From Candidatus Tepidifontimicrobium thermophilum (GTDB lineage Bacteria > Sysuimicrobiota > Sysuimicrobiia > Sysuimicrobiales > Sysuimicrobiaceae), in contig JAVKHO010000003.1 of NCBI GenBank assembly GCA_031459915.1, forward strand, positions 64,001 to 128,000: DNA of 64,000 nucleotides, read 5' to 3'. The notes beneath the pieces are model-generated. The model was not told the origin of the DNA, searched no databases, and saw only the letters and a list, made by a program, of their open reading frames with translations. Below, piece by piece: positions 1 to 64,000 of the stretch. The position numbers and the translations under genes are program-made. Within the stretch, counting starts at the first letter, position 1. Each line of letters begins with the position of its first letter.

Positions 1-558
1 CACCTCCAGGAAAGCCCAGCCCCAGTCCGGACCGGTGCACGGGAAACGTGCCTCCGCCAGCAGCTCGTCGGGCCGGAGGGCGGTGGTGAGAGGGCCGGTG
101 AAGAACTCCTCGGCAGGGATCTCCCGGACCCCGGACCGGCTGCGGGCCACCAGCCGCGCGCCCACCGCCACCGCCACCGCCGGCAGCTCCGCCGCGGGGT
201 CCGCGTGGGCCAGGCTTCCGCACACGGTCCCCCGGTTCCGGATCTGTGGGTGGCCCACGAACCGCACAGCCTCCGTCAGAAGGGGGACCATGCGCCTCAC
301 TTCCGCTTCCCGCTCCAGCCGACGCTGGCGGACCCGGGCGCCGACCCGCAACCAGCCGGACTCCTCCGTCAGGTAGTCCAGGGCGTCGATACGGTTGATG
401 TCCACCACCACTTCCGGACGGGCCAGCCGCAGGTTGAGCAGGGGCATGAGGCTCTGGCCGCCTGCCAGCACCTTCGCGGCCGCCCCGTGGCGTGCCAGCA
501 GCTCCAGTGCTTCCTCTACGGAAGCAGGGTCCTGGTAGTCAAAGACCGGCGGCTTCAC
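1..558 (-). CDS. Xanthine dehydrogenase/CoxM-like FAD-binding subunit (partial, runs off the left edge)
   Basis: Translated by hand from GTG at 558: MKPPVFDYQDPASVEEALELL..KVLAGGQSL..QIRNRGTVCGS..DWGWAFLEV; FAD-binding motifs; GTGA overlap with the coxG-like stop. Confidence 0.9.
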   Translation of the reverse strand, partial: MKPPVFDYQDPASVEEALELLARHGAAAKVLAGGQSLMPLLNLRLARPEVVVDINRIDALDYLTEESGWLRVGARVRQRRLEREAEVRRMVPLLTEAVRFVGHPQIRNRGTVCGSLAHADPAAELPAVAVAVGARLVARSRSGVREIPAEEFFTGPLTTALRPDELLAEARFPCTGPDWGWAFLEV

Positions 559-998
559 GCGGAGCCCTCCTGCAGCTTCCGGTCCAAACACTGGAAGAAC
601 TGGCCGGCCAGCATGCGGGCGATGCCCGGGATCATGCGGCTGCCGAGGGTCAAAGCACCCCCCACCTGAACCTCTCCGGACCAGCGCACGCCAGTCTGTG
701 CGCCCTGGTCTTCCAGCTCCAGGACCCCCACCGCCCGCACGAAGCCCGCGCCGCTGCTGCCCTCCACCTGCACCGCGTAGCGCTCGGGCGGGGTGCGCTC
801 GGTGATCCGGAGCTTGCCCTTGTACGTACCCCGGACTGCGGCGATCCCGATGGACAGGACCGCCTCGAACTCGTCGGGGCCCGTGGGCCGGAGCTCCTGC
901 ATGCCGGGCGTGCAGCTGGCCAGGGCCTGCGGGTCGTCCAGCAACGCCCACACGCGGTCGCGGGGTGCGTGCAGGGTCTCGGTTCCCTCGATCTTCAT
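555..998 (-). CDS. coxG: CoxG/SRPBCC-family protein
   Basis: C-terminal 147 aa of ORF 555..2762 from ATG 998 (MKIEGTETLHAPRDRVWALLDDP...); ATGA overlap with the upstream stop. Confidence 0.85.
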   Translation of the reverse strand: MKIEGTETLHAPRDRVWALLDDPQALASCTPGMQELRPTGPDEFEAVLSIGIAAVRGTYKGKLRITERTPPERYAVQVEGSSGAGFVRAVGVLELEDQGAQTGVRWSGEVQVGGALTLGSRMIPGIARMLAGQFFQCLDRKLQEGSA

Positions 999-3334
999 GG
1001 CGTCCTCCGGGAAGCTTTCTGGATCAGTTCGAACAGCGCGTCCGGGTGCAGCGGCATGCGCAGGATCTCCAGCTCCAGGTCGTCCAGGGCATCCTCGATC
1101 GCCTGCGCCAGGAGCGCGGGAACCGGGATCACACCTCCTTCCCCCGCCCCCTTGGCACCGATGGGGTTCAGGGGCGATGGGGTCTCCTGGTGGATCACCT
1201 CGACCTCCGGGATCTCCACCGCGGTGGGGATGTGGAAGTCCATGAAGGAGCCCGACAGCAGCTGTCCCGAGTCGTCGTACACCAGGCGCTCGAAGAAGGA
1301 TCCCCCGATCCCCTGGGCCACCCCACCGTGGATCTGGCCGTCCAGGATGAGGGGGTTGAGGACGGTCCCGCAGTCGTGCACCACCACGTACCGCAGGAAA
1401 CGCAGGGTGGCCGTCTCCGGATCCACCTCCACCAGCGCCGCGTGCACCCCGTGGGAGAAGGTCCCCCGGGGCGGCGCGAAGTAGCGGGTGGCCTCCAGGC
1501 CCGGTCCCTCCCACTCCGCGGGGATCACGCCCCGCAAAGGGTTCGCCGCGCGGGCGACCTCGCCTAGGCTCACGGAGCGCGACGGCGCGCCGCGCACCCG
1601 GACCCGTCCATCCGCCAGCTCCAAGTCCTCCGGACTGGCTTCCAGGAGGGAGGCGGCCACCTGCAGGGCCTTCTGCCGGACCGCCTGAGCCGCCAGGTGC
1701 ACCGCGCTGCCGGCCACCACCGCGGCTCGGCTGGCAAACGTCCCAGTTCCCCACCCGAAGGCGCCGGTGTCCCCCGTGACCACGTGGACGTCCCCTACGT
1801 CCACGCCCAACGCTTCTGCCACCACCTGGGCCAGCGAGGTAGCGTGGCCCTGTCCCTGGGTCCCCACGCCGGTGGCCACGTACACCTTCCCTGAAGGTTC
1901 CACGGTGACACGGCAGCCCTCGTACGGGCCGATGCCGGAGCCCTCCACGTAACACGCGAACCCGAGCCCCACCCGACGGCCCTGGGCCCGGTAGCGGGCC
2001 TTCTCCTCCGGCCACCGGCAATACCCTACCTCCTCCAGGGCGCGTTCCAGGGCCGCGGGGTAGTTCCCGCTGTCGTACACCAGGGGCGCGTTGTCCTGGT
2101 AGATCAGGCCCACGTCGTAGGGGAACTCGTGGGGCTGGATGAAGTTCCGGCGGCGGATCTCTGCGCGGTCCATGCCGAGCTCGCGGGCGGCGAGGTCCAG
2201 CAGCCGCTCCATGACGAAGACCCCGTGGGGCCGGCCCGCGCCCCGGTACGGGCTCACGATGGTCTTGTTGGTGAACACCGCGCGGAACTCCGCGTGGTAG
2301 TTGGGGATTCGGTACGGCCCCGGGAGCGTGCACTCTGCCACGATGGGAACGATGAGGCCGTAGGGGATGTACGCACCGGCGTCGTGGAGGAACACCGTGC
2401 GGACCCCGAGGATGCGGCCCTCGCGGTCGAGGGCGATCTCCGCGTCGTGGATCTGAGTGCGCTCGTGGTTGGTGGCCACGAAGTGCTCCCGCCGATCCTC
2501 GATCCACTTCACGGGCCGGCCCAGCCGCATGGCCGCCAGGGGCACCAGCACCTCCTCCGGGTAGAACATCATGATCTTCGGCCCGAACCCGCCGCCCACG
2601 TCCGGCGCGATCACCCGCACGTCCTTCTGCGCCAGCCCGAACAGCGCCGCTAGGCCGTTGCGGATCGGGATGGGGGCCTGGGTACTGTCCCACACCGTCA
2701 GCTGGCGTGCCCTGGGGTCCCACTGCGCCACGACCCCGCGGGTTTCGATGGGCGAGGCGCACCCCCGGTCCACCACGAACCGCCGCGCCACCACGAGATC
2801 CGCGCGGGCGCGGGCGGCCTCGTAGTCGCCCACGCGCTGGACCGAGTGGGCGGCCACGTTGGTGCCGATGTCCTCGTGCACCAGCGCAGGCCGGCCGGCG
2901 GCGGCCTCCTCCAGATCCACCACCGCCGGCAGGGGCTCGTAGTCCACCTCGACGAGCTCTAGGGCGTCTTCCGCCGCATACCGGCTGGTGGCCACCACGA
3001 ACGCCACGGGTTCGCCCACGTGTCGGACCTTGTCGGGGGCCAAGGCGTACTGGGTCTTGTGGTGCTTGAGGTCCGGGTGGGGGATGAGCTTCGGAAGCGG
3101 CTCCCGGAGGCTGGGGGGCAGGTCCCCGTGGGTCAGCACCAGGAGCACGTCCGGGTGCTCGAGGGCCCGGCGGACGTCGATCCGCCGGATTCGGGCGTGC
3201 GCGTGGGGGCTACGGAGTACCGCGGCGTGCAGCATCCCCGGCAGCTGGACGTCATCTACGAACAGGCCCTGGCCCACGAGGAGGCGAGGGTCCTCGTTGC
3301 GCTTGATGGGCGCGCCGAGCCAGCGGGTCGCCAT
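995..3334 (-). CDS. Molybdopterin-binding large subunit, xanthine dehydrogenase/CoxL-like (form II-like)
   Basis: 779 aa; GGGFGPK, PYRGAGR, TQGQGH, QIHGG, GAKGAGE motifs. Confidence 0.9.
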   Translation of the reverse strand: MATRWLGAPIKRNEDPRLLVGQGLFVDDVQLPGMLHAAVLRSPHAHARIRRIDVRRALEHPDVLLVLTHGDLPPSLREPLPKLIPHPDLKHHKTQYALAPDKVRHVGEPVAFVVATSRYAAEDALELVEVDYEPLPAVVDLEEAAAGRPALVHEDIGTNVAAHSVQRVGDYEAARARADLVVARRFVVDRGCASPIETRGVVAQWDPRARQLTVWDSTQAPIPIRNGLAALFGLAQKDVRVIAPDVGGGFGPKIMMFYPEEVLVPLAAMRLGRPVKWIEDRREHFVATNHERTQIHDAEIALDREGRILGVRTVFLHDAGAYIPYGLIVPIVAECTLPGPYRIPNYHAEFRAVFTNKTIVSPYRGAGRPHGVFVMERLLDLAARELGMDRAEIRRRNFIQPHEFPYDVGLIYQDNAPLVYDSGNYPAALERALEEVGYCRWPEEKARYRAQGRRVGLGFACYVEGSGIGPYEGCRVTVEPSGKVYVATGVGTQGQGHATSLAQVVAEALGVDVGDVHVVTGDTGAFGWGTGTFASRAAVVAGSAVHLAAQAVRQKALQVAASLLEASPEDLELADGRVRVRGAPSRSVSLGEVARAANPLRGVIPAEWEGPGLEATRYFAPPRGTFSHGVHAALVEVDPETATLRFLRYVVVHDCGTVLNPLILDGQIHGGVAQGIGGSFFERLVYDDSGQLLSGSFMDFHIPTAVEIPEVEVIHQETPSPLNPIGAKGAGEGGVIPVPALLAQAIEDALDDLELEILRMPLHPDALFELIQKASRRTP

Positions 3335-3484
3335 GGCTGTCCCTCTTCCGAACGTCCGGAACGGAACGTTTGTATTCGCCGCCGGCCCAGGAAGACCCTA
3401 CCGGGCGGCAGGAGATCTGCCGCCGGCTGCGGAATCCACGGCCAAAAGGGCCTGTTGCGCCCCCGGGACGGTGGGTGGTCGAAG

Positions 3485-4561
3485 ATGCAGGGGGTTTCAC
3501 TGGCGCACGAGCCGCTCGCGCAGCTCCAGAGGGAGCCGTGGATTTCGGGGCTCAGCCTGCGGCACGAGGCCGCGTGGCGGGGATCCCGGGTCTCCCAGCA
3601 GAGCCTCCTGGAGGCCGCGCGGCGCATCCTGCGGCCTATGGACCTGCAGGGGGTCCTGGAGGAGGCCCTGACGGTGATCCACACGGTGTTCGGGTACCGG
3701 ATCTCCGCGGTCCTGCTCCTGGACCGGGAGGCGCGGGAGCTGTGGTGCGCGGCGCACCGGGGATGGGCGCCGGAGGCCGTGCGGCGGCGGTACCGGGTGG
3801 GCCGGGAGGGCGTGGCCGCGTGGGTGGCGTATACCGGCTGGCCCTACTACGCGCCCGACGTGCAGCGGGACCCCAGGTACGTGGAGATCGCGGCGGGGGT
3901 CCGCAGCGAGCTGGCACTGCCCCTGCGGCCGGAGGTGAGCGAGACCGTTGGCGTGCTCAGTGTGGCCAGCACCGAGCCCGAGGCCTTCTCCGAGGACTCC
4001 CGGAGCCTCCTGGAGGCGTACGCCCTGCTGCTGGCTGCGGCGGTCCAGAGGGCGGAGCGGGACGCGGAGCTGAGCCGGCTCGCCCTGACGGACCCGCTTA
4101 CGGGGCTGGCCAACCACAGGGCGCTGTACCAGACCCTGCGGCGGGAGCTGGCGCAGGCTTCCCGGTATTCGTTCCCGCTGTCCGTGGTGCTGCTGGACCT
4201 GGACGGCTTCAAGCAGGTGAACGACCTGTTCGGCCACCCCTACGGGGACGAAGTCCTCCGGCAGGTGGCACGCATGGCCACGGAGGCCTGCCGGGGCATG
4301 GACCTCCCCGCGCGGCTCGGGGGAGAGGAGTTCGTACTGGTCCTGCCTCACGCGCCCAAACTGGCGGCCCTGCAGGTAGCGGAGCGGCTCCGCAGACGGA
4401 TCGAAGAGACGTCTCTGGAGGAGGGGCTCCGGCTGAGCGCTAGCTTCGGCGTCGCCGTCTTCCCCGACGACGGCAACACCCCCGACGCTTTGGTGCGCGC
4501 CGCCGACGAGGCCATGTACCGGGCCAAGCGGGCGGGCGGCAACCGCGTGGAGGCGTCCTGA
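3485..4561 (+). CDS. GAF + GGDEF diguanylate cyclase
   Basis: GAF domain followed by DPLTGLAN, DLDGFKQVND, RxxD I-site (RGMD) and GGEEF; start uncertain. Confidence 0.88.
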   Translation: MQGVSLAHEPLAQLQREPWISGLSLRHEAAWRGSRVSQQSLLEAARRILRPMDLQGVLEEALTVIHTVFGYRISAVLLLDREARELWCAAHRGWAPEAVRRRYRVGREGVAAWVAYTGWPYYAPDVQRDPRYVEIAAGVRSELALPLRPEVSETVGVLSVASTEPEAFSEDSRSLLEAYALLLAAAVQRAERDAELSRLALTDPLTGLANHRALYQTLRRELAQASRYSFPLSVVLLDLDGFKQVNDLFGHPYGDEVLRQVARMATEACRGMDLPARLGGEEFVLVLPHAPKLAALQVAERLRRRIEETSLEEGLRLSASFGVAVFPDDGNTPDALVRAADEAMYRAKRAGGNRVEAS

Positions 4562-4565
4562 CGGG

Positions 4566-6317
4566 GTGGCCGCCCCCAGACCTGGCGTCACCTTGACCGA
4601 GACCGTGCTCGCAGACCTCCTGCGCACGCCCAGCCGCCGCTTCGTACCGACGGACGTAGACCTGGGAGACTGGTCGCAGGTCGAACCCCTGTTCCGAGGC
4701 CTCCTGCGCCGACCCGTGGACTCCGCGGCCAGCCTGGAGGAGTGGCTTTTGGACTGCAGCGAGCTCGCCTCCGCGCTTTCGGAGGAGCGGAGCCGCCGCT
4801 ACGTGGCGATGACCCAGCAGACGGACGACCCTGCTCGGGAGGCCGCCTACCTGCGCTTCGTGAGGGAGATCCAGCCACGGGCCGAGCCCCTGTGGTTTGA
4901 CCTCCGCCGACGGTACTTGGAGCTGCGGACGCGGTATCCGCTTCCGGAGGACCGGTATTTCGTCCTGGACCGGGAGGTGCGCAACACGGCGGAGCTGTTC
5001 CGGGAGGAGAACGTGCCCCTGCGGGTGCAGGAGGCGGAACTGGAGCAGCGCTACCAGAAGGTCGCGGGCGCGTGGACGGTCCACTTCCGCGGGCGGGAGT
5101 ATACGGTCCAGCAGATGGGCCGCTTCCTGGAAGAGCCGGACCGCGCCCTCCGGCAGGAGGCGTGGGAGGCGGTGGTGCGGCGTCGGCTGAACGATCGCGA
5201 GGTCCTGGACGGCCTGTTCGACCAGCTGGTCCGGCTGCGCGACCGCATCGCCCGTAACGCGGACTTCCCCGACTACCGGGCCTACGCCTTCCGGGCCCTG
5301 GGGCGGTGGGACTACACCCCGGAGGACTGCCTGGCCTTCCACGCGGCGGTGGAGCGGCACGTGGTGCCCTTGTTGGAGGCCGTGTACGAGCGACGGCGGC
5401 GGGAGTTGGGCGTGGATCGATTGCGGCCCTGGGACGTGGAGGTGGACCCCCAGGGCCGCCCTCCGATGCGGCCCTTCGCAGACGGGAAGGAGCTCGCCCG
5501 GAAGGGGGTCCAGCTGTTCGAGCGGATCCACCCGGAGCTGGGAGCACGGTTCCGCTTCCTCGTCGAGCAGGGCCTGCTGGACCTGGACAGCCGCAAGGGC
5601 AAAGCCCCGGGAGGCTACCAGGCCACCTTCGACGAACGGCGCTGGCCGTTCATCTTCATGAACGCCGCGGGGCTGGCCTCGGACGTGCGGACCCTGGTGC
5701 ACGAAGCGGGCCACGCCTTCCACGCCCTCGCGGTGCGGGACGAGCCGCTCCTCAGCTACCGCCACGCGCCCACGGAGTTCTCCGAGGTGGCCTCCATGGG
5801 CATGGAGGTGTTGAGCGTTCCCCACCTGGACGTGTTCTACGCGGATCCTGCAGACCTCCGGCGGGCCCGCCGGGAGTTCTTCGAGGGCGTCCTCCGCCTG
5901 TTGCCGTGGGTCGCCACCGTGGACGCCTTCCAGCACCAGCTGTACACCAAGCCCGAGCACAGCCGGGAGGAACGGGCCCGGTGGTGGGTCACGGTGTTCC
6001 GCCGTTTCCAGCGGGGAGTGGACTGGTCAGGGTACGAGGAAGCGGAGGCGTACCTTTGGCACCGGCAGGTGCACCTGTTCGTGCACCCCTTCTACTACAT
6101 CGAGTACGGGGTCGCGCAGCTGGGCGCGCTGCAGCTGTGGCTGCGCTCTCGGGAGGACTTCGCGGAAGCGGTGGGGCGCTACCAGTCCGCCCTGAGGCTG
6201 GGCGGATCCCGGCCGCTGCGGGAGCTGTTCGAGGCCGCGGGCCTCCGCTTCAGCCTGGGCGAAGACGTCCTAGCCCCCCTGGCTCGTGCTCTGGCGGAGG
6301 AGCTGGAGCTCGGCTAG
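4566..6317 (+). CDS. M3-family oligoendopeptidase
   Basis: HEAGH zinc motif, EVASM, PFYYIEYG; 583 aa. Confidence 0.9.
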   Translation: MAAPRPGVTLTETVLADLLRTPSRRFVPTDVDLGDWSQVEPLFRGLLRRPVDSAASLEEWLLDCSELASALSEERSRRYVAMTQQTDDPAREAAYLRFVREIQPRAEPLWFDLRRRYLELRTRYPLPEDRYFVLDREVRNTAELFREENVPLRVQEAELEQRYQKVAGAWTVHFRGREYTVQQMGRFLEEPDRALRQEAWEAVVRRRLNDREVLDGLFDQLVRLRDRIARNADFPDYRAYAFRALGRWDYTPEDCLAFHAAVERHVVPLLEAVYERRRRELGVDRLRPWDVEVDPQGRPPMRPFADGKELARKGVQLFERIHPELGARFRFLVEQGLLDLDSRKGKAPGGYQATFDERRWPFIFMNAAGLASDVRTLVHEAGHAFHALAVRDEPLLSYRHAPTEFSEVASMGMEVLSVPHLDVFYADPADLRRARREFFEGVLRLLPWVATVDAFQHQLYTKPEHSREERARWWVTVFRRFQRGVDWSGYEEAEAYLWHRQVHLFVHPFYYIEYGVAQLGALQLWLRSREDFAEAVGRYQSALRLGGSRPLRELFEAAGLRFSLGEDVLAPLARALAEELELG

Positions 6318-6814
6318 CTCCCTGACGCCGGCCCCCGAGCTGCCGGCACGGTGCGGGGCGAGGCCTCCCGTTTGTAGACCAGGATCGTCCGGAAGAACTC
6401 GATCACCACCAGGCCGTCCTGGTTGTAGCCCGTGGTCTTCACCCGGACGATCCCCATGCCGGGACGCGAGCGGGACTCCCGCTTGTCCACCACCTCGCTA
6501 CGGGCGTACAGGGTGTCGCCCTCGAACACTGGGTGGGGCAGGCGCACCTGGTCCCATCCCAGGTTCACCGCGTTCTGCGAAAGATCCGCCACCGACAGCC
6601 CGGTGACCAGGCTCAGGGTAAAGCAAGAATTCACCAGGGGCCGGCCGAACTCCGTGCGGGCTGCATAGCCGGCGTCGAAGTGGATGGGGTTGGTGGCCAG
6701 GGTGAGGAGGCTGAACCACACATTGTCCGCCTGGGTGACCGTGCGTCCCCAGGGGTGGTGGTACACGTCCCCCACCTGGAAGTCCTCGTAGAAGCGGCCC
6801 AGCGCGTGCGTCAC
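6314..6814 (-). CDS. MaoC-family (hotdog) acyl-CoA hydratase/dehydratase
   Basis: GTG 6814 overlapping the upstream TGA; GRFYEDFQVG..RTVTQADNVWF..TNPIHFD..PVFEGDTL. Confidence 0.88.
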   Translation of the reverse strand: MTHALGRFYEDFQVGDVYHHPWGRTVTQADNVWFSLLTLATNPIHFDAGYAARTEFGRPLVNSCFTLSLVTGLSVADLSQNAVNLGWDQVRLPHPVFEGDTLYARSEVVDKRESRSRPGMGIVRVKTTGYNQDGLVVIEFFRTILVYKREASPRTVPAARGPASGS

Positions 6815-7959
6815 GATTCCACCTCCTCTTCCAGGCCCAGCTCCCGGAGCACCGCACGGGTATGTTGGCCCAGCTCCGGCACCGGGCCCAGCGTCGGCTC
6901 CTCGTCCGGCAGCGCGAACGGTGGCAGCAGGGCCAGCAGGGGACCCACGGGCGAGGAGACCTGCCGCCAGCGGCTTCGCGCCCGCAGCTGCGGGTGGTCC
7001 AGCAGCCCCTGCACCGTCCGCATCTCCGCGTACGCCACATCCGCGGCCTCTAGCCGCCCCGCCACCTCCTCCGTGGTGTGCTGCTTGAAGACGGCGAGGA
7101 TCGCCTCCTCCAGCTCGGCGCGGTGCGCCAGGCGGTCGGGGTTGGTGGCAAAACGGGGATCCTCGGCGAGCTGGGGCTCCTCCAGCACCTGATGGCAGAA
7201 CCGGGCCCACTCGCGTTCGTTCTGGATGGCCAGGAAGATCACGCCGTCCCGGGTGGGGAACGGCCCGTAGGGCGCGATGGTGGCGTGGTGGGCGCCCGTT
7301 CGGGCTGGGGCCTGCCCGCCGTACGCCGTGTAGTACATGGGGTATCCCATCCACTCCGCAAGGGCTTCCAGCAGGGAGACCTCCAGCAGGGCGCCCAGTC
7401 CCGTGCGCTCCCGGCGGTACAGGGCCGCGAGGATCCCGCTGAACGCGTACATGCCGGCGGCAATGTCCGCCACGGAGATCCCGACCTTCACCGGCTCCTG
7501 CGGCGTACCCGTGATGGACATCAGGCCCGACTCCGCCTGCACCAGCAGGTCGTACGCCCTGCGGTCCCGGTACGGCCCGGTACGGCCGTAGCCGGAGATG
7601 CTGCACACCACCAGGTGCGGGTAGCGGCGGTGTACCGCCTCGGGCGCGAAGCCCAGCCGGTCCAGGGCGCCGGGGCTCAGGTTCTGCACGAAGACGTCCG
7701 CCCGCGCCAGCAGGCGTTCCAGCACCCCCCGGCCCCGTTCCGTCTTGAGGTCCAACACCACGGACTCTTTCGAGCGGTTCAGCCAGACGAAGTGGCTGGA
7801 CCAGCCGCGCACCGAGCGATCGTAGCGGCGCGCGAAGTCGCCCTCCGGCCGCTCCACCTTGATAACCCGGGCCCCCAGGTCCGCCAGCTGTCGGGTGGCG
7901 AAGGGGGCGGCCACCGCCTGCTCCAGGCTGACCACGGTGATCCCGACAAGCGCGCGCAT
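6811..7959 (-). CDS. Family III CoA-transferase (CaiB/BaiF)
   Basis: LEQAVAAPFATRQLADLGARVIKVE, WLNRSKES, AYDLLVQAESG, ADIAAG. Confidence 0.93.
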   Translation of the reverse strand: MRALVGITVVSLEQAVAAPFATRQLADLGARVIKVERPEGDFARRYDRSVRGWSSHFVWLNRSKESVVLDLKTERGRGVLERLLARADVFVQNLSPGALDRLGFAPEAVHRRYPHLVVCSISGYGRTGPYRDRRAYDLLVQAESGLMSITGTPQEPVKVGISVADIAAGMYAFSGILAALYRRERTGLGALLEVSLLEALAEWMGYPMYYTAYGGQAPARTGAHHATIAPYGPFPTRDGVIFLAIQNEREWARFCHQVLEEPQLAEDPRFATNPDRLAHRAELEEAILAVFKQHTTEEVAGRLEAADVAYAEMRTVQGLLDHPQLRARSRWRQVSSPVGPLLALLPPFALPDEEPTLGPVPELGQHTRAVLRELGLEEEVES

Positions 7960-9116
7960 CAGTAGGACCGGGGCAGGCCCAGCACCTGGTGGGCCAGGTA
8001 CGCGAGGACCAGGTTGGTGGACACCGGAGCGACCTGGTACAGACGGGTTTCCCGGAACTTCCGCTCGATGGGGTACTCCCGGGCGAAGCCGTAGCCGCCG
8101 AACGTCTGGAGGGCCGCGTTGGCGGCCTCCCAGGAGGCTTCCGCGGCCAGCAGCTTGGCCATGTTGGCTTCAGGGCCACAGGGCAGGCCCGCGTCGTACA
8201 GCTCCGCGGCGCGGAACCGCATCAGGTCCGCGGCCCGCACCCGCGCGTACGCCTGCGCCAAGGGGAACTGGATGCCCTGGTTCTGCCCGATGGGTCGGCC
8301 AAACACCCGGCGCTCTCTCGCGTACGCGGTCGCGCGGTCCAGAAAGTAGTCCCCGTCACCGATGCACTCCGCCGCGATGAGGATGCGCTCCACGTTCATG
8401 CCGTCGAGGATGCACCGGAACCCCTGGCCCTCCTCCCCGATCCGGTCCTCCAGGGGTACCTCCAGGTCCTCCAGGAACACCTCCGCGGTGGGGTGGTTGA
8501 TCATGGTGCGGATGGGCCGCACGTGGAGGGTCTTCCCCAGGTTAGCCCGCAGGTCCACCAGGAACAGGGATAGACCCTCCCCGCGGCGCCGCACTTGCTC
8601 GGGAGGGGTCGTGCGGGCCAGCAGCAGCATCAGGTCGGACTGCTCCACCCGGCTGGTCCACACCTTCTGTCCGGAGATCACGTAGCGGTCTCCGCGTCGG
8701 ACCGCCGTGGTGCGGATGCTGGGGGTGTCGGAGCCTGCCTCCGGCTCGGTGACCGCGAAAGCCTGCAGCCGCAGTTCCCCGCGGGCGATGCGGGGTAGGT
8801 AACGCTGCTTCTGTTCCGGAGTCCCGTGGCGCAGGAGGGCTCCCATGACGTACATCTGCGCGTGGCAGGCCGCGGCGTTGCCGCCGGAGCGGTGGACTTC
8901 TTCCAGGATCACGGAGGCCTCCGCCACCCCCAACCCCGCACCCCCGTACTCGGGTGGGATTAAGGCGGCCAGGTACCCCGCGTCGGTCATGGCCCGGACG
9001 AACGCTTCCGGGTACGCACCCTGTTCGTCCAGCTCCCGCCAGTAGCTGTCGGGGAAGCGGGCGCACAGCTTGCGCACCCCGTCGCGGAGGTCGCGGTACG
9101 GGTCAAGACCGGGCAT
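7959..9116 (-). CDS. Acyl-CoA dehydrogenase
   Basis: AFAVTEPEAGSD, GQKVWTS, RVFGRPIGQNQGIQF, TFGGYGF. Confidence 0.93.
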   Translation of the reverse strand: MPGLDPYRDLRDGVRKLCARFPDSYWRELDEQGAYPEAFVRAMTDAGYLAALIPPEYGGAGLGVAEASVILEEVHRSGGNAAACHAQMYVMGALLRHGTPEQKQRYLPRIARGELRLQAFAVTEPEAGSDTPSIRTTAVRRGDRYVISGQKVWTSRVEQSDLMLLLARTTPPEQVRRRGEGLSLFLVDLRANLGKTLHVRPIRTMINHPTAEVFLEDLEVPLEDRIGEEGQGFRCILDGMNVERILIAAECIGDGDYFLDRATAYARERRVFGRPIGQNQGIQFPLAQAYARVRAADLMRFRAAELYDAGLPCGPEANMAKLLAAEASWEAANAALQTFGGYGFAREYPIERKFRETRLYQVAPVSTNLVLAYLAHQVLGLPRSY

Positions 9117-9657
9117 ACGACTGCGAGGCGACCGCGTACAGGTCCCCGCCGTGGGCGTCGTTGACCACCACGGCGGGGAACTCCCGGAACTCCAGCTCCC
9201 AGACGGCCTCCGTCCCCAGCTCCTGGTAGGCCGCGGGATGGGCCCGGACGATGTGCCGGGCCAGCAGCGCCGCCGCTCCGCCCACCGTGGCGAGGTAGAC
9301 GGCCCGGCAGCGCACGAGCGCCTCCTTCACCTCTTGGGATCGCGTGCCTTTCCCCACCGTCGCTTTGAGGCCCCGCTCGAGGAGCGGAACTGTGAACGGG
9401 TCCATGCGGCCGCTGGTGGTCGGCCCGGCAGGCCCCACGGCCCACCCTGCCTTTGCGGGAGCCGGGCCCACGTAGTACAGGACCTGGCCCTCTACGGGAA
9501 TCGGGAGCGCTTCGCCTCTGAGCAGAGCCTCTGCCATGCGCTGGTGGGCCGCGTCCCGGGCTCCGTACACGACACCGGACAGGTACACCCAATCACCGGC
9601 GCGCAGGCGGACTACGTCCTCCTCTCGCAGCGGCGTGCGGAGGTGCCACTCCCTCAC
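9103..9657 (-). CDS. Fe-S hydro-lyase (fumarate hydratase/L-tartrate dehydratase type), beta subunit
   Basis: GTG 9657; ARDAAH, YYVGP, GPTTSGRMD, VGKG, ELGTEA. Confidence 0.9.
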   Translation of the reverse strand: MREWHLRTPLREEDVVRLRAGDWVYLSGVVYGARDAAHQRMAEALLRGEALPIPVEGQVLYYVGPAPAKAGWAVGPAGPTTSGRMDPFTVPLLERGLKATVGKGTRSQEVKEALVRCRAVYLATVGGAAALLARHIVRAHPAAYQELGTEAVWELEFREFPAVVVNDAHGGDLYAVASQSYARS

Positions 9658-10496
9658 AGTACCACCTCCGCCCGGCGGGGCGCGGAGCAGTTCAGGTTCA
9701 CAGCCACAGGCAGGGCCGCGATGTGGGTCGGGGAGCTCTCCACGTGGACCGCGAGCGCGGTAAAGCGACCTCCCAGGCCCTGGGGCCCCAAGCCGGTAGC
9801 GTTGATGGCCTCCAGGAGTTCCCGCTCCAACCGCGCTAGGTGCGGCTTGGGGTTCGGGACCCCAAGGGGCCGCAGCAGGGCCTTCTTGGCCAGCAGGGCG
9901 ACCCCGTCGAAGGAGCTGCCGAGCCCCACCCCCACGATCACGGGAGGGCACGCGTTGGGGCCCGCCCGCCGCACCACCTCCACCACGAAGCGCTTCACTT
10001 CTGTCTCGCCCGCGGTGGCTGGGAGCATGCGCAGGGCACTGGTCATCTCCGCGCCGAACCCCTTCACCAGCGCGGCGATGCGCACCCGGTCTCCGGGCAC
10101 GATCTCGTAGTGCACCACCGGAGGGGTGTTGTCTCCGGTGTTCTCCCGGAGCAGGGGGTCCCGGACCACGGACTTGCGAAAGCCGCGGTACGCCTCCCGG
10201 ACCGCTTCTTCCAGGGCCTCCGCCAGCGACCCGTCGGTGAGGTGGACGTCCTGGCCGACCTGCACGAAGAAGACGGGGATGCCCGTGTCCTGACAGGTGG
10301 CGACTCCTTCCCGCTCCGCCAGCTCCGCGTTTTCCAGCAGCATGCGCAGCATCCGCCGTCCGAGGGGCGATTCTTCGCGGGCCTCGGCTTCCCGCAGCGC
10401 CTCCAGATAGTCCGGGGGCAGTCGGGTGACCGAGTCCCGCAGGAGGGCCGCCACCGCCTCCCGCACCTCACCCACGGGCAGCCGTCGGGGCGCCAC
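9654..10496 (-). CDS. Fe-S hydro-lyase (fumarate hydratase/L-tartrate dehydratase type), alpha subunit
   Basis: CQDTG, KGFGAE, NACPP, GPQGLGG, THIA, NLNC; GTG 10496 lies 6 nt after a -10 box (probably leaderless). Confidence 0.9.
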   Translation of the reverse strand: MAPRRLPVGEVREAVAALLRDSVTRLPPDYLEALREAEAREESPLGRRMLRMLLENAELAEREGVATCQDTGIPVFFVQVGQDVHLTDGSLAEALEEAVREAYRGFRKSVVRDPLLRENTGDNTPPVVHYEIVPGDRVRIAALVKGFGAEMTSALRMLPATAGETEVKRFVVEVVRRAGPNACPPVIVGVGLGSSFDGVALLAKKALLRPLGVPNPKPHLARLERELLEAINATGLGPQGLGGRFTALAVHVESSPTHIAALPVAVNLNCSAPRRAEVVL

Positions 10497-10497
10497 G

Positions 10498-10531
10498 TTG
10501 TCAAGGTATTCGGTATACGGTAAACTGTCAA
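10498..10531. promoter_or_regulatory. Overlapping divergent sigma70-type promoters with a central GTATAC operator-like core
   Basis: + strand TTGTCA-N17-TAAACT (10498-10526); - strand TTGACA-N17-TACCTT (10531-10503). Confidence 0.7.
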
Positions 10532-10539
10532 CTCGAACC

Positions 10540-11241
10540 ATGGCGACCCCTCTGCCCGCGGTGGAACGGGTACGGCTGGACGAGCAGGTGTACCGCGCCC
10601 TACGCCGGGCCATCGTTCGGGGGGAGTTGGTACCGGGGCAGCGGCTGGTCCAGGAGGAGCTGGCGGGCCGGCTGGGGACCAGCCGCTTGCCCGTGCGGGA
10701 CGCCCTGCGTCAGCTGGAGCGGGACGGCCTGGTGGAAGCGGACGGCCGCGGCACGTACCACGTGGTGCGGTGGGGTCCTGAAGAGGTGGCCCGGCTGTAC
10801 GAGGTCCGGCTGTTGCTGGAGCCGCCAGCGACCGCTCGGGCCGCAGGCCGGCTGCGCCCGGACGAACTGTCGGAACTCCGGCACCTCCACGGGGTGCTGG
10901 AGGAGGCGGCCCGTACGGGGGACACGGATGCGTTCGTGGAGTACAACCAGCAGTTCCACTTCTCCATCTACCGCGCGTGCGGCAACCCGCGGCTGGTGCG
11001 GGCCATCGAGGCGGTGTGGTCCGGGCTAGCACCCCTGGCGGCTCTGGCGTTGCCTGAGCAGCTCCCCCGGTTGGTGCGGGACCACGCGGAGATCCTCCGT
11101 CACCTGGAAGCGCGGTCCGGGAGGGGCGCGGGCGCCGCCATGCGCCGACACGTGCGGCAGGCAGGGGAAGTCCTGGTGAGGTCCCTACGGTGCCGCCAAG
11201 GCGGGCCGGCAGGAGTCGGCTCGGGGTGGCGCGTACCGTAG
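10540..11241 (+). CDS. GntR-family (FCD) transcriptional regulator
   Basis: VYRALRRAIVRGELVPGQRL..SRLPVRDAL HTH; FCD region NQQFHFSIY..GNPRL. Confidence 0.92.
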   Translation: MATPLPAVERVRLDEQVYRALRRAIVRGELVPGQRLVQEELAGRLGTSRLPVRDALRQLERDGLVEADGRGTYHVVRWGPEEVARLYEVRLLLEPPATARAAGRLRPDELSELRHLHGVLEEAARTGDTDAFVEYNQQFHFSIYRACGNPRLVRAIEAVWSGLAPLAALALPEQLPRLVRDHAEILRHLEARSGRGAGAAMRRHVRQAGEVLVRSLRCRQGGPAGVGSGWRVP

Positions 11242-11273
11242 GATAGCCGGACAACCGGAAAGGGGGGAGTCGC

Positions 11274-12254
11274 GTGAAGCGGTGGGTCGTTCGCTGTGTG
11301 GGGGCTGCGTTGGCCCTGGCCCTCGCGGTCCCCGTTTGGGCTCAGGCCCGGGCCAACTGGCCGCGGAATATTACCATCGGCTCCGCTTCCATTGGCGGAG
11401 TGTACTACGTGGTGGCAGGGGGCTACGCCAAGGTGATCCAGGAGAAACTGGGGATCCCGGCCTCCAACCGGGTCACCGGTGGGCCCGTGCAGAACATCCA
11501 GCTCGTCCAGGCCAAGCAGATCGAGCTAGGACTCACCACCATGGGGCCCGCGTACGAAGGCTTGCGGGGCATTGGGTGGGCCCAGGGGACGCGCTACGAC
11601 GCGATCCGGTTCACTTGGCCCATGTACACGTCCTTCGCGCACTGGGTCACCCGGGCGGATAGCCCCATCCGGTCCGTGGCGGACCTGAACGGCCGTGTGG
11701 TGGACTTAGGCCCCCGGGGGGGCTCTGCGGAGTTCGTGGGGCACAAGGTCTTCTCCCTGTTCGGAATCCGGCCGGCCCGCATCGTGAACCTGTCTTTCGC
11801 CGAAGGGGCCAACGCCCTGCGGGACGGGCTGGTGGACGCGAACTTCGGGGTCATCGGGATCCCCGTGCCCGCATGGCTGGAGTTGTCCATCACACGGCCC
11901 GTGCGGTTCTTCGGGTTCACGCCGGAGCAGATCCAGCGGCTGACCGCAGAGTACCCCTACCTTGCCCCTGCTGCCATCCGGGCCAACGTGTACCGAGGCC
12001 AGGACTATGTCATCCGAACTGTCCAGATGTGGAACGCGGCCATCGTGCACAAGGACATGCCTGAGGACTTCGTGTACGAGCTGACGAAGGCCATGTTCGA
12101 CAACCGGGAGCTGCTGGAACAGGTACACCCCACGGGGGCGGAGACCCAGCCCGTCAACATCTACTACATCAACGCCCCCCTGCACCCGGGCGCCCTGCGG
12201 TACTACCGGGAGCGGGGCGTGCAGCTGCGCCCCGCGCACCAGCCGCCCCGCTAA
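11274..12254 (+). CDS. TAXI-family TRAP solute-binding protein
   Basis: Signal peptide, GSASIGGVYY, TGGPVQN, PLHPGALRYY. Confidence 0.92.
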   Translation: MKRWVVRCVGAALALALAVPVWAQARANWPRNITIGSASIGGVYYVVAGGYAKVIQEKLGIPASNRVTGGPVQNIQLVQAKQIELGLTTMGPAYEGLRGIGWAQGTRYDAIRFTWPMYTSFAHWVTRADSPIRSVADLNGRVVDLGPRGGSAEFVGHKVFSLFGIRPARIVNLSFAEGANALRDGLVDANFGVIGIPVPAWLELSITRPVRFFGFTPEQIQRLTAEYPYLAPAAIRANVYRGQDYVIRTVQMWNAAIVHKDMPEDFVYELTKAMFDNRELLEQVHPTGAETQPVNIYYINAPLHPGALRYYRERGVQLRPAHQPPR

Positions 12255-12293
12255 GGCCGACGGAAGGTCAACTTCTCGCCGGGGGAGACGGGG

Positions 12294-14396
12294 ATGGAGG
12301 CGCGCGGGGAGCCTGGAGCAGGGACCCTAACCGTCACCGAGGAGCAGCTGGGATCCACCGAGGAGCTCCGGGGAAGGCAGCTGTCGGGTCGGTGGTGGTT
12401 GCTGGCCCGCGTGGTGGGGGTGGCCATGGCCCTTTACCACGTGGCGGTGCTGGGCTTCTACTCCACCGACCCTCAGAAGATGTACGCCTTCCACCTGATG
12501 TTCGCGTCCCTGTTGGTGTTCCTGCTCCTGCCCGCCCGCAAGGGACAGGGGTCGGCGCCCCCCACCGCCTGGGACCTCCTCCTCGCCCTGGCCAGCGTGG
12601 GGGTGGTGGTCTACCAGCTGCTGTTCTTCTCGGAGCTGACGAACCGGGCAGGTGTGCTGCCCACCCTTGCGGACGTGGGAGTGGGCGTGTTGCTGTTGGT
12701 CGTCGTGGTGGAGATGGTTCGCCGGACCTCGGGCTGGGCCATGCCTATCCTGGGCGGGCTGTTCGTGCTGTACGCGTTCCTTGGCCCCTACCTGCCGAGC
12801 CTGTTCCGACACAATGGCTTCCCCTTCAGCACCACCATCTCGTTCCTGTTTAGCGACAACGGGATCTACAGCGCGCCCATCGCGGCCTCCGCACGGTACG
12901 TGTACCTGTTCATCCTGTTCGGGGCGTTCCTGGAGGCGTCGGGGATCGGGAAGTTCATCGTCAACCTGGGCCTGAGCCTGGCGGGCCACCGGCGGGGTGG
13001 CCCCGCCAAGGTATCCATCCTGACCAGCGCGCTGTTCGGCACCGCCTCGGGGTCCTCCGCGGCCAACGTGATGGTGGACGGCGTGATCAACGTGCCGTTG
13101 ATGAAGTCCACGGGGTTCCGCCCTTCGGTGGCGGGGGCCATCGAGGCGATGAACTCCACGGGCGGGCAGCTGGTCCCTCCCGTGATGGGGGCGGCGGCGT
13201 TCCTCATGGCAGACATCCTCGGGGTCCCCTACTCCCGAGTGGCCCTGTCGGCCCTGATCCCCGCGCTGCTGTACTACGTGGCGGCCTACTGGATGATCGA
13301 CTTCTACTCGGCCCGCAACGGGCTGCGGGGGTTGCCGCGGGACCGGCTGCCGAAGCTGGGCGCGGTGCTGGTCCAGCAGGGGTTCCTCCTGGGGCCACTC
13401 GCCCTCATCCTCGTCCTCATCATGGGGTTCGACCAGTCGCCCTTCCGGGCGGCCCTGTGGGGACTGGCCGCCACCGTGGTGGCCTCGTGGGCCGGACGCG
13501 GCGAGCGGGTGGCGCATCCGTGGGTGCTGCTGGCGGCGGTGGCGTACGGGGTAGCGAGCCGACTGGGCGCACCGTCCTTGTGGAGCTTTCTGGTCGGCTG
13601 CGCTGCCGTGGCCGGGGTGTACGCGTGGCGCCCGGAGGCCCGGGACGGCATCCGCCGCTTGGTGGACGCGCTGTATGACGGGTCCTGGAGGTCGGTGGAG
13701 ATCGCGGCCACCACCGCGGCGGCGGGCATGGTGGTGGGGATCCTGTCCCTTACGGGCCTGGGGGGTAAGCTGTCGCTGGCGCTGCTCACCCTCGCGGGCG
13801 GCAACGTCCTCCTCATGCTTGGGGTGGCCATGTTGGTGGCGCTGCTTCTGGGGATGGGGCTTCCCACCACGGCCGCCTACGCCATCATGGCCAGCACGCT
13901 CGCCCCGGCCCTGGTGCAGGCCGGGATTCCTCCCATGGCCGCGCACCTGTTCCTCTTCTACTTCGCGTGCCTGTCGGCGCTGACCCCGCCGGTGGCCCTG
14001 GCCAGCTTCGCGGCCGCCAGCCTTGCCCGGGCGCCCATGTGGGAGACGGGCTGGCAGTCGGTGCGCTTCGCACTGGCGGGCTTCATCGTGCCGTACATGT
14101 TCGTGTTCGGGCCCGCGCTGCTCATGCAGGGCCACTGGTACGAGGTGCTGTGGGCGGTCGTCACGGGAACGATCGGGACCCTGTGCCTGGGTGGTGCGGT
14201 GGTGGGCTACCTGCTCAGGCCGGCTGACCGGTTGGAACGCTTGCTTTTGTTCGGCGCCGCCCTGTTGCTCATCAAGCCCGGCCTCCTCACGGACACCGCG
14301 GGCTTTGGACTGCTGGCGGCGGTGGTGGCGCTGCAGCGCCTCCGGACCCCCGTGACGGTCCCCCAACCCGGGGGCGTAAGCACGGAACGCGTATGA
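12294..14396 (+). CDS. TRAP transporter fused 4TM/12TM permease
   Basis: GGPAK, GSSAANV, STGGQLVPPVMGAAAF, LGMGLPTT, LTPPVALASF. Confidence 0.93.
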   Translation: MEARGEPGAGTLTVTEEQLGSTEELRGRQLSGRWWLLARVVGVAMALYHVAVLGFYSTDPQKMYAFHLMFASLLVFLLLPARKGQGSAPPTAWDLLLALASVGVVVYQLLFFSELTNRAGVLPTLADVGVGVLLLVVVVEMVRRTSGWAMPILGGLFVLYAFLGPYLPSLFRHNGFPFSTTISFLFSDNGIYSAPIAASARYVYLFILFGAFLEASGIGKFIVNLGLSLAGHRRGGPAKVSILTSALFGTASGSSAANVMVDGVINVPLMKSTGFRPSVAGAIEAMNSTGGQLVPPVMGAAAFLMADILGVPYSRVALSALIPALLYYVAAYWMIDFYSARNGLRGLPRDRLPKLGAVLVQQGFLLGPLALILVLIMGFDQSPFRAALWGLAATVVASWAGRGERVAHPWVLLAAVAYGVASRLGAPSLWSFLVGCAAVAGVYAWRPEARDGIRRLVDALYDGSWRSVEIAATTAAAGMVVGILSLTGLGGKLSLALLTLAGGNVLLMLGVAMLVALLLGMGLPTTAAYAIMASTLAPALVQAGIPPMAAHLFLFYFACLSALTPPVALASFAAASLARAPMWETGWQSVRFALAGFIVPYMFVFGPALLMQGHWYEVLWAVVTGTIGTLCLGGAVVGYLLRPADRLERLLLFGAALLLIKPGLLTDTAGFGLLAAVVALQRLRTPVTVPQPGGVSTERV

Positions 14397-15244
14397 GTCC
14401 CAGCCAGAGGCGGGACTGGCTGCGGCGGCGCCTGCAGGACGGCCCTGTCCTCGTGGCGCCGGGGGTCTTCGACGCGCTCTCTGCTCGCCTGGTGGAGGTC
14501 TGCGGGTTCGAAGCGGTCTATGCCAGCGGAGGTGCCATCGCCCGGACCCTCGGTTTCCCAGACCTGGGGCTGGTGAGCCTCTGCGAGGTGGCGGAGGTGC
14601 TGCGCCGCGTCTGCCGCGCGACCCGCCTCCCCGTGGTGGCTGACGCGGACACCGGCTACGGCGGGCTGCTCAACGTCCACCGGACGGTGCGGGAGTGGGA
14701 GGAAGCGGGCGCGGCGGCGCTGCACCTGGAAGACCAGACGCTTCCCAAGCGCTGCGGCCAGTACGAGGGGATCCGTCTGGTGTCGCCCGAGGAGATGGCC
14801 GCGCGGGTGCGCGCCGCCGTGGAGGCCCGTCGGGACGGTCTTGTGGTCATCGCCCGTACCGACGCCCGGGCCGTGGAGGGCCTGGAGGCGGCAGTCGGCC
14901 GCGCGAACGTCTACGCCGAGGCGGGGGCGGAAGCCCTATTCGTCCAGGGCCTGCGCAGCCTGGAGGAGGTGGCGGAGGTGGCCCACCGCCTGCGCAGGCC
15001 CCTGGCGGTCAACGTGCCGTCGGGAGCACGGTGGCGGCCGGACGAGCTCCAGGAAGCTGGGTGCCGCCTGGCCATCTACGCGGGCGAGCTGCAGCGCGCT
15101 GCCCTGGCAGCCGTGCGGAAGGTCGCGGAGCGGCTGCGGACGCAAGGGTTCGTGGACGCCGCGGATCTGGTGCCCGAGGACGAGCGGGACAGCTTGGTGG
15201 ACACGCACCTTTGGCGGGCCCTGGCAGACCGGTACGGAGGCTGA
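14393..15244 (+). CDS. Isocitrate lyase/PEP mutase superfamily enzyme (PrpB-like)
   Basis: GVFDALSA, DADTGYG, HLEDQ..PKRCGQ, IARTDA. Confidence 0.88.
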   Translation: MSPSQRRDWLRRRLQDGPVLVAPGVFDALSARLVEVCGFEAVYASGGAIARTLGFPDLGLVSLCEVAEVLRRVCRATRLPVVADADTGYGGLLNVHRTVREWEEAGAAALHLEDQTLPKRCGQYEGIRLVSPEEMAARVRAAVEARRDGLVVIARTDARAVEGLEAAVGRANVYAEAGAEALFVQGLRSLEEVAEVAHRLRRPLAVNVPSGARWRPDELQEAGCRLAIYAGELQRAALAAVRKVAERLRTQGFVDAADLVPEDERDSLVDTHLWRALADRYGG

Positions 15245-15286
15245 GCCTGTAGGCCGTGGAGGAGGGTTTCTGGGGCATCCGGCTAA

Positions 15287-16279
15287 CTACCTGCCGATCC
15301 CCGCAGACGCCAGGGCTGCTGCCAGCTCCAGAGCCTGCCGCATCGGCCGTGGGTCCGCCAAGCCGGTACCCACGAGGTCGAAGGCGGTGCCGTGGGACGG
15401 TGTGGTCATGACGAACGGGTAGCCGACGCCCACGGACACGCCGCGATCGAAACCCAGCAGCTTCGTGGCGATCTGCGCCTGGTCGTGGTACAGGGCCACC
15501 ACCGCGTCCAGGGCACCCGACCGTGCGATACGGAAGATGTGGTCGGCGGGGTACGGACCGGAGACCGCCAGCCCCTCTTCCTGAGCTTTTCGGATGGCGG
15601 GGAGGAGGAGCCGCACCTCTTCGTCGCCCAGGGTCCCGCCCTCGCCCGCGTGAGGGTTGAGGGCAGCCACTCCCACCCGCGGCTGCTGGTTCCCTCCTTT
15701 CCGGGCCATACGGTGAGCAACCTGGATCGCCCGCAGCACCCGCTGTTCGTCCAGCAGAGAGGGGACTTCCCGGAGCGGCACGTGGGAAGTGGCGCGCGCC
15801 ACCCACAGCAGACCCGAACCCGCGGGGTGAGGGATCACGTTCGCCTCGTCGTGTTCCGCCACGCCGGCCAGGCGTGCCACGAGCTCGTACTCGTCCCTCA
15901 CCCCAAAGCCCGCTAGGCGCAGGGCTTGCTTGTTGAGGGGTGCGAACACCACGGCGTCCGCGAGGCCCGAAAGCGCCAGCTGCACCGCAGCCCGTAGCCA
16001 GGCGGCAGCTGTTCTCCCGGCCTCCGCGGACGCCCGACCCACTGCCCACCCCGCGACGGGTGGGTCCACCTGGAGGAACGGGACCGCACCCGGACGCCGA
16101 GCGGGACCGTCGGCTGGCGCCAGGGAGAGGTCGGTGCCGGCCACTTGGCAGGCCCGTGCCCAGACGTCCCGGTGCCCGATCACCACGTGCGGGCAGTCCA
16201 GGGGCTGCCCCAGTGCCTTTACCAGTACCTCGGGCCCGATCCCCGACGGGTCTCCCATAGCGATAGCAAGTCTTGCCAA
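15287..16279 (-). CDS. PdxA-family dehydrogenase (4-hydroxythreonine-4-phosphate/acid-sugar-phosphate dehydrogenase-like)
   Basis: TTG start with GGAGG RBS; MGDPSGIGPE, TSHVPL, LNPHAGE, YHDQ, HGTAFD. Confidence 0.88.
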   Translation of the reverse strand: MARLAIAMGDPSGIGPEVLVKALGQPLDCPHVVIGHRDVWARACQVAGTDLSLAPADGPARRPGAVPFLQVDPPVAGWAVGRASAEAGRTAAAWLRAAVQLALSGLADAVVFAPLNKQALRLAGFGVRDEYELVARLAGVAEHDEANVIPHPAGSGLLWVARATSHVPLREVPSLLDEQRVLRAIQVAHRMARKGGNQQPRVGVAALNPHAGEGGTLGDEEVRLLLPAIRKAQEEGLAVSGPYPADHIFRIARSGALDAVVALYHDQAQIATKLLGFDRGVSVGVGYPFVMTTPSHGTAFDLVGTGLADPRPMRQALELAAALASAGIGR

Positions 16280-16317
16280 CCTCCCACCTCCGGCCGGCAG
16301 GAGTCCGGACAGGTATG

Positions 16318-16327
16318 CTGTATACAG
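16318..16327. promoter_or_regulatory. Palindromic GntR-type operator candidate CTGTATACAG
   Basis: Perfect 10-bp palindrome between the divergent pdxA-like and prpD-like genes; a GntR gene lies in the rightward operon. Confidence 0.5.
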
Positions 16328-16357
16328 TACACCAGATCCAGGTCTTGGAGGCACGTC

Positions 16358-17737
16358 GTGGGGCTGACCGCTGAGATCGCGCGCTTCGTGCTGGAGAACC
16401 CTCCGATTCCCGATTCGGTGCTGGAAAGGGCCACCCGCCACCTGGTGGACGGGGTGGCGGTCATGCTGGCGGGCGCGGCCGCAGAGTCCGGCCGGATCTC
16501 CCGCGAGCACCTGCGAGAGCTAGGCGGCAAGCCTCAGGCCGTCGTGGTGGGCTCGAGGCTGCGGGCACCCTTGCAACTGGCCGCGTGGGCTAACGGTACC
16601 GCGGCCCACGCCCTGGACTACGACGACACCCAGCTGGCCACCGACCCGCGGAGCGTCTACGGCCTCCTCACCCACCCCACCGCACCGGTCCTGCCGGCCG
16701 CCCTCGCCGCGGCGGAGTATGTGGGAGCTTCGGGGGCGGAGTTCCTGGACGCGTACGTGGTGGGCGTGGAGGTGGCCTGCAGGACCGCGGACGCGGTGGA
16801 CCCGCGGCACTACCGCGACGGGTTCCACTCCACGGGTACCCTGGGCACCTTCGGGGCCTGCGCGGCCGCGGCGCGGCTTGTCCGGTGCGACCTGGACCAG
16901 ACCCTTCGGGCGTTCGGTCTGGCCGCCAGCATGGCTGCAGGCCTCCGGGAGAACTTTGGCACCATGACCAAACCCTTCCACGCGGGCCGCGCGGCGGAGA
17001 ACGGGGTGCTGGCGGTGCTGCTAGCCCGGCGCGGCTGGACCGCGGCCACCAACATCCTGGAGGCCAAGCGCGGCTTCTACAGCGCCGCCGCGGGCGGCTA
17101 CGACGCCTCGAAGATCGAGGGGAGGCTGGGGAACCCCTACTTCTTCGAAAGTCCCGGGATCTCCATCAAGCCGTACCCGTCCGGGTCGCTGTCCCACCCG
17201 GCGCAGGACGTCCTGCTGGAGCTGGTCCGGGAGCACGAGGTGCGGCCCGAGGACGTGGAGCGCATTGAGGTCGGGGTGAATTCCCACGTGCCCAACGCCC
17301 TCATCCACACGAGGCCGCAGACGGCCCTGGAGGCCAAGTTCAGCCTGCAGTTCCAGATGGCCGTGGGGGTGGTGGACCGGCGGGCCGGACTGGCGCAGTT
17401 CACGGACGACCGGGTCCGGGACCCGCAGGTGCGGGCGCTCATGGAACGGGTGCACGTGTACGTGGACCCTGAGATCGAGGCCCTGGGGTACAACGAGATG
17501 CGCATGAAGGTGGCGATCCACCTCCGTGACGGCCGCGTTCTCTCAGGTCGGGCGGACATGGCCCGCGGACACCCGCGCAAACCCCTGTCCCGCCAGGAGG
17601 TGTCGGAAAAGTTCCTGGAGTGCGCGGCTCTGGTCATGCCGCCGGAGCGGGCGCGCCGGCTGCTGGACGCCCTGTGGAACGTCCGGGGACACTCCGTGGC
17701 AGACCTGGTGCCCCTGCTGGAGGGTGAGGCCCCGTGA
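16358..17737 (+). CDS. MmgE/PrpD-family protein
   Basis: GGAGG RBS then GTG; NGTAAHALDYDD, GFHST, KPFHAG, KPYPS, AKFS. Confidence 0.9.
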   Translation: MGLTAEIARFVLENPPIPDSVLERATRHLVDGVAVMLAGAAAESGRISREHLRELGGKPQAVVVGSRLRAPLQLAAWANGTAAHALDYDDTQLATDPRSVYGLLTHPTAPVLPAALAAAEYVGASGAEFLDAYVVGVEVACRTADAVDPRHYRDGFHSTGTLGTFGACAAAARLVRCDLDQTLRAFGLAASMAAGLRENFGTMTKPFHAGRAAENGVLAVLLARRGWTAATNILEAKRGFYSAAAGGYDASKIEGRLGNPYFFESPGISIKPYPSGSLSHPAQDVLLELVREHEVRPEDVERIEVGVNSHVPNALIHTRPQTALEAKFSLQFQMAVGVVDRRAGLAQFTDDRVRDPQVRALMERVHVYVDPEIEALGYNEMRMKVAIHLRDGRVLSGRADMARGHPRKPLSRQEVSEKFLECAALVMPPERARRLLDALWNVRGHSVADLVPLLEGEAP

Positions 17738-18792
17738 GGACGTACCGCATCGCGGTGATCCCGGGGGACGGCATCGGCCGAGAGGTGGTCCCGGAAGGCG
17801 TGCGGGTGCTGCAGGCCGCGGCGCGCCGGTTTGGCTTCAGCGTGGACACAGTGGAGTTCCCGTGGGGGTGTGGGTACTACCTCCAGCACGGGGCGATGAT
17901 GCCCTCCGACGGCCTCGAGCAGCTCCGGGCCTTCGACGCTATCCTCCTCGGTGCCGTGGGCGACCCTCGCGTCCCCGACCACGTGTCCCTGTGGGGCCTG
18001 CTGCTGCGGATCCGCAAGGGCTTCGACCTTTATGTGAATTTGCGCCCTGTACGGCTGCTGGAGGGAGTGCCCGGCCCGCTGGCGGGGCGCGGGCCCGCCG
18101 ACGTGGACATGGTGTTCGTTCGGGAGAACACGGAGGGCGAGTACGCGGGCGTGGGAGGCCGCGTGGGGGAGGGGACGCCGGACGAGGTCGCCTTGCAGAC
18201 CGCCGTGTACACCCGCCGCGGGACCGAACGCATCCTCCGCTATGCCTTCCAGCTGGCCCAGCGACGCCGGCGGCGTCTGGCGTCTGTCACCAAGTCCAAC
18301 GCCCTGCAGTACACCGCGGTCCTCTGGGACGAGGTCACGGAGCGGGTGGCCCGCGACTACCCGGAGGTAGAGGTCTGGCGGCTGCACGTGGACGCGGCGG
18401 CGTACCATATGGTGCTCAACCCCCAGCGCTTCGACGTGGTGGTGGGTTCCAATCTGTACGCGGACATCCTCACGGACCTGGGGGCAGCCCTGCAGGGGAG
18501 CCTGGGGTTGGCCGCCAGTGCCAACCTGGACCCTACCCGGCGGTCCCCGTCTCTGTTCGAGCCCGTCCACGGCTCGGCGCCGGACATCGCGGGACGGGGC
18601 GTCGCTAACCCCTTGGCCACCTTCTGGTCGGTGTCCCTGATGCTGGATCACCTGGGGGAAGCGGAGGCCTCGGCGGCGGTGTTGGACGCCGTCCGCAGGG
18701 TCGTGCGGGAACCCGACGTGCGCCCACCTGACCTGGGCGGGCGGGCGAGCACGCGCCAGGTCACGGAGGCCGTCCTGGAGGTCCTTCGGTGA
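17734..18792 (+). CDS. Tartrate/D-malate dehydrogenase (beta-decarboxylating dehydrogenase family)
   Basis: IPGDGIG, VPDHVSLWGLL, RENTEGEY, TKSN, FEPVHGSAPDIAG. Confidence 0.88.
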   Translation: MRTYRIAVIPGDGIGREVVPEGVRVLQAAARRFGFSVDTVEFPWGCGYYLQHGAMMPSDGLEQLRAFDAILLGAVGDPRVPDHVSLWGLLLRIRKGFDLYVNLRPVRLLEGVPGPLAGRGPADVDMVFVRENTEGEYAGVGGRVGEGTPDEVALQTAVYTRRGTERILRYAFQLAQRRRRRLASVTKSNALQYTAVLWDEVTERVARDYPEVEVWRLHVDAAAYHMVLNPQRFDVVVGSNLYADILTDLGAALQGSLGLAASANLDPTRRSPSLFEPVHGSAPDIAGRGVANPLATFWSVSLMLDHLGEAEASAAVLDAVRRVVREPDVRPPDLGGRASTRQVTEAVLEVLR

Positions 18793-19460
18793 ACAGCAGC
18801 CTGCTGGTGGAGACGCGTCCGACCCGGGAGCGGGTGCTGGAGAAGCTGCGCGAGGCGATCCTGTCCGGTCGGTTCCAGCCCGGCGAGCGGCTGGTGGAGC
18901 GGGAGCTGGTGGAGCTGCTGGGAGTGAGTCGCACGCCGATCCGGGAAGCGCTGCGCAAGTTGGAACTGGAAGGGCTTGTCACCACGGTCCCGTACCGGGG
19001 CCCGGTGGTGACGCGGCCGACCCTCCAGGACGCCCAGCAGCTGTACGAAGTCCGGGCGGCCTTGGAGGGACAGGCCACGCGGCTGCTGGCGGCCCGGGCG
19101 CAGGCGGAGGACGTGGCGTGCCTCGAGCGCTGCGTGCAGGAAGCGGAGGAGGCAGTCCAGGCGGGCGACGTACGGGCGGTGCTGGCGGCCAACAACACGT
19201 TCCACGACGAGCTGGCACGCCGGTGTGGCAATGCCCTGCTGGAGTCCCTGATCGACAACCTCCGCAACCGCATCATCCTGCTGCGGGTGGAGTCGCTGTC
19301 GTTGCCGGGCCGGCCGCCGCAGTCGGTAGCCGAGCACCGGGAGATCGTCGAGCAGCTTCGCGCGGGGAACCCGGACGGGGCCCGTGAGGCCATGGAACGG
19401 CACATCCTGCGGGCGTGGGAGGCAGCCCGGCGACAGCTCGCGGAGGAGGGTAACCGGTGA
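18789..19460 (+). CDS. GntR-family (FCD) transcriptional regulator
   Basis: LREAILSGRFQPGERLVE..VSRTPIREAL; NNTFHDEL..GNALL. Confidence 0.92.
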   Translation: MNSSLLVETRPTRERVLEKLREAILSGRFQPGERLVERELVELLGVSRTPIREALRKLELEGLVTTVPYRGPVVTRPTLQDAQQLYEVRAALEGQATRLLAARAQAEDVACLERCVQEAEEAVQAGDVRAVLAANNTFHDELARRCGNALLESLIDNLRNRIILLRVESLSLPGRPPQSVAEHREIVEQLRAGNPDGAREAMERHILRAWEAARRQLAEEGNR

Positions 19461-20437
19461 ACCCCAAGATGGCCATCACCGCGCGCCGCGTGTTCGAGCA
19501 GGTACTCGCCGTCCGCCCCGGGGAACGGGTGGTGATCGTGACCGACTTCGAGCGGCCCCGTACCATCACAGACCTCCTGGCCGCGACGGGGACCCTCTTG
19601 GGCTGCGACGTGGTGGTGGTGGCCATGAACGCGCGGGAGATGGGCGGCGAGGAGCCCCCGCCCGCGGTGGCCGCAGCCATGCGGGAAGCGGACGCGGTGA
19701 TCGTGCAGACCAGCCACTCCATGACCCATACGAACGCGGAGCGGGAGGCCCTGCGGGCGGGCGCCCGCGTCTGCAACGTCCGCGAGGTAGACGAGGAGAT
19801 GATGGTCCGAGGCGGCATGACCGCGGACTACGAGGTGGTGGACCGCATCACCCGTCGGGCTGTGGAGCTCCTCACCGCGGCCCGCACCGCCCGCATCACC
19901 ACTCCCGAAGGGACAGACCTGCGCATGGACCTGGACGGCCGGCCCGCGTTCGGGCTGTCGGGGTTCGCCCGGGAGCCGGGCCAGTTCTCAGGATTGCCCG
20001 ACGGCGAGGCGGCCATTGCGCCCGTGGAGGGCACCACGGAGGGGGTTCTGGTGAACCCTTACCTGATCGAGAAGGTCGGCCCGGTCCGGGAGCCGTTCCG
20101 CCTGGAGGTGGAAGACGGGCGGATCGTGCGGGTGGAGGGGGGCGTGGAAGCGCAGACCCTGCGGGAGATCCTGGAGCGCAAGGACCCTGGCGCCCGGAAC
20201 TTCGCCGCGGAGCTGGCCCTGGGCACCAACCCCGCCTGCCGGACGATTCCCAAGAGCCGGGAAGTGAAGAAGCGGCTGGGCCAGGCCCACGTGGCCCTGG
20301 GCGACAACCTGAGCCTCGCGGGTACCGTGGAGAGCAGCGTGCACCTCGACATCATCCTGCTGCGCCCCACGGTCGCCCTAGACGGAGAGGTCGTGCTGCA
20401 GGACGGAGAGCCGTTGTTCGCACGCGGACTGGTCTGA
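19457..20437 (+). CDS. M29/leucyl-aminopeptidase-like metalloprotein
   Basis: GEEPP, SMTHT, LPDGE, AELALGTNP, HVALGDN, VHLD. Confidence 0.75.
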   Translation: MNPKMAITARRVFEQVLAVRPGERVVIVTDFERPRTITDLLAATGTLLGCDVVVVAMNAREMGGEEPPPAVAAAMREADAVIVQTSHSMTHTNAEREALRAGARVCNVREVDEEMMVRGGMTADYEVVDRITRRAVELLTAARTARITTPEGTDLRMDLDGRPAFGLSGFAREPGQFSGLPDGEAAIAPVEGTTEGVLVNPYLIEKVGPVREPFRLEVEDGRIVRVEGGVEAQTLREILERKDPGARNFAAELALGTNPACRTIPKSREVKKRLGQAHVALGDNLSLAGTVESSVHLDIILLRPTVALDGEVVLQDGEPLFARGLV

Positions 20438-20458
20438 CGACGGAAGGGGGGATGGTCG

Positions 20459-21418
20459 ATGAAGCGGAAGGCGGTCTGGCTGTCGGTTGCGGGTGTCCTA
20501 GTGCTCGCCGTGAGCGTGGCGGCCCTGGGCCAGAGCCGCTACCCGACCAAACCGGTGGTGCTGGTGACTCACTCGAGCCCGGGGGCGGGTGGGGACATCT
20601 TCCTCCGCAACCTGGCCAAGCACCTGGAGGGCATCGTCCCAGTGCCCCTGGTGGTGGAGAACCGTCCCGGCGGCGCCTCGGCCCGCGCGGTGGCGTACGT
20701 GGCCACGAGCCCCAAGGATGGCTACGTCCTGTACGGCGCCACCCCCACCATGCTCCAGACGCCGCTGCTCACGAAGACCCAGTACTCGTACCTTGACCTC
20801 CAGCCCGTGGCCAACGTCTTCTTCGACCCCATGATCCTGTACGTGCGGGCGGAGTCTCCTTGGAAGAGCCTGAAGGACGTGGTGGACGAGGCGGCGCGCC
20901 GGCCTGGCCAGATCCGGTTCGGGGCGGCCACGCCAGGGTCCGTGGAGCACATGATCGCTTACCACCTCATGTCGGTGGCGAAGGTGAAGGTGCAGCCCGT
21001 GACCTTCGAGGGCGGGGGCGACCTACTGGTGGCCGTCCTGGGGGGCCACGTGGATCTGGGTGTGGGGGAGTACGCCGAGATCGCCTCCCAGGTACAGGCG
21101 GGCAAGGTGCGGGTGCTGAACTCCTTCACGGAGCAGCGGATCCCGGGGACCACCATCCCGACCGCGAAGGAGCTGGGCTTCCCCGTGGTGGTGGAGAAAT
21201 TCCGGGGGCTGCTGGGCCCCAAGGGCATGGACCCGGAGGCGGTGGCCTTCTGGGAGCGGGCCGTCCAGCAGGTGCTCCGCAAGCCCTCCTACCAGATGTA
21301 CTACCGGTCGGTCTACCAGGTGCCTGCGTACATGGACCACGTGCAGTACAAGCTGTACCTGGACCGGATGAACATGACCCTCCGCCGGTACCTGAAGTCC
21401 ATCGGGTTGATCCAGTAG
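20459..21418 (+). CDS. tctC: Tripartite tricarboxylate transporter binding protein
   Basis: Signal peptide; YPTKPV, PGAGGD, VENRPG, FEGGG..LGGHVD. Confidence 0.9.
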   Translation: MKRKAVWLSVAGVLVLAVSVAALGQSRYPTKPVVLVTHSSPGAGGDIFLRNLAKHLEGIVPVPLVVENRPGGASARAVAYVATSPKDGYVLYGATPTMLQTPLLTKTQYSYLDLQPVANVFFDPMILYVRAESPWKSLKDVVDEAARRPGQIRFGAATPGSVEHMIAYHLMSVAKVKVQPVTFEGGGDLLVAVLGGHVDLGVGEYAEIASQVQAGKVRVLNSFTEQRIPGTTIPTAKELGFPVVVEKFRGLLGPKGMDPEAVAFWERAVQQVLRKPSYQMYYRSVYQVPAYMDHVQYKLYLDRMNMTLRRYLKSIGLIQ

Positions 21419-21431
21419 TTAGGAGGGAGGG

Positions 21432-21884
21432 GTGCGCAGGGCTGACCTGGTGGCGGGCTTGAGCTTCCTGGCTGTCGCCGCAGTGTACTTTCACCAGTCC
21501 CTGTTCATCGTCCGCGGTTTCGCCAGCGACCGGCTCGGTCCCGCGTTCATGCCGAGGCTCCTCGCCGGGGCCCTGGCCCTTTTGGCCCTGGCGCTGCTGG
21601 CGCGGGCCGCCGCGGGAAGGTCGGAGGCCACTCCTCCCTCGCCGGCCCGGGTCGGGCTGCTCGCGGCCACCGTGGTCCTACTGGTGGCCTACGCCCTGGT
21701 GATGCCCAGGGCTGGGTTCCTGGTGGCGACACCGGCGTTCCTGGCGGCGGTGCTGGCCTGCCTGGGAGTCCGGGAGCCGGTTCCACTGGTCCTGGTGGCG
21801 GCGGGGGTCACCGCGGCCCTGTACGGGGTGTTCGGCCGGCTTTTAGGGGTGCTGTTGCCGCCCGGGCCGTTCGGGAGGCTGTGA
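21432..21884 (+). CDS. tctB: Tripartite tricarboxylate transporter small subunit
   Basis: Four hydrophobic segments, LGPAFMP, C-terminal LLP; lies between tctC and tctA. Confidence 0.88.
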   Translation: MRRADLVAGLSFLAVAAVYFHQSLFIVRGFASDRLGPAFMPRLLAGALALLALALLARAAAGRSEATPPSPARVGLLAATVVLLVAYALVMPRAGFLVATPAFLAAVLACLGVREPVPLVLVAAGVTAALYGVFGRLLGVLLPPGPFGRL

Positions 21885-23407
21885 TGCTGGAGCGGTTCGC
21901 CCTCGGTGCGCAGGTGGCGCTGCAGCCCTACGCCCTGCTGATGACCCTGCTGGGGGTCGCCTGGGGGATCCTCGGCGGGGCGCTGCCGGGAATCTCCGGA
22001 TCCATCGCCATGGCGTTGCTCCTTCCGTTCACCTTCGGCATGGATCCCGCGGTGGCCCTCATGATGCTGGCGGGCGTGTACGTGGGCGCCATGTACGGCG
22101 GATCCATCACCGCGATCCTGATCAGCACGCCCGGCACTCCTGGTTCCGCCATCACGGTGGTGGACGGGTATGCGCTTCACCAGCGGGGACAGAGCGGCAA
22201 GGCCCTCGGGGTTTCGCTGGTGACAGGGACGGTGGGAGGGATCGCGGGCGTGTTCCTCCTCGTGGCCTTCGCCGTCCCACTATCCCGGATCGCGCTGGCG
22301 TTCGGCCCGCCGGAGTACTTCGCCTTCGGGGTCTTCGGCTTAGCCCTCATCAGCAGTTTCGTGGGCCGGGACCTGGTCAAGGGCGGGATCTCCGCGGTGC
22401 TGGGTTTGATGCTGGCCACAGTGGGGACCGACCCCTTCAGCGGGACCCCGCGGTTCACCTTCGGCAGCGTGGACCTGGTGGGAGGCGTGGCGGCCGCGGC
22501 GGGCATGATCGGCCTGTTCGCGGTGTCGGAGATCTTCTACCAGATCGCCGAGGGCGTGGACTGGGAGCGGATCCGCGGCCGGTACACCACCGCGCTGCCT
22601 TCCCTGCTGGAGCTGTGGCGGCTGCGGGTAGCCACCGTCCTTGGGATCGTCTTCGGGACCATCGAGGGCCTGCTCCCGGGCGGGGGCGGGGCCATCGCGT
22701 CGTTCATCGCTTACAACGAGGCGAAGCGGTGGTCCAAACACCCCGAGGAGTTCGGCCGGGGTTCCCTGGAGGGAGTGGCCGCACCGGAGACGGCGAACAA
22801 CGTGGTCACGGCGACGGCCCTCATCCCCCTGTTGACCTTCGGGATCCCCGGTTCCAACTCCGCAGCCATCCTCCTCGCGGGGATGATGCTCCACGGCCTG
22901 CAGCCGGGTCCGGCCCTGTTCGACCGGACCCCGCACGTGGTCTACGGGCTGTTCGTGGGGCTGCTGGTGGCCAACCTGTTCATGCTGGGGCTGGGTCTGC
23001 TGGCCCTGCGGCCGTCCATCGCCCTGGTCAATGTGCGTCGCCCCTTCCTGCTGGCCGGGATCCTGGGGCTCGTTCTGGTGGGCGCCTACTCGATCAACAA
23101 CAGCATGGTGGAGGTATGGATCGTCCTGCTGACCGGGCTGGTGGGCTACTCCATGCGCCGGTACGGCTACAACGTCCTCGCCATGGTCCTGGGGTTCGTG
23201 CTGGGCTTCATGGTGGAGGCGAACCTGCGCCGGTCCCTGCTGATCTCTCTCGGTGATCCCTGGGTGTTCTTCACGCGTCCCATTTCGGCCTTGTTGCTGG
23301 CGCTGGCGGTGTTGACCTTCGCCTGGCCCATCCTCCGGCGCATTCGGGAGGAACGCCTGTCGGTGGCCGGCGCTGAGCAGGGGCTGGCGGAAAGGGCGGC
23401 CGGTTAG
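21881..23407 (+). CDS. tctA: Tripartite tricarboxylate transporter large subunit
   Basis: GALPG, YGGSITAIL..PGTP, FGPPEYF, VAAPETANN, GIPG. Confidence 0.93.
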   Translation: MMLERFALGAQVALQPYALLMTLLGVAWGILGGALPGISGSIAMALLLPFTFGMDPAVALMMLAGVYVGAMYGGSITAILISTPGTPGSAITVVDGYALHQRGQSGKALGVSLVTGTVGGIAGVFLLVAFAVPLSRIALAFGPPEYFAFGVFGLALISSFVGRDLVKGGISAVLGLMLATVGTDPFSGTPRFTFGSVDLVGGVAAAAGMIGLFAVSEIFYQIAEGVDWERIRGRYTTALPSLLELWRLRVATVLGIVFGTIEGLLPGGGGAIASFIAYNEAKRWSKHPEEFGRGSLEGVAAPETANNVVTATALIPLLTFGIPGSNSAAILLAGMMLHGLQPGPALFDRTPHVVYGLFVGLLVANLFMLGLGLLALRPSIALVNVRRPFLLAGILGLVLVGAYSINNSMVEVWIVLLTGLVGYSMRRYGYNVLAMVLGFVLGFMVEANLRRSLLISLGDPWVFFTRPISALLLALAVLTFAWPILRRIREERLSVAGAEQGLAERAAG

Positions 23408-23478
23408 GAGCGCGGGCGGGGCGGGGACGGAAAAGCCCCTGACCGTGCGAGGTCGCGGACGATCCCCGAGGTGGTGGA

Positions 23479-24249
23479 GTGGATCTCGGGCTGCGAGGGG
23501 AGCGCGTGCTGGTGGTGGGAGCGAGCCGGGGCGTCGGCCGCGCGGTGGCTCGGTTGCTGGCGGAGGAGGGAGCCCGACTGAGGTTGGTGGCCCGCGACGG
23601 AGAGGCGCTGGCGCGGTTGGCGGAGGAAATCCGGAAGCAGGGTGGGGAAGTGGAGTGGAGCGTCGCCGACGTGACCGACGCTGGGCAGACGGCCGCGGCC
23701 CTGCGGCAGATGTGTGGGGATGGGCTTGAGGCCGTAGTGCACGTGGCCGGAAGCGGGGTCCGGGTGCCCTTCTCGGAGGCTACGGAGGAAGTGTGGCGGG
23801 CCGCCCTCGAGTTGAACCTCCTCGCTGCCGTCCGCGTGATCCGTCTGGTCTTGCCCTGCCTGCGGGAAGGGGGCCGCATCGTGCTGCTGGGCGCGGCGTC
23901 CGGGAAGCGCCCCCACCCCGGCCAGTCGCCGTCCAACGCGGCGAAGGCAGCGTTGGCGAACCTCACCGCGAGCCTGGCTGAGGAGCTGGCCCCCCGCGTC
24001 ACGGTCAACTGCGTGGCCCCCGGACGCATCCTTACCGAACGCAGACTGCGGCGCCTGGAGGAAGCAGCGGCGCGTCGGGGGATCCCGCTGCAGGAGGCGG
24101 TGGCAGAGGATGCGGAGGACGTGCCCCTGGGCCGCCACGGGCGGCCGGAAGAGGTGGCGGCGGTGGTGGCCTTCTTGGCCTCCCCGCGGGCCAGCTACGT
24201 CACGGGCCAGACCATCGTGGTGGACGGAGGTTGGGTGAGGTCGGTGTGA
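23479..24249 (+). CDS. SDR-family oxidoreductase
   Basis: [13 protein letters not shown] (atypical, lacks the catalytic Tyr), VNCVAPG, ASYVTG..VDGG. Confidence 0.88.
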
Positions 24250-24770
24250 GCGCGGAGCAGGTCCTGGCCGCAGCCCTAGTGGTGGCCGCAGGAGTCACCG
24301 GAGGACTCGTAGGGATCCGGCTGCGGCTGCCGGCGGGGGCCCTTCTGGGTGGATTGCTAGGTGCCCTCGCAGCCTTGTCCCTGGTGGCGACGCAGATCCC
24401 TCCCGTGGATCCCTCGGTGCGCCGGTGGCTGCAGATCGCGGTGGGCATCACGCTGGGCTCCCGGGTCCGGCCGGATACCCTGCCGAACGTGCGGCGCGCA
24501 TCCCGGGCGGCCTTCCTAGTGGTGCTGGCGGCGTTGGTGGGCGCGGTGGGAGGGGCGTGGCTGCTCCGCGCCTTGGCCGGACTGGAATGGGGGACCGCCC
24601 TACTGGCGGCCACCCCCGGGGGGATGCCGGAGATGGTACTGATCGCCATGGCCCTGGATCGCCCGGTAGATCTGGTGACCACGGTCCAGCTGGTGCGGGT
24701 GGTGACCACCTTGCTGGTGACCCTGCCGCTGGTGCGCCTGTGGTTACGCCGCGCGGAGGTGGACGGTTGA
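24246..24770 (+). CDS. AbrB-family membrane protein, single repeat
   Basis: [32 protein letters not shown]. Confidence 0.75.
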
Positions 24771-25252
24771 AGGAGCTGCTGGTGACGCTGACTGTGGGGG
24801 TGGGAGCCGGCTGGGCCGCCCTGTGGCTGGGCGTGCCGGCGGGCGGTCTGGTGGGTTCCATGGTGGCGGTGGCGGCCCTGCGCCTCGTAGGGGGGCCCGT
24901 GCGGGAGCTCTCCCTCCACGTGCGGCGTGGGGTGCAGCTGGCGGTGGGGATCATCCTGGCGGTGTCCGCCAGCTGGCACCCGGAGGTCGCACGGCGGGTG
25001 CTTTTACCGGCCCTGGGCCTCACTGCCTACCTGCTGGCTGTCTCCGCGGTCATCGCGTGGGGAGTGGGAACCGTGACGCGCTGGCCGTGGCCGGTGGCGT
25101 TCCTCAGCTCCGCACCTGCGGGCCTGACGGAAATCTCCATGGCCGCGGACGACATGGGACTGGACGCACCCTCCATCGCGTCCCTGCACGTGGCGCGGGT
25201 CATCACCGTGATCGCCTGCGTGCCGTGGCTCGTGGCGTGGGCCGCGGGGTAG
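24767..25252 (+). CDS. AbrB-family membrane protein, second single repeat
   Basis: TTG start in a TTGA overlap; PAGGLVG, QLAVG, APAGLTEI, HVAR. Confidence 0.72.
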   Translation: MKELLVTLTVGVGAGWAALWLGVPAGGLVGSMVAVAALRLVGGPVRELSLHVRRGVQLAVGIILAVSASWHPEVARRVLLPALGLTAYLLAVSAVIAWGVGTVTRWPWPVAFLSSAPAGLTEISMAADDMGLDAPSIASLHVARVITVIACVPWLVAWAAG

Positions 25253-25494
25253 GCCCATGGGCGCAGTCGCTGCAGCGCGTTCGGCACCGACACGCTGAGG
25301 GTCAGGCGCGGTAGGGAAGAGCTCCACCTCGCGGTTCCCCCGACCCGAGAGGCGACGAACGTCTGGGGACTGTCCAGGGTCTGGAGCCGCGCCGGGAAAA
25401 CGTGGCGGACCAGCCGGGGCCGAGTTGGTCTGCGCCGTCTGTCAGGCGTTAACCATCCGCGGGCCGGCGTGAAACCGGGCCCTGTGCGCTCCGA

Positions 25495-25569
25495 TGGTGG
25501 AGACGACCGGATTCGAACCGGCGACCCCCTGGTTGCAAACCAGGTGCTCTCCCGCTGAGCTACGTCCCC
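25495..25569 (-). tRNA. tRNA-Ala(TGC)
   Basis: GGGGACGTAGCTCAGCGGGAGAGCACCTGGTTTGCAACCAGGGGGTCGCCGGTTCGAATCCGGTCGTCTCCACCA; G3.U70 pair, encoded CCA. Confidence 0.97.
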
Positions 25570-25625
25570 AAGCCCGTCCTTTAGCATACCACCGCGCCGG
25601 ACCAACCCGGGCGCCGGTGTTGCCC

Positions 25626-25687
25626 CCGTCCCCTTGGCTCTGTCCCCCGGGACCTGTCCCCTGGGGCCCTGTCCCCCTGGGCCCGTC
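25626..25687. repeat. Degenerate ~14-15 bp tandem repeat (CTGTCCCC-core), about 4 copies
   Basis: cgtccccttggct/ctgtcccccgggac/ctgtcccctggggcc/ctgtccccctgggcc, intergenic. Confidence 0.6.
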
Positions 25688-25727
25688 GCAGTGGTCCCGC
25701 GGCCTTTGGAGGCCTGGCATCGGTAAC

Positions 25728-27278
25728 CTAGCGGTACTTGATGCTGGTCACCTTGGGCTGCAGGAAGTATAGGAGGTAATCGGGGCCGCCGACCTTGGCG
25801 TCCGTTCCGCTCATGTTGAAGCCGCCGAAGGGATGGACCCCCACCAGCGCCCCCGTGCACTTCCGGTTGATGTACAGATTGCCGCAGTGGAACTCGGCTC
25901 GCGCCTTTGCGATGCGGTCCGGATCCCGGGTGAACACCGCCCCCGTGAGCCCGTAGTCGGTGGCGTTGGCGATCTCCAGAGCGTGGTCGAAGTCGCGCGC
26001 GCGGATCACGGCCACCACGGGGCCGAAGATCTCCTCCTGGGCGATCCGGGCATGGGGGCTCACGTCTGCGAACACCGTGGGCTGGATGTAGTAGCCTTCC
26101 CCGTCCCCGGACTCCCCGCCACACAGCAGCCGCCCCTCGCGCTTTCCTACCTCGATGTACTCCAGGATGGTGCGATACGCGCGTTCGTTGATCACCGGAC
26201 CCACGGGGTAGTTGTCCTTCGCGGGCCCCACCTGCAGGGCCCGCACGCGCTCCACAAAGGCCTCCACAACTCGGTCGTAGACCGGACCGGTCACCACCAG
26301 CCGCGAGCCCGCGGAGCACTTCTGCCCTTGGTACCCGTACCCGGAGACCACCGCGGCGGCCACCGCCTCCTCCAGGTCCGCGTCCTCCGCGACCACCACC
26401 GCGTTCTTGCCTCCCATTTCCGCGATGACCCGCTTGAGCCATACCTGCCCCGGCTGGACCCTGGCGGCCTGCTCGTAGATCCGGCAGCCCACCTCCCGAG
26501 AGCCGGTGAAGGCGACCATCCGCACCCGTGGGTGGGTTACGAGCGAGTCCCCGACGACGGAACCGGAGCCGGGGACGACGTTGAGGACCCCGGGCGGTAG
26601 GCCTGCCTGCTCCATGACCTCCACGAACGTGTAGACGGTAGCTGGGGCGTCACTGCTCGGCTTGAGGACGACCGTGTTCCCGGCCGCGATGGCGCCGAGG
26701 GCCATCCCCATGGGGATGGCCAGGGGGAAGTTCCACGGCGGGATCACCGCCACCACCCCCAGTGGCTCGTACGTGTAGTACGAGACCTCCTGCGGGTGGG
26801 GGGTTGTGGGCTTGCCCTCCGCGTACCGCAGGATCTCCCGGGCGAAGTACTCCAGGTGGTCGATGGCCTCCGCCACGTCCGCGTCCGCCTCTGCCCAGTT
26901 CTTGCCCACCTCCAGCACCATCCACGCCGCGGCCTCGAACTTCCGGCGGCGGAGGAGTTCCGCGGCGCGCAGGAACAGTGCGGCCTTCTCCTCCGGCGGC
27001 ACTCGCTTCCACAGGGGAAACGCCAGCCACGCCGCGTCCACCGCGCGATCCACCAGCTCCGGGGAGCCCAGGGGCGCCCGGGCCACCACCTCGTCCTTCT
27101 TCGAGGGGTTGCGGGAGTCGAACCGGTCGCGCGCGTGCAGCCGCTCGCCCCCCACGACCGCGGGGAGCTCCAGGCCCACCCGCGCCTGCACGGCAGCGAT
27201 CGCCTCCCGCATGGCCTTCTGATTGACGTCCGAGCTGAAGTCCGTGAAGGGCTCGTTGCGGAACTCGGGTAAGGCCAT
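25728..27278 (-). CDS. pruA: 1-pyrroline-5-carboxylate (glutamate semialdehyde) dehydrogenase
   Basis: FRNEPFTDF, PPWNFP, FTGS, EMGGKN, GQKCSA, EEIFGP, PFGGFNMSGT, GGPDYL. Confidence 0.93.
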   Translation of the reverse strand: MALPEFRNEPFTDFSSDVNQKAMREAIAAVQARVGLELPAVVGGERLHARDRFDSRNPSKKDEVVARAPLGSPELVDRAVDAAWLAFPLWKRVPPEEKAALFLRAAELLRRRKFEAAAWMVLEVGKNWAEADADVAEAIDHLEYFAREILRYAEGKPTTPHPQEVSYYTYEPLGVVAVIPPWNFPLAIPMGMALGAIAAGNTVVLKPSSDAPATVYTFVEVMEQAGLPPGVLNVVPGSGSVVGDSLVTHPRVRMVAFTGSREVGCRIYEQAARVQPGQVWLKRVIAEMGGKNAVVVAEDADLEEAVAAAVVSGYGYQGQKCSAGSRLVVTGPVYDRVVEAFVERVRALQVGPAKDNYPVGPVINERAYRTILEYIEVGKREGRLLCGGESGDGEGYYIQPTVFADVSPHARIAQEEIFGPVVAVIRARDFDHALEIANATDYGLTGAVFTRDPDRIAKARAEFHCGNLYINRKCTGALVGVHPFGGFNMSGTDAKVGGPDYLLYFLQPKVTSIKYR

Positions 27279-27439
27279 GCGTCACCCCCAAGCGTATTGC
27301 CAGCGGCCCCATTATAGCCGCACGCGACCGGCGCGGGGCGAACCGGTGTCAGCCCCGGCTGGGCACTCCCAGGGCTGGCTGGGGCACGGAGCCAGTTCGG
27401 GGGCCCGGGCCCCCTTGCGGGGAGTCCAGGGATCTGATA

Positions 27440-27461
27440 TTGTCACAATCAACTATGACAA
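27440..27461. promoter_or_regulatory. Inverted repeat TTGTCA-N10-TGACAA overlapping the GntR start (autoregulatory operator candidate)
   Basis: Perfect 6-bp arms in an AT-rich patch. Confidence 0.55.
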
Positions 27462-28471
27462 AAGGCCAAAATCGTGCCGCGCTACACCCTCCCCTGGCGG
27501 TGGACAGCCGGCTCGCTGAACCGCTGCAGGCACAGCTGGCAGAGCAGATCCGCTGGCTGGTGGCCCTGGGCGAGCTCAAAGCCGGAGACCGCTTGCCCAC
27601 CGTCGAGGAGCTGGCACGGCACCTGCGGGTGCACCGGAACACGGTGGCCGCGGTCTATGCGAGCCTGCAGGAGGAAGGCTACCTGGTGTCGCGCCGAGGC
27701 GCGGGCACCTTCGTGGCAGACGCCGAGGCGACGCGAGCGGCGCTGCAGCGGGCGGCCCTGCGGGAGGTGGTGGAGCGGGCGCTGGAACGGGCCGCGGAGA
27801 TGGGGTTCACGCCTGAGGAGTTTGCGGAGGCGGCGGGGGCCCTGGCGCGCATGCAGGAGGCGCGTCGGATGCAGCGGCGCGTGCTGTTCGTCGAGTGCAA
27901 CGTGCCGGAGATCCAGCAACACAGCCGTACCCTCAACCGGGAACTTGGCGTGGCGGTGGAGGGTGTGCACCTGGACGACGTCCGTCGTGACCCCGCTGGA
28001 TTCCGTCGGCAGGCTGCGGAGGTCGGTTGCGTGGTGACGACGTTCTTTCACTTCGAGGAAGTACAGCGCGTCATCCGGCGCGCCGCGGAAGTGGTGGGCC
28101 TGGGAGCCGGACTCGAAATTCGGTTCCTGCGCTCCCTAGCACAGCTGCCCGCGGGGACGCGGGTGGCGGTTTGCTGCCTGGACCGTGAGCGGGCTGCGAG
28201 AGTCCGTACCCTCGTGGTCAACGCGGGGGTTCGCCACCTGGCTGTGGTGGCAGTGGGGGTGGACGCCCCGGACCGCTTTCGACGGGCCCTGAGGGACGCA
28301 CAGGAGGTGTACGTGTCCGCCGCGGCCTACCCCGTGGCGAAGCGCTTGGTCGGGGAACAGGGTCGGCTGCACACATACCAGATGGAACTGGACCGCGCCA
28401 GCCTGGAGATGCTAAGGGCCAGGCTGGCGGAGATGCCTGCGAGGCTGCGGCCTCAGCGGAGGCGGACCTGA
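27455..28471 (+). CDS. GntR-family regulator, YtrA-like HTH plus long C-terminal domain (PlmA-like)
   Basis: PLQAQLAEQIR..GDRLPTVEELA..VHRNTV..GAGTFV followed by about 220 aa of alpha/beta domain. Confidence 0.85.
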   Translation: MTKGQNRAALHPPLAVDSRLAEPLQAQLAEQIRWLVALGELKAGDRLPTVEELARHLRVHRNTVAAVYASLQEEGYLVSRRGAGTFVADAEATRAALQRAALREVVERALERAAEMGFTPEEFAEAAGALARMQEARRMQRRVLFVECNVPEIQQHSRTLNRELGVAVEGVHLDDVRRDPAGFRRQAAEVGCVVTTFFHFEEVQRVIRRAAEVVGLGAGLEIRFLRSLAQLPAGTRVAVCCLDRERAARVRTLVVNAGVRHLAVVAVGVDAPDRFRRALRDAQEVYVSAAAYPVAKRLVGEQGRLHTYQMELDRASLEMLRARLAEMPARLRPQRRRT

Positions 28472-28547
28472 ACCGCGGCGCAGCGGGGTGGAAGATCCCG
28501 CTGGACGGTGCTGCCCCCAAGTCGTGAGCCAGGGGCGAGGAGGCGGG

Positions 28548-29507
28548 ATGAGCGCGCGGCAGGAAGTGCGGGACGGGGCGGAGAGGGGCGTGTGGCTGGC
28601 CCTTGCAACGGTGTACCTCGTGTGGGGATCCTCCTACCTCGGCATCCGGGTAGCGCTGGAAGGGTTCCCCCCGTTCCTGCTCGGGGCTGGTCGGTTCATC
28701 GTCGCGGGCCTGGCCCTGTACGTGTTCCTGCGCTTGCGCGGCGAGCGGGCTCCCACGGCGGCGGAGTGGAAGGGGGCGGGTGTCGTGGGCCTGCTGCTGC
28801 TCGTGGGCGGGAACGGGCTCGTGACGTTCGCGCAGCAGTGGGTGGCATCCGGGCTCGCGTCCGTAGTCGTGGCCACGGTGCCCCTGTGGGCCGGGGTGTT
28901 CTCGGGGCTGTCGGGCCACTGGCCCAACCGGTGGGAGCGCTCGGGTCTTCTCCTCGGGTTCGCGGGAGTCGCGCTGCTGCAGGGGGAACAGGGCCTGCGG
29001 GGCCAGCCCGCGGCTGCCGCGGCCCTAGTCCTCGCGGCGGTTCTGTGGGCCGCGGGGTCCGTGTGGAGCCAGCGGGTGCGACTCCCCTCAGGGCTCTTGG
29101 GGAGTGCGGCACAGATGATCGTGGGTGGCGCGGCGCTGCTGGGGATGTCGCTATTAGGCGGCGAGCGCTTGGACGGCCCCGTACCCGTCCGCGCATGGGT
29201 AGCGGCCGGCTACCTGACGGTATTCGGGTCCCTTCTGGCGTTCAGCGCGTACGCCTACCTCCTGCGGCGAGTGCGGCCGGGGCTCGCTACGAGCCACGCG
29301 TATGTCAACCCCGTGGTGGCGGTGACCTTAGGGGGGCTGGTGATGGGCGAAGCGGTGAGCCTGCCGGGCTTGGGAGGGATCGGGCTGACCTTGGCGGGCG
29401 TGTTGTTGGTGCTGATAGGACGGGAGGTTCGCCAGGAACGGAAGACACGGGTGCAGGCCACAGACAACCGAGGAGGTGCGGGGTGCTACACGACACGTGG
29501 TTGCTGA
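28548..29507 (+). CDS. EamA/DMT-family transporter (YedA-like)
   Basis: VYLVWGSSYL, GGNG, GSLLAFSAY, AYVNPVVAV; about 10 TM segments. Confidence 0.9.
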   Translation: MSARQEVRDGAERGVWLALATVYLVWGSSYLGIRVALEGFPPFLLGAGRFIVAGLALYVFLRLRGERAPTAAEWKGAGVVGLLLLVGGNGLVTFAQQWVASGLASVVVATVPLWAGVFSGLSGHWPNRWERSGLLLGFAGVALLQGEQGLRGQPAAAAALVLAAVLWAAGSVWSQRVRLPSGLLGSAAQMIVGGAALLGMSLLGGERLDGPVPVRAWVAAGYLTVFGSLLAFSAYAYLLRRVRPGLATSHAYVNPVVAVTLGGLVMGEAVSLPGLGGIGLTLAGVLLVLIGREVRQERKTRVQATDNRGGAGCYTTRGC

Positions 29508-29689
29508 TGGAGCTGGCCGCGCAGCGTATCAGGCAGGAGCTGCGGGATGCGGAGACTGCTCGCAGGGCGCGGCTGGCGGAGGCAACTTTCCACGCGCCGG
29601 GCGGGGCCCGGGGGGGCAGAGGGGTCGTCTTGGCCGTTTGGGGCGCCGTGCGTGGGGCGGCGTACGCGGTGGCGCGGGCCGTGCGTTGA
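29483..29689 (+). CDS. Small hypothetical protein (68 aa)
   Basis: AGGAGG RBS then GTG; MLHDTWLLMELAAQRIRQELRDAETARRARLA... Confidence 0.55.
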   Translation: MLHDTWLLMELAAQRIRQELRDAETARRARLAEATFHAPGGARGGRGVVLAVWGAVRGAAYAVARAVR

Positions 29690-29696
29690 GAGCGGC

Positions 29697-29871
29697 TTGC
29701 GCGTTGGAGGGCGACGTGGTAGCGTAGCAGGGTCGTCATTGCTGGACCCGGGGTGCGAGAGACCCCCGGTGTGTTTCGCGGGCCTTCTTCGGTCGGGGAC
29801 GGGTCGGGCGAGACACGGGGTGCCGACACCGAAACCCCGCGGCGGTGTCCGCGGCCGAAGGAGGCGGAAGA
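29697..29871 (+). promoter_or_regulatory. Promoter and structured 5' leader of the DEAD-box helicase gene
   Basis: TTGCGC-N17-TAGCGT with a TG extension; 29782-29795 is complementary to the SD-containing 29852-29865. Confidence 0.55.
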
Positions 29872-31074
29872 ATGTCTACGACTGTTCCGAGGGGTTCGCA
29901 CGCAGGATCCCTCCCCACACACAGGAGCCGGGCGCCCAGTCAGGGTCCCGAATCCTTCACAGCGTTGAACTTGAGCCCGCAGACGCTGGCGGGCGTGCGG
30001 TCGCTCCGCTGGGAGGCCCCGACTCCCGTCCAGCTCCAGGCTGTCCCGCTGCTGCTGGCAGGCCGCGACGTGGCGGTACAGGCGCAGACCGGTTCGGGTA
30101 AGACTGCGGCCTACGGGATCCCGGTGGTGGAGCGGGTGGAGCCTGGTGGCGAGCCCGTGCAGGCGCTCGTGCTCGTGCCGACCCGGGAGCTCGCGCTGCA
30201 GGTGGGAGAACACCTGCGGGCTCTGGCACGGGGACGGCCGATCCGGTTGGCCTGCCTGTACGGTGGCGGGTCCGTGGGAGCCCAGCTGGACGCGTTGCGG
30301 CGGCAGCCGCAGGTGGTGGTGGCCACTCCCGGCCGGCTCCTGGACTTCCTGGGCCGGGGTGCCGTGCACCTGGGCTCGGTACGGATGGCGGTGCTGGACG
30401 AGGCGGACCGCATGCTGGAGGTCGGGTTTCTGCCCGACGTAGAACGGATCCTGGGTGCCACGCCGAAGGGGCGGCAGACAGCGCTGTTTTCTGCCACCCT
30501 GCCTTCGGCGGTCACCGGGCTTGTCCGACGGACGCTGCGGGACCCCGTGTGGGTGCGGATTGAGGGGCCGGTGCCCACCGTGGACGGAGTCCTGCAGTTC
30601 TACGTGGAAGTCGCCGAGCAGGACAAGCTCCGGGCCCTGCGGGCGCTGCTCCGGAGCGAGCCGGTGCGCTCCGCCCTGGTCTTCCGGAGGACCCAGCGGG
30701 CCGCGCAGCGGCTGGCGGACGTGCTGGGGCGCGAGCAGCTGGGGGTGGCCGCCCTCCACGGGGGCATGCGGCAAGGCGCCAGGTTCGCCGCCCTCCGGGC
30801 GTTCGCGTCAGGCCGCACACCCGTCCTGGTGGTGACCAACGTGGCCTCGCGCGGCCTGGACCTCCCTAGGGTGTCACACGTGGTCAACTTTGACATGCCG
30901 GAGGACGTGGAAACCTACGTACACCGGGTGGGTCGCACCGCGCGGGCGGGCGCCACGGGGACCGCCATTACGCTGGTGGGCCAGTACGACATGGAGATGT
31001 TCGACCGCCTGCAGCAGGTGTTGGGACCACGGTGGCAGCGCCACCCCCTGGACCTGTACGCGGGCGGGGGATGA
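29872..31074 (+). CDS. DEAD-box RNA helicase
   Basis: PTPVQ, AQTGSGKT, PTRELA, TPGR, DEAD, SAT, RGLD, HRVGRTAR. Confidence 0.95.
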   Translation: MSTTVPRGSHAGSLPTHRSRAPSQGPESFTALNLSPQTLAGVRSLRWEAPTPVQLQAVPLLLAGRDVAVQAQTGSGKTAAYGIPVVERVEPGGEPVQALVLVPTRELALQVGEHLRALARGRPIRLACLYGGGSVGAQLDALRRQPQVVVATPGRLLDFLGRGAVHLGSVRMAVLDEADRMLEVGFLPDVERILGATPKGRQTALFSATLPSAVTGLVRRTLRDPVWVRIEGPVPTVDGVLQFYVEVAEQDKLRALRALLRSEPVRSALVFRRTQRAAQRLADVLGREQLGVAALHGGMRQGARFAALRAFASGRTPVLVVTNVASRGLDLPRVSHVVNFDMPEDVETYVHRVGRTARAGATGTAITLVGQYDMEMFDRLQQVLGPRWQRHPLDLYAGGG

Positions 31075-31104
31075 GGCCCTCGACGGCGTGTTTCCCAGGG
31101 CCGG

Positions 31105-31656
31105 TCAGCGGCCCCACAGTCCTCGCCGCGTCGCCTGCGCGTCCTGCTGGCAGGCGGTGAAGCGCTCTGCGTAGCGCAGGTTTGGGGGGACTGGGTGAGC
31201 CCACGCGTACCCTTGCCGGACGAGCTCGAGGTTGAACAGCACCTGGCCCGTCCACACGTACGCGAGGAGCCGGCCGAATTCGTCTCGCTGCTGGACGTCC
31301 AGCTCCACGCCCACGGCCCGGCCGGCCAGGGACCGGCGGGCGAAGCTGTACGCGGCGTTCGCCCAGCGGCGGAGCGCTTGGGGGGGCACTCCCGTCTGGC
31401 GTGCCTGATGCTCCAGTCGCGGACCCGGGAAACGCTCGGGCGCGTCCAGCCCGATCAGCCGTATCCGTTCTTCCCCGTCGTCCAACCGGGCCCGGAGGGT
31501 GTCCCCGTCCACCACCCGAACCACGCGGGCCTCGGGTAGCGCGTCCGGCCGCGGGGGGTGGGAGCAGGGAGGGGGTGGCCCCGTGGGCTCAGCGCCAGCC
31601 AGGGCAAGCAGCGCGGCTACGAGGCCGATCAGCCCGCGCACGGCGCGCGAGGTCAC
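31105..31656 (-). CDS. Thermonuclease (SNase)-family protein, secreted
   Basis: Signal peptide; VVDGDT, IRLIGLDAPE, DEFGRLLAYV, GLW. Confidence 0.9.
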   Translation of the reverse strand: MTSRAVRGLIGLVAALLALAGAEPTGPPPPCSHPPRPDALPEARVVRVVDGDTLRARLDDGEERIRLIGLDAPERFPGPRLEHQARQTGVPPQALRRWANAAYSFARRSLAGRAVGVELDVQQRDEFGRLLAYVWTGQVLFNLELVRQGYAWAHPVPPNLRYAERFTACQQDAQATRRGLWGR

Positions 31657-32381
31657 TTTGCCTGGGCGGCGATCTCCCGAAGCCGGGCCGCAGCGCCCGG
31701 CCCGAAGACGCCTCCGTGGTAGCAGACCACGTACTCCGGCTCGAGGGCGGCGAGCTTGGCCACGGAGCGCAGGGCCTCCTCCATGTTCAGGGTGACCTCG
31801 GGGCGGGGGCCCTGTAACTGTCCGTCGGCGACCACCAAGGCGTCACCGGCTAGCAGGACCCGGTGGGCCTCCAGGTACAGGCTGAGGTGACCGGGGGTGT
31901 GGCCGGGCGTGTAAACGACCCGGATCCCACCGGCAGTGGGCAGACGCTCGCCGTCCTGCAGGTAGCGGGAGACCCGGACCCGCGGTGGGTGGTGAGCCCA
32001 CTGCTGGAAGAAAGCGCGGGCCTCGGGAGGTAGGCTGGCGAGCCGCTGGACAGACAGTTTGAGGAGCAGGCGGTGGCCCTCGATGAAGGGGGCGTCTTCG
32101 GCGTGAGCGCAGACCTGTGCACCGCTTTCCGAGGCCACCTGGGGTGCGTTGCCGATGTGGTCCAGATCCTGGTGGGTCAGGACGAGCCAGCGGAGCTGGG
32201 CGAGCTGGATGCCGTGCTCCGCGAGCAGCTGGCGAAGCGTGTCCACCTGGCCGGGCAGGCCCGTGTCCACCAACATGGGGCCCTGGGGATCCTGCAGGAG
32301 CACCGGGTGGACCGTGACCCGCGTGGCCCGGAACGGCCCTTCGAACTGGAGGACGCGGACCACTTCCGGTAGCGGACTCAT
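31653..32381 (-). CDS. MBL-fold metallo-hydrolase
   Basis: VDTG, THQDLDHIG, TPGHTPGH, GDA, CYHG; ATG 32381 with GGAGG RBS. Confidence 0.9.
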   Translation of the reverse strand: MSPLPEVVRVLQFEGPFRATRVTVHPVLLQDPQGPMLVDTGLPGQVDTLRQLLAEHGIQLAQLRWLVLTHQDLDHIGNAPQVASESGAQVCAHAEDAPFIEGHRLLLKLSVQRLASLPPEARAFFQQWAHHPPRVRVSRYLQDGERLPTAGGIRVVYTPGHTPGHLSLYLEAHRVLLAGDALVVADGQLQGPRPEVTLNMEEALRSVAKLAALEPEYVVCYHGGVFGPGAAARLREIAAQAK

Positions 32382-32494
32382 AGCCTCCTCCTCTACGCGG
32401 ATGGCTGACCGCGGACATTCTACCGATGGAGCCCGGGGCGCCGGTAGCCTAGCAGGCAACCTGCCCGGTGGGGTCGAAGGGCACCCTCGTGCGG

Positions 32495-33283
32495 ATGGAG
32501 ATCCACCCCCTCCAGGCGGTGGCCGAGCTGCGGGCGGTGGAGGGTCTGCAGCAGGCGGTCTGGGGCATGACCGACCGCGAGGTGGTCCCCTGCCACCAGC
32601 TGCTGGCCGCGGTCCGGAACGGCGGCGTGGTGCTCGGAGCGTTCGCCGAAGGCCGGCTGGTGGGATTCTGCTACGCTTTCGTGGGCTGGCGGCAGGGCGA
32701 GCGGGTCTTGCACTCCCACATGACCGCGGTCCTACCGGGCCTGCAGGACCGGGACGTGGGCTACCGGCTGAAGCTGGCGCAGCGGGAGTGGGCGCTGGCG
32801 CAGGGCTACCGGCGCGTGGTGTGGACGTTCGACCCGTTGCAGAGCCGCAACGCCTACTTCAACCTGCACAAACTGGGAGCACGGGCGGAACGGTACGAGG
32901 TCAACTACTACGGCGAGATGGACGACGAGCTGAACCGCGGCCTGCCCACGGACCGGCTGGAGGTGGACTGGTGGGTCAGCAGCGAACCCGTGGTGGCGCG
33001 GCTGGAGGGCCGCCGGGCGGCGCCGCGGCTGGAAGGTACCCGCGCAGTCCTGGAAGCGGAGGGTGACGCCCCAGGCCGCGTACACCGGCCGACGGGCGTC
33101 CTGCTTCGGCTGGAGGTGCCCGCGTCCGTCAGCGCCTTGCGGGAGCGCGACCCGCAGCTGGCCCTGGCGTGGAGGCTTGCGACTCGGCAGGCCTTCCTGC
33201 GGTGCTTCCGGGAGGGCTACGCGGCGGTGGACTTCGTCCGGGAGGGCGGAAGGGGGTTCTACGTGCTGGAGCGGTCCCGATGA
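32495..33283 (+). CDS. GNAT-family acyltransferase (probable D-amino-acid N-succinyltransferase)
   Basis: LHSHMTAV, LKLAQR, WTFDPL..NAYFNLHKLGA, NYYG..D, TDRL; translationally coupled to NSAR/OSBS; start may be 32468. Confidence 0.82.
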   Translation: MEIHPLQAVAELRAVEGLQQAVWGMTDREVVPCHQLLAAVRNGGVVLGAFAEGRLVGFCYAFVGWRQGERVLHSHMTAVLPGLQDRDVGYRLKLAQREWALAQGYRRVVWTFDPLQSRNAYFNLHKLGARAERYEVNYYGEMDDELNRGLPTDRLEVDWWVSSEPVVARLEGRRAAPRLEGTRAVLEAEGDAPGRVHRPTGVLLRLEVPASVSALRERDPQLALAWRLATRQAFLRCFREGYAAVDFVREGGRGFYVLERSR

Positions 33284-34389
33284 GGGTGGAGGCCATCGAG
33301 CTGCGTGTCGTGGAGCTGCCGCTGCGCTTCCCTTTCGAGACCAGCTTCGGCCGGGAGGAGGTCAAGCGCGCGGTGCTCGTGTGCGCGCAGGCGGACGGCC
33401 TGCAGGGCTGGGGTGAAGCACCGGTGATGGCCGCGCCGCGGTACAACGAGGAGACGGTGGAGACCGCGTGGCACGTGCTGCGGGACTTCCTCGCGCCCGC
33501 AGTCCTGGGCTCCCAACTCACGCACCCCCGCGAGGTGCGGGAACGCCTGCGCTTCGTGCGGCGCCACCACATGGCCAAGGCGGGACTGGAGGCAGCGGTG
33601 TGGGACCTCTTCGCCCAGCGGGAGGGCCGCAGCCTCCGGGACTTGCTGGGGGGAGTGCGGGAGCGGGTGGAAGTGGGGGTGAGCCTGGGCATCGAGCCCA
33701 CGGTGTCTGAGCTCGTGCGGCGGGTGGAGGAGTTCGTCGGGCTGGGCTACCGGCGGGTGAAGGTGAAGATCCGGCCCGGCTGGGATGTGGGCGTGGTACG
33801 GGAGATCCGGCGCCAGTTCCCCGACCTCGCCCTGCAGGTGGACGCCAACTCCGCCTACGGCCTAGAGGATGCGCCGATCTTCGAGGCCCTAGACGAGTTC
33901 GGGCTGCTGTTGATCGAGCAGCCCCTCGGCGAGGACGACCTCGTGGACCACGCGAAACTGCAGGCCCGCCTGCGGACAGCCGTCTGCCTGGACGAGTCCA
34001 TCGTGCACCCCCACGACGCCCGGAAGGCCATCGAACTGGGCAGCTGTCGGGTCGTGAACATCAAGCCGGCACGACTGGGAGGTCTAGCCGCCGCGCTGGA
34101 CACCCACGACGTGTGTGCGTCGCACGGCATTCCCGTGTGGTGTGGGGGCATGCTGGAGACGGGGATCGGCCGGCTGGCGAACCTAGCCCTGGCCTCCCTG
34201 CCGAACTTCCGGCTGCCGGGGGACCTTTCCGCGTCGGACCGTTACTTTGAGGAGGACCTGATCGAACCGCCGGTGGTCCTGGAGCCGGACGGGACGGTGC
34301 GCGTGCCCGCAGAGGCCGGGATCGCGCCCCGGGTCCGGCGGGACCGGGTGGACCGGGTCACCGTCCGGAAGGAGTGGATCCGGGCGTAG
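33280..34389 (+). CDS. menC: N-succinylamino acid racemase / o-succinylbenzoate synthase (enolase superfamily)
   Basis: PFETSFG, KVKIRPG, VDANSAY, IEQP, LDESI, NIKP, WCGGMLE, GDLSAS. Confidence 0.88.
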   Translation: MRVEAIELRVVELPLRFPFETSFGREEVKRAVLVCAQADGLQGWGEAPVMAAPRYNEETVETAWHVLRDFLAPAVLGSQLTHPREVRERLRFVRRHHMAKAGLEAAVWDLFAQREGRSLRDLLGGVRERVEVGVSLGIEPTVSELVRRVEEFVGLGYRRVKVKIRPGWDVGVVREIRRQFPDLALQVDANSAYGLEDAPIFEALDEFGLLLIEQPLGEDDLVDHAKLQARLRTAVCLDESIVHPHDARKAIELGSCRVVNIKPARLGGLAAALDTHDVCASHGIPVWCGGMLETGIGRLANLALASLPNFRLPGDLSASDRYFEEDLIEPPVVLEPDGTVRVPAEAGIAPRVRRDRVDRVTVRKEWIRA

Positions 34390-34439
34390 GCCCCTGGGCC
34401 TGTAAGGGTCCAGGGACGCGGGCTGGGCTGTGCGGCCGG

Positions 34440-34529
34440 TGGCGGAGGGGGTGGGATTCGAACCCACGCGGGTGTTTCCACCCTAGCGGTTTTCAAGACC
34501 GCCCCGTTCAACCGCTCCGGCACCCCTCC
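34440..34529 (-). tRNA. tRNA-Ser(TGA)
   Basis: 90 nt with a long variable arm; GCGGT-CTTGAAA-ACCGC anticodon arm, GGTTCGAATCC, G73, CCA. Confidence 0.97.
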
Positions 34530-34781
34530 GTCCCAATTGTAGGGGACGCTTCTGCATCCAGGACTTTCACGAATGGGGCGGTGGCCTCCCCGGAGGGGGC
34601 GAGGCGTCGACAAGCTTTTTGGGGTTCGATGAGCTGAGAGCCACTCCTTCGGCCGCAGGGGACACAGCGGAGCGTGCCCCTCCAGCGGCTTGCACCGGCG
34701 CGTTTCCTCCGAGTCATGTCCTCGACCTCTCGGCGTGGCGGGCGAAGGGTGCCGTACCTGAGTGGCGACGGCACTGAGCGG

Positions 34782-35357
34782 CTAACCCAGGAGCTCGTCT
34801 GCCGAGAGCGGTAAGTCCGGGAAGGCGGAGGGGGAGAGAAGTTGGCCTCGGTTGACGGCGCGGGCGTCCCGGTAGCCGTCGGGGGAAGGGTCCTGGTACA
34901 CCTCGATGCGGTCGTGCTCCAGGTCGACGAGCCAGACTTCGGCGATGCTCCCGCGGGCGTAGAGGGGCAGCTTGACCTGGCGGTCGTAGTCTGCGGAGGT
35001 CTCGGCGACCTCGACCAGGAGTAGGACGTCCTCCGGGGTGGGGTGGGCGGTGGCGTAGAAGTCGGCCCGGGGCCGCAGGAGGGCCAGGTCAGGCTGAGGC
35101 TCCGCGAACTCACCCAGGCGGACGGGGTCCTGGACGCTCAGCACCACCCTCCTCGCAACTTGCAACGGAAGGAACCGGTCCAGCAGGCGCTTGACGGTGC
35201 CCGCGTGCCTGCTGCCGACGGGACTCATTTCTACCACCTCCCCGTCGATGAGCTCGACCCGGTCGTCCTCCCTGAGGATGCCGGCACGGGCGAGGAGGTG
35301 GTACTCCTCCACCGTGAACTTGCGCCGCACCACGTGTGGCTGGGCCACTTCCCTCAC
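34782..35357 (-). CDS. Uma2 (DUF820) family PD-(D/E)XK endonuclease-like protein
   Basis: FTVEEY, VELIDG, EPQPD, VEVA, KLPLYA..EVWLVD. Confidence 0.92.
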   Translation of the reverse strand: MREVAQPHVVRRKFTVEEYHLLARAGILREDDRVELIDGEVVEMSPVGSRHAGTVKRLLDRFLPLQVARRVVLSVQDPVRLGEFAEPQPDLALLRPRADFYATAHPTPEDVLLLVEVAETSADYDRQVKLPLYARGSIAEVWLVDLEHDRIEVYQDPSPDGYRDARAVNRGQLLSPSAFPDLPLSADELLG

Positions 35358-35405
35358 CTCCCGCCGATTCTACAGGGTGCCTGAGACCCAGCGCCAGATG
35401 CCCAG

Positions 35406-36320
35406 TTACACCCGCAGCCGCGGGTCCAGGGCGTCCCGCAGGCCGTCCCCGAACAGGTTGAACCCCAACACCGTCAGCATGATGGCCAGGCCGGGGAACA
35501 CCAGGGTGTGCGGGGCCAGCTGGATGTGCTGGCGGGCGGTCGACAGCATGGCGCCCCACTCTGCAGTGGGCTGCTGGACGCCCAGCCCGAGGAATCCCAG
35601 GGCCGCGGCAGACAGGATGGCGCTCGCCACTTGGAGGGTGGTCTGGACGATGAGCACCGCGAGGGTGTTGGGGAGGATGTGGCGGAACACGATGCGCAGG
35701 CTCCCGGCGCCCAGAGCCCGGGCGGCATGCACGAACTCCTGCTCCTTCAGGGACAGCACCTGTCCGCGGACCAGGCGGGTGTACGTGGGGACGGACACGA
35801 TCCCCACGGCGATCATCACGTTCACCAGGCCCACCCCCAGGATGGTGACCAGCAGGATGGCCAGGACGGTACTCGGGAACGCTAGCAGGACGTCGATGGC
35901 CCGCTGTACTACCAAGTCGAACCAGCCGCCGAGGTACCCCGAGAGCAGCCCGAGGGGAACACCCAGGACCACGCCGATGGCCACCGCGATGGTGCCGATG
36001 ACCATGGAGAGCCGGGCGCCGTACAGGATCCGGCTCAGGAGGTCGCGGCCCAGCTCGTCGGTACCCAGCCAGTGTCGGCTGCTGGGCGGCTTGAGGCTGT
36101 TCTCCAGGTCCGAGGCGTAGGGGTCGTACGGGGCGATCCAGGGAGCCAGCACCCCGCAGGTGGCGAAGACCACGAGGACGCCCAGCCCCAGCATGGCGGA
36201 GCGGCTGCGGCGCAGCCGACGCCACACCAGCGCTCCGGTGGACACCACCCCCTGCACCCGCCCGACGGGCTCCACCGCCGCGGGCGCGACGACGGCAGAG
36301 GGGCGCGGGGCGTTACTCAT
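35406..36320 (-). CDS. Peptide ABC transporter permease (OppC/DppC-like)
   Basis: HWLGTDELGRD, EFVHAARALGA, HILPN, AEWG, GDGLRDALDP. Confidence 0.93.
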   Translation of the reverse strand: MSNAPRPSAVVAPAAVEPVGRVQGVVSTGALVWRRLRRSRSAMLGLGVLVVFATCGVLAPWIAPYDPYASDLENSLKPPSSRHWLGTDELGRDLLSRILYGARLSMVIGTIAVAIGVVLGVPLGLLSGYLGGWFDLVVQRAIDVLLAFPSTVLAILLVTILGVGLVNVMIAVGIVSVPTYTRLVRGQVLSLKEQEFVHAARALGAGSLRIVFRHILPNTLAVLIVQTTLQVASAILSAAALGFLGLGVQQPTAEWGAMLSTARQHIQLAPHTLVFPGLAIMLTVLGFNLFGDGLRDALDPRLRV

Positions 36321-37233
36321 AGCGGATCCGGGGGTCCAGCAGCCCGTACAGCAGGTCCACGGCCAGGTTCAGGGCCACGAAGGTGGCCGCGATGAGCAGG
36401 GTGGCACCCTGGATGATGGGGTAGTCGCGGGCCAGCACCGCGTCTACCAGCAGACGGCCGATGCCCGGCCACGCGAACACTGTCTCTGTGAGGACGGCCC
36501 CCGAAAGGAGGGTGCCCAGCTGGAGGCCGAGGACGGTCACCACAGGGATCAGGGCGTTCCGCAGGGCGTGGCGGTTGACCACCACCCGCTCCGCGAGGCC
36601 CTTGGCCCGGGCAGTACGGATATAGTCCTGGCCCAGCACCTCCAGCATACTGGAGCGGGTCATGCGGGCTACGATGGCCGCGGAGGCCGCGCCCAGGGTG
36701 ACAGAGGGCAGCAACAGGTGCCGCCAGGTTTCGTAGCCGAACGCGGGCAGCCACTGGAGCCGCACGGAGAAGACCAAGATCAGGTTGAGCCCGAGCCAGA
36801 ACACGGGCATGGACACGCCCACAAGGGCCACCAGCATCACCAGGGTATCCAGCCAAGAGAGGTGGCGGGTGGCGGCCAGAATCCCCGCCGGGACCCCGAT
36901 CAGGGAGGCCACCACTATGCTGGCCAGGGCGAGGCGGACGGTCCTCGGGAAGCGCTGGCCCAGCTCTTCCACCACGGGGGCGCCGTTGAACAGCGACCGA
37001 CCCAGGTCGCCCCGCACCACGTTGCGGAGGAAGTACAGGTACTGCACGGGCAAGGGCTGGTCCAGTCCCAGGGACTGTCGGATCTGGCGCACCACCTCCT
37101 CGGTGGCGGCCTGCCCTGCCATGATCTGGGCGGGGTCGCCGGGGATCAAGCGGATGGCGACGAACACCACCACCGACACTCCCAGGAGCACCGGGAGCGC
37201 CAGCAGCACACGCTTGAGCACGTAGCGCCACAC
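36313..37233 (-). CDS. Peptide ABC transporter permease (OppB/DppB-like)
   Basis: PGDPA, GDLGRS, DYIRTARAKG, HALRN, DPRIRY. Confidence 0.93.
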   Translation of the reverse strand: MWRYVLKRVLLALPVLLGVSVVVFVAIRLIPGDPAQIMAGQAATEEVVRQIRQSLGLDQPLPVQYLYFLRNVVRGDLGRSLFNGAPVVEELGQRFPRTVRLALASIVVASLIGVPAGILAATRHLSWLDTLVMLVALVGVSMPVFWLGLNLILVFSVRLQWLPAFGYETWRHLLLPSVTLGAASAAIVARMTRSSMLEVLGQDYIRTARAKGLAERVVVNRHALRNALIPVVTVLGLQLGTLLSGAVLTETVFAWPGIGRLLVDAVLARDYPIIQGATLLIAATFVALNLAVDLLYGLLDPRIRYE

Positions 37234-37265
37234 CGCGAATCACCCGTCCTATGGTACCGAATTGG

Positions 37266-37293
37266 AAAAAGGGGCCGGCACAGCCGGCCCCTT
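37266..37293 (-). terminator. Intrinsic terminator/stabilising hairpin between the SBP and permease genes
   Basis: GGGGCCGGC-TGT-GCCGGCCCC followed by TTTTT on the minus strand. Confidence 0.75.
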
Positions 37294-37313
37294 CACTCGC
37301 GTGGGACAAACTT

Positions 37314-38903
37314 CTACCTGGCGAGCCAGGCGGTGTGGGCCAGGACCCGCTCCGTGGGGTGCACCACCAGCCCCTGGACCTCTCGCCGAAGCCCCGTTAC
37401 CTGGGACTCACTGTGGAGGAACAGCCACGGGGCGTCCCGCCAGATCAGTTCCATGGCCTGCTTGTAGGTGGCCGCGCGGCGCGCGGGGTCGGTGATGGCC
37501 CGGGCCTCCTCCAGGAGCTGGTCCACCTGCGGATTGCGGTAGAAGAACCGGTTGAACCCGGCGGGAGCCCACTGGCTGCTGTGGAACAGGCTGAACAGTC
37601 CGTAGTCGGCGTCCCCGGTGACCGTGCCCCAGCCCAGCATGAACATCTCCACGGGGGTACGGTCCACGGGCTGGTTGGTGAAGCTCAAGTACGCGGCCCA
37701 CTCCATGGTCTGCAGGCGCGCGTTGATCCCTGCCGCCCGCAGCTGTGCCTGCACCGCGGCGGCGACCGCGGCGTCCTGCACGTACCGGCCCGTGGGGTGC
37801 AGGAGGGTCACGTTCAGGCCTCCGCCGTGGCCCGCCTCCGCCAGCAGCCGCTTCGCGCGGTCTACGTCGTAGGGCCACCCTCCGGGCTGGATCGGAGCGT
37901 AGCCCACGATGCCGGGCGAGATGGGCGCGTCGGACACCCGGGCGGCCCCGCCCAGCACCGTCTGCACGATGGCCCGCTTGTTCACCGCGTAGTTGAAAGC
38001 CTGCCGGACCCGGGCGTCCGTGAAGGGTGGCTTCTGGTTGTTGAAGGCGATGTAGATGGTCCGGACGCTGCTGGTCCGGTCGATGCGCAGGGCACGGTTC
38101 AGGGCGAGTCGGGTGGTCTCCCGCGGCGGCACCCGCACCGCCACATGGATCTGGCCGCCCTCCAGGGCCAGGACCCGAGCCCCGTCGTCGGGGATGGCGC
38201 GGAACACCACCTGGTCCAGGAGGGGCTTGCGGGGACCCCAGTAGTCAGGGTTGCGCTCCAGCACGATGCGGTCCCCTCGGACCCACTCCCGGAACCGGAA
38301 GGGGCCGGTCCCTACGGGCTGGCGGCCGTACGGCTCCCCGGTGGGCGGTCGCATCCCACCCGCCCGCTGCACCGCGGTGGGACTGTGGATGGCGAGGAAG
38401 TCGTGGGTGAGGTGTGCGAGCAGCGGCACGAAGGGCCGGCGCAGGTTCAGGCGGACGGTGTACGCGTCCACCACGTCCACGCCGGTGACCTCCCCGAGGA
38501 GGATGGCACGGAAGGGTGCGCGATTCTCGGGGTTGAGGATGAAGTCGAAGTTCCACTTAACCGCGGCCGCGTCGAAAGGCGTGCCGTCGTGGAACCGGAT
38601 CCCGCGGCGCAGCCGGATGGTCATGCTGCGGCCGTCCGGGGACATCTGGGGCAGGCGTTCCGCCAGCAGGGGCTCGATCCGCCCCTCCGGGGTGAGCTGG
38701 TACAGGGTCTCCGCCACGTGGGAGATCACCTCCGCGTCCGGTGAAGCGGAGGCGTAGGGACTCAGGGTGACCGAGTCGACCCCCCGACCGATGATCAGGG
38801 TGCCGCCGGCCTGCGGGGCGGACGTGGCGGGGCCGCCGGCCGCGGGCAGACCCACAGCCACAGCTAGCACAGCCGCCACCGATACGAGCAGGAGGCTCCG
38901 CAC
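37314..38903 (-). CDS. Peptide ABC transporter substrate-binding protein (family 5, GsiB/DppA-like)
   Basis: Signal peptide, FHDGTPFDA, GTGPF, RVRQAFNYA; GTG start with a purine-rich RBS. Confidence 0.92.
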   Translation of the reverse strand: MRSLLLVSVAAVLAVAVGLPAAGGPATSAPQAGGTLIIGRGVDSVTLSPYASASPDAEVISHVAETLYQLTPEGRIEPLLAERLPQMSPDGRSMTIRLRRGIRFHDGTPFDAAAVKWNFDFILNPENRAPFRAILLGEVTGVDVVDAYTVRLNLRRPFVPLLAHLTHDFLAIHSPTAVQRAGGMRPPTGEPYGRQPVGTGPFRFREWVRGDRIVLERNPDYWGPRKPLLDQVVFRAIPDDGARVLALEGGQIHVAVRVPPRETTRLALNRALRIDRTSSVRTIYIAFNNQKPPFTDARVRQAFNYAVNKRAIVQTVLGGAARVSDAPISPGIVGYAPIQPGGWPYDVDRAKRLLAEAGHGGGLNVTLLHPTGRYVQDAAVAAAVQAQLRAAGINARLQTMEWAAYLSFTNQPVDRTPVEMFMLGWGTVTGDADYGLFSLFHSSQWAPAGFNRFFYRNPQVDQLLEEARAITDPARRAATYKQAMELIWRDAPWLFLHSESQVTGLRREVQGLVVHPTERVLAHTAWLAR

Positions 38904-38946
38904 CGACCATCCCCCCTTACTAGTGGATTCGCCAGCTCCGCTTTTA

Positions 38947-38961
38947 TTCAACATTGTTGAA
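38947..38961. promoter_or_regulatory. Perfect 7-1-7 palindrome TTCAACA-T-TGTTGAA
   Basis: AT-rich intergenic region between divergent genes. Confidence 0.55.
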
Positions 38962-39037
38962 CAACCTTCCTTCAGGTCGGATCGAATGCGCGTGCGCCCA
39001 CCGTGCCACCGGGTGACGGGTGGCGTAGAGTGGAGCC

Positions 39038-40009
39038 GTGGGTCTCTTGCAGGCACTGGTGGAGGAGGTCCGGCAGGTCGCCGGGGGGCAGCCCGTGGCT
39101 GTGGCCTTCAGCGGGGGGCTGGACAGCACCGTGGCTGCGGCCCTGTGCCGGGAGGCGCTGGGACCCGAGCGCGTGCTGTTGGTCACCGTGAACATGGGTC
39201 AGTACGCCTACCGCCGCGGTAACGAGATCGTCCTGGAGATGGCGGAGCGGCTCGGGCTGCCTCAGCGGTGCCTGCTGGGCCAGGCCCTGCAGGACCGGAT
39301 CATGGCCGGGGGGCCCGCGTGCAACCGGTGCACCCGGGACATCAAGCTGGGTCTGGTGAAGGCGGCAGCCCGTGGGCGCCTGGTGGTCACGGGCGCCAAC
39401 CGGTCAGACACCTGGGGCCAGATGGGGCTGAAGCTGTGCAACGGCTACTACGCCCCGCTGCTGGAACTGGACAAGCCCCAGATCCGGTGCCTGGCGCTGC
39501 AGCTGGGGATCGACCCGCCGCAGACCAAGATCGGCGAGAACCCCGGCCGCGAGGGGTGCAAGCTGAAGCACCTGCTCAAGCCCCTCGCCAACCCGGACTA
39601 CCACGGCCGCGCCGTGGCCCGTGCCAACGAGGCGGTGCTGGACGCGGTCCGGGACCTTGGCTTTCCCGCCCAGCTGGCCAACGTGAAGGTGATCGGCCCC
39701 CTGCGGCGCAACGTGGGGTTGGTGAACCTGTGGCCTCCGCCGCCGCCGGGTGTGGCACGGGAAGTGCTGCACCGGGTAGGGCAGGTTCCGGAGCTGGAGG
39801 AGGTGCACCTGGTGGACCGCCCGTTGCGCCTAGTGGCGAAGGCGAACCCCAGCATCCTGGGAGACCCCCACGCGCGGTACTGGCTGCAGCACGGCCGGAT
39901 GCAGCCGGACTTCGCGTACCCCATCGACGTGCGGTGGCTGCCTTCGTCTAACGACCGCTTGAGCACCTTCCACGTGGTGGCGTTCGAGTGGCTGGACGCC
40001 CCTGCTTGA
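39038..40009 (+). CDS. PP-loop ATP pyrophosphatase (LarE/ExsB-like)
   Basis: AFSGGLDS, CNRC..K, TGANRSD, APLL, GCKL. Confidence 0.75.
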   Translation: MGLLQALVEEVRQVAGGQPVAVAFSGGLDSTVAAALCREALGPERVLLVTVNMGQYAYRRGNEIVLEMAERLGLPQRCLLGQALQDRIMAGGPACNRCTRDIKLGLVKAAARGRLVVTGANRSDTWGQMGLKLCNGYYAPLLELDKPQIRCLALQLGIDPPQTKIGENPGREGCKLKHLLKPLANPDYHGRAVARANEAVLDAVRDLGFPAQLANVKVIGPLRRNVGLVNLWPPPPPGVAREVLHRVGQVPELEEVHLVDRPLRLVAKANPSILGDPHARYWLQHGRMQPDFAYPIDVRWLPSSNDRLSTFHVVAFEWLDAPA

Positions 40010-41358
40010 ACGGCCTCCGCGGGCTCGAGGGGGTGGCCGCGGGGCTGGTGGTGGCGGTCTTGGTGGCCGCGTGCGGGCAGAGCGGGGTCGCCCCTGCCCC
40101 CAGCCCGAGTCCGGCGAGCTGCCAGGCGCTTGGGCGCGGAACGGTCTTCCAGCGCCCCAGCCAACGCGTGCCGCCGGCAGGTCAGCTCGTGGTGCGGCTG
40201 CGGCCGGGCGTGCCGGTAGAGCAAGCCGCGGACCTAGCTGGAGGAGTGGGCGCGGAGGTGGTCAAGGTACGTCGCCGGGCCCGGGCGCTGGTCGTGAGGC
40301 CGCGCGGCGGCGTGGGCTTGGTCCAGCTGTCGACCCAGCTTGCCGCGGACCCCAGGGTTGCGGGCGTCGAGCCCCACCTGCGGGTTCGGGCCTTGCAGCC
40401 CGCTCCAGACGACCCGCTGTACCCGGGACAGTGGGCGCTCGCGCAGGTCCGCGCACCGGACGCGTGGCAACTCACCGTGGGTGGCGGGGTGAAGGTCGCG
40501 GTGGTGGACACCGGTATCTCGCCCCACCCAGACGTCCCACGGCCGGCGGCAGGGTACGACTTCGTGGAGGACGACGCGGACCCCACCGACCGCGGAGATC
40601 CCAGCTTCGACTGCACCAGTCACGGGACGATGGTGGCCAGCGTCCTGGCAGCGCTTACGAACAACGGGCGGGGAATGGCGGGCGTGACGTGGGGAGGCGT
40701 GGAGCTCCTGGTGGCGCGGGTCCTGGACGAGCAGGGCAACGGTAGCCTCCTGGACGTGGAGGAGGCCTTGCGGTGGGCTGCGGAAAGAGGGGCGCGGGTG
40801 GCGAACCTCAGCCTGGGTACTCAAGAGCCAGTGGCCTGTCCGGACGGCCTGCGGGCCGCGGTGCGGGAGGTGGTCAGCCGGGGCGTGCTGGTGGTGGCGG
40901 CTGCGGGGAACAACGGACCCCAAGCAGGGACAGTGGTCTGCCCGGCCAACCTGACAGAGGTGGTCGCCGTGGCCGCCACGGGGCCGGATGGTGCCGTCGC
41001 GTGGTACTCCAGCCGCGGCAGCGAGGTGGACCTGGCGGCACCCGGGGGCAGCGCCCTCGGCTCCTGCGATGCGGACGTGCGCACCGCCAGCCCTTCCGCC
41101 TCCAACCCGGAGGACTACCCGTGCGCCGCGGGTACGTCCTTCGCGGCCCCTCACGTGAGCGGGACCGCGGCCCTGGTGCTGTCCCGGTGGCCTTCCCTGA
41201 CGCCCGATCAGGTGCGCGGGAAGCTGCAGCAGGCTGCGGAGGACATCGGGGAGCCTGGGCGCGATCGGGACAGCGGGTGCGGCCTCCTCCGGGCGGACCG
41301 GGCGGTGCGGGGAGAGTCCGCCCCGGCTCCCGCCTGCCCGTGGCCGTCAAACCAATAA
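40006..41358 (+). CDS. S8 subtilisin-like serine protease, lipoprotein
   Basis: Lipobox LVAAC; catalytic D (VDTG), H (HGT), S (GTSFAAP); AAAGN. Confidence 0.9.
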   Translation: MNGLRGLEGVAAGLVVAVLVAACGQSGVAPAPSPSPASCQALGRGTVFQRPSQRVPPAGQLVVRLRPGVPVEQAADLAGGVGAEVVKVRRRARALVVRPRGGVGLVQLSTQLAADPRVAGVEPHLRVRALQPAPDDPLYPGQWALAQVRAPDAWQLTVGGGVKVAVVDTGISPHPDVPRPAAGYDFVEDDADPTDRGDPSFDCTSHGTMVASVLAALTNNGRGMAGVTWGGVELLVARVLDEQGNGSLLDVEEALRWAAERGARVANLSLGTQEPVACPDGLRAAVREVVSRGVLVVAAAGNNGPQAGTVVCPANLTEVVAVAATGPDGAVAWYSSRGSEVDLAAPGGSALGSCDADVRTASPSASNPEDYPCAAGTSFAAPHVSGTAALVLSRWPSLTPDQVRGKLQQAAEDIGEPGRDRDSGCGLLRADRAVRGESAPAPACPWPSNQ

Positions 41359-41414
41359 CTTGACAGCGACCTCCGTGATGCCTAAAAAAGGCTCACGGGA
41401 GTTCTGAGAGTCCC

Positions 41415-41699
41415 TTGACACTCGGTCACGTCACCGACAACGTCCTCACCCCCCGCGGGGAGCGCAAGTTGGGCGTGGACGTGCCCCGGGACGGCTACCT
41501 GTTCAGCGAGGTGGCCTACGGGCGGTTCGAGGGGACCCTCACCCTGCCGCAGCCCCTGAAGACCGATCAGGTCTCCGCGCGCTACGAGCAGGGCGTCCTG
41601 GAGATCCGGATCCCCGTGGTGGAGAGCGCCCTGCCGCGGAAGGTCACCGTGGAGGTGGCCGGGTCCGGAGAGAAGATGCTGGCCAGCGCGGCGCGGTGA
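41415..41699 (+). pseudogene. 5'-truncated Hsp20/alpha-crystallin gene
   Basis: Only the C-terminal half is present (VTDNVLT.RGERK..YGRF..LP..A.Y..GVLEI..P..RKV.V); no RBS and no N-terminal region. Confidence 0.65.
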
Positions 41700-41720
41700 C
41701 CGGAGGGGTCCCGGTTTTTT
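41699..41720 (+). terminator. Intrinsic terminator after the hsp20 remnant
   Basis: ACCGG-N7-CCGGT followed by a T tract. Confidence 0.55.
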
Positions 41721-41794
41721 GAAGGAGCCACCGGTGGGGGCGGCGAAGCGTCCAGCGACGGCGCGCCGCGCCGATCCCGAGGCGAGGGGTAGAC

Positions 41795-42160
41795 GTGAGT
41801 ACGGGGGCGAGTTCGGAGAACCGGCTACTGGCGGCCCTAAGCTATCCCATCTGGATTGTGGCCCTGGTCGTGGTGCTGACCGACCTGAAGCGGGACCCCT
41901 TCTTGCGGTACCACGGCTGGCAAGCTCTGTTCTGGGGGATTGCCTGGTTCGTGCTGTGGGTGGGACTCTCCGTGGTGGGGACGGTCCTGAGCTTCGTCCC
42001 CTTCCTGGGAGTTCTGTTTAGCTTCCTCGCCGGGACGCTGCTGTTCCTGGCTTGGGTGGTCCTGTCGGTCCTGTACGCGGTGCGGGCGTACCAGGGGCAG
42101 CGGTTCGAGATCCCCGTGGTGACGAACGCGGCCCGTAAGTACATGCTCGGCGAAGCCTAA
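41795..42160 (+). CDS. DUF4870-like membrane protein
   Basis: ENRLLAALSY, FLRYHGWQA, AYQGQRFEIP. Confidence 0.82.
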   Translation: MSTGASSENRLLAALSYPIWIVALVVVLTDLKRDPFLRYHGWQALFWGIAWFVLWVGLSVVGTVLSFVPFLGVLFSFLAGTLLFLAWVVLSVLYAVRAYQGQRFEIPVVTNAARKYMLGEA

Positions 42161-42170
42161 CCCGCCGGAG

Positions 42171-43109
42171 GTGTCGGCGCACGTCCTGCTACCCGCAGGG
42201 TCGGAGCCCGAGGCCATCCCGGAGCTGCTGCGTTCCGCGGCGGTGCTTTGGGTGGACGTGCGGGGCCCCGAGGAGGCGGACGTGCGGCTCATGGCGGAGG
42301 TGTTCGGCTTCCACCCCCTGGCCATCGAGGACACCCGCAACCAGCGGCAGCGGCCGAAGGCTGAGGAGTACGACGGACACGTATTCCTGATCCTCAACCC
42401 CGTGCGTTGCGGAGTCGAAGGCGCGGAGTTCCGCGAGCTGGACGTGTTCGTGGGCTCCAACTACGTGGTGACCGTCCACCCGGGGGAAGACCCCGTGGTG
42501 GAGGAGGCCCGGCGCAGGTTGGACCGACATGCGCCGGCAACACCCGGACACGTGGTGCACGCCCTGCTGGACGTGGTAGTGGACGGGTACTTCCCCCTGC
42601 TGGACGCGGTCGGGGAGGCCCTGGACGAGCTGGAAGAGACGGTGCTGGCTCGTCCCGGCCCCGAGGCCCTGTCGTCGCTGATGCGTCTCAAGCGCACGCT
42701 GCTGGAGGCGCGGCGGGTGGTGGGCCCCCAGCGGGACGTGCTACACCTGCTCACGCGCGCAGACCTGCCTTACCTGTCCGCGGAGGAGCTGCGCTACCCC
42801 ATGCGCGACGTGTACGACCACCTGCTGCGCGTGACCGACATGCTGGACACCTACCGGGAGATCTTGACCGGGACGCTCGACGTGTACCTGTCCGCGGTGT
42901 CCAACCGGCTGAACCAGGTGGTGAACCGCCTCACCGCCCTCACCGTGGTGATCGGCGTGCTGGCGGTGGTCACGGGCTTCTACGGGATGAACTTCGAACG
43001 TACCTGGCCCCCCTTCGAGGCCGCGTGGGGTGTGCCCTTCGTCCTGGGGCTCATGGCGGGCGCTGTGGGGGCGCTCCTGTTAGGGTTCCGCCGGACAGGC
43101 TGGTTGTGA
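42171..43109 (+). CDS. corA: CorA-family Mg2+/Co2+ transporter
   Basis: FHPLAIED, QRPK.EEY, YGMNF signature, two C-terminal TM segments. Confidence 0.93.
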   Translation: MSAHVLLPAGSEPEAIPELLRSAAVLWVDVRGPEEADVRLMAEVFGFHPLAIEDTRNQRQRPKAEEYDGHVFLILNPVRCGVEGAEFRELDVFVGSNYVVTVHPGEDPVVEEARRRLDRHAPATPGHVVHALLDVVVDGYFPLLDAVGEALDELEETVLARPGPEALSSLMRLKRTLLEARRVVGPQRDVLHLLTRADLPYLSAEELRYPMRDVYDHLLRVTDMLDTYREILTGTLDVYLSAVSNRLNQVVNRLTALTVVIGVLAVVTGFYGMNFERTWPPFEAAWGVPFVLGLMAGAVGALLLGFRRTGWL

Positions 43110-43140
43110 GCGGAGCGCCCGGACCTCAGGCGGAGGTGGT

Positions 43141-43461
43141 CTAGCGGCGCGGCGGCGGGGTGGCGGTGGGCTCGGGGACCAGGACCACCGCGATCTCGCC
43201 GGGGCGCACCAAGCCCAGCTCCTCCCGGGCCAGGCGCTCCACGTAGGCGGGGTCGTGCAGCCGGCGGATCTCCTCGCGCAGCCTGCGGTTCTCTTCCAGC
43301 AGGGCCTCCCGTTGGTGCTCGAGTTCCGCCAGCTGGCGGCTGAGGTGGTACAGGCGTAGCGCTGCCTGCCCGGAGGACAATGCGAACAGGCCGGCCGTGG
43401 CCACACCCAGGACCCACGCCAGCCGCCGCGGGTGAAGCAGTTTCGCTGCGTCGGTTGCCAC
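43141..43461 (-). CDS. ftsB: Septum formation initiator FtsB/DivIC
   Basis: TM segment plus coiled coil, ERLAREELGLVRPGE. Confidence 0.88.
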   Translation of the reverse strand: MATDAAKLLHPRRLAWVLGVATAGLFALSSGQAALRLYHLSRQLAELEHQREALLEENRRLREEIRRLHDPAYVERLAREELGLVRPGEIAVVLVPEPTATPPPRR

Positions 43462-43558
43462 GACTTCGCTCCGCGGGCGCTCTGCGGCGCCGGCGCGTTT
43501 GCTCAGGCCTTCGCGACGGCTGGGGGGATTTCCTCCCGGGGCCGTCCCACGGGCCCTG

Positions 43559-45816
<2,258 letters not shown>

Positions 45817-45898
45817 CTAGGCCACGGTATGCATCCCCGGCGCGCTTTCCAGGCAGCCTGCTCGGACCCGTCCGGTCAGGCCCTTCGGGAACACGCTC

Positions 45899-46678
45899 CT
45901 AGCCCGCGGCGTGTTTGGCTTCGCGCCACAGGTGCTCCAGCTCCGGCAGGGACAGCTGCTCGATGCGCTGCCCGCGCTCGGCGGCCAGCCGTTCCAGGGA
46001 GCGGAAGCGGCGGGTGAACTTCGCGCAGGCGTCCCGCAGGGCCTGCTCCGCGTCCACGCCCGCGAAGGCGGCCACCTTTGCCACGGTCATGAGAACGTCC
46101 CCCACCTCCTCCTGGACGGCGGCGGTGTCGCGAGAGGCCACCGCCTGGTCCAGCTCCGCCAGCTCCTCGTGCACCTTGTCCAGGGCGCTCCGGGGGTCGG
46201 GCCACTCGAACCCCGCCTGCGACGCGCGCTGGTACAGCTTCTGCGCCCGAATCAGGGCGGGCAGGGAGCTGGGCACCCCGTCCAGGGCGGAAGCGTCCAC
46301 CCCGCGCTCCGCGCGCTTCAAAGCCTCCCACCGTTCCTTCACTTTTTCAGGGGTGTCCACACCCTGCACGCCTCCGAACACGTGGGGGTGGCGCCGGACC
46401 AGCTTGTCGTGGATCGTGACTACCACGTCCTCGATGGTGAACTGACCGCGCTCAGAGGCGATCTGGGCGTGGAACACCACCTGCAGCAACAGGTCTCCCA
46501 GCTCCTCCCGGAGGCGGTCCGGGTCGTCCGCCTCGATGGCCTCCAGGACCTCGTACGCTTCCTCCAGAAGGTACGGGCGGAGGGACGCGTGGGTCTGCTG
46601 TCGGTCCCACGGGCATCCCCCCGGGCCCCGGAGGGTGGCCATGACCTGGACGAGGTCCTGAAAGGTCGGACGCCTCAC
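45899..46678 (-). CDS. mazG: Nucleoside triphosphate pyrophosphohydrolase MazG
   Basis: GCPWD, EEAYE, EELGD, KLVRRHPHVFG; GTG 46678. Confidence 0.93.
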   Translation of the reverse strand: MRRPTFQDLVQVMATLRGPGGCPWDRQQTHASLRPYLLEEAYEVLEAIEADDPDRLREELGDLLLQVVFHAQIASERGQFTIEDVVVTIHDKLVRRHPHVFGGVQGVDTPEKVKERWEALKRAERGVDASALDGVPSSLPALIRAQKLYQRASQAGFEWPDPRSALDKVHEELAELDQAVASRDTAAVQEEVGDVLMTVAKVAAFAGVDAEQALRDACAKFTRRFRSLERLAAERGQRIEQLSLPELEHLWREAKHAAG

Positions 46679-47619
46679 AGGTGCACCGCGATCTTCGCCC
46701 GCTGCCGCAGGTCCTTCAGCCAAGCTGCGAACGCCTCCCGTCGCTTGTTCTCCCGCAACAGCTCCACCACCTGCCGCCGGGCCGCCTCCCAAGTCGCCTT
46801 CCGAGCGGGCAGGCGCTGGGTCACCTGGACTACGTGGTAGCCGAAGGACGTCTGGACCGGCTCGCTGAGCTCTCCCGGCTTGAGGGAGAAGGCCGCCCGC
46901 TCGAACTCGGGGACGGTCTGACCGGGTGCCACCAGGCCCAGGTCGCCACCCTGGCTCCGGCTGCCCGGATCCAGGCTCAGCTCGCGGGCCAGCTTCTCGA
47001 AGGACTCGCCGGCCCGCAGACGCGCCAAAGCCACGCGCGCCTCCGCCTCCGTCTTCAGCAGGATGTGGCGGACCCGCACCCGCTCGGGCTCGTCGAAGGC
47101 AGCCCGGTGCGCATCGAAGTACGCGCGGGCCTCCTGCTCGGAAACCTCGGGCACCTGCATCTGGTCCAACAGCCGCCGCACGGTGAGCTCGAACCGGACC
47201 CGCTCGCGGAGCTCTGCCCGGGAGACCCCCTGCTGCTGGAGAGTCCGCTCGAACTCCTCCGCGGAGGGGAAGCTGGAGGCGATCTGCCGCAGCCGTTCCT
47301 CGACTTCCCCCTCTGGGGCGAGCCGCCCCGTCCGGCGCGCCTCTTGGAGGATCAAGGCTCGTTCGATGAGCTGGTCCAGGACGCTGCGGGCCACCTGTGC
47401 GCGCTGGCGCGCCGCGTCTGTCTTGGAGAAGTCCACGCCGAAGCGGGCGCCGATCTCGCGGACGTACCGGTCCACCTCCGCGGTGTAAATGGGCTCCCCG
47501 TTCACCGTGGCCGCCACCAGCGGCGCCCGCCGCGCCCAGCGGACCGCCACCAGCCCACCCGCCGCCACCGCAGCCACGGCAGCGACCGCTCCGACCAACC
47601 ACCAGCTTCGGTTCCTCAT
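46675..47619 (-). CDS. SurA/PrsA-like parvulin foldase
   Basis: N-terminal TM, SurA-N domain, RHIL, GGDLG, FGYH. Confidence 0.9.
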   Translation of the reverse strand: MRNRSWWLVGAVAAVAAVAAGGLVAVRWARRAPLVAATVNGEPIYTAEVDRYVREIGARFGVDFSKTDAARQRAQVARSVLDQLIERALILQEARRTGRLAPEGEVEERLRQIASSFPSAEEFERTLQQQGVSRAELRERVRFELTVRRLLDQMQVPEVSEQEARAYFDAHRAAFDEPERVRVRHILLKTEAEARVALARLRAGESFEKLARELSLDPGSRSQGGDLGLVAPGQTVPEFERAAFSLKPGELSEPVQTSFGYHVVQVTQRLPARKATWEAARRQVVELLRENKRREAFAAWLKDLRQRAKIAVHL

Positions 47620-47636
47620 GACCTAGCCCTCCCGAC

Positions 47637-50600
47637 CTACGCGGTCACCGGCTGCGGCCTCCTGTGCCGCAAAGCCGCCCAGCTGTCCAGCACGTCCCTC
47701 AACAGGTGGAGGACCCGGGCGTCGTCCGTGGTGTCTACGCACACCAGCAGGCCCTCGGGTACTCCCTGGACTCGGCCCCGGTACTCCAGTGCCAGCCACC
47801 GGATCTCCCGGGTCGGCACGCGGTCGCGGGCCCGCACCAGGACCCCGCGGCTCTCCCGTACCAGGGCGGAAATGCCCAGGCCGCGGGCCATCTCGCGCAG
47901 TGCGGCCACCTGCACCAGGTTCCGGGCGGGCTCCGGCAGGGGGCCGTACCGGTCCCGCAGCTCCTCCTCAACGGCTACCACCTCCTGCGGGCTACGGGCG
48001 GTAGCTAGCCTCCGGTACGCGGCCAGGCGCTCGCGCTCCTGCGGCACGTAGCTCTCCGGGAGGTAGGCGGACACCCGTAGTTCCACCACGGGATCCGGTG
48101 CTTCCTCCACGAACTCGCCCCGCAGCCGGCGGATGGCTTCATCGAGCAGCCGGGTGTAGAGGTCGAAGCCGACCGCGGCCATATGGCCGTGCTGTTCGGG
48201 CCCCAGGAGGTTACCGGCTCCGCGGATTTCCAGGTCCCGCATGGCCAGCCGGATCCCACTGCCCAGGGCCACGAACTCCCGCAGCGCCTCCAGCCGCGCC
48301 CTGGCTTCTTCTCCCAGCTGCGCGCCCCTGGGGTACAGGAGGTAGGCGTAGGCCTGCTGGTCCGCACGGCCTACCCGCCCGCGCAGCTGGTACAGCTGCG
48401 CCAGACCCAGGGTGTGGGCCTCCTCCACCAGGATGGTGTTCACCCGGGGGATGTCCAGCCCGATCTCCACGATGGTGGTGCACACCAGCACGTCGTAGCG
48501 GCCCGCCACGAAGTCCAGCATCACCCGCTCCAGCTGGGACTCGGGCATCTGGCCGTGGGCCACCGCCACCCGCGCCTCCGGCACCAGAGCCTGAACGCGC
48601 CGGGCGGCGCGCTCGATGGTGTTGACCCGGTTGTGCACCACGTACACCTGCCCTCCGCGCGCCAGTTCCCGGCGGATGGCCTCCTGCACCAAAGCCTCGC
48701 TCCACTCCGCCACCGTGGTGCGGATCGGCTGTCGGGCATCGGGGGGGGTCTCCATCAGGGACATGTCCCGAAGGCCCACCAGGGACATGTGGAGGGTCCG
48801 GGGAATCGGGGTGGCGGTCAGGGTGAGCACGTCCACCGAGGCGCGCAGCTGCTTGAGGCGCTCCTTGTGCAGTACCCCGAACCGCTGTTCCTCGTCGATG
48901 ATCACCAAGCCCAGGTCCTTGAAGCGCACGTCCTTCTGCAGGAGACGGTGCGTGCCGATCACCACGTCCACCGTGCCCGCGGCCAGGTCCTCCAGCACGC
49001 GCCGCACCTCCCGGGGCGAGCGGAAGCGACTCACCATCTCTACCCGCACGGGGAACGCCGCGAAGCGGGTCCGGAAGACCTGCCAGTGCTGCTGCGCCAG
49101 GAGGGTGGTGGGGACCAACACCGCCACCTGCTTGCCGTCCATCACCGCCTTGAAGGCGGCCCGGACCGCTACCTCGGTCTTCCCGTAGCCTACGTCCCCG
49201 GCCACCAGCCGGTCCATGGGCTTGGGCGACTCCATGTCCCGCTTCACATCCTCGATGGCCTTCCACTGGTCCGGGGTCTCCTCGAACTCGAAGGAGGCTT
49301 CCAGCTCCCGCTGCCAGGGGGTGTCTGGGGAGAAGGCGAAGCCACGGGCAGCCTGCCGGCGGGCGTACAGCTCCAGCAGCTCCCGCGCCACCTGCTCGGT
49401 GGCTTCCCGGACCCGGCGCTTCTCCCGCTCCCAGTCCGCGGTGCCCAGGCGGTGGATGCGCGGCGTGTGACCCTCGACGCCCACGTAGCGCTGGACTAGG
49501 TGGATCTGGTCCGTGGGCACGAACAGAGCGTCGCCCTCCGCATACTCCAGGTGCAGGTAGTCACGCTCCGCCCCCGCCACCGCCTTGCGGACCACCCCCC
49601 GGTACCGCCCGACCCCGTGGTGCACGTGTACCACCAGGTCGCCGGGCTCGAGCTCTGACCACGACCGGACGGCGGTCCCGTCCTTGGCTACCCGGAGCCG
49701 ACGCCGCCGGCGTTTCCACCCCAGCACCTCCGCGTCGGTGACCACCACCAGTTGCAGGTCCGGGACCCGGAAGCCCCGGGACAGACCACCGGGCACCGAC
49801 ACCGCGAGCCCGGCCGCGGGCGGGCTGTCGAGGCCGGGGCAAGGATCGACAGGGATCCCGTGGTCGGCCAGGATCTCGCTCAGCCGGCCCGCCTGGGCGC
49901 TGACCAGTACCACCCGCTGTCCGGAGCCCAGCCACCGCCGCACCTGGTCGGCCAGGAAGGCCGTCTGGCCCGCGAAGGCCTCCACCGGCTGTACGGGAAC
50001 CTCAAACCCCCGCCAGCCTTCCGGGGCTCCGTGGTAGGCGCTGACGGCCATCAGGCACCGTCTGTCTGCGGCGGCCAGCACGGCTTCCCACGGCACGTAC
50101 GCGGGCTTGGCCTGGTGCTGGCCCTCCGTTTCCCGCGCAGCCCGGTATACGGAACGGGCCTGCGCCTCCAGCTCCGCAGGCTCGTCCAGAACGACCAGAG
50201 TCTGCGGGGGGAACAGGTCCAGCAGAAGGGCATTCCCCTCCGGCTCGGACGCCAGGGGCAGCTCGGCACAGTCCGCCTTCGCTTCTGAGCGCTGCGTCTC
50301 TGGGTCGAACCGGCGGATGGAGTCCACCAAGTCGCCGAACCACTCCAGCCTCCACGGCCGGTCCGCGTCGGGCGGGAAGACGTCCACGATCCCGCCCCGG
50401 ACGGCGTACGTGCCGCGGGTCTGCACCAGGTCCACCCGATCGTAGCCTCCCTCCTGCAGGTAGCGGACGACGGCCTCCAGGGGGACCTCCTCTCCTACGC
50501 GAACCTGCTTTCGCACGGACCCCAGGGCGGACGCCGCTGGCACGGGACGGCAGGCGGTAGCCACCGGGGCCAGGATGACTACAGGTAGCCCGCTGGCCAG

Positions 50601-50948
50601 GTCGGCCAGAGCCCGCAGCCGTTCGCCCACCACCTCGGGGGCCGGGGGCAGGGGGTCGTGGGGCAAGACTTCCAACGGCGGCAAGTAGCGCAGGCGGTCC
50701 CGCAGGCCAGGCGCCAAGGCGGACAGGTCCTCTTGCAACGACTCCCCGGCGTCCCGGCCGGGCACAAGGATCAGGGCTGGCCGCGGAGGCCCCCACACCA
50801 GAAGATCCGCCAGGAGAAGGCTCTTCGCCCCCTGCGCGGGCACAAGGGCCCACGCGCGGGCGGGCGGCCGGGACATGACGTCCCGCAGCTCGTGCAGCCG
50901 CGGCCAGTTGCGGGTCAGCTGCAGCAGGCCTTCGAACGACAACGCCAC
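47637..50948 (-). CDS. mfd: Transcription-repair coupling factor
   Basis: RGGIVD, VVH..HG.GRY, GDVGYGKTE, DEEQRFG, TATPIPRTL, QLRGRVGR, RGAGN; start approximate. Confidence 0.97.
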   Translation of the reverse strand: MALSFEGLLQLTRNWPRLHELRDVMSRPPARAWALVPAQGAKSLLLADLLVWGPPRPALILVPGRDAGESLQEDLSALAPGLRDRLRYLPPLEVLPHDPLPPAPEVVGERLRALADLASGLPVVILAPVATACRPVPAASALGSVRKQVRVGEEVPLEAVVRYLQEGGYDRVDLVQTRGTYAVRGGIVDVFPPDADRPWRLEWFGDLVDSIRRFDPETQRSEAKADCAELPLASEPEGNALLLDLFPPQTLVVLDEPAELEAQARSVYRAARETEGQHQAKPAYVPWEAVLAAADRRCLMAVSAYHGAPEGWRGFEVPVQPVEAFAGQTAFLADQVRRWLGSGQRVVLVSAQAGRLSEILADHGIPVDPCPGLDSPPAAGLAVSVPGGLSRGFRVPDLQLVVVTDAEVLGWKRRRRRLRVAKDGTAVRSWSELEPGDLVVHVHHGVGRYRGVVRKAVAGAERDYLHLEYAEGDALFVPTDQIHLVQRYVGVEGHTPRIHRLGTADWEREKRRVREATEQVARELLELYARRQAARGFAFSPDTPWQRELEASFEFEETPDQWKAIEDVKRDMESPKPMDRLVAGDVGYGKTEVAVRAAFKAVMDGKQVAVLVPTTLLAQQHWQVFRTRFAAFPVRVEMVSRFRSPREVRRVLEDLAAGTVDVVIGTHRLLQKDVRFKDLGLVIIDEEQRFGVLHKERLKQLRASVDVLTLTATPIPRTLHMSLVGLRDMSLMETPPDARQPIRTTVAEWSEALVQEAIRRELARGGQVYVVHNRVNTIERAARRVQALVPEARVAVAHGQMPESQLERVMLDFVAGRYDVLVCTTIVEIGLDIPRVNTILVEEAHTLGLAQLYQLRGRVGRADQQAYAYLLYPRGAQLGEEARARLEALREFVALGSGIRLAMRDLEIRGAGNLLGPEQHGHMAAVGFDLYTRLLDEAIRRLRGEFVEEAPDPVVELRVSAYLPESYVPQERERLAAYRRLATARSPQEVVAVEEELRDRYGPLPEPARNLVQVAALREMARGLGISALVRESRGVLVRARDRVPTREIRWLALEYRGRVQGVPEGLLVCVDTTDDARVLHLLRDVLDSWAALRHRRPQPVTA

Positions 50949-51024
50949 TCCACCTAGACCTTCCGGCAGGAGACCGCCGCCATGGTAGCATGGAGCCCGC
51001 GGGACCGGCACGGGAGGGACAACG

Positions 51025-51432
51025 GTGGGCTACTGGATCCTGAAGAGCGAGCCGGACGAGTGGTCCTGGGAGGACCAGGTGCGCGCGGGGACGGACGTGT
51101 GGGATGGGGTCGTGAACCCGCAGGCGCTACGGAACCTGCGGGCCATGCGCCGGGGCGACCTGGCGCTTTTCTACCACACGGGGGACGAGCGGCGCGCGGT
51201 GGGCGTGGTGGAGGTGGTCCGGGAGGCGTACCCGGACCCCACGGACCCGTCGGGCAGGCGGGTGGTGGTGGACGTACGGGCGCTCCGGCCGTTGCCCCGG
51301 CCCGTGACCCTGGCGCAGATCAAGGCGGAACCCCGGTTGTCCCACCTGGCCCTGGTGCGGCAGCCCCGGCTGTCCGTCGTCCCGGTGGACGGGGAGGCCT
51401 GGCGGCTTCTGTTGCGGATGGGCGGTCTGTGA
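51025..51432 (+). CDS. EVE-domain protein
   Basis: YWILKSEP, WDGV.N, FYH, RQPRLSV. Confidence 0.92.
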   Translation: MGYWILKSEPDEWSWEDQVRAGTDVWDGVVNPQALRNLRAMRRGDLALFYHTGDERRAVGVVEVVREAYPDPTDPSGRRVVVDVRALRPLPRPVTLAQIKAEPRLSHLALVRQPRLSVVPVDGEAWRLLLRMGGL

Positions 51433-51469
51433 GGACGGGCCCGGGAGGGGACCTCCCGGGCCCGTCCTC
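51431..51469. terminator. 18-bp perfect hairpin between the convergent EVE and glnA genes
   Basis: GAGGACGGGCCCGGGAGG-GGA-CCTCCCGGGCCCGTCCTC. Confidence 0.75.
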
Positions 51470-51471
51470 CT

Positions 51472-52911
51472 TCAGATGTCGAAGTACAGGTAGAACTCGT
51501 ACGGGTGGGGGCGGATGTTCACCTCGTGGAGCTCCCGCTCCCGCTTGTACGCGATCCACGTGTCCAGAAGGTCCCGGGTGAACACGTCGCCCTCCAACAG
51601 GAACTCGCAGTCCGCCTCCAGCGCGTCCAGCACCGCGGCCAGCGAACCGGGCACGCTCTTCACCTTCGCCGCTTCCTCGGGCGGGAGCTCGTACGTGTTC
51701 ACGTCCAGGGGGCCGAAGGGAGAGGGGTCCAGCTTGCGGCGGACGCCGTCCAGGCCGGCCATGAGCATGGCGGCAAAGGCCAGGTACGGGTTGCAGCTGG
51801 GGTCCGGCGGCCGGAACTCGATGCGCTTGCTGGCTGCCGACTCCGCGCCGAAGTGGTACATGGGGATCCGGACGCAGGCGCTGCGGTTCCGCTTGCTGAA
51901 CGCCACGTTCACGGGTGCCTCGTAGTGGGGGACCAGCCGCTTGTAGGAGTTGGTGGTGGGGCTGGTGAGGCCCAGCAGGGCGTCCACGTGGGTGAGCAGG
52001 CCCGCCACGTAGTGGAGGGCGAGGGGGCTCAGCTCCGCGTAGCCCCCCTCCCCGTAGAACAGGTTCCGTCCGTCCTTCCACAGGCTCTGGTGGGTGTGCA
52101 TGCCGTTGCCGTTGTCCCCGAATAGAGGTTTCGGCATGAAGGTCACCGTGCAGCCGTGGCGGCGGGCCACGTTGCGCATGACGTACTTGTACACCATCAC
52201 CTTGTCGGCCATGCGGACCAGGGTATCCCGCTCCATGTCCACCTCCGCCTGGCCGGCGGTGGCCACCTCGTGGTGGTGCATCTCCACGGGGATCCCGATC
52301 TGCTCCAGGATCAGCGCCGCCTCGCTGCGGATGTCCTGGAAGGTGTCGCTGGGCGGCGCGGGGAAGTAACCCTCCTTGGGCCGGATCTTGTAGCCCAGGT
52401 TCTTGCCCTCCCCGTTGCCGCTGTTCCAGATCCCCTCCCGGCTGTCAATGCAGTACCCCGACCGGTGGGGGGTCACCTCGTACGTCACGTGGTCGAAGAT
52501 GAAGAACTCGATCTCCGGCCCCCAGAAGCTTGTGTCCGCGATCCCCGTCTCCTTCAGGTAGGCCTCCGCCTTACGGGCCACGTACCGGGGGTCGCGGGAG
52601 TACGGTGCCCGGGTCTCGGGGTCCACCACGTCGCAGATCATCACGAGGGTCGGAATTTCCAGGAAGGGGTCCACGAAGGCGGTGTTGGGGTCGGGCAGCA
52701 GGAGCATGTCGCTCTCCTGGATGGCCTGAAAGCCCCGGATGCTGCTCCCGTCGAACCCGATCCCCTTGGTGAAGGTGGACAGGTCCACCTGGGAGGCGGG
52801 GACCGAAGCGTGCTGCCACGTCCCCGGTAGGTCGGTGAACCGCAAGTCCACGATCTGGACCCCCTTCTCCTTGATCAGGGCCAGCACGTCGCTGGGCGTC
52901 CTGGGAACCAT
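51472..52911 (-). CDS. glnA: Glutamine synthetase type I
   Basis: FDGSSI, HHEVA, FMPKP, GNGMH, NSYKRL, NRSA, RIEFR; adenylylation-site-like DVNTYEL. Confidence 0.97.
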   Translation of the reverse strand: MVPRTPSDVLALIKEKGVQIVDLRFTDLPGTWQHASVPASQVDLSTFTKGIGFDGSSIRGFQAIQESDMLLLPDPNTAFVDPFLEIPTLVMICDVVDPETRAPYSRDPRYVARKAEAYLKETGIADTSFWGPEIEFFIFDHVTYEVTPHRSGYCIDSREGIWNSGNGEGKNLGYKIRPKEGYFPAPPSDTFQDIRSEAALILEQIGIPVEMHHHEVATAGQAEVDMERDTLVRMADKVMVYKYVMRNVARRHGCTVTFMPKPLFGDNGNGMHTHQSLWKDGRNLFYGEGGYAELSPLALHYVAGLLTHVDALLGLTSPTTNSYKRLVPHYEAPVNVAFSKRNRSACVRIPMYHFGAESAASKRIEFRPPDPSCNPYLAFAAMLMAGLDGVRRKLDPSPFGPLDVNTYELPPEEAAKVKSVPGSLAAVLDALEADCEFLLEGDVFTRDLLDTWIAYKRERELHEVNIRPHPYEFYLYFDI

Positions 52912-52962
52912 CTGTTGCACCTCCCGTCCGGTCTTTTTTGCGCGAACGCCGAAGACTCGCGG

Positions 52963-53065
52963 AAACACAAAGACGCCCCGGCGCCGCAAGGGCGCGGGGC
53001 GTCGTGGCCCACGCAGTGCTATTCAGCTCGGCGTGTTTATACCACAGACGTGGGTGGGCCGTCAA
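52963..53065 (-). promoter_or_regulatory. glnA promoter plus attenuator (hexaloop hairpin overlapping a terminator)
   Basis: TTGACG-N18-TATAAA; GGGC-CACGAC-GCCC (52997-53010) overlaps terminator stem 52972-53003 followed by TTTGTGTTT. Confidence 0.8.
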
Positions 53066-53169
53066 ACCTCCTCTTCGGCCCGCCCCGCCCGCCGCAGGAG
53101 ACGGCTGGGCAGCACCACCCACGCGCAGAACAACAGCACGAACGAACCGAGGGCGATCCACGCTTCCAC
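53062..53169 (-). CDS. 35-aa single-TM small protein (not in the ORF track)
   Basis: AAAGGAGG 8 nt before GTG; MEAWIALGSFVLLFCAWVVLPSRLLRRAGRAEEEV*. Confidence 0.75.
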   Translation of the reverse strand: MEAWIALGSFVLLFCAWVVLPSRLLRRAGRAEEEV

Positions 53170-53212
53170 AGGTCTGACCTCCTTTCCGTCGGGCGTTTTC
53201 CGGTCTTCTGGG

Positions 53213-54583
53213 CTACGACCCGGCGCCCGCCAGCGCGGGCTCCAGGGCGTAGGCGGGCGTGCCGTGCTCGGGAATGTCCAGGCCCTGCAGCTCCTCCTCC
53301 CGGGAGGCCCGCAGGCCGATGGTGGCCCGGATGAGGGCGAACATCACGTAGCCGGTGGCGAGGGTCCAGAGGGTGACCGCCCCCATGCTGATGAGCTGGG
53401 CCACCAGCTGGCCGGTCTCGCCCACGATGAGGCCCCGCACGTTCCCGTACGTCCCGTCCGCGAAGATCCCCACGGCCAGCAGCCCCCACAGACCCCCTGC
53501 GGCGTGCACCGACACCGCGCCCACGGGGTCGTCCACCTTCAGGACCCGCTCCACGAAGCCCAGACTCCACATCATCACCAGTGCGGCCACCCCGCCGATG
53601 ACCACGGCGGCCCAGGTTGGGACGTACGCGCACGGCGCGGTGATGCCCACGAGGCCGGCGAGAGCCCCGTTGCAGGCCATGGCGATGTCGGCTTTGCCGG
53701 TGCGGGCCAGGGTCGCGTACAGGGCCACTACGCCACCCGCGGCACCCGCGAGGAAGGTGTTCACCGCCACCACGGAGATCCGCAGGTCGGTGGCGGCCAG
53801 GGTGCTGCCCGGGTTGAACCCGAACCAGCCGAAGAACAGGATGAAGGTCCCCGTGACCACGTAGGCCATGTTGTGACCCGGGATGGGGTTCGGCGTGCCG
53901 TCGGGATTGAACTTCCCGATGCGCGGGCCCACCATGGCGGCACCCACCAACCCCAGAAGCCCGCCCACCGCGTGGACCACGCCCGAGCCCGCGAAGTCCC
54001 GCGCCCCGACGCCGAAGGGGAGGTTCGCCAGCCACCCGCCGCCCCACACCCAATGGCCGTAGATGGGGTAAATCAGGGCGCTCACCAGGAAGCTGTAGGC
54101 CAGGTAGGCTTGGATCTTGGTGCGCTCCGCCATGGCCCCGGCCACGATGGTGGCCGCGGTGGCCGCGAACACCATCTGGAAGAACCAGTACAGGGCCGTG
54201 GTGACGTCGTAGGCGGCGCCGCTCAGGAAGAAGCCGGACAGACCGACCCACGGCGTCCCGTGCTCCAGGCCGCTGGCGAGCTTGCTGCCGCCGAACATGA
54301 GGGCAAACCCGAACGCCCAGTAGCTGAGGGCCGCGATACTGAAGTCCATGTAGCTCTTCGTCAGGTAATTGACGGTGTTCTTGGACCGGATCAACCCGGC
54401 GCCTAGCAGGGCGAAGCCCGCCTGCATGAAGAACACCAGGAAGGCCGCTACGAGGGTCCAGGTGAAGTTCACCGCGGAGTTGGGGTCCGCCTTGAAGGTG
54501 GTGGTCCCCGTGGGGTCTGCAGCCCACGCGGCGGGGGTACAGGCCAGCAGCAGGGCTGCGGCCAGGGTCCAGGCTCTCCGCAT
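53213..54583 (-). CDS. amtB: Ammonium transporter
   Basis: FFMQAGF, AER, DFAGSGVVH, WFGFN, DDPVGAVSVH (twin His). Confidence 0.96.
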   Translation of the reverse strand: MRRAWTLAAALLLACTPAAWAADPTGTTTFKADPNSAVNFTWTLVAAFLVFFMQAGFALLGAGLIRSKNTVNYLTKSYMDFSIAALSYWAFGFALMFGGSKLASGLEHGTPWVGLSGFFLSGAAYDVTTALYWFFQMVFAATAATIVAGAMAERTKIQAYLAYSFLVSALIYPIYGHWVWGGGWLANLPFGVGARDFAGSGVVHAVGGLLGLVGAAMVGPRIGKFNPDGTPNPIPGHNMAYVVTGTFILFFGWFGFNPGSTLAATDLRISVVAVNTFLAGAAGGVVALYATLARTGKADIAMACNGALAGLVGITAPCAYVPTWAAVVIGGVAALVMMWSLGFVERVLKVDDPVGAVSVHAAGGLWGLLAVGIFADGTYGNVRGLIVGETGQLVAQLISMGAVTLWTLATGYVMFALIRATIGLRASREEELQGLDIPEHGTPAYALEPALAGAGS

Positions 54584-54595
54584 CTGCTCCTCCCG

Positions 54596-54721
54596 AAAAG
54601 GCGAAGGACGCCCCGGAGGGCGTCCCGGCCCGAAGTTGCCGAAAAGCGAAGGCCGGGACGTCCGAAGTTGCGGGCGTCCCGGCCCTGCTCACAGCATAGC
54701 AGCGCGCCCCAAGGATGTCAA
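54596..54721 (-). promoter_or_regulatory. amt promoter plus tandem attenuators
   Basis: TTGACA-N17-TATGCT; two GGGC-CGGGAC-GCCC hairpins (54672-54685, 54618-54631), each overlapping a terminator stem with a U-rich tail. Confidence 0.82.
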
Positions 54722-55305
54722 CGGGTTTTCGGTTTCGGTTTGGGCGGCTGGGAGACGATCTCCTCGTGCACCAGCACCGCTTGCGCCACCTCCCGCATCG
54801 GGCGCCTCAGGTTCCGGCTGCGGCGCTGCAGCAGCCGGTACGCCTCCTCCTCACCGAGGCCCAGGCGCCGCATGAGCACGCCCTTCGCCCGCTCCACCAG
54901 CTTGCGGGTCTCCAGAGCCTCGCGGGCTTCCTGCAGGTCACGCCACCGGGCCCACGCCAGCTCCACCGCGGCCAGCAGCTCCGCCCCCACCACAGGCTTC
55001 ACCACGTAGCCGAAGCCGCCTGCCGCCGCAGCCGCTTCCAGGAGCCCGCGGTCGCCGAAGGCGGTCAGGAACACCACCGGCCGAGGAGACGTCTCCCGAA
55101 GGCGGCGGGCTACCTCGATGCCGTCGGGAGGGGGCATGCGTACGTCCAGAACCACCAGGTCGGGGTCGTGGGAGCGGACCAGCTCCAGGCACTCCTCCCC
55201 GTTGGCCGCTTCCCCCACTACCCGGTAGCCTGCGTCCTCCAGGATGGCCCGCACGCCCATGCGGACCACGGCCTCGTCTTCCGCGATCACGATCCGCTTG
55301 CTCAC
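54718..55305 (-). CDS. Response regulator, REC + ANTAR RNA-binding domain (EutV/PdtaR/NitR-like)
   Basis: AEDE, LDVRMP (phosphoacceptor Asp), VKP; ANTAR LETRKLVERAKGVLM..EEEAY..L..S..PMREVA. Confidence 0.95.
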   Translation of the reverse strand: MSKRIVIAEDEAVVRMGVRAILEDAGYRVVGEAANGEECLELVRSHDPDLVVLDVRMPPPDGIEVARRLRETSPRPVVFLTAFGDRGLLEAAAAAGGFGYVVKPVVGAELLAAVELAWARWRDLQEAREALETRKLVERAKGVLMRRLGLGEEEAYRLLQRRSRNLRRPMREVAQAVLVHEEIVSQPPKPKPKTR

Positions 55306-55328
55306 CGCATCCCTCCTCTTGCGGGTTC

Positions 55329-55454
55329 AAAACAAAAGCGCCCCCGGCTTCGGGGGCGTCGTGGCCTCCGGAAAACGGCGACGCCGGCGGGTACCGCCGG
55401 CGTCGTGGCCTGGGATTTCGAAGTCAGGCTAGCGGCCCGTGGGGGCCCTGTCAA
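55329..55454 (-). promoter_or_regulatory. ANTAR-regulator promoter plus tandem attenuators
   Basis: TTGACA-N17-TAGCCT; two GGC-CACGAC-GCC hairpins (55399-55410, 55355-55366), each overlapping a terminator (55379-55405; 55339-55358 plus CTTTTGTTTT). Confidence 0.82.
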
Positions 55455-58400
55455 CGGGCGGGGCGCGCTGCAGAGGCCTCGCGTGCAGCGACCTGAGCGG
55501 GGACCTCCGCCGCGGAGCGGGGCCGCACGGCCCGGAACTGACCCATGGCCCGTAGCCACCGACGCAGGAGGGACTGGGCGCGGTGGCTGCCCGTGGCCTC
55601 GTGGTAGCGGACCAGCAGCGCCCGCAGCTCTTCCGCTTCCTCCTCCGCGAGCGGCCCGGTCTGGACGGAGTCGGTGTTGACCTGGCGGTCCAGCACCCCA
55701 GCCTCGTCCAGCACGTACGCGCGGCCGCCCGTCATGCCCGCTCCGAAGTTCCGGCCCACGGGGCCCAGCACCACTACCACGCCACCCGTCATGTACTCGC
55801 AGCAGTGGTCGCCGGCACCCTCCACCACCGCCACGGCACCGCTGTTGCGCACTGCGAAGCGCTCGCCGGCCCGGCCCGCGGCGAAGAACACCCCACCGGT
55901 AGCGCCGTACAGCACCGTGTTCCCCACGATGACGTGCTTCCAGCTCTCCCGGTGTAAAGGCGGCGGGGGAACGATGACGATCTCGCCCCCGGACATCCCC
56001 TTGCCCGCGTAATCATTGGCCTCACCCACCAACCGGAGGTGCATCCCCGGTACGCAGAACGCCCCGAAGCTCTGGCCCGCAGCGCCCTCGAAGGTGAGCC
56101 GCAGGGTACCCTCGGGAAGCCCGTCCTCGCCCCAGCGCTGGGCGATCTCGCCCGCCAGGGTGGCGCCCACGGTGCGGTCTCGGTTGGTGATGGGATGGTG
56201 TCCCTCTGCGGGCACCCCGTGCTCCACCGTTTGCCGGTACTGCTCTACCAGCAGCCGGTTCAGCCTGCCCTCCACGGACAGGGGGTCCGCAAAGCTCCCG
56301 CGGGTCTCGCCCTCCGCCGGTTGCAGGATCTCCGACAGGTCCAGCCGCTCCGCCCGGTACAGGGTGACGTCGTCCCGCACCCGGAGCAGGTCCACCCGGC
56401 CCACGATCTCGTCCAGGGACCTGGCCCCTAACTGCGCCAGTTGGCGCCGGACGTCCTCCGCGAGGGCACGGAAGTACGCTTCCACCCGCTCGGGCGTGCC
56501 CGGGAACTTGCCGCGCAGGTCTTCCCGCTGGGTGGCGATCCCCACGGGGCAGGTGTTGCTGTGGCACTGCCGGGCCATCACGCAGCCCAGGGCGACCAGG
56601 GCCGCGGTGCCGAACCCGAACTCGTCCGCGCCCAGCAAGGCCGCCAGCACCACGTCGCGCCCGACCTTGAACCCTCCGTCCACCCGCAGGCGCACGCGGC
56701 CGCGCAGCCCGTTGGCGCTCAGGGCCCGGCGAGCCTCGCTCAGCCCCACCTCCCAGGGCAGGCCCGCGTTCTTGATGGAGTCCAGAGGGGAAGCCCCCGT
56801 GCCGCCCTCGTGGCCGCTGATCTGCACCACGTCCGCGAACCCCTTCGCCACACCGGAGGCGATGGTGCCCACCCCTGTAGTGGCCACCAGCTTCACGGCC
56901 ACGTGCGCGGTGGGGTGCACCTGCTTGAGGTCGTAGATGAGCTGGGCCAGGTCCTCGATGCTGTAGATGTCATGGTGAGGCGGCGGGGAGATGAGGGTCG
57001 TGCCGGGCTGCGTCTTCCGCAGCCGGGCGATCTCCTCGGTGACCTTGTGTCCCAGCAGCTGCCCGCCCTCGCCGGGCTTGCTGCCCTGCGCCATTTTGAT
57101 CTCCAGCTCCACCGCCGACCGCAGGTACCCCGCGGTCACTCCGAACCGGCCCGAGGCGACCTGCTTGATGGTGGTGTTCGGCCAGTCCCCGTTGGGCCGG
57201 ACCTTCCGACGGGCGGGATCCTCACCGCCCTCGCCGCTGTTGCTGCGCATACCCAGTCGGTTGGCGGCGATGGCCAGGGTCTCGTGGGCTTCCCGGGAGA
57301 GGGCCCCGTGGGACATGGCGGAGATCACGAACCGGCGGAGGATGTTCTCCACCGGCTCCACCTCCTCCAGGGGCACCGGAGGTCCGGCGGGGCGGATCTC
57401 GAGGAGGTCCCGGAGGGCCTGTGGCGGTCTGGAGCCCACTAGCTGGGCCAGCTTCGGGTACTCCTCAGCGCCGTTGAGGCTCACGCGGTGGATGGCCTTC
57501 ACCACGTCGGGCTCGAACCCGTGCTGCTCGCCCCCGTGCCGGTACCGGTAGAAACCGACGTCGGGGACGGTGGCGGGCTCGCCGTCGAGGGCCCGTCGGT
57601 AGGCGGCGTGGCGCTCCAGGACGTCCCGTGCGAGAGCTGCCAGGTCTACGCCCGGAGCGTGGTTGGGAGTCCCCGGGAAGTAGCGCTCCACCAGCGCCCG
57701 GTCCAGTCCGATGGTCTCGAAGATCTGAGCCCCGCAGTACGCCTGCAGGGGCGCAATCCCCATCTTGGCCATGACCTTGAGCAGGCCGGCTTCCAGCGCT
57801 TTCTTGAGGTTCGCGGCCCCCTGGGGCGAAAGCTTCTGGGCGGTCTCCAGGGCGAGGTAGGGGTAGACCCCTTCGGCGCCGTAGCCTACCAGGCACGCCA
57901 CGTGGTGGACCTCCCGTGCCTCCCCGGTCTCCACCAGCAGGGCGGTGCTGAGCCGGAGGCCATGACGGATCAGGTGGTGGTGGACGGCTGCGGTGGCCAG
58001 CAGGGCAGGGATGGGCGCGCGCTCCCGGCTGAGGCCGCGGTCGGTAAGGACCAAGGCCGTACACCCCTCCCGCACGGCCTGCGCGGCCTGCTGGCACAGG
58101 CGGTCTAGCGCTTCCTGCAGGCCCTGCGGCCCCCGCGACGCCTCGAAGGTAGCGTCCAGGCGACAGGGCTTCAGGGGGACCTCCTCCAGCCAGTCCAGGT
58201 CCGGCAGCACCGGGCTTGCCAGCTCCACTAGGTCCGCGTGCTCGGGAGTTTCTTCCAGGAACGACCGGCGCGGCCCCAGACGCACTTCCAGGGACATGAC
58301 CACCCGCTCCCGCAGCGGGTCGATGGGGGGGTTGGTGACCTGGGCGAACCGCTGGCGGAAGAACTGGTACAACAGCCGGGGGTGGCTGGACAGGGCCGAA

Positions 58401-59857
58401 GGCGGCGTGTCGTCTCCCATGGAGCCCACCGCGTCCTTGCCGTCTGCGGCCATGGCCTGCAACACCCGCTGCAGGTCCTCCTTTGTGTAACCGAAGGCGA
58501 GGTGCAGAAGATGCAGGGACCCACCCGCGTGCGTCCGGGGCTGCGGCTTGGGGTCCACGCGCACCAGACGCTCCACCCACTTGGCGTACGGCTGGCGCGA
58601 GGCCAGTCGGTGGCGGATCTCGGGGTGGTGGAGAAGCTGGCGCGCCTCCAGGTCCACCACGACCATGTGGCCTGGCCCCAGCCGCCCGCGCTCAAGGACC
58701 CGCCCGGGAGCGATGGGCAGCACCCCTACCTCGGAGGCGGCCACCACCAGGCCGTCGCGGGTGACGGTGTAGCGGGCGGGACGCAGGCCGTTGCGATCCA
58801 GGGCCATGCCCACCGTGCGCCCGTCGAAGAAGGCCAGCGCCGCGGGGCCGTCCCACGGTTCGGCCAGGCACGCGTGGTACCGGTAGAATCCGCGCACGGA
58901 ACCATCGAGCTCCCACGCGCCCTCCCATGCCTCGGGGACCAGCATCCGCAGCGCGTGCGGCAGGTCCCGGCCACTGCGGCGCAGCAGCTCCAGCACGTTG
59001 TCCAGCATGGCGCTGTCGCTGCCGCCGTCCTGGATCACGGGGAGCAGCTCTTGCAACCGGTCCCCCCACAGGCTGCTGGACAGGGCGCCCTCCCGCGCCC
59101 GCATCCAGTTCACGTTGCCCAGCAGAGTGTTGATCTCGCCGTTGTGGGCCAGCAGGCGGAAGGGCTGCGCCAGCTGCCACGAGGGGTTGGTGTTGGTGCT
59201 GTAACGCTGGTGGAACACCGCGGCCCGGACCGCGAAGTCCGGGTCCTGCAGGTCCAGGTAGAAGCGCTCCAGCTGCGGAGCGGAAACCAGGGCCTTGTAC
59301 ACCACGGTGCGGGACGAAAGCGAGGGGACGTACAGGCCGAGGGGCGCTGCGCGTTTCTCTATGCGGCGCCGGACCAGGTACAGGTGCCGCTCCAGGGCCT
59401 CCGGGTCCAGATCAGGGGACGCGGTCAAAAGCGCCTGCTGGATGCGGGGCAGAGTGCGCAGCGCGTACTCGCCTAGGGCTTTGGGCTGCACGGGCGGGGT
59501 GCGCCATCCCAACAGGTGCAGGCCCGCGCGATGGAACTCCTCCTCGCACACCGCGCGGCAGGCCCGGTACACCTCCTCCTCCGCTGGGAAGAAGAAGACA
59601 CCGACCGCCAGAGGCCGCTCGTCGCCGCGGCAGCCCATCTCCCGCAGCACCCGGGCGAACAGCCCGTGCGGGATCTCCGTGAGCACCCCCGCCCCGTCCC
59701 CCGTGCGGCCGTCCGCAGCCTGCGCGCCCCGGTGGGCCAGGTTGCGGAGGGCTGTCAGCGCCGCCTGCAGCACGGCGTGGGACGGGGCCGCGTCCAGCCG
59801 CGCTACGAACCCCACCCCGCACGCGTCGCGCTCAGGAAACGCTGCCAGAGACGTCAC
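55451..59857 (-). CDS. gltB: Glutamate synthase large subunit
   Basis: GTG 59857 with RBS; CGVGF N-terminal nucleophile, HQRYSTNT, KQVASGRFG, KPGEGG, CVMARQCH..CP, GXGXG repeats. Confidence 0.97.
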   Translation of the reverse strand: MTSLAAFPERDACGVGFVARLDAAPSHAVLQAALTALRNLAHRGAQAADGRTGDGAGVLTEIPHGLFARVLREMGCRGDERPLAVGVFFFPAEEEVYRACRAVCEEEFHRAGLHLLGWRTPPVQPKALGEYALRTLPRIQQALLTASPDLDPEALERHLYLVRRRIEKRAAPLGLYVPSLSSRTVVYKALVSAPQLERFYLDLQDPDFAVRAAVFHQRYSTNTNPSWQLAQPFRLLAHNGEINTLLGNVNWMRAREGALSSSLWGDRLQELLPVIQDGGSDSAMLDNVLELLRRSGRDLPHALRMLVPEAWEGAWELDGSVRGFYRYHACLAEPWDGPAALAFFDGRTVGMALDRNGLRPARYTVTRDGLVVAASEVGVLPIAPGRVLERGRLGPGHMVVVDLEARQLLHHPEIRHRLASRQPYAKWVERLVRVDPKPQPRTHAGGSLHLLHLAFGYTKEDLQRVLQAMAADGKDAVGSMGDDTPPSALSSHPRLLYQFFRQRFAQVTNPPIDPLRERVVMSLEVRLGPRRSFLEETPEHADLVELASPVLPDLDWLEEVPLKPCRLDATFEASRGPQGLQEALDRLCQQAAQAVREGCTALVLTDRGLSRERAPIPALLATAAVHHHLIRHGLRLSTALLVETGEAREVHHVACLVGYGAEGVYPYLALETAQKLSPQGAANLKKALEAGLLKVMAKMGIAPLQAYCGAQIFETIGLDRALVERYFPGTPNHAPGVDLAALARDVLERHAAYRRALDGEPATVPDVGFYRYRHGGEQHGFEPDVVKAIHRVSLNGAEEYPKLAQLVGSRPPQALRDLLEIRPAGPPVPLEEVEPVENILRRFVISAMSHGALSREAHETLAIAANRLGMRSNSGEGGEDPARRKVRPNGDWPNTTIKQVASGRFGVTAGYLRSAVELEIKMAQGSKPGEGGQLLGHKVTEEIARLRKTQPGTTLISPPPHHDIYSIEDLAQLIYDLKQVHPTAHVAVKLVATTGVGTIASGVAKGFADVVQISGHEGGTGASPLDSIKNAGLPWEVGLSEARRALSANGLRGRVRLRVDGGFKVGRDVVLAALLGADEFGFGTAALVALGCVMARQCHSNTCPVGIATQREDLRGKFPGTPERVEAYFRALAEDVRRQLAQLGARSLDEIVGRVDLLRVRDDVTLYRAERLDLSEILQPAEGETRGSFADPLSVEGRLNRLLVEQYRQTVEHGVPAEGHHPITNRDRTVGATLAGEIAQRWGEDGLPEGTLRLTFEGAAGQSFGAFCVPGMHLRLVGEANDYAGKGMSGGEIVIVPPPPLHRESWKHVIVGNTVLYGATGGVFFAAGRAGERFAVRNSGAVAVVEGAGDHCCEYMTGGVVVVLGPVGRNFGAGMTGGRAYVLDEAGVLDRQVNTDSVQTGPLAEEEAEELRALLVRYHEATGSHRAQSLLRRWLRAMGQFRAVRPRSAAEVPAQVAAREASAARPAR

Positions 59858-59895
59858 GGTCCCGGCTCCCTCCTCAGGAAATCGGAAGATAGCCC

Positions 59896-59941
59896 AAAGC
59901 CCGAGGGGGCCTCGGCTTGAGGAACCTCCCCCTCGGGCTTT
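59896..59941 (-). terminator. Riboswitch expression-platform hairpin
   Basis: 14-bp stem AAAGCCCGAGGGGG/CCCCCTCGGGCTTT that uses the aptamer 3' strand; weak U tail. Confidence 0.7.
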
Positions 59942-60034
59942 TGTCCCGACGGTGTAGCGAGTCCGGAAACCCGCCTGCGCCGCTCGGTCCAGGCCGGCCG
60001 GGGTTGGGCCGCGGAACCCTAGGCGCACTTCCTC
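59919..60034 (-). ncRNA. ykkC-yxkD-family riboswitch, probable ppGpp subtype (2a)
   Basis: GAGGAAGUG..CCUAGGGUUCCG..GGACCGAGCGG..ACACCGUCGGGACAAAAGCCCGAGGGGGAGGUUCCUC; P0 helix present; lies upstream of gltB. Confidence 0.88.
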
Positions 60035-60058
60035 ACGAGAGCGATTTCGTTTCTTTGT

Positions 60059-60087
60059 TAGATAGCAGTGCAGGGTGGAGCTGTCAA
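60059..60087 (-). promoter_or_regulatory. gltB promoter
   Basis: TTGACA-N17-TATCTA with a TG extension. Confidence 0.65.
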
Positions 60088-60236
60088 CGGGCTCGGCCGG
60101 GAAAAGGAGCAAGTTCTTCGGAAATTCTGTGACAGACAGCACGGGAAGGTCGCAATATTCGAACGTTCGTGAGCGCCACGTTCGGAGAAGTGCTGGGGGT
60201 CACTTCCCCCTGGTACAATGGTGGCAAAACCGGTAA

Positions 60237-60414
60237 GACCTTCGGGGCAGGGTGAGGGGGCCGCACGGTCCCCGATTCCCGACCGGCGGTAGGCGCCGGC
60301 CAGGGCCGGCGCGAGCCCGCGACCCGCGCACGGTCTGCGGCGCGGTGGACTCCGGTGGCGGCTCCTGGGGAGCCCAGTCCGGGGCCGACGGTACAGTCCG
60401 GATGGGAGGAGGTC
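60237..60414 (+). ncRNA. FMN riboswitch (RFN element)
   Basis: CUUCGGGGCAGGGUGA..AUUCCCGACCGGCGGU..AGCCCGCGA..CCGACGGUACAGUCCGGAUGGGAG; upstream TGGTACAAT at 60211; precedes the rib operon. Confidence 0.95.
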
Positions 60415-60560
60415 GCCAGACTACGCCGGGCGTGCCGGCGTCTCGCCGTGCCACAGGAGCGGTGGGAGGCCGTGGAAGCGCGTCCGGCGGCGGGTCCCGG
60501 ACGCAGGAGCCGGTGCCGGCTGACTTTCCCTTGGCGCCCGGAGGTCTTACCTCCGGGCGT

Positions 60561-61673
60561 ATGCGTTTACAGGACGTCTTCTGGATGCGGCGGGCGCTGC
60601 AGCTCGCTTGCCTGGGCCGGGGCCGCACCAGCCCCAACCCCACGGTGGGCGCGGTGGTGGTGCGGGACGGGGTGGAGGTGGGCTGCGGCTACCACCGCGC
60701 GGCGGGAGGGCCCCACGCGGAGGCGGAAGCTCTCGCGCGGGCGGGCGAACTGGCGCGCGGAGCCACCCTGTACGTGAACCTGGAACCCTGCGACCACCAC
60801 GGCCGGACCCCCCCGTGCACGGAAGCCGTCCTCGCAGCGGGTGTGCGCCGCTTGGTGGTGGCGATGGAAGATCCAGACCCGAGGGTACGGGGACGAGGAA
60901 TCCGGCGGCTGCGTGAGGCCGGGGTGGAGGTCGCGGTGGGCGTGCTCGAGGAGGAAGCCCGGCGCCTGAACGCCGCGTACGTAAAGCACCGGACCACCGG
61001 GCTCCCGTGGGTGACCTGCAAGTGGGCCATGTCCGTGGACGGCCGCATCGCCACCCGCACAGGCGCCTCACGGTGGATCACGGGGCCGCAGGCCCGGGAA
61101 TACGCACACCGCCTGCGGGACTACCACGACGCCGTCCTCGTGGGCTGCGGGACCGCGCTGCGCGACGACCCCGCCCTCACGTGCCGCCTCCCCGGCGGCC
61201 GTGACCCCCTGCGGGTCGTGGTGGACAGCGGGGCGCACCTGCCGCCGGAGGCCAGGATGCTGCGGGAGGGGAGTTCGCCGGTGGTGGTGGCGACCACCCC
61301 TCGCGCGGACCCCACCCGGGCCGAGCGGCTGAGGCGTGCAGGCGCGGAGGTGTGGGTATGCGAGCCGGATGCAGGCGGCGTGTCCCTGCGCGACCTGTTG
61401 CGCAGGCTCGCCCACCGTGGGGTGCTGAGCGTGCTCGCAGAGGGCGGCAGTGCCTTGCACGCCTCGCTGTTGCAGGCGGGCCTCGTGGACCGGCTGGTAG
61501 CCTTCGTGGCCCCGGTGGTGGTGGGAGGACGAGGAGCACCCGGGCCTGTCTCCGGGCAGGGCGTGTCGGAGCTCGTGCACGCCCTCCGGCTGGAGGAGGT
61601 GACGGTGCGCCGGTTCGGCCCGGACCTGTGCGTGGAAGGCGATGTGCGCGGCCGTCTAGCGGTGGAGGGTTGA
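60561..61673 (+). CDS. ribD: Bifunctional riboflavin deaminase/reductase
   Basis: PNPTVG, HAE, LEPC..TPPC, SVDGRIA, EGG; start approximate. Confidence 0.95.
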   Translation: MRLQDVFWMRRALQLACLGRGRTSPNPTVGAVVVRDGVEVGCGYHRAAGGPHAEAEALARAGELARGATLYVNLEPCDHHGRTPPCTEAVLAAGVRRLVVAMEDPDPRVRGRGIRRLREAGVEVAVGVLEEEARRLNAAYVKHRTTGLPWVTCKWAMSVDGRIATRTGASRWITGPQAREYAHRLRDYHDAVLVGCGTALRDDPALTCRLPGGRDPLRVVVDSGAHLPPEARMLREGSSPVVVATTPRADPTRAERLRRAGAEVWVCEPDAGGVSLRDLLRRLAHRGVLSVLAEGGSALHASLLQAGLVDRLVAFVAPVVVGGRGAPGPVSGQGVSELVHALRLEEVTVRRFGPDLCVEGDVRGRLAVEG

Positions 61674-62254
61674 GTGTTCACAGGGATCGTGGAGGAAGTC
61701 GGAAGGGTAGCGTGGCGACGGGGGAACCGCCTTCGGCTGGAAGCCCGGGGAGTGCTGCGCGGGCTGCGGCCGGGCGACAGCGTGGCGGTGGACGGGGTGT
61801 GCCTGACCGCGGCGTACGTGGACCGGTCCGGCTTTGAGGCCGACCTGGGCCCCGCGACCCTGAAGCGCACCACCCTGGGCCAGCGGAAAGCGGGGGATCC
61901 GGTGAACCTGGAACGTCCCGTGCGCTTGCCGCAGCGGCTGGGAGGACACCTGGTCCAGGGGCACGTGGACGCGGTGGGGCGGGTGAAGTGGGTACGGCCG
62001 GACGGGCAGGCGCGGTGGATGGAGGTGGCTGCACCGACCAGCGTCCTGCGGTACCTCGTGGAGCGAGGGTCCGTTGCGGTGGACGGTGTGAGCCTCACCG
62101 TGGCGGCCGTGACGTCCCGCAGCTTCCGCGTCTGCCTGATCCCGCAGACCCTGCAGCGCACCACCCTGGGCCTGCGCGGCCCGGGCGACCCGGTGAACCT
62201 GGAGGTGGACGTGCTGGCGAAATACGTGGAGCGGCTGCTGGGGGGGATCCGGCG

Positions 62255-62258
<4 letters not shown>
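61674..62258 (+). CDS. ribE: Riboflavin synthase
   Basis: MFTGIVEE, GVCLT, GGHLVQGHVD, VNLE. Confidence 0.96.
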
Positions 62259-63470
<1,212 letters not shown>

Positions 63471-63490
<20 letters not shown>

Positions 63491-63953
63491 GGGATCCCTG
63501 GACGGCCGTGGACTGCGGGTGGGCGTGGTGGCCAGCCGGTTCAACGAAGCCACCACGCGGTTGCTCGTGGAGGGAGCCCTGGACGGGCTCCGCCGGTGCG
63601 GGGTCGAGGAGGTGGACGTGGCTTGGGTCCCCGGGGCGTTCGAGATCCCTCTGGTGGCCGCCCGGCTAGCACGCTGCGGCCGCTACGACGCGGTGGTGTG
63701 CGTGGGCGCGGTGGTGCGCGGGCAGACTCCCCACTTCGAGTACGTAGCCGGCCACAGCGCGGCCGGCATCGCCCGGGCGGCGCTGGATAGCGGCGTTCCC
63801 GTGCTGTACGGGGTGGTGACCGCGGACGACCCGCAGCAGGCAGCCGAGCGGGCGGGCGGGAAGGCCGGGAACCGGGGCCGCGACGCAGCCCTGGCCGCGG
63901 TGGAGATGGCCACCCTCCTGCGCCAGCTCCGCGCCGAGGTGGAGGCGGGCTAG
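63471..63953 (+). CDS. ribH: Lumazine synthase
   Basis: SRFN, VPGAFEIP, RGQTPHFEYV, ERAGGKAGN. Confidence 0.96.
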
Positions 63954-64000
63954 CGGGAGGTCTCGCCGAGGATCTCCCGAGCCACCTCCCGCATGGGGCG
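63950..64000 (-). CDS. 3' end of a probable second ANTAR-domain protein (partial)
   Basis: RPMREVAREILGETSR*, compared with RPMREVAQAVL in the REC-ANTAR protein. Confidence 0.55.
   Translation of the reverse strand, partial: RPMREVAREILGETSR

Follow-up and report, generated by a model that had tools for sequence, protein, structure and literature searches.

Few RNA-binding response regulators are as widespread as ANTAR proteins. To our knowledge, the ANTAR RNA code is based on a small number of systems, all of which use dual hairpins with A1 and G4 in the loop. The dual-hexaloop antiterminator RNAs described for EutV, NasR, and AmiR are those of the Enterococcus faecalis eut, Klebsiella nasF, and Pseudomonas amiE leaders (PMC3369931). 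Linkers in the eut leaders are given as 5 to 12 nt in that source, a 14-nt linker reduced induction, and EutV binding was weakened by mutation of loop position 1 (PMC3369931). Full EutV antitermination is reported to require both stems (PMC3369931, PMC8934654). Walshe et al. 2022 describe the minimal ANTAR-binding motif as a single hexaloop contacted by an ANTAR dimer, with G4 stacked on Tyr164 and held by R142, K149, and E160; in the same account, the P1 recruitment hairpin is still needed for antitermination, and lone hexaloops are expected where polymerase timing is irrelevant (PMC8934654).

Nitrogen genes are among the reported targets. Table S2 of PMC3369931, which gives coordinates only, mentions glutamine synthetase 25 times and ammonium transporter 18 times and includes glnA-ANTAR pairs in Alkaliphilus and Thermaerobacter; the same source describes 13 attenuators in 6 units for D. 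acetoxidans. For the GnfK/GnfR system of Geobacter sulfurreducens, a REC-ANTAR protein is reported to be needed for read-through of the nifH, glnK, and amtB leaders, and its site, CAGGCAANGGCGCC (GGC-AANGGC-GCC), is described as a single conserved element overlapping the terminator (PMC2995071). Published work already covers glnA, amt, and glt genes under ANTAR control, units with several attenuators, and the single hexaloop as the minimal site (PMC3369931, PMC2995071, PMC8934654).

The nitrogen locus and its three leaders

We analyzed a 64,000-nt stretch of DNA (the window) from an uncultured hot-spring bacterium of the phylum CSP1-3/Sysuimicrobiota. On its minus strand lie genes for a REC-ANTAR response regulator, here called paralogue A (54718-55305; Pfam Response_reg, 97.9 bits; ANTAR, 78.6 bits), the ammonium transporter Amt (53213-54583; Ammonium_transp, 413 bits), and the glutamine synthetase GlnA (51472-52914; Gln-synt_C, 429.8 bits, plus Gln-synt_N), in agreement with the identities assigned in the first-pass annotation. 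A 35-codon hydrophobic ORF was read from the sequence 3' of amt (53062-53169, minus strand); over 33 residues, it shares 58% identity with the beginning of the ORF behind a second amt gene in this genome. The leaders of the regulator gene, amt, and glnA contain small hexaloop hairpins that, judging by sequence, are probably the sites at which a phosphorylated REC-ANTAR antiterminator controls these three genes. The leader features of this locus described below are all on the minus strand.

In the regulator leader, promoter-like boxes TTGACA (55454-55449) and TAGCCT (55431-55426), 17 nt apart, were recognized by eye (55426-55454); the −35 box overlaps the gltB stop codon. Hairpin M1, GGC-CACGAC-GCC (55399-55410; motif scan and fold), has GACGCC in common with terminator T1 (55372-55405; fold), a 12-bp G+C stem at 55405-55379 followed by GUUUUCC that the covariance model scored at 20.8 bits (E 0.19). 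Further downstream, hairpin M2, also GGC-CACGAC-GCC (55355-55366; motif scan and fold), overlaps terminator T2 (55329-55358; fold; covariance model, 24.5 bits), in which eight G-C pairs at 55358-55339 precede CUUUUGUUUU.

The amt leader follows a predicted promoter, TTGACA-17-TATGCT (54693-54721), listed by a strict scan with 10/12 matches, and its −35 box overlaps the regulator stop codon. Hairpin M1, GGGC-CGGGAC-GCCC (54672-54685; motif scan and fold), lies almost entirely within the 5' arm of terminator T1 (54641-54684; fold), where GGCCGGGACG pairs with CGUCCCGGCC ahead of UUCGCUUUUC. Hairpin M2 has the same sequence, GGGC-CGGGAC-GCCC (54618-54631; motif scan and fold), and is overlapped by terminator T2 (54590-54630; fold; model R1, 59.4 bits), the UUUUCGGGAGG tail of which extends into the ribosome-binding site. 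In the glnA leader, the boxes TTGACG-18-TATAAA (53036-53065; by eye) are followed by one hairpin, GGGC-CACGAC-GCCC (52997-53010; motif scan, fold, and genus conservation), and one terminator (52963-53003; fold; model R1, 46.9 bits), in which GACGCCCCG... pairs with ...CGGGGCGUC and is followed by UUUGUGUUU. A second, upstream hexaloop was sought in the glnA leader and not found; the upstream hairpin present there has a GAAU tetraloop.

Minimum-free-energy folds of the three leaders correspond to the terminator hairpins, with z-scores of −4.7 (regulator), −4.6 (amt), and −1.5 (glnA), the last of which is not unusual. The small hairpins fold at −2.4 to −5.7 kcal/mol compared with −21 to −36 kcal/mol for the 49- to 59-nt module folds, which take in some pairing beyond the terminator stem; in these folds, 10 to 11 of the 12 bases of the motif form pairs as the 5' partner. 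The first-pass annotation had listed five hairpins in this locus, each with its own terminator and each contributing its GACGCC half to the terminator 5' arm; all five were recovered on the minus strand, and the folds support that the two structures are mutually exclusive. Boxes for the proposed sigma70-type promoters can be seen by eye in 3/3 leaders, but the strict scan lists only that of amt, and the proposed U-rich tails are present as U-tracts, but two of the five terminators pass the strict scan (at least 5 T in 8), the other U-tracts being short (4 U).

The fourth nitrogen gene of the locus, gltB, lacks the motif. Its leader instead gives an Rfam ykkC/Guanidine-I match (59927-60033, minus strand) that scores 63.3 bits, the gathering score being 63. 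gltB has a predicted ykkC-family riboswitch and lies outside the hairpin wiring.

Copies and positions of the motif

The motif GGCC-R-S-GACGCC (pattern GGCCRSGACGCC) was found at 6 sites in the window, while 100 shuffles gave an expectation of 0.52 (sd, 0.70; largest, 3) and 0/100 reached 6. Five are the sense-strand copies in the leaders of the REC-ANTAR gene (two), amt (two), and glnA (one). The other match, at 50748-50759, is inside the mfd reading frame without a terminator and was taken as chance. Genome-wide, the strict motif matches 27 times; a terminator is present at only six of these sites, all in nitrogen leaders, with the remaining 21 judged by eye, from 60 nt each, to be without one. 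The earlier count of five copies therefore fell short for the genome, which holds six modules: the additional one, at G000:C7:38116-38127 on another contig, lies ahead of the second amt and starts the second amt...glnA operon.

All six have the same module shape, i.e. a GGC/GCC stem, a C-N-N-G-A-C loop, a far stabler G+C hairpin, and a short U-tract. Stems of 3 to 4 bp with a 6-nt loop are found in 5/5 window copies and in the sixth, and loop position 4 is G in 6/6, both as in ANTAR-target RNAs according to Ramesh 2012 and Mehta & Ramesh 2021. By contrast, loop position 1 is C in 6/6, as had been noted for every copy in the first-pass annotation, and this departs from the published A1 rule. 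The annotation's description of the hairpins as ANTAR-like was well founded: they have a hexaloop with G4 on at least 3 bp, are mutually exclusive with a terminator, and lie in a locus that encodes an ANTAR protein. Compared with the targets of Ramesh 2012, the modules are alike in having a stem of at least 3 bp, a hexaloop, G4, mutual exclusivity with an intrinsic terminator, and a nearby REC-ANTAR gene; they differ in having C1 instead of A1, a fixed A5, and a single hairpin for each terminator in place of hairpin pairs spaced 5 to 12 nt apart, and where hairpins are paired here, each has its own terminator.

Scanning the genome loosely for a hairpin plus T-run returned 916 hits, of which 41 fell in the C..GA class, mostly noise from G+C-rich coding DNA. 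Only 6 of the 41 have a GGC/GCC stem with a C..GAC loop, one of which (C10:24172-24183) has a weak hairpin and tail; the scan did not detect regulator module M1, whose tail has just four U. No Rfam family is matched by the three leaders, with E values allowed up to 10; the five rows returned are at chance level.

GGC-N6-GCC is also a short DNA inverted repeat, and its C1 loop differs from the ANTAR consensus, so we considered that it might be read by another RNA-binding protein, a small molecule (as an aptamer), or a DNA-binding dimer. We find such a reader very unlikely. In 6/6 genome modules, the motif is on the sense strand, with a promoter-like site before it and the start codon after it, and its position relative to the promoter ranges from about +8 to +70. 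Known aptamers are larger than this 12- to 14-nt element, which has no Rfam match, and the distribution of REC-ANTAR genes points to an ANTAR protein: they account for 4 of the 21 module-led genes examined in the phylum (see below), and at least one REC-ANTAR match was found in 41/41 genomes searched.

Conservation in the genus and across the phylum

Leaders from the genus were picked by protein and not by motif. Among six same-genus relatives, the regulator leader has two modules in five (one of them degenerate) and one module in the sixth. The amt leader has two modules in 7/7, and the glnA leader has one in 5/5, with loops CACGAC, CUCGAC, and CGCGAC. One-module leaders also include that of the second amt and those of L002/L031 and L011-L013. 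Module number thus differs among close relatives, while the arrangement in which the regulator gene carries modules in its own leader, pointed out in the first-pass annotation, is conserved.

The presence of two hairpins in the regulator and amt leaders is also what would be expected if they were P1 (recruitment) and P2 (antitermination) of one canonical ANTAR substrate joined by a long structured linker, with the first "terminator" being incidental. The dependence of full EutV antitermination on both stems fits this arrangement, and so does the regulator leader of the relative L014, in which two C1-type hexaloops are separated by a 4-nt linker, as in tandem-hairpin targets, and only the second is part of a terminator. 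In the window, the hairpins are 32 nt (regulator) and ~40 nt (amt) apart, with a full terminator in each linker, compared with 5 to 12 nt in eut and the 14 nt that reduced induction there. Moreover, the first amt hairpin keeps its own stem and U-tract in 7/7 leaders, and there are the one-module leaders listed above. An upstream partner would also have no room in the amt and second-amt leaders, where ~7 to 8 nt separate the −10 box from the hairpin start. We consider the canonical dual hairpin very unlikely and favor one hairpin per terminator as the site of the REC-ANTAR antiterminator.

Same-genus leaders are too close for covariation analysis, with double changes in 3/28 and 0/31 predicted pairs. 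A covariance model, R1, was trained on 18 modules; the second-amt module, which was not among them, is recovered at 42 bits (E 7e-7). At E≤1e-4, R1 has hits in 44/94 genomes of the phylum and none in the other 50/94. The downstream gene at the 21 hit loci examined is glnA (7), a REC-ANTAR gene (4), amt (3), a GNAT gene (1), or a conserved small ORF (6); this ORF (DPxxLWVGTW) was absent from the window's own genome by tblastn and six-frame regex. R1 misses amt module M1, whose terminator uses another register than the training set, and its one false hit, within sufD, scores 27.5 bits, more than either regulator-leader module. A plain pattern (the motif plus GGCGTC within 4 to 32 nt), found in 85/94 genomes, was dropped, the reversed control being as frequent; in the window's own genome, the pattern occurs 5 times and the reversed control 10 times.

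Across 39 aligned modules, GGCC, loop C1, G4, and CGC are present in 39/39 and A5 and the last C in 38/39, with loop positions 2 and 3 varying; this invariance is partly circular because the rows were found by a motif-trained model. While the motif letters are constant across the phylum, compensated changes occur elsewhere in the terminator stem: its helix is 99% paired, with compensatory changes in 4/8 pairs, a level reached in 0/500 shuffles. A covariance-model scan of this genome and its relatives had been suggested in the first-pass annotation, and the modules are conserved. In the small hairpin, the stem is near-invariant, and the support for covariation comes from a few distant loci chosen by eye. 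Swaps that keep its pairing are GAC/GUC (L014), CGC/GCG (L010), and UGC/GCG (L006), and Chloroflexota leaders keep the small hairpin with a CUC/GAG stem.

Little covariation in the small stem would also be expected if the modules were plain terminators descended from one duplicated family, with the 12-mer simply as their conserved 5' arm, and served to end gltB, regulator, or amt transcripts or to cause constitutive attenuation, without regulated antitermination. Consistent with this, regulator T1 lies 45 nt past the gltB stop codon, the amt promoter overlaps the regulator stop codon, and RNA-library contig depth drops past gltB, from ~61 to 3 to 5 at T1 (a weak indication); T1 may indeed also end gltB transcripts. 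As a full account of the modules, we regard plain terminators as highly improbable. The terminator stem starts at GACGCC in the common register, yet the preceding GGCC, which that stem does not need, is invariant in 39/39 modules, and the GACGCC arm never covaries while adjoining stem pairs do. In addition, the glnA and second-amt modules come after their own promoter-like boxes and not after a gene end, and the downstream genes are nearly all nitrogen or ANTAR genes.

Most of the locus is covered by RNA contigs from libraries X12 and X13, which, as contigs, cannot show ends or strand; one contig end at 53015, near the glnA promoter-like boxes, is accordingly a weak indication. Depth over the amt 3' part is well above that over the amt 5' part, a mismatch that the antitermination model leaves unexplained. 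RNA run X21 contributed 10 raw reads from ~3/100 of the run.

REC-ANTAR paralogues and a predicted single-hairpin switch

The genome encodes three REC-ANTAR paralogues (A, B, and C) and not the single regulator assumed in the first-pass annotation. Paralogue A has no adjoining kinase gene, while B and C each come after a HisKA_2 kinase gene of their own, that of B with two GAF domains. Paralogue B has the same RNA-contact signature as A. With three paralogues present, each is a candidate binder.

The nearest solved structures to paralogue A are Rv1626 (E 1.2e-42) and EutV (E 9.5e-35). It has a receiver with a phospho-acceptor Asp and an ANTAR domain with G4-binding residues. Asp54 is invariant in two alignments and aligns with the EutV Asp54 reported to carry BeF3 (PMC8934654). 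EutV residues R142, K143, K149, E160, Y164, N173, and R175 are kept in paralogue A, including all four residues described as contacting G4, and the differences are K147 to R, R168 to Q, M172 to R, and R177 to P.

In the mechanism that we propose, the terminator would win without bound protein, giving the off state. Under nitrogen limitation, a kinase would phosphorylate the regulator, which would then dimerize; the dimer would bind the nascent hairpin via a flipped-out G4, as in EutV, and hold the small hexaloop closed. The overlapping terminator would thereby be blocked, allowing transcription into amt, glnA, and the regulator gene. Since one-module leaders exist, each module is expected to act alone, and the two serial modules of amt and the regulator gene would demand more active protein than the one of glnA, which would give a graded response of the kind suggested in the first-pass annotation. 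Paralogue A could amplify its own synthesis once this had been started by paralogue B or by basal read-through.

On the best reading, these data do not reveal a new mechanism; ANTAR-mediated antitermination of nitrogen genes was already known (Ramesh 2012; GnfR). The GnfR site as described has the same GGC/GCC stem, G4, and C6, but its loop is A-A-N-G-G-C instead of C-N-N-G-A-C, and the Geobacter system is reported to involve RpoN promoters and a master GnfL/GnfM system, whereas the boxes here are sigma-70-like and the phylum is another. Compared with the account of Walshe et al. 2022, lone hexaloops here lie directly on terminators, and EutV Met172 is Arg. The claim of a variant architecture thus holds for the C1 loop and the separate terminators, while its novelty is narrower than proposed, nitrogen control by ANTAR proteins being published. 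At the sequence level, what differs here is the C-N-N-G-A-C loop, the use of one hairpin per terminator, and a module number that varies among close relatives. We found no description of C1-type loops, or of a CSP1-3 regulon of this kind, in the mainly open-access literature searched.

The C1/G4/A5 loop with one hairpin per terminator is apparently used across an uncultured phylum and in some Chloroflexota. More tentatively, an ANTAR branch in CSP1-3/Sysuimicrobiota and at least some Chloroflexota might have re-coded its RNA target: A1-x-x-G4 would have become C1-x-x-G4-A5-Y6, the hexaloop "plug" (EutV Met172) would have changed from Met to Arg, and one hexaloop on one terminator would be a complete switch; the Arg for Met172 would, in this hypothesis, accompany the C for A at loop position 1. 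If so, modules could be copied, lost, and stacked to set the amount of active regulator needed for each nitrogen gene, and the system would be an orthogonal ANTAR protein-RNA pair found in nature and would run counter to the need for a recruitment hairpin. It would also offer natural material for the question of the role of lone hexaloops left by Walshe et al. 2022.

Search models that follow the A1/G4 rule would miss the C1/G4/A5 class, which widens the search model. The modules predict switching of ammonium uptake and glutamine synthesis in a hot-spring lineage without a cultured member. The small ORF found downstream of six modules points to an uncharacterized small protein in the module-led regulon of sister families.

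Modules in the leaders of the nitrogen locus

All genes in the region are encoded on the minus strand, i.e. gltB (55451 to about 59857, with a probable GTG start at 59857), a gene for a REC-ANTAR response regulator of 195 residues (54718-55305; regulator A), amt (53213-54583), a hydrophobic ORF of 35 codons that has its own ribosome-binding site (53062-53169), and glnA (51472-52914). The genome assembly comprises 2.6 Mb in 33 contigs at 71% G+C, and the window corresponds to G000:C23:64001-128000. The first-pass annotation placed hexaloop hairpins, each mutually exclusive with a terminator, in the leaders of the regulator gene, amt and glnA, and we found the 12-mer GGCC-R-S-GACGCC exactly there in all three leaders. 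A GGC/GCC stem can form in each copy, which four of the six copies in the genome extend to GGGC/GCCC, and the six-base loop is CACGAC or CGGGAC. The window has six matches to the 12-mer versus 0.52 expected, and none of 100 shuffles reached six. The sixth exact match (50748-50759, minus strand) lies within the mfd reading frame, lacks a terminator and was taken as chance.

The small hairpins have predicted energies of −2.4 to −5.7 kcal/mol versus −21 to −36 kcal/mol for folds of the module stretch. In every copy, 10 to 11 of the 12 motif bases also act as 5' pairing partners within this much stronger fold, which bears out the mutual exclusivity. The terminator stem of the fold leads into a short U-rich run. 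These terminators depart from the textbook form, and only two of the five pass a scan requiring five T in eight. Promoter-like boxes lie upstream of all three leaders as claimed, but a strict scan lists only that of amt. The overall fold of the glnA leader is not unusual (z of −1.5).

Across the genome, we counted 27 strict copies of the motif. Beyond the modules of the window, only C7:38116-38127 leads into a terminator; this copy follows TTGACA-16-TACGCT and lies 5' of a second amt gene on contig C7. The five copies counted originally are therefore those of the window, and the genome has six modules across four leaders. Downstream of the second amt, a homologue of the small hydrophobic ORF comes first, then a flotillin-like gene and then a second glnA, which starts a few bases past the preceding stop codon. 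The ORF at 53062-53169 shares 58% identity over 33 residues with the start of a 404-codon ORF after the second amt (C7 from ~39560; L182:1660-2871), for which Pfam returned no family.

Pairing is predicted in the amt leader between the bases CUUC 5' of the second hairpin (M2; 54632-54637, minus strand) and GGAG in the ribosome-binding site (54590-54596) once the second terminator forms, which would add a translational block. The context of CUUC is ACUUCG in five of seven leaders and ACAUCG in two.

Conservation of the module among relatives

We searched 41 genomes of the order with the regulator protein and obtained orthologous loci, in whose leaders the motif was conserved. Both modules of the amt leader are present in 7/7 genomes, and the glnA leader has one module in all five genomes in which the locus reaches that far (loops CACGAC, CUCGAC and CGCGAC). 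Among six same-genus relatives, all of which have at least one module in the regulator leader, five have two; of these, the first module is degenerate in L007, and the first stem is off-register in L004 and L005. In the sixth (L002; L031:2439), whose regulator shares 97-98% identity, a single module stands in place of the pair seen in the window (55355-55410). Its 5' flank is that of the first hairpin (M1) and its terminator that of M2, consistent with loss or gain of DNA between two identical 12-mers. In other genera, a hairpin is flanked by glnA and the ANTAR gene (L011-L013) or lies downstream of a kinase-ANTAR pair and upstream of glnA (L016, L018 and L019), while L014 has two hairpins 4 nt apart, only the second of which is in a terminator.

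The proposed covariance scan was done with a model (R1) trained on 18 modules, for which the terminator helix served as the structure. In the genome itself, R1 matched amt M2 (59.4 bits) and glnA (46.9 bits), both in the training set, and, outside of it, the second amt (42 bits), regulator M2 (24.5 bits), regulator M1 (20.8 bits) and a false site inside sufD (27.5 bits); amt M1 was not recovered in this genome. At E≤1e-4, we obtained 68 matches in 44 of 94 genomes of the phylum, and the positive genomes include 11/11 in family f1, 14/34 in f5, 10/22 in f2 and 8/23 in f4. Thirty loci were returned, and 21 were read after leaving out seven same-genus amt leaders and two loci with too little downstream DNA. 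The first downstream gene is glnA in seven, a REC-ANTAR gene in four, amt in three, a GNAT acetyltransferase gene in one and a small conserved ORF in six.

Among 39 aligned modules, GGCC, whose last base is the claimed variant C at loop position 1 (C1), is present in 39/39, as are G at loop position 4 (G4) and CGC, while A at position 5 (A5) and the last C are present in 38/39 and loop positions 2 and 3 are free; this invariance is partly circular because the rows were found and aligned with R1, but the circularity does not extend to the compensation in the inner pairs. Both exceptions (A5 and the last C) are compensated in the 3' arm of the terminator. The terminator helix is 99% paired, with double changes in four of eight pairs, which none of 500 shuffles reached; slid registers are 42-62% paired.

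The small ORF, seen in six genomes from two other families, lies directly 3' of the module and encodes 46-59 residues with a DPxxLWVGTWxPE motif and an acidic tail (L164:1354-1491, L165:956-1099, L168:1316-1492, L169:269-412, L170:1561-1701 and L179:1350-1493). Pfam returned no family for it, and the window's genome lacks a copy; we assign this uncharacterised small protein to the same predicted nitrogen regulon. Two module-led REC-ANTAR genes of family f4 (L162:920-1495, minus strand; L166:1563-2138, plus strand) encode a divergent ANTAR domain (Pfam, 33-35 bits) with Ala at the position of EutV Tyr164; one of their modules has GCU instead of GCC, compensated in the terminator. The GNAT acetyltransferase gene (L173:1572-2084, plus strand) is from one f4 genome. 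GNAT relatives include enzymes that acetylate glutamine-synthetase inhibitors.

Relation to published ANTAR systems

The short stem, the hexaloop with G4, the exclusion of a terminator, the ANTAR gene in the locus and the nitrogen-gene targets together match the anatomy of an ANTAR antiterminator. ANTAR antitermination is an interpretation of the modules that comparison supports well, and they would be the known nitrogen-type ANTAR switch with a different loop (C1 and a fixed A5) and layout. The published site, as described in PMC3369931 and PMC8164766, has two hairpins 5-12 nt apart with A1/G4 loops, the second of which overlaps the terminator. In contrast, the hairpins here are spaced by 32 nt (regulator leader) and about 40 nt (amt leader), far outside the linker range described as tolerated by EutV. 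As the first-pass annotation held, each module of a two-module leader has its own stem and U-tract, giving double units for amt and the regulator and a single unit for glnA. In the leaders of both amt genes, the hairpin starts about 7-8 nt past the −10 box, too close for a partner hairpin to fit upstream. The one-module leaders (glnA in all five genus genomes, the second amt, L002, L011-L013 and most matches in the phylum) argue that a single hexaloop on a single terminator would be a working unit. In Walshe et al. 2022 (PMC8934654), an ANTAR dimer was shown to touch a single hexaloop, and the minimal site was redefined on that basis; the authors retained a recruitment role for the P1 hairpin in antitermination and urged a search for lone hexaloops.

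ANTAR control has already been reported for glutamine synthetase, ammonium transporters, PII and glutamate synthase. A single organism has 13 attenuators distributed over six units, and glnA-ANTAR pairs are on record from Alkaliphilus and Thermaerobacter (PMC3369931). In Geobacter, the REC-ANTAR protein GnfR is described as required for read-through of terminators upstream of nifH, which the conserved element CAGGCAANGGCGCC overlaps (PMC2995071); read as GGC-AANGGC-GCC, this element shares the stem, G4 and C6 with our motif. A Thermoanaerobacter MAG locus has GGC-AAGGGC-GUC on a terminator adjoining its ANTAR gene. A nitrogen regulon and serial attenuation are already known, and the C1-N-N-G4-A5-C6 loop, the phylum-wide module of one hairpin per terminator and its variable copy number make up what is new here. 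In mostly openly accessible literature, with the seed alignment of Ramesh 2012 outside its scope, we found no publication on a C1-type loop or on this regulon in CSP1-3.

Candidate regulators, RNA contigs and the gltB leader

Regulator A aligns with EutV without gaps over the ANTAR domain. The residues that hold G4 in EutV (R142, K149, E160 and Y164) are kept, as are K143, N173 and R175, while Met172, described as a "plug" within the hexaloop, is Arg in A (PMC8934654). The genome encodes two further REC-ANTAR paralogues, i.e. B, behind a GAF-GAF-HisKA_2 kinase and 56% identical to A, and C, behind a HisKA_2 kinase on contig 31. The last codons of B are at 63950-64000 (minus strand), the rest lying beyond the window end (L180), and the gene is convergent with the rib operon. 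A segment R-x-x-RRPMREVA is common to A and B and absent from C. In families lacking an A orthologue, a B-like kinase-regulator pair lies directly upstream of a module-led glnA; we infer from this arrangement that B is no weaker a candidate for the RNA-binding protein than A, and A, whose own leader bears modules, may act as an amplifier.

Three Chloroflexota loci have a hairpin CUC-C(A/G)CGAU-GAG just past a TATAAT box and upstream of a REC-ANTAR gene (about 42% identical), with the same C1/G4/A5 loop type on a different stem (L040:2424-2435, L042:2445-2456 and L044:2415-2426). In L042, CUCC could alternatively pair with the ribosome-binding site. Arg at EutV position 172 goes with loop C1 in L040, L042, A, B and L010, and Met with loop A1 in EutV and Rv1626 (published) and in the Thermoanaerobacter homologue L045 (seen here); L039 and L038 have Arg with no C1 hairpin seen in leader position, and L043 has Met with no loop type assigned. 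This small sample, without phylogenetic control and leaving out the unreadable L044 protein, offers residue 172 as a lead on loop specificity.

RNA evidence consists of contigs of two libraries (X12 and X13) over most of the locus, which cannot show ends, strand or level. X12 depth is about 33-61 at the gltB 3' end, 3-9 over the regulator leader and gene, 0 at the amt promoter and first module, 4 rising to about 58 from 5' to 3' along amt, and about 49 over glnA. X13 contigs end at 53015, near the predicted glnA start, and at 54631, just past the first amt U-tract. The depths are at best loosely consistent with closed attenuators upstream of the regulator gene, and the 3'-heavy amt profile is unexplained.

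The gltB leader is not among the four module-bearing leaders of the genome. It has a promoter-like TTGACA-17-TATCTA (about 60087-60059, minus strand) and a ykkC-family aptamer (Rfam Guanidine-I; 59927-60033, minus strand; 63.3 bits versus a gathering score of 63), suggesting that the switch of gltB would be separate from that of amt and glnA. A long (14-bp) terminator-like hairpin shares sequence with the final stem of the aptamer. The glutamate-synthase context presumably fits the ppGpp-binding subtype of the ykkC family.
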